From positions 81,852,389 to 81,916,388 of the forward strand of contig NC_068984.1 in assembly GCF_001194135.2 (NCBI RefSeq): a stretch of DNA of 64,000 nt. The letters are read 5' to 3'. A model generated the notes under the pieces. The model worked only from the letters and a program-made list of their open reading frames with translations, did no database searches and was not told the origin of the DNA. This document shows positions 1 through 64,000 of the stretch, in pieces (positions within the stretch are counted from its first letter, which is position 1; each line of letters begins with the position of its first letter). This DNA is from Octopus bimaculoides (lineage: Eukaryota). The position numbers and the translations under genes were made by a program.

Positions 1-14
1 ATGATATAACATTG

Positions 15-231
15 GTTTCAAATTTTGGCACAAGGCCAGCAATTTCGGGGAGGGGGTAAGTCGATGGTAACGGCCCCAACATTGAACTGGTCCTTATTTT
101 ATCGACCCCGACAACATGAAAGTCAAAGTCGACCTCGGCGGAATTTGAACTTAGAACGTAAAGACGGATGAAATGCCGCTAAGCATTTTGCCCGACGTGC
201 TAACGAGTCTGCCAACTCGCTGCCTTATACA
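15..231 (-). mobile_element. tRNA-derived SINE, family A
   Basis: Head GGCAGCGAGTTGGCAGACTCGTTAGCACG, B box GTTCAAATTCC; 14-bp TSD ATGATATAA(C/T)ATTG at 1-14 and 232-245. Confidence 0.85.
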
Positions 232-371
232 ATGATATAATATTGTACCATGAAATCCCTATATTCTCTCTTTACTTGTTGCTGTCATTGGCCTGTTGTG
301 AAGTTAGGACAACGCCTTCAATGGTTTTAGTCATCGAAATCAATTCTACCTCAGTATTTATTTTTGAAATA

Positions 372-612
372 TGACTCTTATTCAATAGGTCTCTTATGCC
401 GAACCACTCGATTACAGGGACATAAACAAACCAAAGCCGGTTGTCAAGTGGTGATGAGGGACAAAGACAACACAAACAGACGCAAATAAAAGGCTTTTGG
501 TTGATCCGGGGCTATAGTAGAACATGCCTGCCCAAAGTGCCGCACAGGGAAATTGAACCCAAGATTACATGATTGGGAAGCAAGCTTCTTGCCCATACAG
601 CCAGGCCTGCGA
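372..612 (-). mobile_element. CORE-like SINE, family B
   Basis: Reverse of GCACTTTGGGCAGGCATGTTCTACTATAGC core; similar copies at 10505-10870 (+), 18670-18830 (+) and 38080-38390 (-). Confidence 0.7.
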
Positions 613-731
613 TAAAAGATAGTCATTTTCTATACTTAGATGAATGGACAATAAATACAAAAAAAATGTACTGTTTATAGAATGTGATATTCTTCATTAG
701 AATAGACAATTAATGTAATTCTAGACTTCAC

Positions 732-2668
732 TAAGGCGGTGAGCTGACAGAAACGTTAGTACGCCGATTTTGAAGTTGTGTTGGTGATTTGGTTGAGAGA
801 GAGCGTTGTGTTGAGAGCGATGAGTTTGATTTTTGAGACTGCTGTTGAAATTTGTTGAAATTATTTATTGTTGAATTTGTATCTTACTCATTGTTGGGCA
901 TGGAAGCGGGCAGCTATGCTGCGGCAGCAGGCAAAAGCCTGTCAGCTGACATGCTGCAATTGAAAGAAATACAAATAGATGTAAAGAATTTTTTAAAATT
1001 CAACGAACTGTTGTGGAAGGAGGGAGATTGCCTTCGATTGACACCGCCAAATGACGCAGTGCAAAGGTCCGAAAGGAGGAAAATTGTGTATAGAACGCTG
1101 AACGTGGAGACCAAGAGAGTCGAAGTGGCTGAAATAGAAGAGTGTCTACGAGGGGTCAGGAAAGTGACCACATTTTATGCAAGAGACAGGAAATGCAGCA
1201 CGGTGGAGGTGCGCTTCGTGAGCGAGGAGGAAGCAAAAACGCATTCCACTGTGCCTTTGAGAACAGCAAAGTGGGCACTCTTACCGACCTACTGCGAGAA
1301 GCGTGTCGCAAGAATGAGGATAGGGAGAGTGCCACCGGAGATAGATGAGGCATGGCTGGTGGCAGCCATCCTCTACAACTGCGAGGACGAAGTGGAGGTG
1401 TTAAAAGCAGAAAAGTCGAGAGAAATCAACTGATGGGGTTATAGCCTGGAAGTTATGATCCACATAACCCTGCCAGACCTACATAAGATTGTGGAAGAGT
1501 TGGAGCTCCCCGACTGAGAGTCGTGGTGGAAGGGAGACCACCGATATGTTATAACTGCAGAAGTTGAGGACACATGCAAGCAAAGTGTCCGCATAAACAA
1601 GTGCAGATAGAGGTAGAAGAAGCAGTGGTGGTAGAAACAGAGGTGGAGGAGGAGCCAACGGCAGATAGAAAAAGAACGAGAGTAGAATCGCTACTAAAAA
1701 GTCCAAAGAAAAGAAAGGAGGAGAAAGAGAAAAAGAAAAAAATAGCAGAAGAAAAAGAAAATACGGAGAATCAAACCCAAGAACCAGAGCCAACAACAAG
1801 TAGAGAAAGACAAGAGCTAAAGAGGCGAAAATTGAGGAGTGGAAGGAAAGAGTAAGAAGGCAATTAGAATATGTATCTCAAACAGGGCAGCCTGCTGGAC
1901 GGAATTTAAGAATGTTGGTGTTTTACGACAAGGACATGGAAATAGAGAAGAAAATAACTAGAGTGAAAAACTTAGTAAGAATTAGATTGGACCACGACAT
2001 GTTTGAGCATAATGAAAGAGCGGTGTTATTGGAGAGAATAGAGAGGCTTACAGAATTATTTGGATACAGTATGAGACCATCTGGGTTATATGTCCAATAC
2101 GACAATTTACCTAGCGTTATCGGATTGGATGAACTCACAGAACATATAACAGACAAAAGATAAGACGGATACAAACATGTAAAATGGAACTGCGAGCTTT
2201 AGGGGACTCGTAAGACATTGCATCTTTTCATTTGTTTATAATTTCATTTCGTATTTCATCATTCGTTTTATGTACCCCACGTTTTGTGTTGTCTGTCTTT
2301 TGTAATGTCCCCTCTTTCTCTTCCGCCGAGGTCGACTTTGCCTTTCATCCTTTCGGGGTCGATAAATTAAGTACCAGTTACGCACTGGGGGTCGATGTAA
2401 TCGACTTAATCCCTTTGTCTGTCCTTGTTTGTCCCCTCTATGTTTAGCCCCTTGTGGGCAATAAAGAAATAAGAAACGTTAGCACGCGGGCGAAATGCTT
2501 AGCGGTATTTCGTCTGCCGCTACGTTCTGAGTTCAAATTCCGCCGAGGTCAACTTTGCCTTTCATCCTTTCGGGGTCGGTAAACTAAGTACCAGTTGCGT
2601 TCTGGGGTCGATCTAATCGACTGGCCCCCGCCCCAAAAATTTCGGGCATTGTACCTAGAGTAGAAAAG
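732..2668 (+). mobile_element. Family A SINE split by an ORF1-only retroelement
   Basis: Head 732-766, remainder 2472-2668; host TSD AATTCTAGA(C/T)TTCAC at 717-731 and 2669-2683. Confidence 0.85.
767..2471 (+). mobile_element. Non-autonomous Tx1/L1-like ORF1-only retroelement, copy 1 (decayed ~420-codon ORF, 900-2163)
   Basis: SYAAA N-terminus, VEVRFVSEEEA (RRM-like), VVVEGRPPICYNCRS*GHMQAKC knuckle, K/E-rich linker, C-terminal domain. No EN or RT. ~17-bp TSD AGAAACGTTAG(T/C)ACGC(C)G at 749-766 and 2472-2488; AATAAA at the 3' end. Confidence 0.8.
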
Positions 2669-3479
2669 AATTCTAGATTTCACAAAAACGAAGAGATGGT
2701 CACATCTGGAGTGCTTTTGATCGTAGTTTGCTGACCTCGGAATAAATATACTGAAAATCTAAGTGCATCATAGTCAACTGATCTGTCAAAGATTTAAAAA
2801 AATTAACAACAAAACGGAAACAATTTTAGTAGTTACAAGTATAATTAGGCTAATTATGAAAATATTACAGAGTGACAGCCTGTACTTGTAGTAATTTCTG
2901 TAGGAGAGGTTCAAAACTGTTATATTATTAGATTATATAGATATCTAAACATGTTTTTTTTTCAAATGTTGTGTGTTGAAGATGCGGAAAATGCTATCAT
3001 ACTTCTGGGTTTATGTATTCAAGTGTTTTTTTTTTTTTATAGAGCATTGCATATTTTAAGAAAATGAATTGTTATCGCTTTCAGCTTCTGTTGGGTAAAA
3101 AAAAAATTCTTCCGCAATATTTTAAAGATGACTTAAAAATGGCAAACTTGCTATCGTTTATTTTCTTGAACACAATACATATATACGTGTCGTATTGTCT
3201 CTCTCTATCTCTCTCTCTCTCTTACTCTCTCGCTCTCAGACAGCACCTGCTAAACAAAAGTAGCAAAAATAAAGACAAACTTTATACTGAAAAGCGAAGA
3301 TGAACAATATCCTACGTATCGCAATGAGGAAGCATTCTTTTCCTGGTGACATTCCATATAACCCTAAAACAGCCGGATTAACAGCATCCCATAAGCCGGA
3401 CTAACGTACCTCAAAGAAAACCGGGATATGAAACGCTCAGAATTAAGAGTGTACCAAAATTAAGAATATACATGGGTAT

Positions 3480-4300
3480 GTTTCCCGAAGATTTGAAGAA
3501 GACAGTCATGTTGACATGAAGTGTAGTCTCTTTCGGACTCGTGACCGCCACATTACATCATACTTCGAAGGCTATACATTTGGAATCTAAGAAGAAGAGA
3601 TTGCTATAAAATACCTTGTAAACGAAAGAGACAGTGAAGCTGTTGGAGCTGCAAGGTACAACCGAAAATGTACATTATGTCTGATTACTATGGAAGACAT
3701 CAGTGATTAGCAGCTGTCTAAAAATGTCATCAATGTACAACTTCCCTATACTACACGACGTTGTCGATAAAACTATACAGTGTCATTCGAAATAAAGACT
3801 GTCCTGGAATAAATATAAGAATCCCCTCGTTATTGAATGCATATACAATCAGCAACACGTGGAATATTTTGTTGGAACATTCCCATCAAAACTTCTGTCA
3901 AAGTAAATATAATGGGCCGGATATTGTTGTTTGAGACAGACAAGAAGCAGTAAGTACTGTCATAGAGGTCAGCTGCTCTACTAATATGAATATCCCTTCG
4001 AAAATTAAAGAGGAGGAGGATAACTACGGACAACTTCGAAACCCTAAGCTTCTATATCCAGGTTATAAATTCACATTTATACCAATAATAATAGGTGCAC
4101 TTGGTTTTGTGAATAAAGGCTTAAGTGAAAGTTTACATTAGCTAGGGTCCTCAGAAAACGAAAACAACCAGCTAATTCGCACATAACAAATGCAATCTAT
4201 AAGCGGAACAGTAAAATTATGCAAGACTTTTGTTTTTGTAATCTACATTCCCACGACAGAGCTTTGTATCTGGGTTAGAAACTAGCTCCTTCCTCAGGGG
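3480..4300 (+). mobile_element. R4/Dong-type (REL endonuclease) LINE, 3' fragment, decayed
   Basis: Broken frames give ITSYFEGY...EEIAIKYLVN, KCTLC..ED...SSCLKMS, NGPDIVV...VIEVSC (PD-(D/E)xK) and FIPIIIGALGFV. Confidence 0.75.
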
Positions 4301-4319
4301 AAGGTTTCAAATAATTAGA

Positions 4320-5030
4320 AACAACCTCCATATCAACAGCATCTATTTAAAACAAAGTGATGGTGGGAGAGGCATAATGTCAGTTCAAACAGCATTTGAA
4401 TGTCGCATTGTATCATACAGATAACACCTGCGGAAAAGTAAAGAAAGAAACGAATACATTACAAGCATATTCAAAAGAAGAACACCATCTTTCCAATAAG
4501 GGAAGAACTCCTGAGTTGGTACTCTGAGTGTACAACAGTCTCACCTGACGCAAAGAAAGTGGACTGAACCGCTTAAACAAAAGCTTAGAAAGGGGTGCAC
4601 TCATCATACCAGCAAAAAACAATGCATAGGTATATATCCCGTAGACTAAAGGATACGAGCAGCATTGACAGGAAGAGTAGCCTCTCATAGACCTGTGATA
4701 GGTAAAGTGCATATCATCTTGAAGGGTATGTCTTCGCTATCCAGGAGAAGAAGATAGCTACTGAATACCGGACAAATAAGAGAGACAATGATTCCACCAA
4801 ATCTCCACGTTGTGATAGAATATATCGGTTATTTTATTTCGGTGTTTAGGATATTATACACATCATCAACAGCTGCTTCAAATGTTTGCAAGATGTTACC
4901 TACTCTTGAGACATGATATAGATGCAAAGTTATATACAATGTTAATCGCAGGAAAGACTGTCCTGAAGGATACATCAAAGGCATGTCAGAACCAAAATAT
5001 ATTTATACATTTACACAATAAACTTGATAT
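4320..5030 (+). mobile_element. Second R4/Dong-type LINE fragment (RT thumb to zinc finger)
   Basis: IYLKQSDGGRGIMSVQTAFECRIVS, HLEGYVFAIQE, LLLRHDIDAKL. Confidence 0.7.
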
Positions 5031-6967
5031 TGTTCTTTGGAATAGGAAACTGAAGTCATGCACCTTTGTAGAAGCCAGGGGATGTGAACGTACTATCAAA
5101 AGTTTTTAAAAAAACACATTTATGGAACATACAGCTCTTTTACGCAGACTAAAAATTTTCATTCGTATCTATCATCATAAGTGTATCTACGAATTTACAC
5201 AAAAACTTACGAATACTTGGATTTTCTAAGAAAAAGAATAAATGAATAAATAAAACTGACACACGTCCTACAAATCTATTCTATTTGCAGTACAGTGAAA
5301 ATTATAAAACATTCCAAAGGCTCCCTACCTGAGATTCTGTAAATGAATAGATGCACATCCTTGATTGCGTACACCTAAAAAATGCAAATGTAAAAAGTAA
5401 TGATGCACAAACACACAAGCACTGAAGAGATATGTTCACATGAAATGTAAATGCAGTTACATACACCTAGTAGCTGCACACACTAACTCAACCACACATT
5501 TAAAAAAAACCTAAGTCTTGTCACTTTGTTAGCAACTGCCTGACAAGAACTCAAATAAATTTCCATTAAGAAGCTCCATTAAAAAGAGCTTAAATAAACC
5601 TCATAATACACTAGATGTATCCGTGGAAATTTTTACAATTATTTAGAAAACTGTGACATGGTTGAAAGTTTCAAAAGAATCATGAAATGTATAACTTTTT
5701 TTTGAAATTGTGTATTTTTTTAAATATGACTTTTGACGATGTAAAAACCAACATAGTATTGAATGTGTAGTCTTAGAAGATAACGTCTCCAAATGCTAAA
5801 TACCTTATTATACATTCATCACCTCTTTCACCTTTAAAGTTATATTGTTATTTTTCACTTTTCTCCAAGAATTAAACAATCTTAACTATGGAGCGAAATC
5901 GAAGACATTATCTTTCTATATGATATCATTCTGCTACTGTACGACTAAGTTCTAACAGATCTTAACTCTCTATGTTCCATCATTATTTTCATATCAAAGA
6001 AAAACTTCATATGACTAGGCTTGAACCCACAGTGCCAGTGAACGAAGTATAGTAGCTGCATCTTTGAGCTGTGAATTCTAAAATGAAAAATGTAATCTTA
6101 CAAGTTGTTCTGGATTCGATTTCACTGCATAGAACTTTGGGTGTCTTTTACTATGTCACTCCGGTAGAGTGATGTTCGGCAAATAGTACATTGTATGTGT
6201 GTGTGTAAATGCAGGTTTAAGTTTATGCTGCTTAAAGCCAGTGCTGTTAATGCTGTTCAGCAAATAGACATTGATAAAAATAAGTATCAAATTTTAAAAC
6301 AATTATTGGAGTTGATATGCTTGTCTATTCCCCTGAAAATGGTGCCACACTCCAATAATCAGTAAAAGACTAAATGCATAAAATATATATTTCATACTCA
6401 ATTTAAAATATTTATTTGTAGGTCTTATGAATAATTTAAATAATATAAATGGTGTATCTCTAATAGATCAGTCCTCGGTTTCGTTACATAGATTAGAGCA
6501 CAATAGGTAAGTAGATATTATTATAAAGGTGTTTGTGTCTCTGTGTGTTGTCGTCTAAAAATCCATATGTCAGAAAAAGAGGTACTCGTATACTTGTCAA
6601 CAGGGTGAGTATTTCAGCCGATTTAATCAATGATATTTTTCATACCAAAAATTTAATCAATCATATTTTTCATACCAAAAAGATCATCAGAGACTGCATA
6701 TTATATTATTTGTAGTGACTTTGATGGCGATATAAATGTGACATTTCATCCGAAGAATGATAGATAGATTAGAGTACGGTTCAGAGACAACCATGTCACC
6801 ACTCGCTGTAATCATGCGATCCAAAAGGAAAATTCCATCCAAAGACCAAAGGTTGAAATCCATTGGTTGAAAGCTTAGCTATAAGATCGTAAGACCAGAT
6901 ATTAACAAGATTTTTGCTAATGTCAATCCCAACGACATTGTTTTCGAGGGTCGATTGGCAATGGGTG

Positions 6968-7189
6968 TACGAGGGAATGTTAAAAGGTTCCTGGCTTTAA
7001 GGGTGTCGTGAAAGGCCTAGCTGGAGGCTCAACCTTCCGAGTTCTTTTACAGGGCTTAGAAAAACTGAAGGACTGCTGCAATAAGTGTGTAACTCTGAAA
7101 TGAGGAATATGTTAAATAAAATCATAATTAACTGATCCTATTGTATTTTCTTTTATCCAAAGCCAGGGTCTTTTCAGTACCCACTCGTA
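6968..7189 (+). mobile_element. Internally deleted mariner (MITE-like)
   Basis: TA-bounded imperfect ~30-bp TIRs (TACGAGGGAATGTTAAAAGGTTCCTGGCTTT versus TACGAGTGGGTACTGAAAAGACCCTGGCTTT); retains transposase C-terminus GLEKLKDCCNKCVTL. Confidence 0.75.
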
Positions 7190-7809
7190 TATTTCGTACC
7201 TGATACTCGAATTTATATCATACAGCACTTGATTCAACTTTTATTATGCTATATAGTGAAATATTAATTGCTTATCAATGAATCAGGTACGTGAAACTTC
7301 AGGATTTTGATCGCTCACCAAGCGACCAGCATATGGATCAGTGGTAGTTTTATTCATGGAAATTCTATTCATGGTAAAAATATTTAATTTTCAACAACCC
7401 GTTCACCTAGCTATGAATAAATGCCACAGGATTATAATATATACTGCTATCTGGAGCAACAGGACAAATGCCTCTGACGGGTATTATATTGGAGTCCAAT
7501 TCTACTCATGAATATATTTTGGAAAGGAACGTACCCCACTATGCTAACGTGCTTTAGATACATTGCTTAAGTGTGAGCCCTTAAGTGGTTTCCTAAATTC
7601 CAATTATTCTGCCATAAACACACATTTTACATACATATGTACATATGTACGTAATCCACGTACAAATATTTATATAAGCAGGTCTATATTTTTTTCAAAA
7701 GCGCACGTATACATATTTGTATACATGTGTTCTTATACATGAGAACGTTTATAATTGGGTTAATAGGGTACCGGACAATTAACGAAAAGTTTAGTGGTTC
7801 TACTATATC

Positions 7810-9679
7810 CTTTTCTGCTCTAGGCACAAGACCCGAAATTTTAGGGGCGGGGGAGACAGTCGATTAGATTGACCTCAGTGCGCAACTGGTACTTAATTTA
7901 TCGAGCCCGAAAGGAGGAAAGGCAAAGTCGACCTCGGCGGAATTTGAACTCAGAACATAAAGACAGACGAAATACCGATTTCTTTATTAGGCATAAGGCC
8001 CTAAACATAGATGGGGTCACCTCAAGGACAGACAAGACCACAGTGGGGACAAAAAACAAAACGAATGTAAATGAAATGAAAGTTATATAAAAATGAAAAT
8101 GGACGCATGGGCCCCACTCCTATGCAGTACCATTTGAACCGTTATATGTATTATCTACAATTGTTCTTTTTTTCCTTTAATTTCATACTTTTTTTGTCTT
8201 TAGTAGAACTTCATTAGTGGTTCGATATCTTATAAATCTACCACTGGTGGCAACTCTTTAAATTCCACCTCCACTTCTGGCGAGTCAACGTTATCTCCAC
8301 ACATCTCTTTCAATTTTCTGTAGTTTTCCTCTTCGATCAATATTGCCTTCATATCCTCCGCGTAGACATATGAAGGCACCTTTACTCTTACTATTGAATG
8401 TAACTTGATTATTTTTTCCTCTGTTTCAACATTTTTTGGGTAGTTACATAATATCACACTCCTTCTCCTCCTCGTATCTTCTTTCCTTTCTCTTGGATTT
8501 TTGGTTCTCTCTTTTCTTCCTCCATATCACCTTCATACAGTTGGGTTTCCGATATTTTCTCCACTGGTAACTCCACTTTCTTTTTCCTTCCTACAGCCCT
8601 CCTTCACAGTTTCTTTTCTCACCTCTTCTCTCTTCTTTTTCTGCTTCTCAGACGGAGAACTCATTCCTCCGCTCCTCCTTCTTTTCTTTTTAACCAGAGT
8701 GAATCCCTTCTCCGCTTCTTTTTCTATTGCCTTGTCCTGTACTACCTGGTCCACACTCTCATGTCTCTCCTCCTGTTCTGTTTGTGGCTTTCTTTGGATG
8801 CACCATGCCTTCATGTGGCCACTTTCTCCACATGTGAAACACACTGGCGGCCTACCCTCCACAGTAACTCACATCTTCTGGCAGCACAATCTCAACCACC
8901 ACACTGTTCAAGTCCTCTGTTGTTGCCTGAATCGTTAATTCGATCCCATATCCCCACTAATCTACCTTCTGGGTCTTTGTAGCCTTCAGTATCTTCCCGT
9001 CTTTCATATTATATGTTATGGCTGTCATCAGTCATTCTTCTTTCAATTCGGGTGGCACCTTACCCACTCGCACCTTGGCCACAGGTTTGCTGCAGTACGA
9101 AGTCAAGAGCACCCATTCGTCTGTCCTTATTGCCTCTGTGGAGTGCTTTATTGCTTCCTCCTCCGTTGTGAAGCGCACCTCCACAGTGGCATATTTTCTC
9201 CCTCTCGTAATGTATGTTGGGAATCTTTTTATATTTTTAAAACATTCCTCTATGGCCTCTATTGGTGCTATTTCTATCTTTCTCGTGGCTGCCTTCATGG
9301 TTTTAAATATAACCGTTCTTTTTGTCACGTTGGCCGATAACTCTTCAGGCGGTGTCAGCTTCAAAATGTTTCCTTCCTTTGTGATTAATTTCTCACTCTC
9401 CTTCATCTTTCTAGGCTCCACTTTTATCTCGCGGAGCTCCAACTCTCGCGTGTCTACTCCTTTGCTCGTTGCGGCCGCATAACTTGGGCCTGCCTCCGGT
9501 GTCTTCTCCATTTTCCCCACAATGGGAAACAAAACAACAATTAACGAATCAACAACGGCAACAATTCAATCAACAATGGTAACAATTCAATAAACAGTTC
9601 AACATAAACTCACGTATTAATTCACAGAGACCGCTAAGCATTTCGCCCGGCGTGCTAACGTTTCTACCACGTCGCCGGC
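7810..9679 (-). mobile_element. Family A SINE split by an ORF1-only retroelement
   Basis: Head 9679-9630, remainder 7977-7810; 20-bp host TSD TTTAGTGGTT(C/T)TACTATATC at 7790-7809 and 9680-9699. Confidence 0.85.
7978..9629 (-). mobile_element. Non-autonomous Tx1/L1-like ORF1-only retroelement, copy 2 (decayed ~425-codon ORF, 9511-8230)
   Basis: PSYAAA, TVEVRFTTEEEA, VTVEGRPPVCFTCGESGHMKAWC CCHC knuckle, K/E linker, C-terminal domain homologous to copy 1. Ends in AATAAAGAAAT; CGGT repeated at both junctions (7974-7977, 9630-9633). Confidence 0.82.
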
Positions 9680-9976
9680 TTTAGTGGTTTTACTATATCA
9701 CTGAAGTATCGTCCTGGCTTTGTTAAAGAGACTTAACTCTTAACTGTAAGGTTTAACTTTAACAATTTACTGCTCCAAACAGTAACGAGGTTGTGGAGTT
9801 GACAAGTAATTCATTGTCGTTCAGTGTCGTGTTTAATTCCATTCCTCACCCTACCGAGATAAATACTGCCAGTATCCAAAACTTTCAGTGTTTCTCATGG
9901 TGTGGAACAGCTCCCTGAGCGTGGAAGCCCCCTGGCAGGAGGGAAGGGTTGTGAGACTCGTAAAGAAGGAGGACAA

Positions 9977-10065
9977 GTACGAAGGCAAGAGCACGCATTC
10001 GTCTGTCCTTATTGTCTCTGTGGAGTGCTTTATTACTTCCTCCTCCGTTGTGAAGCGCACCTCCA
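9977..10065 (-). mobile_element. 89-bp fragment of the same ORF1 family
   Basis: 4 mismatches versus 9095-9183. Confidence 0.85.
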
Positions 10066-10504
10066 TTTAAAACTTGTCCAACACAATGGCAAAAATTAAA
10101 AAAATTATATGGGTGCAAATTGCATTTAGTTTCCTCATTAATAACGTGGAACGGTAACAAAATATTTCACTAATACTTTAAGTGTTAGGGCTGGGATTTA
10201 TTAGTTTAAGAATTATTTGCAATACAATGGTGATAGAGAAAATAACTCGCTTTTATTTAAAGCTACTAAAATCACTAATGAGTACTGACTTATGAATCAA
10301 AAGCATTCAGTCACCTTCCCGTTTCTTTTTTTTTATTTTTTAGTCATAGTGTATCTAAGACTACATTACTCAATGTATCATTTAAGGAATCGATGTAAGC
10401 TGTGATTTGATAGAGATTTATTTGTTATTTTTATCAGACTTTTGTGATTCTGAATACAAATCATCATTATAGGAAAATCATAAAATGAGGAAAATTTCTA
10501 AACA

Positions 10505-10870
10505 TGTGGTTGTGTGGTAAGAAGTTTGTTTCCCAGTCATATAGTTCTGGGTTCAGTCCCACTGCGTGGTACCTTGGGCAAATGTCTTCTACTATAGCCT
10601 CTGGCCGACCAAGGCTTTGTGAATACGAGATTTGGTAAACGGAAACTAAAAGAAGCCCGTCATATGTGTGTGTGTTTGTCTTTGTGTCTGTCCGCCATCT
10701 CTGCTTGACAACAGGTGTTGGCGTGTTTACGTCCCCGTAACTTAGTGGTTCGGCAAAAGAGACCGATAGAATAAATGTCAGACTTATTAAGGGGTCGATT
10801 TATTTGGCTAAAAATTCTTCAAGTTGGCGCCCCAGCATGGCCTCAGTGTAATGACTGAAACAAGTAAAAG
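10505..10870 (+). mobile_element. CORE-like SINE, family B, near full length
   Basis: GTGGTTGTGTGGTAAGAAG head, GGTTCAGTCCC B box, GTACCTTGGGCAAATGTCTTCTACTATAGC core. Confidence 0.75.
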
Positions 10871-11329
10871 ATAAACGATAAAAAATTCCAAATTAGCACG
10901 AAACATTTTTCCTTTACCAAATGGAAAATTTGGGGTTAGTAACACTTTTTATCTTCGTTGCTATTGTTGTTTACACCCTAATGACCTATAGCTTAGCGTA
11001 GACTCATAACCATAGGCGTTCCATTTACGACCATCAAGTTTTATTTTTCAAGTATATAGAACTATATCCTTCAATGTTTGTTTTCTCTTTTAAACGGGTA
11101 GGGTGTGACTTGAAAGGGATTTGGCTATTATTACTAGCAGGTGAAGTGACCACATATAGAGTCCCTCATTCTCCAAAAGCCATATTGTTGCTAAAGAAAG
11201 CGCAATCTTAAAATAAGTTACTTAATGCGCTTTCATAATTTTCCGAATTAATTTTTTTTTTAATATTTTTTCTTTACGTTATCAGCAACACTTATAAATA
11301 TTAGAACGCTATGCTCCAGTGTAACCTTA

Positions 11330-11713
11330 ACTGTGATAATCAATTGTTTCCTGGTTGTTGTTGCTGCTGCTGTTAGCACCGAGTCAGCTCCAATCAAACT
11401 AACCATTGATCAAAAGCGCTCCACCCATAGCCACCTTTTTTGTTATGACGTTGTATATTGGATTACATTTTCTTATGCGTTATTTCTTTCTAGGACGTTA
11501 TGTCGTAATTTGAGGGTAATTTGATTATCTCTGGTTGGACGAGTGACCACATAATAGAGACTAATTAGTCGCTGGTTTAGTTTGTCTGACGGCTTAAAAT
11601 ATAAAACAAAAGAATTTGGAAGAAATAAAAAGGGAGATTATCAGATCGAGCATGGTTTTTATTTTAGAGTAGTTTCCCTTTATGTCTCGTGAGTTCTAAC
11701 CACATACAACAAA
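11330..11713 (+). promoter_or_regulatory. Probable SNX4 promoter/5' UTR region
   Basis: Directly upstream of the ATG, CpG retained, CCAAT at 11390-11394 and ATTGG near 11457. No TSS can be fixed from sequence. Confidence 0.4.
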
Positions 11714-44221
<32,508 letters not shown>

Positions 44222-44960
44222 ATGAGTAAATAAAAAAAGCAGTAGTCCCTGATCAAAAATGGTTCCTAAACCTCTGCAGCACATCTCATCATAAGAGCAG
44301 TCTTTCTCTACTCAATGAGAATTTTTTTTTTGTTTTGATTTTTGAGTTTTTGTCTCTATTTTTTTTTTTTTTTTCAGAAAGTGTGTTTAAAACTAAAAAA
44401 AAAAAATTTTAAAAGCAAACACATAAAAACAGCAATGATGAAAATATTTAAATACTCCTTCCACAAATCCCTTTTTTTTTTCTTCTTTTATTTATCTATT
44501 TATTCTTTAAATGGACTGGCAGTAATTTAAATGAGATTTGCTTTTGGCAAAGTTGTGAAACCTGAAGTTTTGCACTTTCCTTAAGTTTTTTTTGTTTTTA
44601 TACTTATTATTTAATGATGATTATTTAATCTATTAAATTTACATTTATTGAGGATTAATCTATAATTGGACAAAGTCAGAAAATATAAACATATATTTAT
44701 TAGTTGGCTTAAGCAGTTTGTTTGTGAGCCTTTGCCTTGCTCTACTGTTGCCTTACATTCCAATGATTTTCGGTAAAACTCTACTTTCGGCTTGCTTTCT
44801 TTGTTTTTTTTTCTTTTTCCATCCTCTAGTAATAATACATTCCGTTAAAGTGTAGTTATACATTAGCTTCATATATTTTCCAGCATGGAAAAAACAGACA
44901 TAAAATGAATGAATGAACAAATATATATATAAAGCTAGAATGTAACTACACATATATATG

Positions 44961-44991
<31 letters not shown>

Positions 44992-45267
44992 GTTCATGTC
45001 ACACTAAGAAGCAGTGCACAGTATAGGAATTAGTGTCTCCATAAGTGGAATGTAAACCAGCCAATTTGTATTGGCATCAAGTCATATAAGTTGTAATAAT
45101 GAAATTAAATCTAATTTTGAAATGTTTTAACTGAAGAAGGTTTACCTAATGGATGCATTTCCTATTATGTATTATGCAAACCTGAAATGTATGTATTAAA
45201 TGATTTCAGAATGTCACTATTACGTTTGACTTCATTATCATAACACACACACACACATATATATATA

Positions 45268-45326
<59 letters not shown>

Positions 45327-47640
45327 CTAAAGTAATAAGTGTAACTACACTCATATNNNNNNNNNNNNNNNNNNNNNNNNNNNNNNNNNNNNNNNNNNNN
45401 NNNNNNNNNNNNNNNNNNNNNNNNNNNNNNNNNNNNNNNNNNNNNNNNNNNNNNNNNNNNNNNNNNNNNNNNNNNNNNNNNNNNTATATATATATATATA
45501 TATATTGCTTGGTTTACAGCAGTTTGTGGAAATATGATTATTGCTTCAGTGAGTAAATTTCCATACAAATATTTAATATTGCTATTTGATTGAGCTGGGT
45601 CTTTTTATATAGATATTATTTACCCATTCTGATCATGTATACAATAAATAAAAGTGACATGGCAATGTTACTAAACCATCTTGGTTTATTAGCATACAAA
45701 CACATCTACGATGCTTTAAACCATTATAACAGCAATCTGAATTTATCTTAGTATACAACCCAGCTTTATCGTGCTTATATAGTTTCCATGTGACGCTTAA
45801 CTGGAATTAGCGAAAGTAGCTGGCCATAAAATTCTTGCTTCAACATTAATCATGTGAAATCTGAATTTTTCTGAAGCAACCAACAATCCTTTGCTCATAG
45901 AGATGGAAAATATTCAATTCTGATTTCATGTACAATTTCTGCTAACAGAAAATTTAATATTTCAATGTCTATATTTGTTGAGTCAACCAACTGTTTAGGT
46001 CTTGAAAATAATGCCATGAAGGCTGTAATATTTTAATTGAATTTGGTTATTGTGGTATTACAGTTATGTTTTCTTTGTTTTGCTTTTTGTTTTTTTCTTA
46101 TGTTACCCCAGTGTTATAAAAATCTTAATTCTTTGTTTGCAATTTTCGCACTTATATCAAAATTTGCTGATTACTATCCCTGCTTTTGTTTTAGATTATT
46201 TGTTCTAACAGCTACTTCAAGTGCTCTTCAAAAAATAGTTCTTGTCATATTTTTAGAGATAATTATTCAACTAAAAATCAAGGAGAAAACACATAATTTA
46301 CTATAAATTGCAAGTTTTGTTTATTCTTTTCTAAAATATTCAAATATTAAAGAAATAACAAAAAAACTTTCCATTTCAAAACTATTTTTTTAATTAAAAT
46401 TTCATGAAGCTTTGAAATTTGCATGTATTAATTTACTTTTTCTTTCCTCTTTTCTTACTCCTCCTTTCTATCTCTTCCTTATATGCCATGGTTGATTTTG
46501 GGAGCAGTGTTTCAGCTGTAAGAAATCTTCAAGGTTTTACTGTTATTATGGTGTGGGTTGTACACATGAAGGTCCACTTAATTCAAGCAAACATTAAAAT
46601 ACCAGTGATGAGATAAAATGATTATATGCTTTGTGTATTTAGAAGTAATTGGAAGTTGAAATGCAGGAAGAATTAACCCAGATTTTATCTTCTCAGAGAT
46701 AAAAGGAATAAATTAATTCAAGTTTTAGCCAAATTTCACTGACATAAATATTTCTTGCTCAACAGTTTACATCATTTGTTCACATTGGTTTACTGCAAAC
46801 TGACAGATTTTGAATTAGGTAAAGAACTTGTGTTATCTGATGGATTATGTCAGTCACTTCAGCAATCATACATGAGGTTGTATTTTAAAGTTGTATTAAT
46901 GGATCTGCATATTTTCTATGCTTAATGGAAAATATTAAGCCATCAGCTATTGATCATTTGTGTGATTTCTTTTCCTTGCTCTGAAAACTAGAAAGCAATA
47001 AATAAAATAAATTAGATTATAAGTATCAGTACAAATTTCAAATCCCCCATATCAGTTAAGAAACTTCTGGTATAATATCTGTTTCAAGTTTTCAGTCTGT
47101 ATTGTATTTGTGATGCTTTACAGAATATATTCTCTTTAACCAAAAATAAATGCCATATTAGTGTTCTTAGTTTAATTACCATTCTACTATAAATCAATAT
47201 TTACCACTCAGATGATAACCTTTTATGCATCTGCATTAAAATCAGTTACTACACTCACACTAACCTGCATAGGTTTCCTTAATCTGTCTCTATTTATCAC
47301 TGAAGATGGGTTCATTGTTAATGAACATCAATAGTATTTAAGTTGATTGTAGAACAATTTTAGCAGACACAAATTTACGGAGATTTGTCATCTGTTATAA
47401 AAATTGTATTATACTTGGTTGTGAGAATCACCTACCTATATTTGTATTTTCTTTTATAATTCTGTATTAACAGAACTTGGGGGGAAATATAGGTATATGT
47501 GAGCATCTATGCACATAAGTAGTATGTGTGTCTATGCCTTTAGAATTTATAACTGACATGATAAAGAAAAAAAAGGTAATAACAAAGATACTTGATCTCA
47601 AAAATCACAAACCTCTTTGTTATGCTTCAATAAATGTTAT
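44222..47640 (+). other. Probable SNX4 3' UTR with several AATAAA signals
   Basis: AATAAA near 44227, 45647, 46706, 47000, 47145 and 47628; AU-rich, TE-poor, CpG-poor. The end point is uncertain. Confidence 0.4.
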
Positions 47641-48949
47641 TTGTCAGATATTTTCTTTGTGTTTGTTTATTTCTTATCTTAACATCCATTGCCAATGTAA
47701 TTTAACTATATATATATATATATATATTTGTCAAAGAGGACAACAAATGCTAAGGCAAGACAAACATCTCAAGTTATATATGTTATTATTAAAAAATTTT
47801 AAGTCAGATCTGTTCAATCTCAAGCACAGATTAAAATTTTTTTTTTAACGAAACAGTTTGAAACTTCGGATACTGGTTGAATGTGTCACATAGAACATGG
47901 TTTACTTTTATCATTTTTGACAAAATTCTGTATTTTAGTAGTTATTTCATGTTAAAGTTATCGTATTTGGGTAATTTTAACCAATCAATGATGTATATTC
48001 AGCTGAAGAAAGTTACTGCTGCTGTTTGCGAACAACAACTTACAACTCATTATTTTAACAAAATTATTACTGAGACAGTCCAACGATGTAGCCTGTATGT
48101 GGTTGCACGACCTGCTAGAAAAAGTAGCCAAACTTTTTTATATACAGAATAGAAAAACCTTTATCCTGTGATATACAGGAAGAAAGACGGAATGGTTACA
48201 GTTGAAAAGTCTTGGATCATAACTGTTCAATCAGATCCAACTCAGGACTAAACAACAGGTGACGAAGGGAACGAGACGAGGCAACGAGAGAGCCTTTACC
48301 TGGTTGCTCGAGTTGCTAGAAAGAGCAATCAAATCTTCCGGACAAAAAGAAAAATAAATTTCCGTCTTCAAGAAAAAAAAAACTAAAGCAAATTTATATT
48401 ATTTTATAATGTTCACTTAGGGAATTCATTACTTCTAGAAAAGAATAAGACAAAATGGTCATGGCTGGAACGTCTTTTTACACAGATCCATTACAATCAG
48501 AGCTATCCTGTGGTTAAAAAAATATTCTTCACTGAATGATGAAGCCGCTAAAGTTAAAGAAAAGTTGAAAGACTAAAAGATAGCAAATATCCATATTCCA
48601 AATATTGGGATTCCCTTGACCAGTGTAATTTATACAGATTTTCGTATGAAATAAATAGAAAATGTTATGGGAACTTTGTACATATTATGGCTAATATCCA
48701 GTGTTGTATGAGAGTAGTTTCATGGATCTTGTCAATCTAAGTCACAGATTTTTTAATTACTTTTTTTTAACAAAACAGTTTGAAACTTCAGATACTGGTT
48801 GAATGTGTCAGAGGTTTTTCTATTCTGTATATAAAAAAGTTTGGCTACTTTTTCTAGCAGGTCATGCACTCAAATCAACCCTGATACAGCAAACCTATCA
48901 TCAAAGACATTCCAGCCTTCAGCAAACCATCTTTTTAGGGATAATCTAG

Positions 48950-49425
48950 GACGTTATGTTTCTACCGCTGGATGCCCTTCCTAACGCCAACCACTCAGAG
49001 GCCAGTCAGGCGGTACTGGCAACAGCCACGCTCAAAATGGTGTATCTTACGTGCCACCTGCACAGGAGCCAGTTCGGCGGCACTGGCAACGATCTCACTC
49101 GGATGTCTTTACAAGTGCCAGGAAGGCGATGCTGGGCACAGGTGCCATTGACGGTTTCGCTTTCGCTTGCCCCAATAGGTCTTCGCAAGCCGAGTTTCGT
49201 TTCCAAAGAAGGAGACGACATTGGCATGGGTGCTAGTCGTCGAATTTAATTGGATTTCGATTTCACTTGCCTCAACAGGTCTTCGCAAGCGGAGTCTAGT
49301 GTCCAATGAAGGAAGGTATGTATAAGTGGGCTGCCTGAGGCCTTCGATTTAGGTCTCACTTGGCTTGCCGGGTCTTCTCACGCACAGCATATTTCCAAAG
49401 GTCTTGGTCAGAAGTCATCACCTGA
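48950..49425 (-). mobile_element. RTE LINE 3' end and UTR
   Basis: RT C-terminus (DLWKYAVREKTRQAK*), internally repeated UTR units, same AGGAAGGGCATCCAGC tail as the (GAT)n SINE. Confidence 0.7.
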
Positions 49426-49439
49426 CCGAGGTGTGTGCT

Positions 49440-49631
49440 GGGAGCATTCAACATGGCACTAACATGAGTACTTTTATGTGGTACTAGCACAATTGCTTTT
49501 CATATGGCACCTGCAAAGGTCCCTTGCAGGCCACTCCTCTTCACCAGGAGATGCAACCTTAAGATTTCAGATGTGGAGGACGGGACTTCTTGAATACAGC
49601 AAAGTGCCAGGTACCTCAATCCTTTGCCATC

Positions 49632-49667
<36 letters not shown>

Positions 49668-51460
49668 NNNNNNNNNNNNNNNNNNNNNNNNNNNNNNNNN
49701 NNNNNNNNNNNNNNNNNNNNNNNNNNNNNNNNNNNNNNNNNNNNNNNNNNNNNNNNNNNNNNNNNNNGATTGCTGGGAAACAATCAGGACCAGCAGTTGA
49801 GTTTGCGTCCACCTCATCTATAGCTAACAGTATATCTTCTTCGCTAATATCGATGTATTCCATCGTAACTGCCACTTTTGAACTGGTAATTCAGTACCTC
49901 ACTGATTCTGGTTGGACTATCTATGAGGGAGCCATCCTTTTGGAAGAAGGTGTCCTATCTTGCAGCGTGCTGATGCTGTTTCTTTGGCGTAATGAAAGAA
50001 GGCCTTTGGGTTTGACTTAACGTTTTTTATAACCCAGGCTTCTTTGTCTGCTCTTTCCCTCATATAGGACTGTTGCAGGCTTTTTTCAATTTCCATCAGT
50101 GTTGTTTTTAGGCAGGACCTTTCGTTACTTTTGGGATGTTGGTTGAGGCGATTTGCAACCTTCGCCCGTCGTCTCATGAGGATCATCCTCTCCCTTGGAA
50201 TTTTCTTCCTATTTGTTGTGACCTTGTGCTCTGGAGCATATTTCTGGCATATGGCTTGCACAACAGATATGAAATATTCTAGTTTCATGCCAATGTCTGG
50301 TGTGGAGAGTCATTTCGGACAGTCCTGTCTGCGGATCTCTTTTTGGATCTGCTTTGTGGAAGTACAGATTGGAGAGATTTCGGGTGCTTCCTTTAGGCTG
50401 TATGTCTCTAGCTACCTTTGGCCCAAACATAGACAGGTCTATTATGTTGTGATCCGAGACTAATGTCGGCTTCACTTTCACATCATGAATGATGTCTATA
50501 TTGTTCGTGAAGCAGAGATCCAAAATGTTATTCGCCCTAGTTGGTCTGAGTACAACTTGCTCTATGAATAGGGCATTGGTGAGGTTAAGCAAGGACTCCA
50601 CCTGTGCTTGTTTGCAATGAGTCATTCCTGAGAGCAGGAGTCCTTCGGGCCATTTGACGTTGAGGAAGTAGCTATCACCCATAAGAAATATGCCCACGTG
50701 GTGTTCCAGTTTCATAAGGATTTCTTTAATTCTTGTGAAGCAATCTTCAAACTTGCCTATGTGGTTTGGAGCATCCGGTGGGCAATACGTATTGCATATG
50801 ACTATAGTGTATTGTCTTATGTATACAATTGGAGTGTCACATACCGAATTTGAGTATGACAGTAAGACCTGGAGTGTGAGGTCGTCACGGATGTATACAG
50901 CAACTCCACCATGGCTCCTTTCCTTTCTGTCTGTTCGCAGTAGGGCATATTTTGGTACGTGTATTTCTTCATCCTCTACATCAGGGCTGAGGTGAGTGTC
51001 CACGAGTGCTATTGATAGGGCTTGATTGCATGCAGCAAGGTCTCGTAGGAAAAAATTTTTGCTTTTGTTATGATGCAACAGGACCCCAATATTTAGTAAA
51101 AATATTGGCGTGACGTCTGTGCAGCCGTTAGGGGAGGCCATCCTGTGTCTGTTGACTGTGGTGGTTTTGCGCAGTGGCGGACAAGATTCCTTGTTTGCGC
51201 TTGGTGTAGCCAGATCAGCTGCTGCACAATCTTTTGTGCCATGCACAAAAGAGACTCTTGCTCAGCTGCTGCCTTGTGCATAACCTCCGAAGAGCGCACT
51301 TCTTTTCTATAGTTTTTCCTTGGGAACGATTTTTGTCTTTTCTCATGGAAGCTTTTCTCCTTCAGGCCCCTGTAGTTTTGGCGGGGTCTCGGGTGAGCAA
51401 ACCGGCAGTTTTTGCCGTCTTCCCCATGCCAACAGTGACAATTAGTTGGTTGTCAATATA
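49440..51460 (-). mobile_element. CR1/L2-type LINE: ORF1 end, APE endonuclease, RT start
   Basis: ORF 50209-51246 (DTHL, RTDR...GGVAVY, MGDS, PTRANNILDLCFTN, SDHN); DEVDANSTAGPDCFPA at 49770-49875. Confidence 0.88.
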
Positions 51461-51959
51461 AAACTCAGAGTTTCGGATACCGGGGCTGAAAATTGGTCCG
51501 GCATCTCATCATAAGTTATTAATAACTGATGAGATGCCGGCGCATTTTTCNNNNNNNNNNNNNNNNNNNNNNNNNNNNNNNNNNNNNNNNNNNNNNNNNN
51601 NNNNNNNNNNNNNNNNNNNNNNNNNNNNNNNNNNNNNNNNNNNNNNNNNNNNNNNNNNNNNNNNNNNNNNNNNNNNNNNNNNNNNNNNNNNNNNNNNNNN
51701 NNNNNNNNNNNNNNNNNNNNNNNNNNNNNNNNNNNNNNNNNNNNNNNNNNNNNNNNNNNNNNNNNNNNNNNNNNNNNNNNNNNNNNNNNNNNNNNNNNNN
51801 NNNNNNNNNNNNNNNNNNNNNNNNNNNNNNNNNNGTAGCTATATATGGAAAAAAAGACAAAGTAGAAAATGCTAAAATACTTTTATAAAGAACATTACAG
51901 AACCAGTTTCGATCCTTGAGATCTTTTCAACAGTAAATATGAATAATAGATTTTTGAAA

Positions 51960-52520
51960 AATTATTGAAACTATGTTGGCCCTATAGGGAACCTTTGTAC
52001 TCAGTCGCCTGGACTACTGGCTCCAGTTATGGTCACCACATAGTGCCAAACTAACAGCGGAGCTTGAAGCAGTCCAAGCCACTACACTGAAACGATTGAA
52101 ACAGTACAGTGGATGAGCTACAGCCAAAGGCTGAATAAAATTGCAACTTCACTCCCTGAAGCAAAGGCGCGACAGATGTGTAATAATCTACATATTGAAA
52201 ACTCTATAAGGGCTAGTACCTAATTTCGGCATTGAGTGTTATACAAATGCCTTACTCCATATAAATTCAGGACCAAGTACTGCAATAGACTGGAGTTCAA
52301 AAGCCCACAGCTCGTCAATGCCCTGCCACGATAATTAAAAATTCTGCATAAGGTGGAAGTAGATATTTTCAGAAGGGAACTAGACATCCTCCTCTCCACA
52401 ATACCGGATGAACCAACAGCCCGACATGAGGTACAGACCAGAGCAGCAGAATCAAACTCCCTTACACACCAAATAGGCCAACAACTGAGACGAAGGCACA
52501 TACAGGAGTGGTGATGGGAA
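51960..52520 (+). mobile_element. CR1/L2-type LINE 3' end
   Basis: SRLDY..QLWSPH...LEAVQ, QRLNK, QLVNALP...LDILLSTIPDEP. Confidence 0.8.
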
Positions 52521-52595
52521 ACACCCCAGACTGAGGAAATCAGCAAGACTACGATGATGCTCCAGCATGATCGTAGCCTCATAGTTGAAACGACC

Positions 52596-52626
<31 letters not shown>

Positions 52627-52774
52627 NNNNNNNNNNNNNNNNNNNNNNNNNNNNNNNNNNNNNNNNNNNNNNNNTGAATGTGTGTGTGTGTGTAATGTGC
52701 TTAACATCTAAAAAATGCTAGATCTAGCAATAAAAATGCTAATTTTGTAGCAATATACGGAAGTGTCAGCTCAC

Positions 52775-55074
52775 CCACTTCAGAATATATGTACAATGTC
52801 ACCTATACATAATTAACTAATTAATTATTTAGTTTTGATAACTTATTCTACTGCGTTAGAAAGAACACGCATATTATCAGGTTTCAAAGTATGTATCTAT
52901 CGCTAATTGAATGACATCTACGCTAAAAACAGTTATTCCTTCAGTCAGATGCAATTTTCAAGACATTTTTGATATGATGGGAACTAAGTCAATGATAAAA
53001 TATATGACTTTATTTCTGGTACCGCAGATACAATTTTCAAGACTCTTTTAATAAGATGGAAACTATTTCAATAATAAAAAATATAACTTCTAGTACTAAT
53101 TCAATGACTAAAAATATCGACTTACCATCTTTTACCTCAGTCTCAACAACTTTGTACGAGTATATCGGAACATCTGCAAGATAATATATTATAATTTTCT
53201 TATAATGTTTAATATTTCTTACGTAAATGTGGAAGCTGGGATTTGTCACGGTATGACAATGAAGGAAATTTAACAGTCATGATTTATCTCAACGTTATGA
53301 CAATCGCATATTTATGAAAATTTTATTACTGTAAATTGTTACATGGTTGCCGTAAAAACGAAAGTGTTTATCTGGTTTTGATGAAACCAATTATGAATAT
53401 GAGGATTTTCAGTGTCACCTTTTAATTAATCTTTTATATTATGTATCTGTTCAAATGTGATACACAGATTGCTATTTCAAACTAATACTGCTTCCGTTAC
53501 ACATAACGAATTTTATATTCACGTTGTCGGTCAACGTCGACATCAGTGGTTTTTACAATCATTAATTTGTCTTATCAGTAACGGCAGAGTTTGCTTTAGC
53601 ATGTGATTATCAGTGGATACTTCTACTGACCAGACCCAAAGAGGTACTGATATATCGTCTGGTACTGGTATATCGTCTAGTACTGATATATTTTTGTGAT
53701 TTTTAACACCGTACATCTATAAGAAATACTATCTCAGAATGCATATGCTTATATCCATTTTCATACAAAATTTACTCAACTGCTTCTGCTGTAATATAGT
53801 GTTTTGCGTCAAACATCATGAAATAGATATATTACTGTGGTAATAATTACTGTTATTATTACTACTCACAGTTATTTCCATCAACTCGCCAGTCAGTCTA
53901 AAATGAGGTTTTGGAATGATATTTAAACTGGGCTGATTCCTGATCAGCAAAGTTCACGACTAAAATAACTAATGACGGATATCATACCTTCGTTCTTAGA
54001 AGAGTAAATCTTATTTACGGCCAATCATTTCCAGTCTTCTGTATTCAGCAATTTCGTCAGTTCGATAACCAGAATCACTACATTTGAACTTTTGTAGGAT
54101 TTCTATTCCTGATCAGGTTTCACAATTTTCACGCAAGACTTGTGAAAAGAAGTCTACATGAAGGATATCTTTCTAGGATACGATAATGACTAATAAATGA
54201 ATTCGATCTTTAATTATATTACTGTCTTCGCTGTCGGCAGTAGTCGTCCAGCTATGTAACTTGTCTTCTAAAGAAAACAGTTTTGAGTCACAATGTTAAA
54301 ATGATAACTAATGAAGATGAGAATATCTAAATATCAACTTACTACTTGGTTGTTCAAGAACACGTGGTTGTTCAAGAGCACGTTTTGCATATTTCTGATT
54401 ATCTATAATCGAAAGAAATATGATTTTTTAGAAAAGAAAATGACATATCACTTAGCTAATAATTATTAATTTTATTGTTTCTGTTTAGGATAGGAGATGG
54501 TTAAATCTATGAAGCTGCGGGGTTATTTAATTACATTAATATATTAAGCATATCAACAGTTATGGATGGTAGAAATGGTAAATCACTGGATTTTATGCCG
54601 AAATGCTAGAATGAATATCAATTTACACCTTACTACTTTACGTGTACCTTTTGTGTATTTTCGAACATCTACAGTTCGAAACAAATATTGTAAGACATTA
54701 AAAAAAAAAACATAGCTAATTATGTTTCTGTTTAGGATAATAAATGGTTGAATCTGGAAAATCATAGGTTATTTAATTGCATTAACATTAGGCATCCTTT
54801 CAAGGGCAATGGGTGGTAAAATTGGTAAAACGCTGTAATTATTCAACTTTCGCTCCTCAACAGTTTCATTTCATAATCATCTAGCCGGATTCGAAGTACG
54901 TATTCGTTAGCTGGTGTGTGACCTTTTTACAAGAGGCATTTCTGTCTCAAAATAGGCGCAAATTACAAGTTGTTGTTTAATGTGATAGAAAATGTTTTAA
55001 TGATTGGTAAATACATATTGACTTACTCTTTGTTGCTGTAGTCGTGAAAGTTTTATTCAATACGGTTTTAGGAG
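52775..55074 (-). CDS. Candidate micro-exon gene, product unknown (Thr/Lys-rich); possibly a pseudogene
   Basis: AG/GT-bounded exons 55074-55027 (48 nt), 54668-54634 (35), 54402- or 54394-54343 (60/52), 54267-54223 (45), 53897-53870 (28), 53173-53126 (48), 52802-52775 (28). Donors gtaagt x3, gtaagg, gtaata, gtgagt, gtgagc; mostly phase 1-1. No homology recognised. Confidence 0.45.
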
Positions 55075-55377
55075 CTGGAACATATAACATTATTGTTTTG
55101 TGATAATGATAAGTATTTCAATGATTTAGTATTTACTACATAAATATAGAATCTGATAGGTTTCTTGCTATAAATTATCGCTAATTTGTACTATAAAAGA
55201 TAAAATAAAACAATGGGTTATATCTTGCCTTGCAAAATCAAATAACGAATATTAGGATGATGATTTGGAAGAAATGGCATAAAGGTCTGATAGTGTTTAG
55301 TGCTGCCTGAAATTAATCATATTTTACTTTCATTACCCTTTCTATAAACAATGTACAAAAGTAAGAGGAAATGTTCA

Positions 55378-55517
55378 CTGTGGGATAAGCCCGTTGTAGT
55401 TCGGGTTTCCGCCGCTAGAAACCATTTGATGCAACCCATGGGCATCAGTCTGCCGACCGACGTCGTCAAGTAAAGTCGTACTGACACGTGGTGCATCTTT
55501 GTTTTGCAGTGCTTCTC
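55378..55517 (+). mobile_element. 5' fragment of the same mariner family as 19847
   Basis: Aligns to 19880-20020 with CpGs intact. Confidence 0.8.
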
Positions 55518-55559
55518 ACAGGGGTGGGTGGGGGAACAGATCGAATAAACTATATTGTT

Positions 55560-55995
55560 GAAACCAACAGAACTTGCAGAATCGCTAGCACGTTAGTGGT
55601 AGTTCCTCATTCTAATGTTCTGAGTTCAAATTCCACAGAGGTCGACTTTGTTTTTCATCCTTTCGAGGTCGATAAAATACGTAACAGTTGCGTACTTGAG
55701 TCCATATAATCGACTAGACCCTCTCCCCACAAATTTTCAAGATTTGTACCCATAGTAGAAAGAATTAGTAAATCTAAGTTCAAGGCGGCAAGCTGGTGGA
55801 GTCATTACTGCATCGGACAAAATGCTTAGTGGTAATTCTTCTTGCTTTACGTTCTAAGTTCAAATCTCGCCGAGGTCGACTTTGTCTTTTACCTTTTCGG
55901 GGTCGATAAATAAGTACTACTTTTACACACACAAGGGTTGATGTAATTGACTCGTCCTTTTTGCCAAATTTCAGGTTTTGTGTCTATAGCAGAGA
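55560..55995 (+). mobile_element. Two head-to-tail family A SINEs
   Basis: Two heads (~55565, ~55780), each with GTTCAAAT and GAGGTCGACTTTG; another copy at 56990-57200. Confidence 0.8.
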
Positions 55996-58900
55996 GAATT
56001 ATTCAATCTAGGTGCATTGAAAACATCAACTAATAAAGAGATTGCAACACCATAATGTTACAAACACTATCTACATGAAGCAAACAGTTTCGAACTACAT
56101 ACTTGAAAACAAATAATTACAGTCTTCACACTACACATATTATTTTTTTTTTTAATACAACAACATCGTCAATTGCAACAACTTTGTGATGTAAAACACT
56201 AATTAACGTTTCGAAGCAAAGCTAAACTTGATTGGTTTGGTAAGATTCAGAACACTCAAAAATATCATATAGTATACGTTCAACTGAAGCTTTGCCCTAC
56301 AAATCACAGAATCATTTGTAACTATATTATATTGTAAATTATATTTTCTTGACCATAGAAAAAAGTAAACATTGCACCAGTAGCAGATTACACAGCTCCA
56401 CATTGCAACTGTTTTTTGACACCAATCTACTCAAGCACTCACACCCTCACAACAGGCGTAAGAAGGATGTTGAGTAAAAGAAAAGAAGAAGAATTGTAGA
56501 AAGACCTATTTAAGCAAACTCATCATTATACACAAAGATCTTGTAAATCAAAAGATCATACTTCCTCCCAAATGTAAAAAGTAATATAAACTTACTGTTT
56601 TTATCGGAATTTATCTCTGATTCTGAAAACACGAAAAAAGAAAAAGCAAAAATATATTTTTAAAATATTTATTATTTAGAAGAATTCATACAGATATCCA
56701 TGGCAGTCTAACGCAAGCTATCTTTACGAACAGTATTTAGTTCCAGACTTATATGCGTGTTTTTTAAGCTTCTGGTTTTAACTACATTCACTCTGCCTTA
56801 TGTAATGTAGATGTGTCTGTGTCTTAAGATATGTGACGAAGACTGTTTAATATTGGTTTCATAAGAGGCCAGGTATATATATGATGAAAATATTCCACTG
56901 AATACTGTGTCAAGCTATTATCTCGGATCACACAATTTATTGTAAAACTAGAAACGATTAAATATGTAAAATAGTGTTACACGAACAGGGTGTTGAGCTG
57001 GTAGACTCGCTAGCACGCCGGGCGAAATCCTTAGCAGCATTTTTGTTCGTCTTAACGTTCTGAGTTCAAATTCCACCGAGGTCGACTTTGTCTTTTAACC
57101 CTTCGGGGATCGATAAAAAAGAAAGTATCAGATGAACACTGGAGTTGATGTAACCGATTTCCTCCTCCCCCAAAATTTCTGGCCTTATACCAAAACCAGT
57201 AGAGCGTCGCGCAAGTTTCCGAGTAGATATTTTCGTTTGGACATAGCATATTCTAACATACAATTTTGTTTTAGATTACACTGTACGAGCTAAGATCCAT
57301 GTCTCTTTACGTTTCTCCAGACGTTTATCTACATAAAAGCCTTTTGCCGATACAGAAGACTATGGACCCGCGAGCACACACACGTGCACATTCTTGTATT
57401 TTACAAATATCTTACTCTTCTTTTATTCTCTTACTCGTTTCAGTCATTTGACTGCGGCCATGCTGTTGCACCGTCTTAAAAGGTTTTGTCAAGTAAATCA
57501 ACCACCGTAATTATTTTAAGCCTTATTCTGTCAGTTCTTGTGTCGAACCGCTAATTTCGGCAACGTAAACAAATCAACACCAATTGTCAGGCAGTGGGGG
57601 AACAAGTATATGCAGAAAGATGCAACCCCACCCCATCACCACCACCACCACCCACACACGCACATGCATACACACACACGCACACACACATACACATACA
57701 TACATACATAAGTTTACGGTGGTTTATTCCCCCAATTCACTACTTCAAAAAGTTTCGATGTTTCTTTAAAAATCAGGAAAGAACACAACAATCAATACAT
57801 ACAAAACAAATATCTTACCATTTGAAAAGTATAACTGCTTGATCAATCTATGATATTCTGAAAATTGTAAAAAGTAATTAGTACTTTTTAGAAAATACTT
57901 CATTTAATTTAGACATTACTGCAAAAAAGACACCTAAAAACATTACTATATTCAATTGTATAAAAAGACATTCAGATCTTCAACTCTCGATAGAGAGCTA
58001 GAATATCAAATGTTTGAAAGTACATATCACATAGAGATGTAAGAGTTTTGCAAGATCACAATGCTGAGTTCAGAACACCAAAATAGGTCTTACAGATAGA
58101 AATGAAAGGATGTTTAATAATCAGACGTGTTACAGACTCCACAACAAATTGAAGACTGCAAATAGTATATCGTCGATGCATCAATCACATCATTCTGAAA
58201 GAGCTTGCACCCACTCCTCTGATATTTCGAATATTAAAAAAAAATAATAATAAAAAAACAGAACAAGTATTCTCAAACGCAAGAAGCAAGTGTAGCGTCA
58301 ATTTTTACATCAGTCCCTGATTACAACAATGAATTATGCCATCTGAGCAAAACTTGAAAGTTAAGTCACTTGGGCATGAACTCAGCAGTGAGTCGGTTGT
58401 AATTACAGGCGTCCAACTTTTCGGCTACAAAAGTACCTAGGGACACATGCTGCATGATAAATGAAAGTGAATCAAGAAATTTTGATTAATAAAAATTACT
58501 TCTGTTGTGAGGAAGAAACAATCTGTCATGTTATGGATGGATTCTGGTAAAAAAAAAAAAAAAAAAAAAGAAGACATGGGATATAATCCTAGAATTAAAA
58601 TTTAAAATAAAAATGATTAGAAATAGAATATAGTTGGTTTTGTCATTGTGATCTTTAAACTCTATAGCGATAACTCAAAGTTTGGTTTGGCCTCGTAAAC
58701 ATCATTGGAGTAATAAAGTCTCGCCAAGATACAAGAGATTTTATAAACACCAAGGTTAATAAACACTAAGTCGCATAATAATGAGTTTGTTCTCCCCTTA
58801 GAACAGGTGCAATTTTAATTATTAAATTTTGATTCTCGATATCAAATATATTAGCGCACATTTTACAATTTGTTTTACGTGCAGCGTGCATATCTTTTAT

Positions 58901-60483
58901 TTCCAGAATCATTCTTTTTAAGTTATCACAACACTCAGTCTTCATTCTTTAAATACAGTATAAAGTAGAAGCTGCATAACATGATTATCGATAATGTTAA
59001 CAACTGGTTATTGTTATCAGAATTAGTAGCTCTTAATCTCATTGTTTGCTTAGTGTTACCAGCTGTTATTGTTATGCAAAGACTTCATCTCAAAGTAATA
59101 AAAATACACAGCTTCTACGATATTCTATACTAGCAGATATAGTCGACGTTGCTCGGGATTAAAATAGCATAGTTTTTCATTGTTTTACTTGTTTCAGTCA
59201 TGTGACTGCAGCCATGCTGGAGCACTGTATTTAGTCGAACAAATCAACACACGAACTCACATAATGAATCTTGCAAACCCAATCCCAATAGGTATTGCGA
59301 ATAGCTGCCTGACTGAATAAAAAACCGTGAATAATTCCTAATTATGTAATATAAATATATATCGCAGAAGTAAATAAAAATAAAATATTGTTGTACATAC
59401 TATGATTCTCTGCCAACCATCTCTTCAGTTTGCCAATTCCTTAGATTGTAAATTTAGAAATAAATTNNNNNNNNNNNNNNNNNNNNNNNNNNNNNNNNNN
59501 NNNNNNNNNNNNNNNNNNNNNNNNNNNNNNNNNNNNNNNNNNNNNNNNNNNNNNNNNNNNNNNNNNNNNNNNNNNNNNNNNNNNNNNNNNNNNNNNNNNN
59601 NNNNNNNNNNNNNNNNNNNNNNNNNNNNNNNNNNNNNNNNNNNNNNNNNNNNNNNNNNNNNNNGTTATTATCTAGTGTAACAATTTAAAATGATAATAAC
59701 AGAATCAATAATATAGGCGATAGATAGATTATTAGAATATTAATTCAATATTTTAACTCTCTTATTGGTAACGAAATATATAATTTGGAATAAAAATACC
59801 AAAATTCCCCAGTTTTATTTTTTAATATGCAATTACTCTGAAACAGATATCTGTCAGTATTTTTACAGTATTCTCCAGTAATTTCAACATGTAAATCATA
59901 ACATCTACAAGTATACTTTGGAGAACTGAAAATGCAGATGTGCTTCATGAAGTCACAGATTGGATTATAACCCTATCTACATATTGTATATGTGTGTGTA
60001 CAGACAACGTTGTACAGGTAGCATGTTATACACATGTTATAAATCTTTCCTGTTTTCGTTGTAACAAATCCAGACAAACAGATATCCACAATCTCATAAT
60101 AACAACTGGCACTCCGTCGGTTACGATAAGTGTTCCAGTTGATCCGATCAACGGAACAGCCTGCTCAAGAAATTAATGTGCAAGGGGCTGAGCACTGTAC
60201 AGACACGTGTGTTCCTAACGTAGTTTTCAAAGAGATTCAGCATGACACAGAATGTGACAAGGCTGGTCCTTTGAAATACAGGTATAACTCATTTTTACCA
60301 GCTGAGTAAACTGAAGCAATGTGAAGTAATGTGCGTTGCTCCAGGATACAACGCATCGCCCGGAATCGAACTCACGACTTTACGATCGTGAGTCGAATAC
60401 TCACGTGCCTTCACACAATCTCAGAACAGACATAGACTGGATGTAAGCAAAAAGAAAATAAAACCTATTCTTGAAGAAATAGC

Positions 60484-60945
60484 CATCCATCCATCCATCC
60501 ATCCATCTTCTCTGTCCACTGTCTCTAGGAGGGTCGTGGGGGTAGAGTTTTCGGGCCCCTCATCCATAGGGTCCTATCAGAAACAACTGACTTTAAAACT
60601 TCTGGCTGGATTCCCAACCAAGACCAACTGGGACTATCTTGCTATTAGTCTACCCATGGATCTCCGGCTGGTTGGCTCAGCTCGAAGAACCCGTCTTGCG
60701 ATTCTTTCCTACACCATTTTAATCACATGTCCATAGTACTGGAACTGTGAACTATCAGTGCGAAAAAGTAGCAGTTTGACCTGGGGAGACTCCTTGATTT
60801 CCGAGCTACGCGCCCTGTCGAGTAATGTTGCTCTAGAGATCATTCGGGGAAACCCCATATCCGTCGCTTGTATTCTTGATTGTACTCTTTCGGTCATTAC
60901 CCAACATTCATGACCAAAGATGAGAATAGGCACAAAAACCAAACC
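60484..60945 (-). mobile_element. Rex3/Expander-like RTE LINE 3' fragment with (GGAT)n tail
   Basis: FVPILIFGHECWVMTERVQSRIQATDM, YYGHVIKM, LPPRPS...KMDGWMDG. Confidence 0.8.
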
Positions 60946-62435
60946 ACATCAATTTTACCATTCTGGAAGGCCGTGTACACCTCATGTCATTGCCTTATTT
61001 CTTTGTCTATTTTATAAAAGACGATTGCAATTAGTAAACCAATGAATTGCTCGTAAATTCTTCTCTACATCTTCTTATTACAACTGAGTATTATACCATC
61101 CTTTGTGAAAGCACATCCAGGTATGTTTGTTTCATATTCTAGGGAAAATATTACCTTACTTGAAAATAAGTGAGGGTTTGTGGCAGGAAAATCATCCAGC
61201 CATAGAAAAATTTGCTTTAATGAGGTTCTCGTCTGACCCACGGAAGCATGGAAAAATAAACAACATCGATGATGATGATAAAAAAAACAACTGTGATTAT
61301 ATATAACCACAAGAATTATAATCTCATTTGATCATGCATATACTTACTATTAGAGTGCATCAACAGATCTAGAACTAGCTGTACCCAGGCTGTTTCAATA
61401 AAACTATTTTTTAAGATACATGTCGTCAAAGCAGAAATTTAGAAAATTTTCCTAAATAAAACTAGGTTAGAGTTAATTAAATGTATGTTAACTAAATATA
61501 TGTTGAGATTAGATATACAGTTGCCTCAAAATGTCTCGTGTCTACAGTAAAACACTAAACTAGAAGCAGGTTAGACACCAGCGACACCTTTCCTGTGTTA
61601 ATAGTAATCAGCCTACTGAGACATCCATTCACACTCTTAAAATAGAAACACACACACGTGCGTTCCCCATACATACACCCCCACCCACCCACACACACAC
61701 ACACACAATCATCTTCTTTAGAATAGTTTTTACAAGTCAGTAAAACATACTTGTAGTAAGCGACTTAATATAAAGATAAACAGAAAAGGATCTACCAGCT
61801 TACTGTTTTCATCGATTTCATGATTTCCCGATGCGTTTTGCTCTGAAAACAAGAAGCCCAATAGATATTTTTTAAAAATATATTGTGTTTATTAGAATTC
61901 ATATGTCCATAATTAAAATTTGTTAATTTTTAGAAATAGGATTAAGTTTCAAATGAAGTAATGTTTCTAAAAGCTACAGATATTGTTTCATCCACTCCAT
62001 CAAGGTATTTAGCCCAAGGACAGTTCCATCCAGTAGGCTTGTAATCGAAAAAATACACGTATTAACCATCTGTCTTTTTTGTGTATAGGACTGCTCTGTC
62101 CAGTGTGTCCCACTTGATATAAGGGTTAGGGTATGATTTGAGATCATTTGGGTGTTATTTCTAGCGTGTTAACCAACCGCGTAAAACTCCCTCGTTGAAT
62201 CGCATTCAATGTCTAGTTTAATGTAAATGTATCTGTGTTCCAAAACTAGGACGAAGTTACGTGCTTAACACCGAGTTCAATAAATCGAGTATTTTTTAGA
62301 TAAAATATTCTACAGAAAATAGTCTCAGCTCATAATAAATATTTCCAGGAATTTTCTGCTCATTTCAGGGCACACACTTTATAGTCAAATTAGTCGCTAG
62401 TATCTAAACCGTTTAATACATAACATGGTCTAGCG

Positions 62436-63021
62436 CAGTGGTTCTCAAACTTTTCAAAAAACTTACTTGCTGGTCCCCTTACACCTTTTTCGATGATTTG
62501 CTGTTCCCTATGAAATGCAGGATAATTAACATGGAAAAATGACATACATTCGTGTACTGTAATTTCCCGACTATGAACCCGAATGAGAATGGGTGTCTGG
62601 CAAAAGGCAAGGACATGCAGAAACATGCACCGGTGAGGATAACGACAGCGATAGACATGCAAACGTGTGGATTGCAATAGTGGAGTGGTGAATCATGTGA
62701 GCGTAGAATACCGACAGCACATGTACGATCAACCGTTATACCCGCATATTTTCCATCAGTCAATCACACCTGTTGTACAGCAAGTGTGATTAGTAAATGA
62801 GCGTATAGGAGAGGCGGGTGATTTTGAGGTTAACAATAAGAAAGGATGATAGCATGCGAAAAACTGAATGTCTTGAAATTTTTAAACTTAACTGTCTCAA
62901 ACCACCTGTTTTCACGATACTTCAGCCCCTCTTCACGGTCCCCCTAAAATCGTTTCGCGGTCCCCCTAAAATCGTTTCGCGGTCCCCCAGGAGACTGCAG
63001 ACCCCATTTTGAGAACCACTC
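62436..63021. mobile_element. hAT (Charlie/Buster-like) MITE, 586 bp
   Basis: TIRs CAGTGGTTCTCAAA and TTTGAGAACCACTC; 8-bp TSD GTCTAG(C/T)G at 62428-62435 and 63022-63029; internal 22-bp tandem duplication. Confidence 0.9.
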
Positions 63022-63480
63022 GTCTAGTGCATAGTTCATCCTGGATATTTTCGTTGACCAGAAGACTTAACTTTATCATGTGTATGATTAGACGTAACTA
63101 TATCAATAAAATATACTATAAATGTAATTTTATGTGTGTGTGTGTGTGTGTGTGTAACGGTGATGTTTTTAGTTGAAGTCGAGGGTCACCAATTGTAACA
63201 GTTGTTGTTAAGGTGTTGGTTGCCAGTATGCAAGATGGAAGAACAGTGATCGAAGTTTTAAGGAAATATTTATTTACTTTTCTTGTATGTTGTTGCTGTT
63301 TATGTTTAGTCAACTGCTAGCTACCCAACTAGGAATTAGAAGATAGTGTGAATGTTAAAAGTAAGGAGTCGATAAAAGGATACCTTCATGGTGCCTGACA
63401 TTTAAACGGCAGTGGTGTTGTGATAAGACACTGTATCATAGTTGGCATTCTCACTAGTAAGCCTTCTCTCAGTTGAATTA

Positions 63481-63600
63481 TCTCACTAACTGGATTTTGC
63501 CTTTGGTCGCCTCTCCGTCATCTCCTTTTTGCCAATTAGGTTCTCACTAACTGGATTCTGCCTATGGTCGCCTCCCCGTCATCTACTTTTTGCCAACTAA
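63481..63600. repeat. 62-bp tandem duplication
   Basis: TCTCACTAACTGGATT(T/C)TGCCT(T/A)TGGTCGCCTC... twice. Confidence 0.85.
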
Positions 63601-64000
63601 CTTTTTCCTACGGTGTGGTAGTATTTATAATTTTCCAAACTAGTTAAAAGGAAAGACATATTGTTGAGAACAATAGATTTCGTTGTCGGTCTGTTATCTC
63701 TATTCTAGCTTTTGGTGACCAAGAAGAGGTTAGAAGTGTGAAGTGGCAAAGACATTATTCTGTTTAGACAAGGCATCTGGCAAATATAACTGCTGGCACT
63801 CACAGAAAAACTGTTTTACCGTGAGAAAAGTGCTGTTGAACTGTGAAATGAAATTTAGCGAATCCACGTTATGCCTGCATCAACCACTATATATATATGA
63901 TCAACGATATGAATACACTTACATTGTTTTAGATTATTGTAGGTACATGAATATTACTTCACTGAAATTAGTCCAGAAATTTAGGAGTTAAAGACAGAAA

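Follow-up and report, generated by a model that had tools for sequence, protein, structure and literature searches.

Two retroelements of about 1.7 kb, here called e1 and e2, lie in a 64,000-nucleotide stretch of Octopus bimaculoides DNA (the window), each inside the front end of a SINE of one family, SINE-A. The locus raises the question of whether such elements form a LINE-derived family that keeps ORF1 without ORF2, and whether they prefer the SINE head as a landing site. A preliminary description had placed both elements in the SINE front end and in the orientation of the host; its coordinates and anatomy were correct, and both insertions fall inside the first 50 nt. The host copies and the elements are as follows.

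717-731, + strand: upstream TSD of host SINE-A copy 1 (AATTCTAGACTTCAC; direct reading).
732-766 and 2472-2668, + strand: host SINE-A copy 1, interrupted by e1.
732-766, + strand: head of host copy 1 (SINE positions 1-32; blastn to the SINE-A reference 97%; alignment A3).
767-2471, + strand: e1, ORF1-only retroelement of 1705 bp, pseudogenised (direct reading, translations).
2472-2668, + strand: rest of host copy 1 (SINE positions 15-212; blastn 96%).
2669-2683, + strand: downstream TSD of host copy 1 (direct reading).
9680-9699, - strand: upstream TSD of host SINE-A copy 2 (GATATAGTAAAACCACTAAA; compared with 7790-7809, 19/20).
9679-9630 and 7977-7810, - strand: host SINE-A copy 2, interrupted by e2.
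9630-9679, - strand: head of host copy 2 (SINE positions 1-50; blastn and alignment).
7978-9629, - strand: e2, ORF1-only retroelement of 1652 bp, pseudogenised (direct reading, translations).
7810-7977, - strand: rest of host copy 2 (SINE positions 47-212; blastn 92%).
7790-7809, - strand: downstream TSD of host copy 2 (direct reading).

The outer TSDs, which each host was said to have kept, were re-read at both loci. That of host SINE 1, AATTCTAGA[C/T]TTCAC, spans 15 bp and matches at 14/15 positions (717-731 versus 2669-2683), and that of host SINE 2, GATATAGTA[A/G]AACCACTAAA, spans 20 bp and matches at 19/20 (9699-9680 versus 7809-7790). Within them, an 18-bp duplication of SINE positions 15-32 borders e1 on both sides (749-766 and 2472-2489, 16/18 matching), and e2 has a CGGT duplication only (9633-9630 and 7977-7974). 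The 3' junctions fall at SINE positions 15/16 for e1 and 46/47 for e2, about 31 nt apart, and both elements are oriented like their own host. Duplications are thus nested at both loci. Because the inner duplications of SINE sequence sit within intact outer TSDs, the simplest reading would be a nested insertion, in which an element entered a resident SINE; we infer this order, SINE first and element later, in agreement with the preliminary description.

SINE-A carries a LINE-derived 3' tail (hairpin at 2644-2656 in host SINE 1) in addition to its TSDs of 15 and 20 bp. Its head contains one B-box-like motif, GTTCAAATTCC, and two A-box candidates, as read in alignment A3, and ARAGORN and Rfam detected no tRNA similarity in the head. 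The Pol III promoter of the head is putative, and disabling of the SINE by e1 and e2 would be at most a by-product.

The coding content of the elements, a segment of the e1 3' UTR and a related fragment are listed below.

900-2163, + strand: ORF1 remains of e1 (translations, tblastn frames, homologues P0001, P0009, P0016 and P0044).
8230-9511, - strand: ORF1 remains of e2, with the ATG at 9511 (translations, tblastn, Pfam zf-CCHC).
2321-2406, + strand: SINE-A core segment (SINE positions 82-166, 96%) within the e1 3' UTR (blastn).
9976-10065, - strand: isolated 90-bp fragment, 95.6% to e2 positions 447-536 (RRM region).

One ORF of about 420 codons is present in e1 and in e2, and a search of both for EN/RT or an ORF2 remnant found neither, so the translations confirmed what had been described for each element. 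In e1, the ORF comprises a tandem RRM-like region (900-1514), a CCHC knuckle (about 1540-1590), a K/E-rich linker and a C-terminal domain (1846-2160). Between the two elements, Pfam scored zf-CCHC in e2 only, and the e1 knuckle was assigned by alignment to that of e2. Both ORFs are broken. That of e1 has stops in frame at 1431, 1515 and 1565 together with frameshifts near 1515 and 1850; that of e2 has stops at 9034 and 8959, two more near 8530, a premature one at 8232 and a frameshift near 8870. The SINE-A core segment of e1 is bordered on each side by a copy of a tail segment of 24-26 nt (2287-2312 and 2416-2439). The isolated e2-like fragment lies 311 bp upstream of host SINE 2.

The two elements share 68% identity over 171 nt and 81% over the last 58 nt at the DNA level, and 42% over the first 180 aa at the protein level. 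They are dead copies of two old, diverged subfamilies of one octopod ORF1-only family. A profile search returned 438 matches, and all those checked were octopod; at 50% identity the family forms 438 clusters. The closest matches came from O. bimaculoides. The ORF1-only layout of about 1.7 kb is common to four copies from three subfamilies (e1, e2, L001 and L002) in at least two species. The preliminary description had considered that full-length copies might routinely carry ORF2; these four were all found without an ORF2 remnant. L002, from O. vulgaris, is complete at 1.73 kb, its ORF of 379 aa is intact and it has an 11-bp TSD (TGCTGGGTTCG), and O. bimaculoides encodes intact family proteins of 404 aa and 453 aa. 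The 3' UTRs of e2 and L001, an e2-like copy, align at 77% directly after ORF1. Because dN/dS between these two copies is about 0.09, ORF1 evolved under purifying selection. The HAL1-like family proposed earlier is therefore real, with ORF2 loss as a family trait and with intact members.

Pfam also found zf-CCHC in homologues. The AlphaFold model of the L002 ORF reached a pLDDT of 85-94 over residues 30-240, and its best Foldseek matches were tandem-RRM proteins. ORF1 is of type I, combining a pair of RRM-like domains with a CCHC knuckle and a C-terminal domain. The element is a non-autonomous half-LINE of about 1.7 kb in all: a short 5' UTR is followed by a complete ORF1 of this type and by a 3' UTR of about 250 nt from a LINE of the L1/Tx1 group.

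A search for an autonomous LINE with the same 3' end, suggested in the preliminary description, yielded two relatives, L003 and L016, and did not turn up a close autonomous partner for either e1 or e2. The ORF1 of L003 is 33% identical to that of e1 and is followed by Exo_endo_phos, RVT_1 and zf-RVT, and L016 has an intact RT with zf-RVT (RVT_1 plus zf-RVT). The closest solved RT to these relatives was human L1 ORF2p (1.5e-21; R2 about 1e-12). The same ORF1 type, together with APE, RT and zf-RVT in ORF2, points to the L1/Tx1 group as the probable home of the autonomous relatives. Tx1 membership of the e1/e2 family is plausible, the RT match reaching the L1 group only. ORF1p variants with RRM and CCHC are consistent with Tx1 (PMC5203782), and in the table of recently active insertions of O. 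vulgaris, L1-Tx1 is the sole L1-like superfamily (PMC13282606). Microsatellites of the type (ATT)n adjoin both readable autonomous relatives (2/2, L003 and L016), and from these two the autonomous relatives appear to be (ATT)n-specific.

All these elements end in the same manner, as seen in the two tails of the window.

2443-2471, + strand: 3' tail of e1, hairpin GCCC-CTTGT-GGGC (2447-2459), then AATAAAGAAATA.
7978-8005, - strand: 3' tail of e2, hairpin GGGC-CTTAT-GCCT (8001-7989), then AATAAAGAAAT.

The family 3' UTR closes with a hairpin of 4 bp and loop CTTGT; AATAAAGAAA comes next, and there is no poly(A), which is also absent from the 3' end of e1. A degenerate 27-mer matched the tails of both elements and of three SINE-A copies, where chance predicted 0 matches. 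The tail hairpin is 91.7% paired, with compensatory changes in three of the four pairs, and none of 500 shuffles reached its score. The last 60 nt or so, hairpin included, are common to the e1/e2 family, L003 and L016. The 3' hairpin tail is thus shared by the elements, their autonomous relatives and SINE-A.

The existence of relatives with the same ORF1 type and hairpin tail fits trans-mobilisation of the half-LINE by a relative's ORF2p, as had been proposed; the shared features support that proposal well, and the trans step itself we infer from them. In a first step, the element's own ORF1p would coat the element RNA. The ORF2p (EN plus RT) of an autonomous relative would then reverse-transcribe this RNA in trans via the shared hairpin tail, and SINE-A, since it bears the same tail type, would rely on the same kind of machinery. 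In a third step, target-primed reverse transcription would place the element into a resident SINE-A, with a duplication of head sequence that measures 18 bp for e1 and 4 bp for e2.

Within this half-LINE and nested target-primed explanation, we give a probability of roughly 0.45 to a real preference of the e1/e2 lineages for the SINE-A head. The argument for it is the double hit, in the same interval of about 50 nt and in the same orientation. The head, taken as positions 1-55 in the seven SINE-A copies of the window, makes up about 0.6% of the usable sequence (about 350 bases in about 59,300), in line with the earlier estimate of well under 1%. The chance of 2/2 insertions in heads is about 4e-5, and about 9e-6 if orientation is also required, both being post hoc values for the window only. 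The preference may be for the head sequence or for Pol III-associated chromatin, and the group would be prone to target specificity, as its (ATT)n-specific relatives suggest. Tx1 lineages often target multicopy sequences, other transposons included, and specificity has been accepted where more than about 20% of genomic copies are flanked by the target (PMC4494074). A further-reaching version, in which a long-lived ORF1-only half-Tx1 lineage of octopods homes into the promoter-bearing head of a SINE competing for the same RT, by sequence or through a Pol III complex, can be put forward tentatively.

A position in a SINE head was seen for e1 and e2 (2/2, n = 2) and not for the copies in L002, L012 and L013, which lie outside SINE-A. 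L002, the only other complete copy and from a distant subfamily, has flanks without significant similarity to SINE-A; L012 and L013 likewise contain distant copies. At the L001 junction, a linker of 14-18 nt is weakly SINE-like (p 0.03-0.06). The SINE-A copies whose flanks were read have the same tail type, yet occupy ordinary AT-rich insertion sites. Specificity of a shared endonuclease is not evident, since the five other SINE-A copies with the same tail type had no SINE-head target. Moreover, a strict sequence-specific endonuclease for e1 and e2 seems unlikely because their junctions are 31 nt apart, their duplications measure 18 versus 4 bp, and comparison of the two nick sites revealed no common motif.

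These same observations favor the view that the family inserts by the same nested mechanism with no preference, and that two independent chance hits in a SINE-rich genome were noticed for that reason. The two insertions were selected for looking odd, and SINEs make up about 8-12% of octopus genomes (PMC13282606). However, the heads occupy so little of the window that two hits in the same orientation have a p of about 1e-5, and relatives in the group are target-specific for (ATT)n. We consider an absence of preference rather unlikely.

Template jumping is improbable. Here, each locus would result from one integration in which reverse transcription passed from a 3' fragment of SINE-A RNA to the whole element RNA and then to a 5' fragment of SINE-A, so that the outer TSD would be that of the entire chimera, with no SINE resident beforehand. 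The RT-recognition tail common to SINE-A and the elements would permit such jumps, e1 resembles a template-switch product in having a SINE core between duplicated tail segments of its 3' UTR, and both the shared orientation and the variable junctions would be explained without endonuclease specificity. L1 chimeras of this kind are known (U6/L1), which also speaks for it. However, two jumps are required, and in e1 the SINE fragments would have to share an 18-nt overlap, which resembles an ordinary TSD. In addition, the roughly 130 kb of octopus DNA read contained no further chimeras with other partners.

It is very improbable that an element entered a SINE once and that the composite of SINE head, element and SINE body was then retrotransposed as a unit via the SINE 3' tail, the outer TSDs being those of the composite. 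Machinery of the same type can use the SINE tail as a substrate, but the different inner junctions and the 68% similarity of the elements mean that SINE heads must still have received two or more founding insertions. Furthermore, Pol III would presumably stop at the T4 runs at the element starts, and the element's own promoter would leave out the upstream SINE head. Two independent ORF2 deletions of ordinary autonomous LINEs are the least probable origin of e1 and e2, for although internal-deletion derivatives exist, such as the ORF1/ORF2 C-terminal deletion hybrid L015, the recurrent layout and length in three subfamilies, the intact L002 with its own TSD, the e2/L001 alignment right after ORF1 and the low dN/dS all stand against it.

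To our knowledge, LINE derivatives with ORF1 alone have been described chiefly from mammals, as HAL1. The octopod family adds a second example, which is deeply diversified, evolves under selection and comes from another LINE group and another phylum; it would show that elements can persist stably, and have done so repeatedly, by retaining their own ORF1 and using the ORF2p of others. Through one 3' hairpin tail, the locus connects a half-LINE with a high-copy SINE and with an autonomous LINE that appears to be (ATT)n-specific, and in this three-player system it can be asked how the players share or divide RT recognition and the choice of target. We know of no report of a SINE head as a LINE target. 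If the preference is true, a SINE head would serve a LINE-type element as a safe haven, the first such case known to us, and this would bear on the limits to octopus SINE activity. If homing is true, it would represent parasite-on-parasite targeting, with a harmless landing site and silencing of a rival's copies.

Several known systems can be compared. Among target-specific Tx1 LINEs, Tx1L inserts into Tx1D, Keno into U2 and Kibi/Koshi into microsatellites, and Tx1-Mar plus SINEU insert into Mariner-N4_AMi (PMC4494074). Similarly, the octopod autonomous relatives carry an RRM and CCHC ORF1 followed by APE, RT and zf-RVT, and lie at (ATT)n microsatellites; the non-autonomous octopod partner is nested in another transposon, with a SINE probably sharing the machinery. 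In contrast, e1 and e2 are without EN or RT, and their head preference is putative and not strictly site-specific. UnaL2/UnaSINE1 (Kajikawa and Okada 2002, as cited in PMC4494074) resemble the present case in a short conserved hairpin a few nt from the 3' end; the octopod hairpin, with its compensatory changes, is common to LINE, SINE and also half-LINE. The stringent pairs of this type belong to the L2 clade, unlike here, where recognition is putative. Pol III-directed integration by Dictyostelium TRE and yeast Ty3 is likewise associated with DNA bearing A and B boxes, the boxes here being candidates. A variable position in a small interval would be expected if a protein complex, and not the sequence, tethers the element; however, TRE and Ty3 insert beside tRNA genes, whereas e1 and e2 lie between the candidate boxes, and TFIIIC binding of the SINE head is hypothetical. 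HAL1 is a non-autonomous family that kept ORF1, lost ORF2 and was amplified as a family by the ORF2p of its parent clade while ORF1 stayed functional (PMC5753468), as would be the case here. It differs in its type II ORF1 (coiled coil, RRM, CTD; Transposase_22) from the octopod type I ORF1 (paired RRM-like domains and CCHC plus an extra C-terminal domain), and in ending with poly(A) instead of a specific hairpin tail; its hosts are mammals. The octopod family is very diverse.

The region was read and compared with itself, which gave seven copies of the SINE-A family (length about 212 bp) in a window containing 1336 N in several gaps. Two copies are interrupted at their front end by an element of ~1.7 kb, named e1 and e2. 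The features of the window were located as follows.

16-224, minus strand: SINE-A copy
717-731 and 2669-2683: 15-bp TSD of host SINE-A copy 1 (14/15 match)
732-766 and 2472-2668: host SINE-A copy 1, interrupted
749-766 and 2472-2489: 18-bp duplication flanking e1, corresponding to SINE positions 15-32 (16/18 match)
767-2471: e1
9699-9680 and 7809-7790: 20-bp TSD of host SINE-A copy 2 (19/20 match)
9679-9630 and 7977-7810, minus strand: host SINE-A copy 2, interrupted
9629-7978: e2, with CGGT as its only flanking duplication
21869-22237, plus strand: mariner HTH fragment, unrelated to e1 and e2
23284-24581, minus strand: LTR-type RT and RNase H, unrelated to e1 and e2
33417-33622: SINE-A copy
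49770-51300, minus strand: LINE endonuclease and beginning of the RT, interrupted by an assembly gap
about 55570-55761: SINE-A copy
55784-55993: SINE-A copy
56994-57186: SINE-A copy

The nesting of two elements in SINE-A was thus confirmed, and the anatomy given in the preliminary description proved correct almost to the base. Each element is oriented like its own host SINE, and the 3' junction is at SINE position 15/16 for e1 and 46/47 for e2. The gap-cut LINE at 49.8-51.3 kb was ruled out as a relative, being unrelated to e1 and e2. A second, unrelated SINE-like family (…GTTTCAGTCATTACACTGAGGCCATGCTGG…) occurs at 500-615 (+) and 10540-10890 (-), with the 3' part in common. Additionally, an isolated 90-bp piece at 9976-10065 (-), 311 bp upstream of host SINE 2 and with unrelated flanks, shares 95.6% identity with e2 positions 447-536 and may have arisen by local duplication or as repair filler.

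Judged by their divergence, e1 and e2 are not close copies of one another: their DNA is 68% identical across a 171-nt stretch and 81% identical in the final 58 nt, and their proteins are 42% identical over the first 180 residues. Each carries a single ORF of ~420 codons, interrupted by stops and frameshifts, and the only Pfam match, when all ORF pieces were searched separately, was a CCHC zinc knuckle (zf-CCHC). One homologous codon is a stop in both elements, TGA in e1 (1431-1433) and TAG in e2 (8957-8959). Since intact homologues have Trp or Cys at this codon, the shared stop is attributed to two independent mutations, and stop-to-Trp RNA editing was dropped as an explanation. The AlphaFold model of an intact O. 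vulgaris ORF is confident across residues 30-240, and its best Foldseek matches were tandem-RRM proteins, such as IMP3 RRM12, SFPQ/NONO, and nucleolin RBD12. The encoded protein is therefore a LINE ORF1p of type I, combining RRMs with CCHC, and has an additional C-terminal domain. Within the 3' UTR of e1, 86 bp (2321-2406) correspond to the SINE-A core, 96% identical to SINE positions 82-166, and sit between two 24-26-nt copies of a tail segment (2287-2312 and 2416-2439). The stretch 2287-2439 has the appearance of a chimera made by template switching with a SINE bearing the long LINE-type tail.

Homologous proteins were sought three times. A first word-indexed search returned 4 matches, O. 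bimaculoides proteins among them; a second search with alignment returned 13, few of them having contigs; and a profile search against 1.84 billion representatives returned 438. The matches that were traced came from O. bimaculoides, O. sinensis, O. vulgaris, Argonauta hians, or sequencing runs, so the homologues are restricted to octopods, and no ORF1 relative was found in the metagenome, prokaryote-genome, and viral contigs scanned. These hosts identify the window as Octopus DNA, most probably that of O. bimaculoides. Intact homologous proteins have 379-623 residues, and P0001 and P0044 are the closest relatives of e1. A complete 1.73-kb copy from O. vulgaris (L002) has an intact 379-aa ORF, an 11-bp TSD (TGCTGGGTTCG), and a 3' tail of the same kind as e1 and e2, without ORF2. 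An e2-like copy from O. bimaculoides (L001) has the same content, and no ORF2 remnant was detectable in e1, e2, L001, or L002. Over the first 159 codons, e2 and L001 gave a dN/dS of 0.09 (pN 0.19, pS 0.71), which indicates purifying selection on ORF1 while the two lineages diverged. These two copies and the dN/dS remove the explanation of e1 and e2 as two independent deletions, and they support the ORF1-only layout as a family trait, that of a half-LINE keeping ORF1 without ORF2 (EN and RT). A tail-motif regex found no additional 5'-truncated copies in the loci.

Some of these loci are rearranged. In L001 (CM046615.1, 4474-6386), the e2-like element is a circular permutation opened at e2 position 609/611, running from positions 611-1651 through a 14-18-nt linker to positions ~1-609, so that the 3' end is joined to the 5' end. 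The break lies within one or two codons on either side, and the order of the parts suggests a rearrangement derived from a tandem or a circle. In O. vulgaris locus L012, a direct repeat of ~70-80 bp in the flanks (5712-5790 and 7713-7782) brackets a distant ORF1 copy without the 3' tail and is no ordinary TSD. Four octopus gene models (P0007, P0034, P0102, and P0158) contain ORF1-derived segments beside WD40, LDL-receptor-A, astacin, or ISXO2-like transposase domains; these segments may represent exonised parts of elements or chimeric annotations.

Autonomous relatives were found in two independent records. In L003 from O. sinensis (5700-11400), a 615-codon ORF1, 33% identical to e1, is followed ~30 nt downstream by an ORF2 that starts with MANLRIGCLNVRGL, contains Exo_endo_phos, RVT_1, and zf-RVT domains, and is frameshifted. 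The second, L016, is a contig of JGI metagenome 3300045642, whose RT plus zf-RVT (574 residues) is intact and belongs to the same lineage. The closest RT among solved structures was that of human L1 ORF2p (1.5e-21), with R2 at ~1e-12. Long (ATT)n runs directly follow both autonomous copies (in L016, at 1746-2105), and one also precedes L003; these adjoining runs indicate an (ATT)n-specific, and hence microsatellite-specific, LINE lineage in octopods. A further locus, L015, is a deletion hybrid with the ORF1 N-terminus fused to the ORF2 C-terminus. P0162, a protein assigned to a 'Herbaspirillum sp.' MAG, shares 67% identity with the octopus LINE ORF2; like the octopus-type LINE contigs in the JGI sample, it is a sign that host DNA contaminates microbial data sets.

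The last ~60 nt can be aligned across e1, e2, L001, L002, L003, and L016, so that an autonomous relative with a common 3' end does exist. The tails of the elements and LINEs end in a 4-bp hairpin with a CTTGT/CTTAT loop, then AATAAAGAAA, without poly(A), and the SINE-A 3' end (TTTCGGGCCTTGTGCCTAGAGTAGAAAAG) is the same hairpin module. In the window, a degenerate 27-mer picked out the tails of both elements and of three SINE-A copies, where 0 matches were expected by chance. Across twelve tails, the hairpin pairs in 91.7% of cells versus 73% in shuffles, and three of the four pairs have changed on both sides, a covariation reached by no shuffle and no slid register. This pattern is characteristic of a stringent LINE/SINE partnership. 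Given the shared tail, the natural mechanism would be mobilisation of SINE-A and the half-LINE in trans by the ORF2p of an L003/L016-type LINE group.

A preference of the e1 and e2 lineages for SINE-A heads (SINE positions 1-55) is suggestive only. The heads make up ~0.6% of the usable window, and two of two insertions in them have p ~4e-5 (9e-6 with orientation), values that overstate the evidence as the case was chosen for its oddness. The main rival is coincidence, the two insertions simply having happened into heads. Against it stand the double match, the like orientation in both cases, and the target-specific habit of the group. In its favor, the only other complete copy, L002, has a target not significantly similar to the SINE-A head (as high a score came from 1674 of 2000 shuffles; a TAGCA(A)CGCC resemblance seen by eye was dropped); the distant copies in L012 and L013 lie outside SINE-A; the junctions are 31 nt apart, with duplications of 18 versus 4 bp; the nick sites share no common motif; and the same-tail SINE-A copies whose flanks were read occupy ordinary AT-rich sites. 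The L001 linker resembles the e1-duplicated SINE segment by eye, with marginal significance (p 0.03-0.06). Should a preference exist, the data suit a loose one, for example tethering to whatever occupies the SINE-A head, better than strict sequence recognition. In searches beyond the window, a pattern spanning the junction (element tail, a gap, then SINE positions 47-58) matched only two unrelated sequences in metagenome contigs, the SINE-A core pattern gave 0 in genome and viral contigs, and SINE-A sequence strings had no match in the literature. Neither ARAGORN nor Rfam found tRNA similarity in the head, so the proposed disabling of a putative tRNA-derived Pol III promoter in SINE-A is at most a side effect.

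A one-step chimera, with the RT jumping between RNAs that share the tail, would account for the orientation and the SINE association, and e1 has the apparent template-switch scar; however, two jumps are required, and so is an 18-nt overlap that resembles an ordinary TSD. Mobilisation of SINE and element as one unit still requires two founding insertions, and Pol III terminators at the element starts stand in its way.

The RRM and CCHC architecture is described as typical of Tx1-like elements in non-mammalian animals (PMC5203782), microsatellite specificity is a familiar trait of the Tx1 clade (PMC4494074), and L1-Tx1 is the sole L1-like superfamily in the O. vulgaris table of recently active insertions (PMC13282606). 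The microsatellite habit and this table make the 'Tx1-like' label reasonable. The names of the ORF2 homologues do not discriminate Tx1 from L1, and e1 and e2 themselves have no RT; the label is plausible but unproven. The proposal of a HAL1-like family mobilised in trans is well supported, and is extended, by the existence of intact members, by selection acting on ORF1, by the autonomous (ATT)n-specific relatives, and by the 3' tail that SINE-A has in common with them. The comparison with HAL1 is supported by the ORF1-only layout.

Follow-up and report, generated by a model that had tools for sequence, protein, structure and literature searches.

LOC128247653 of Octopus bimaculoides is a lineage-restricted minus-strand micro-exon gene that is wrongly annotated in part

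LOC128247653 of Octopus bimaculoides is a real micro-exon gene that is encoded on the minus strand, restricted to its lineage and in part wrongly annotated. The gene lies in a 64,000-nucleotide stretch of eukaryotic DNA that is AT-rich, repeat-rich and gapped (NC_068984.1:81852389-81916388; hereafter the window, with positions counted from its first letter). We consider it probable that this is a young, lineage-restricted coding gene, near-entirely composed of phase-1, frame-neutral micro-exons of 27-60 nt with introns of 0.6-2.4 kb. A minus-strand micro-exon gene had been proposed here from the sequence alone (the original prediction, covering 52775-55074), and this central claim is borne out by a spliced RNA contig with GT..AG joints.

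The evidence for expression and splicing is one assembled contig of one run, X35. This RNA contig (3045 nt, depth 727.4) joins three of the seven segments of the original prediction to four further micro-exons upstream of them on the minus strand, and the six joints concerned all read CT..AC on the plus strand, which corresponds to GT..AG on the minus strand. The seven window exons are collinear with the contig in genomic order and orientation and show zero mismatches. In the direction of transcription these exons, each of phase 1-1, are 61804-61842 (39 nt, QNASGNHEIDEN; contig record 2125-2163, flanked by ttttcag and gtaagc), 59401-59439 (39 nt, RIGKLKRWLAENH; joint 57857>59401, CT..AC, depth 727.4), 57819-57857 (39 nt, KYHRLIKQLYFSN; joints 56622>57819 and 57857>59401), 56596-56622 (27 nt, ESEINSDKN; likewise in the contig), 55027-55074 (48 nt, TPKTVLNKTFTTTATK, the first segment of the original prediction; record 1972-2019, joint 54402>55027), 54343-54402 (60 nt, NNQKYAKRALEQPRVLEQPS; record 1912-1971, holding an 18-nt tandem duplication) and 53126-53173 (48 nt, NVPIYSYKVVETEVKD; record 1864-1911, joint 53173>54343). 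Record 1864-2163 is contiguous, and thus there is no additional exon between 53126 and 61842. The intervening introns are long when compared to the exons, with lengths of 624, 1169, 1196, 1521, 1543 and 2364 nt. The same seven exons and joints are used by the NCBI model XP_052823599.1, which is independent of the contig; exon 61804-61842 is exon 3 of this RefSeq model (P0001), whose two 5' exons lie past the window end at ~64695-65125.

The exon lengths and the reading frame both speak for coding capacity. All eight known internal exons (39, 39, 39, 39, 27, 48, 60 and 48 nt, including exon 2 beyond the window) have lengths divisible by three and share phase 1. In the 300 joined nucleotides of the seven window exons one frame is open, and any open frame was obtained in only 86 of 100,000 letter shuffles (p ~9e-4). 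Together with the frame-preserving indels described below, the open frame and the symmetric exons speak, indirectly, for LOC128247653 being translated.

The seven segments of the original prediction were all found at their positions with AG/GT borders, although this border pattern carries no weight by itself, because it is not above chance in the region: AG..GT-bounded open segments of 27-60 nt number 175 on the minus and 149 on the plus strand there, with ~225 per 2.3 kb window-wide, and ~4 per 2.3 kb are still expected when a GTAAG donor is required. The decision thus falls to the spliced RNA that the prediction had itself named as its check. Segments 55074-55027, 54402-54343 and 53173-53126 are spliced in the X35 contig as proposed, across minus-strand GT..AG joints, whilst the other four are without RNA support. 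Two of these, of 35 and 45 nt, are skipped by the contig. The 35-nt segment (54634-54668, minus strand) is a pseudo-exon, a degenerate paralogue of the 60-nt exon in the upstream duplicate unit, and as its length is not a multiple of three its inclusion would shift the frame; the 45-nt segment (54223-54267, minus strand, DKLHSWTTTADSED) is symmetric and open with a weak GTAATA donor. The 28-nt segment at 53897-53870 is also skipped by the contig and lies inside a dispersed repeat copy (53836-54084) with a DNA depth of 10-30x single copy, to which many contigs map at ~85% identity and RNA contigs of other loci at 90-95%. The proposed stop exon, encoding GDIVHIF and a stop codon (52780-52802, minus strand), is unused: no X35 contig is found there, and the transcript runs on to exons missing from the assembly, its final exon beginning at 46987.

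This 3' part of the transcript is where the annotation fails. The joined peptide matches only XP_052823599.1 (LOC128247653, "uncharacterized protein", 181 aa, located on CM046604.1), with 98% identity. The RefSeq model consists of the two 5' exons past the window end followed by the seven window exons, and after the 53126 donor it continues with 29 intron codons, GKSIFLVIELVLEVIFFIIEIVSILLKES and a stop (beginning GKSIFLVIELV). The X35 mRNA instead reads CTCTGTCTTCCTCCAGTGATGTTAATACTC downstream of 53126, a sequence with no match of at least 12 bases in the window and not found in the chromosome-scale locus L001 either. Between 53126 and 46987 the contig carries 356 nt of exon sequence (record 1508-1863), for which nothing was found in 42017-64000, and the two contig ends flanking the missing exons are without a match of at least 12 bases; their sole short matches (10-14 nt with at most one mismatch) are scattered far from the gene, and the upstream end matches only outside the window. 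A misplacement of the missing exons within 42017-64000 was therefore rejected. The chromosome-scale assembly at L001 has the same N gaps and also does not contain the missing exons. The RefSeq model reads through the 53126 donor because the next exons (~356 nt) fall in assembly gaps; as X35 splices past this donor, the C-terminus of the RefSeq protein is wrong and the protein probably too short. The expectation that annotation would miss the gene was hence not borne out, in that XP_052823599.1 holds all seven window exons, though with a wrong 3' end. If the frame is kept through the 356 nt, the open reading frame would be closed by a TAA located 21 nt ahead of the last joint and encode ~263 aa.

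The last exon of the micro-exon gene covers 45485-46987 on the minus strand (acceptor tttctag/TTTTCAG; record 5-1508, depth 727) and must be mostly or wholly 3' UTR, since stop codons occur within 45 nt in every frame. The same DNA is occupied on the plus strand by a PX-domain (sorting-nexin-like) gene with a BAR-type C-terminus, which is broadly expressed and whose exons lie at 42601-42759, 43970-44082 and from 44172 onward, with plus-strand GT..AG joints 42759>43970 and 44082>44172. Its last exon with the long 3' UTR spans 44172-47650, as seen in unspliced contigs covering 45485-47650 in runs X44 and X53; the stop codon lies near 44220 and an AATAAA at 47629, with the 3' UTR extending ~3.4 kb to ~47650. 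Run X35 itself also contains a separate contig of 693 nt (46962-47648, depth 98.8) that runs through the acceptor at 46987. Depth in X35 is 727 up to the acceptor at 46987/8 and 99 in the adjoining 46962-47648, a step which indicates that the micro-exon gene ends tail-to-tail inside the sorting-nexin 3' UTR, with an antisense overlap of up to 1.5 kb. The 46962-47648 contig is best explained as sorting-nexin 3' UTR; a micro-exon transcript that has retained its last intron is a conceivable, less favoured alternative. Judged by contig depth, the micro-exon gene is expressed in X35 at roughly 4-7x the level of the sorting-nexin mRNA.

Expression is highly restricted, as had been anticipated. Among the indexed RNA runs of the species the 60-nt exon is present in X35 alone, the source tissue of which is coded, and is absent from every other run including those of a 2015 study; three raw-read RNA runs of the same species gave zero reads on the proposed exons. 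By contrast, 45485-46988 is present in at least 17 other RNA or probable-RNA runs, where it forms part of the unspliced 45485-47650 contig. A broad expression of the micro-exon gene based on 45485-46988 was accordingly rejected, as these other runs show the unspliced plus-strand 3' UTR of the sorting-nexin gene.

The proposal that the gene grows by exon duplication is supported. A ~250-bp exon and intron duplication had been described, and it proved to be a tandem duplication of a ~247-bp unit on the minus strand within 54330-54860 (unit A, 54860-54610; unit B, 54612-54330), with 77% of the columns identical in an alignment that runs from the intron across acceptor and exon into the donor and with direct repeats (D4, D5) at a spacing of 246-247. 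One unit holds the used 60-nt exon and the other the 35-nt pseudo-exon, and the duplication is also present in related species. The 60-nt exon itself contains a tandem repeat of period 18 (54347-54383), which is present in organisms A and B and absent in C, D and E, where a 42-nt in-frame exon is found that encodes NNQKYAKRALEQPS in C and D and NNKKQAKDSLEKPT in E. Further likenesses connect other parts of the gene: the units of exons 61804-61842 and 56596-56622 show kinship (z=9.6), the introns that precede 55027 and 53126 can be aligned in register as far as the acceptor (z=3.4), and gtaagtYRatat is common to three donors. The homologous exon starts that had been noted are real in the case of the 60-nt exon, its pseudo-exon copy and the 53173 exon. 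The likeness of units, introns and donors together with the 18-nt repeat thus supports tandem exon duplication for several exons; a tblastn search for paralogous exons within the window found none. As every exon is symmetric, modules could be gained or lost without breaking the frame: new ones would be added by unequal crossing-over or replication slippage, each micro-exon contributing one short peptide module, and modules could also be lost, as with the 35-nt pseudo-exon. An 18-bp tandem repeat is also seen at 53643-53691 (2.7 copies, 90% matches), in the intron between exons 54343 and 53126.

Besides organism A, only four related species were found to carry DNA of the gene, with a divergence of ~3-9%. 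Organism C, which differs by 2.8% over 900 nt, shows zero substitutions in the 48- and 60-nt exons, whilst exon 53126-53173 carries three substitutions in B, C and D, all of them protein-changing (I>V, S>T and, in a split codon, A>S). In organism E, 8 of the 17 substitutions of the contig fall in the 60-nt exon, which makes up about a quarter of what was aligned, and exon 55027 has five substitutions, four of which are nonsynonymous. Overall, ~16 substitutions were read in three exons and all but one change the protein, with exon divergence being equal to or higher than intron divergence. No stop or frame-breaking change was seen in the exons of the related species, the indels observed being of 18 or 3 nt (the 3-nt insertion of organism C is at 54266, in the 45-nt segment), and no change in a splice dinucleotide is listed for them. 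The donor of the 60-nt exon at 54338 reads GTAACT in organism C when compared to GTAAGT (+5 G>C), and this exon may be spliced less efficiently there. With nearly all changes nonsynonymous and the frame kept, the pattern indicates either weak amino-acid constraint or positive selection, although exon divergence at or above that of introns also fits a non-functional or decaying open reading frame.

The predicted product is without relatives. Neither a word search of 5.8 billion clustered proteins nor a full HMMER scan of 1.84 billion representatives returned a homologue beyond the gene's own RefSeq model, which supports the claim that the gene is lineage-specific. Matches to Pfam were chance matches below threshold (PIG-P, 17.8 bits against a cut-off of 39.3), and AlphaFold2 gave a mean pLDDT of 37.7. 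The RNA-supported peptide of 162 residues has a pI of 9.3. For its micro-exon-encoded part the GRAVY is -1.05; K, N, S, T and E are frequent there, and three N-x-S/T sequons occur. A Thr run is also present. We infer a basic, hydrophilic and probably disordered protein of ~260-290 residues with a high content of Lys, Asn, Ser and Thr. A classical signal peptide is lacking at the annotated N-terminus, where the sole hydrophobic stretch (~11 residues, positions 26-37) follows a charged lead of 25 residues. This N-terminus also appears to be retroelement-derived, and the suggestion of a secreted glycoprotein thus finds no support, even if a structural or secreted-matrix-like role in a specialised tissue is, as a guess, somewhat more likely than an intracellular one.

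The retroelement connection concerns the annotated start. The RefSeq start codon and the first 39 codons match the C-terminal tail of a retroelement open reading frame in an alignment that spans a frameshift (tblastn, E=2e-4, 96-kb database). The tail in the first exon lies at L001 9891-10117 (~65009-65235 in window numbering), with a second copy at L001 6500-7188, 3.4 kb upstream and in opposite orientation; a database word search with the tail found nothing. This one weak local alignment hints at a transposon origin of exon 1, and a first annotated coding exon that stems from a retroelement tail would fit a recent origin of the gene. The transcript has ~843 nt upstream of exon 2, and several upstream ATG open reading frames would be present if these come from one contiguous genomic stretch, i.e. 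one exon.

Mobile sequences are also found elsewhere in the window. SINE-like short repeats of very high copy number occupy parts of the gene introns (55480-55974, 56965-57130 and 57295-57750). Their word depth is as high as 10^5-10^6 in the DNA runs, which come from five species, and all RNA runs contain them in abundance. By reading of their translations, a 345-aa open reading frame at 49917-51246 (minus strand) looks like a LINE endonuclease, two adjacent ones at 23678-24581 (minus strand) resemble reverse transcriptase fragments and one of 122 aa at 21869-22237 (plus strand) resembles the N-terminus of a mariner-type transposase. The open reading frames at 852-1433 (plus strand) and 9032-9532 (minus strand) encode similar proteins with the motifs LKLTPP and VEVRF..EEEA..HST and probably represent the same mobile element in two copies; bins 1-2000 and 8001-10000 are mirror images of one another in GC content and skews.

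The strongest competitor to a coding gene is a tissue-specific, transposon-promoted lncRNA or proto-gene. The open frame would then be accidental or a relic, and the RNA might act, if at all, as a natural antisense to the sorting-nexin 3' UTR. The lack of homologues and of a predicted fold, exons that evolve at least as fast as introns, an annotated start codon inside a retroelement relic and a tail that is antisense to the sorting-nexin 3' UTR over up to 1.5 kb all agree with such an RNA, as would a long 5' leader with several upstream ATG open reading frames, should the sequence upstream of exon 1 be a contiguous genomic stretch. It does not account, however, for eight out of eight internal exons being multiples of three (chance ~1.5e-4), for a single open frame across the exons (p ~9e-4) or for a frame that is kept in three to four related species with indels of 18 and 3 nt, and we thus regard it as unlikely.

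The reading that had accompanied the original prediction goes further than a coding gene, in that it sees a full system of the kind formed by the schistosome micro-exon genes (MEGs), with a secreted and glycosylated product of a gland or surface epithelium that is diversified by combinatorial skipping. MEGs have most of their coding sequence in very short exons that are multiples of three and are separated by longer introns; they are lineage-restricted, fast-evolving and hard for annotation, and their expression is high and local (10.1101/2023.06.21.545858; PMC4350168), with rapid and mostly nonsynonymous change having been reported (PMC4350168). The octopus gene resembles them in its architecture of symmetric micro-exons and long introns, eight known internal exons being very short multiples of three, in its narrow and high expression and in its fast evolution by mostly nonsynonymous change (for MEGs, PMC4350168). 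The three sequons with the Thr run also suit this reading, and the spare symmetric candidate exon 54223-54267 could serve as a cassette. The differences are nonetheless considerable: the exons, at 27-60 nt, lie in the top part of the size range of MEG exons (10.1101/2023.06.21.545858), most MEG exons being ~15 nt, and the gene is a single one of another phylum, without a paralogue in the window. Its sequence resembles neither a MEG nor any other protein, and the two protein searches (5.8 billion clustered proteins, 1.84 billion representatives), with its own protein as sole match, place it neither in a MEG family nor in a line of flatworm origin. Two defining features are likewise not seen, with an annotated N-terminus that lacks a typical signal peptide and appears to be of retroelement derivation and with X35 displaying a single chain of joints and no alternative one (at contig level, where rare forms are dropped), so that the combinatorial skipping of the original prediction is not supported. 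A full MEG-like system is therefore decidedly unlikely. Even less probable is that the gene constitutes an independent cephalopod counterpart of the flatworm MEGs, secreted or surface-bound in a specialised tissue and shaped by tandem-exon growth, skipping and positive selection; if true, fast-evolving interface proteins would have converged on the MEG architecture outside parasites as well.

Duplicated symmetric short exons that encode low-complexity modules are also known from titin PEVK and from vertebrate SCPP and mucin-like genes, which are conserved families with known functions. The likeness to these lies in short frame-neutral exons, low-complexity modules and tandem exon expansion, whereas the octopus modules show hardly any resemblance among their protein sequences and belong to a gene without relatives. 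With orphan genes that carry transposon first exons the octopus gene shares that it is transcribed and spliced, as the X35 contig demonstrates, that no homologue is found outside close congeners, that the first exon aligns to a retroelement and that expression is narrow and evolution fast. Typical young genes, in contrast, possess one or few exons; the precisely phased micro-exons of LOC128247653, no fewer than 10 and probably 15-20, imply that exon duplication has gone on for longer. The searched literature contains no description of cephalopod or mollusc micro-exon genes and nothing under the name of the locus.

That an unstranded de Bruijn contig falsely fused the sorting-nexin 3' UTR with unrelated fragments is barely credible: the RNA data for the chain are at contig level and 1.5 kb of the contig recur in many other runs as unspliced sorting-nexin 3' UTR, but seven exons in genomic order and orientation with zero mismatches, joints that all fall exactly on minus-strand AG/GT, an independent NCBI model with the same seven exons and joints and a depth that falls from 727 to 99 precisely where the acceptor 46987/8 lies stand against it.

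Our findings thus favour a young, lineage-restricted coding gene, and a reading of the sequence alone has here recovered a true micro-exon gene that methods based on homology and open reading frames cannot see. They also correct the RefSeq model, the annotated C-terminus of which is intron sequence. The decayed 247-bp duplicate and the 18-nt duplication that is found only in the two closest species provide a clean and datable example of the growth of a gene exon by exon. If LOC128247653 is not translated, it would represent a well-documented proto-gene; should its product prove secreted or structural in a specialised tissue of the octopus, the gene would add a new case of lineage-specific innovation.
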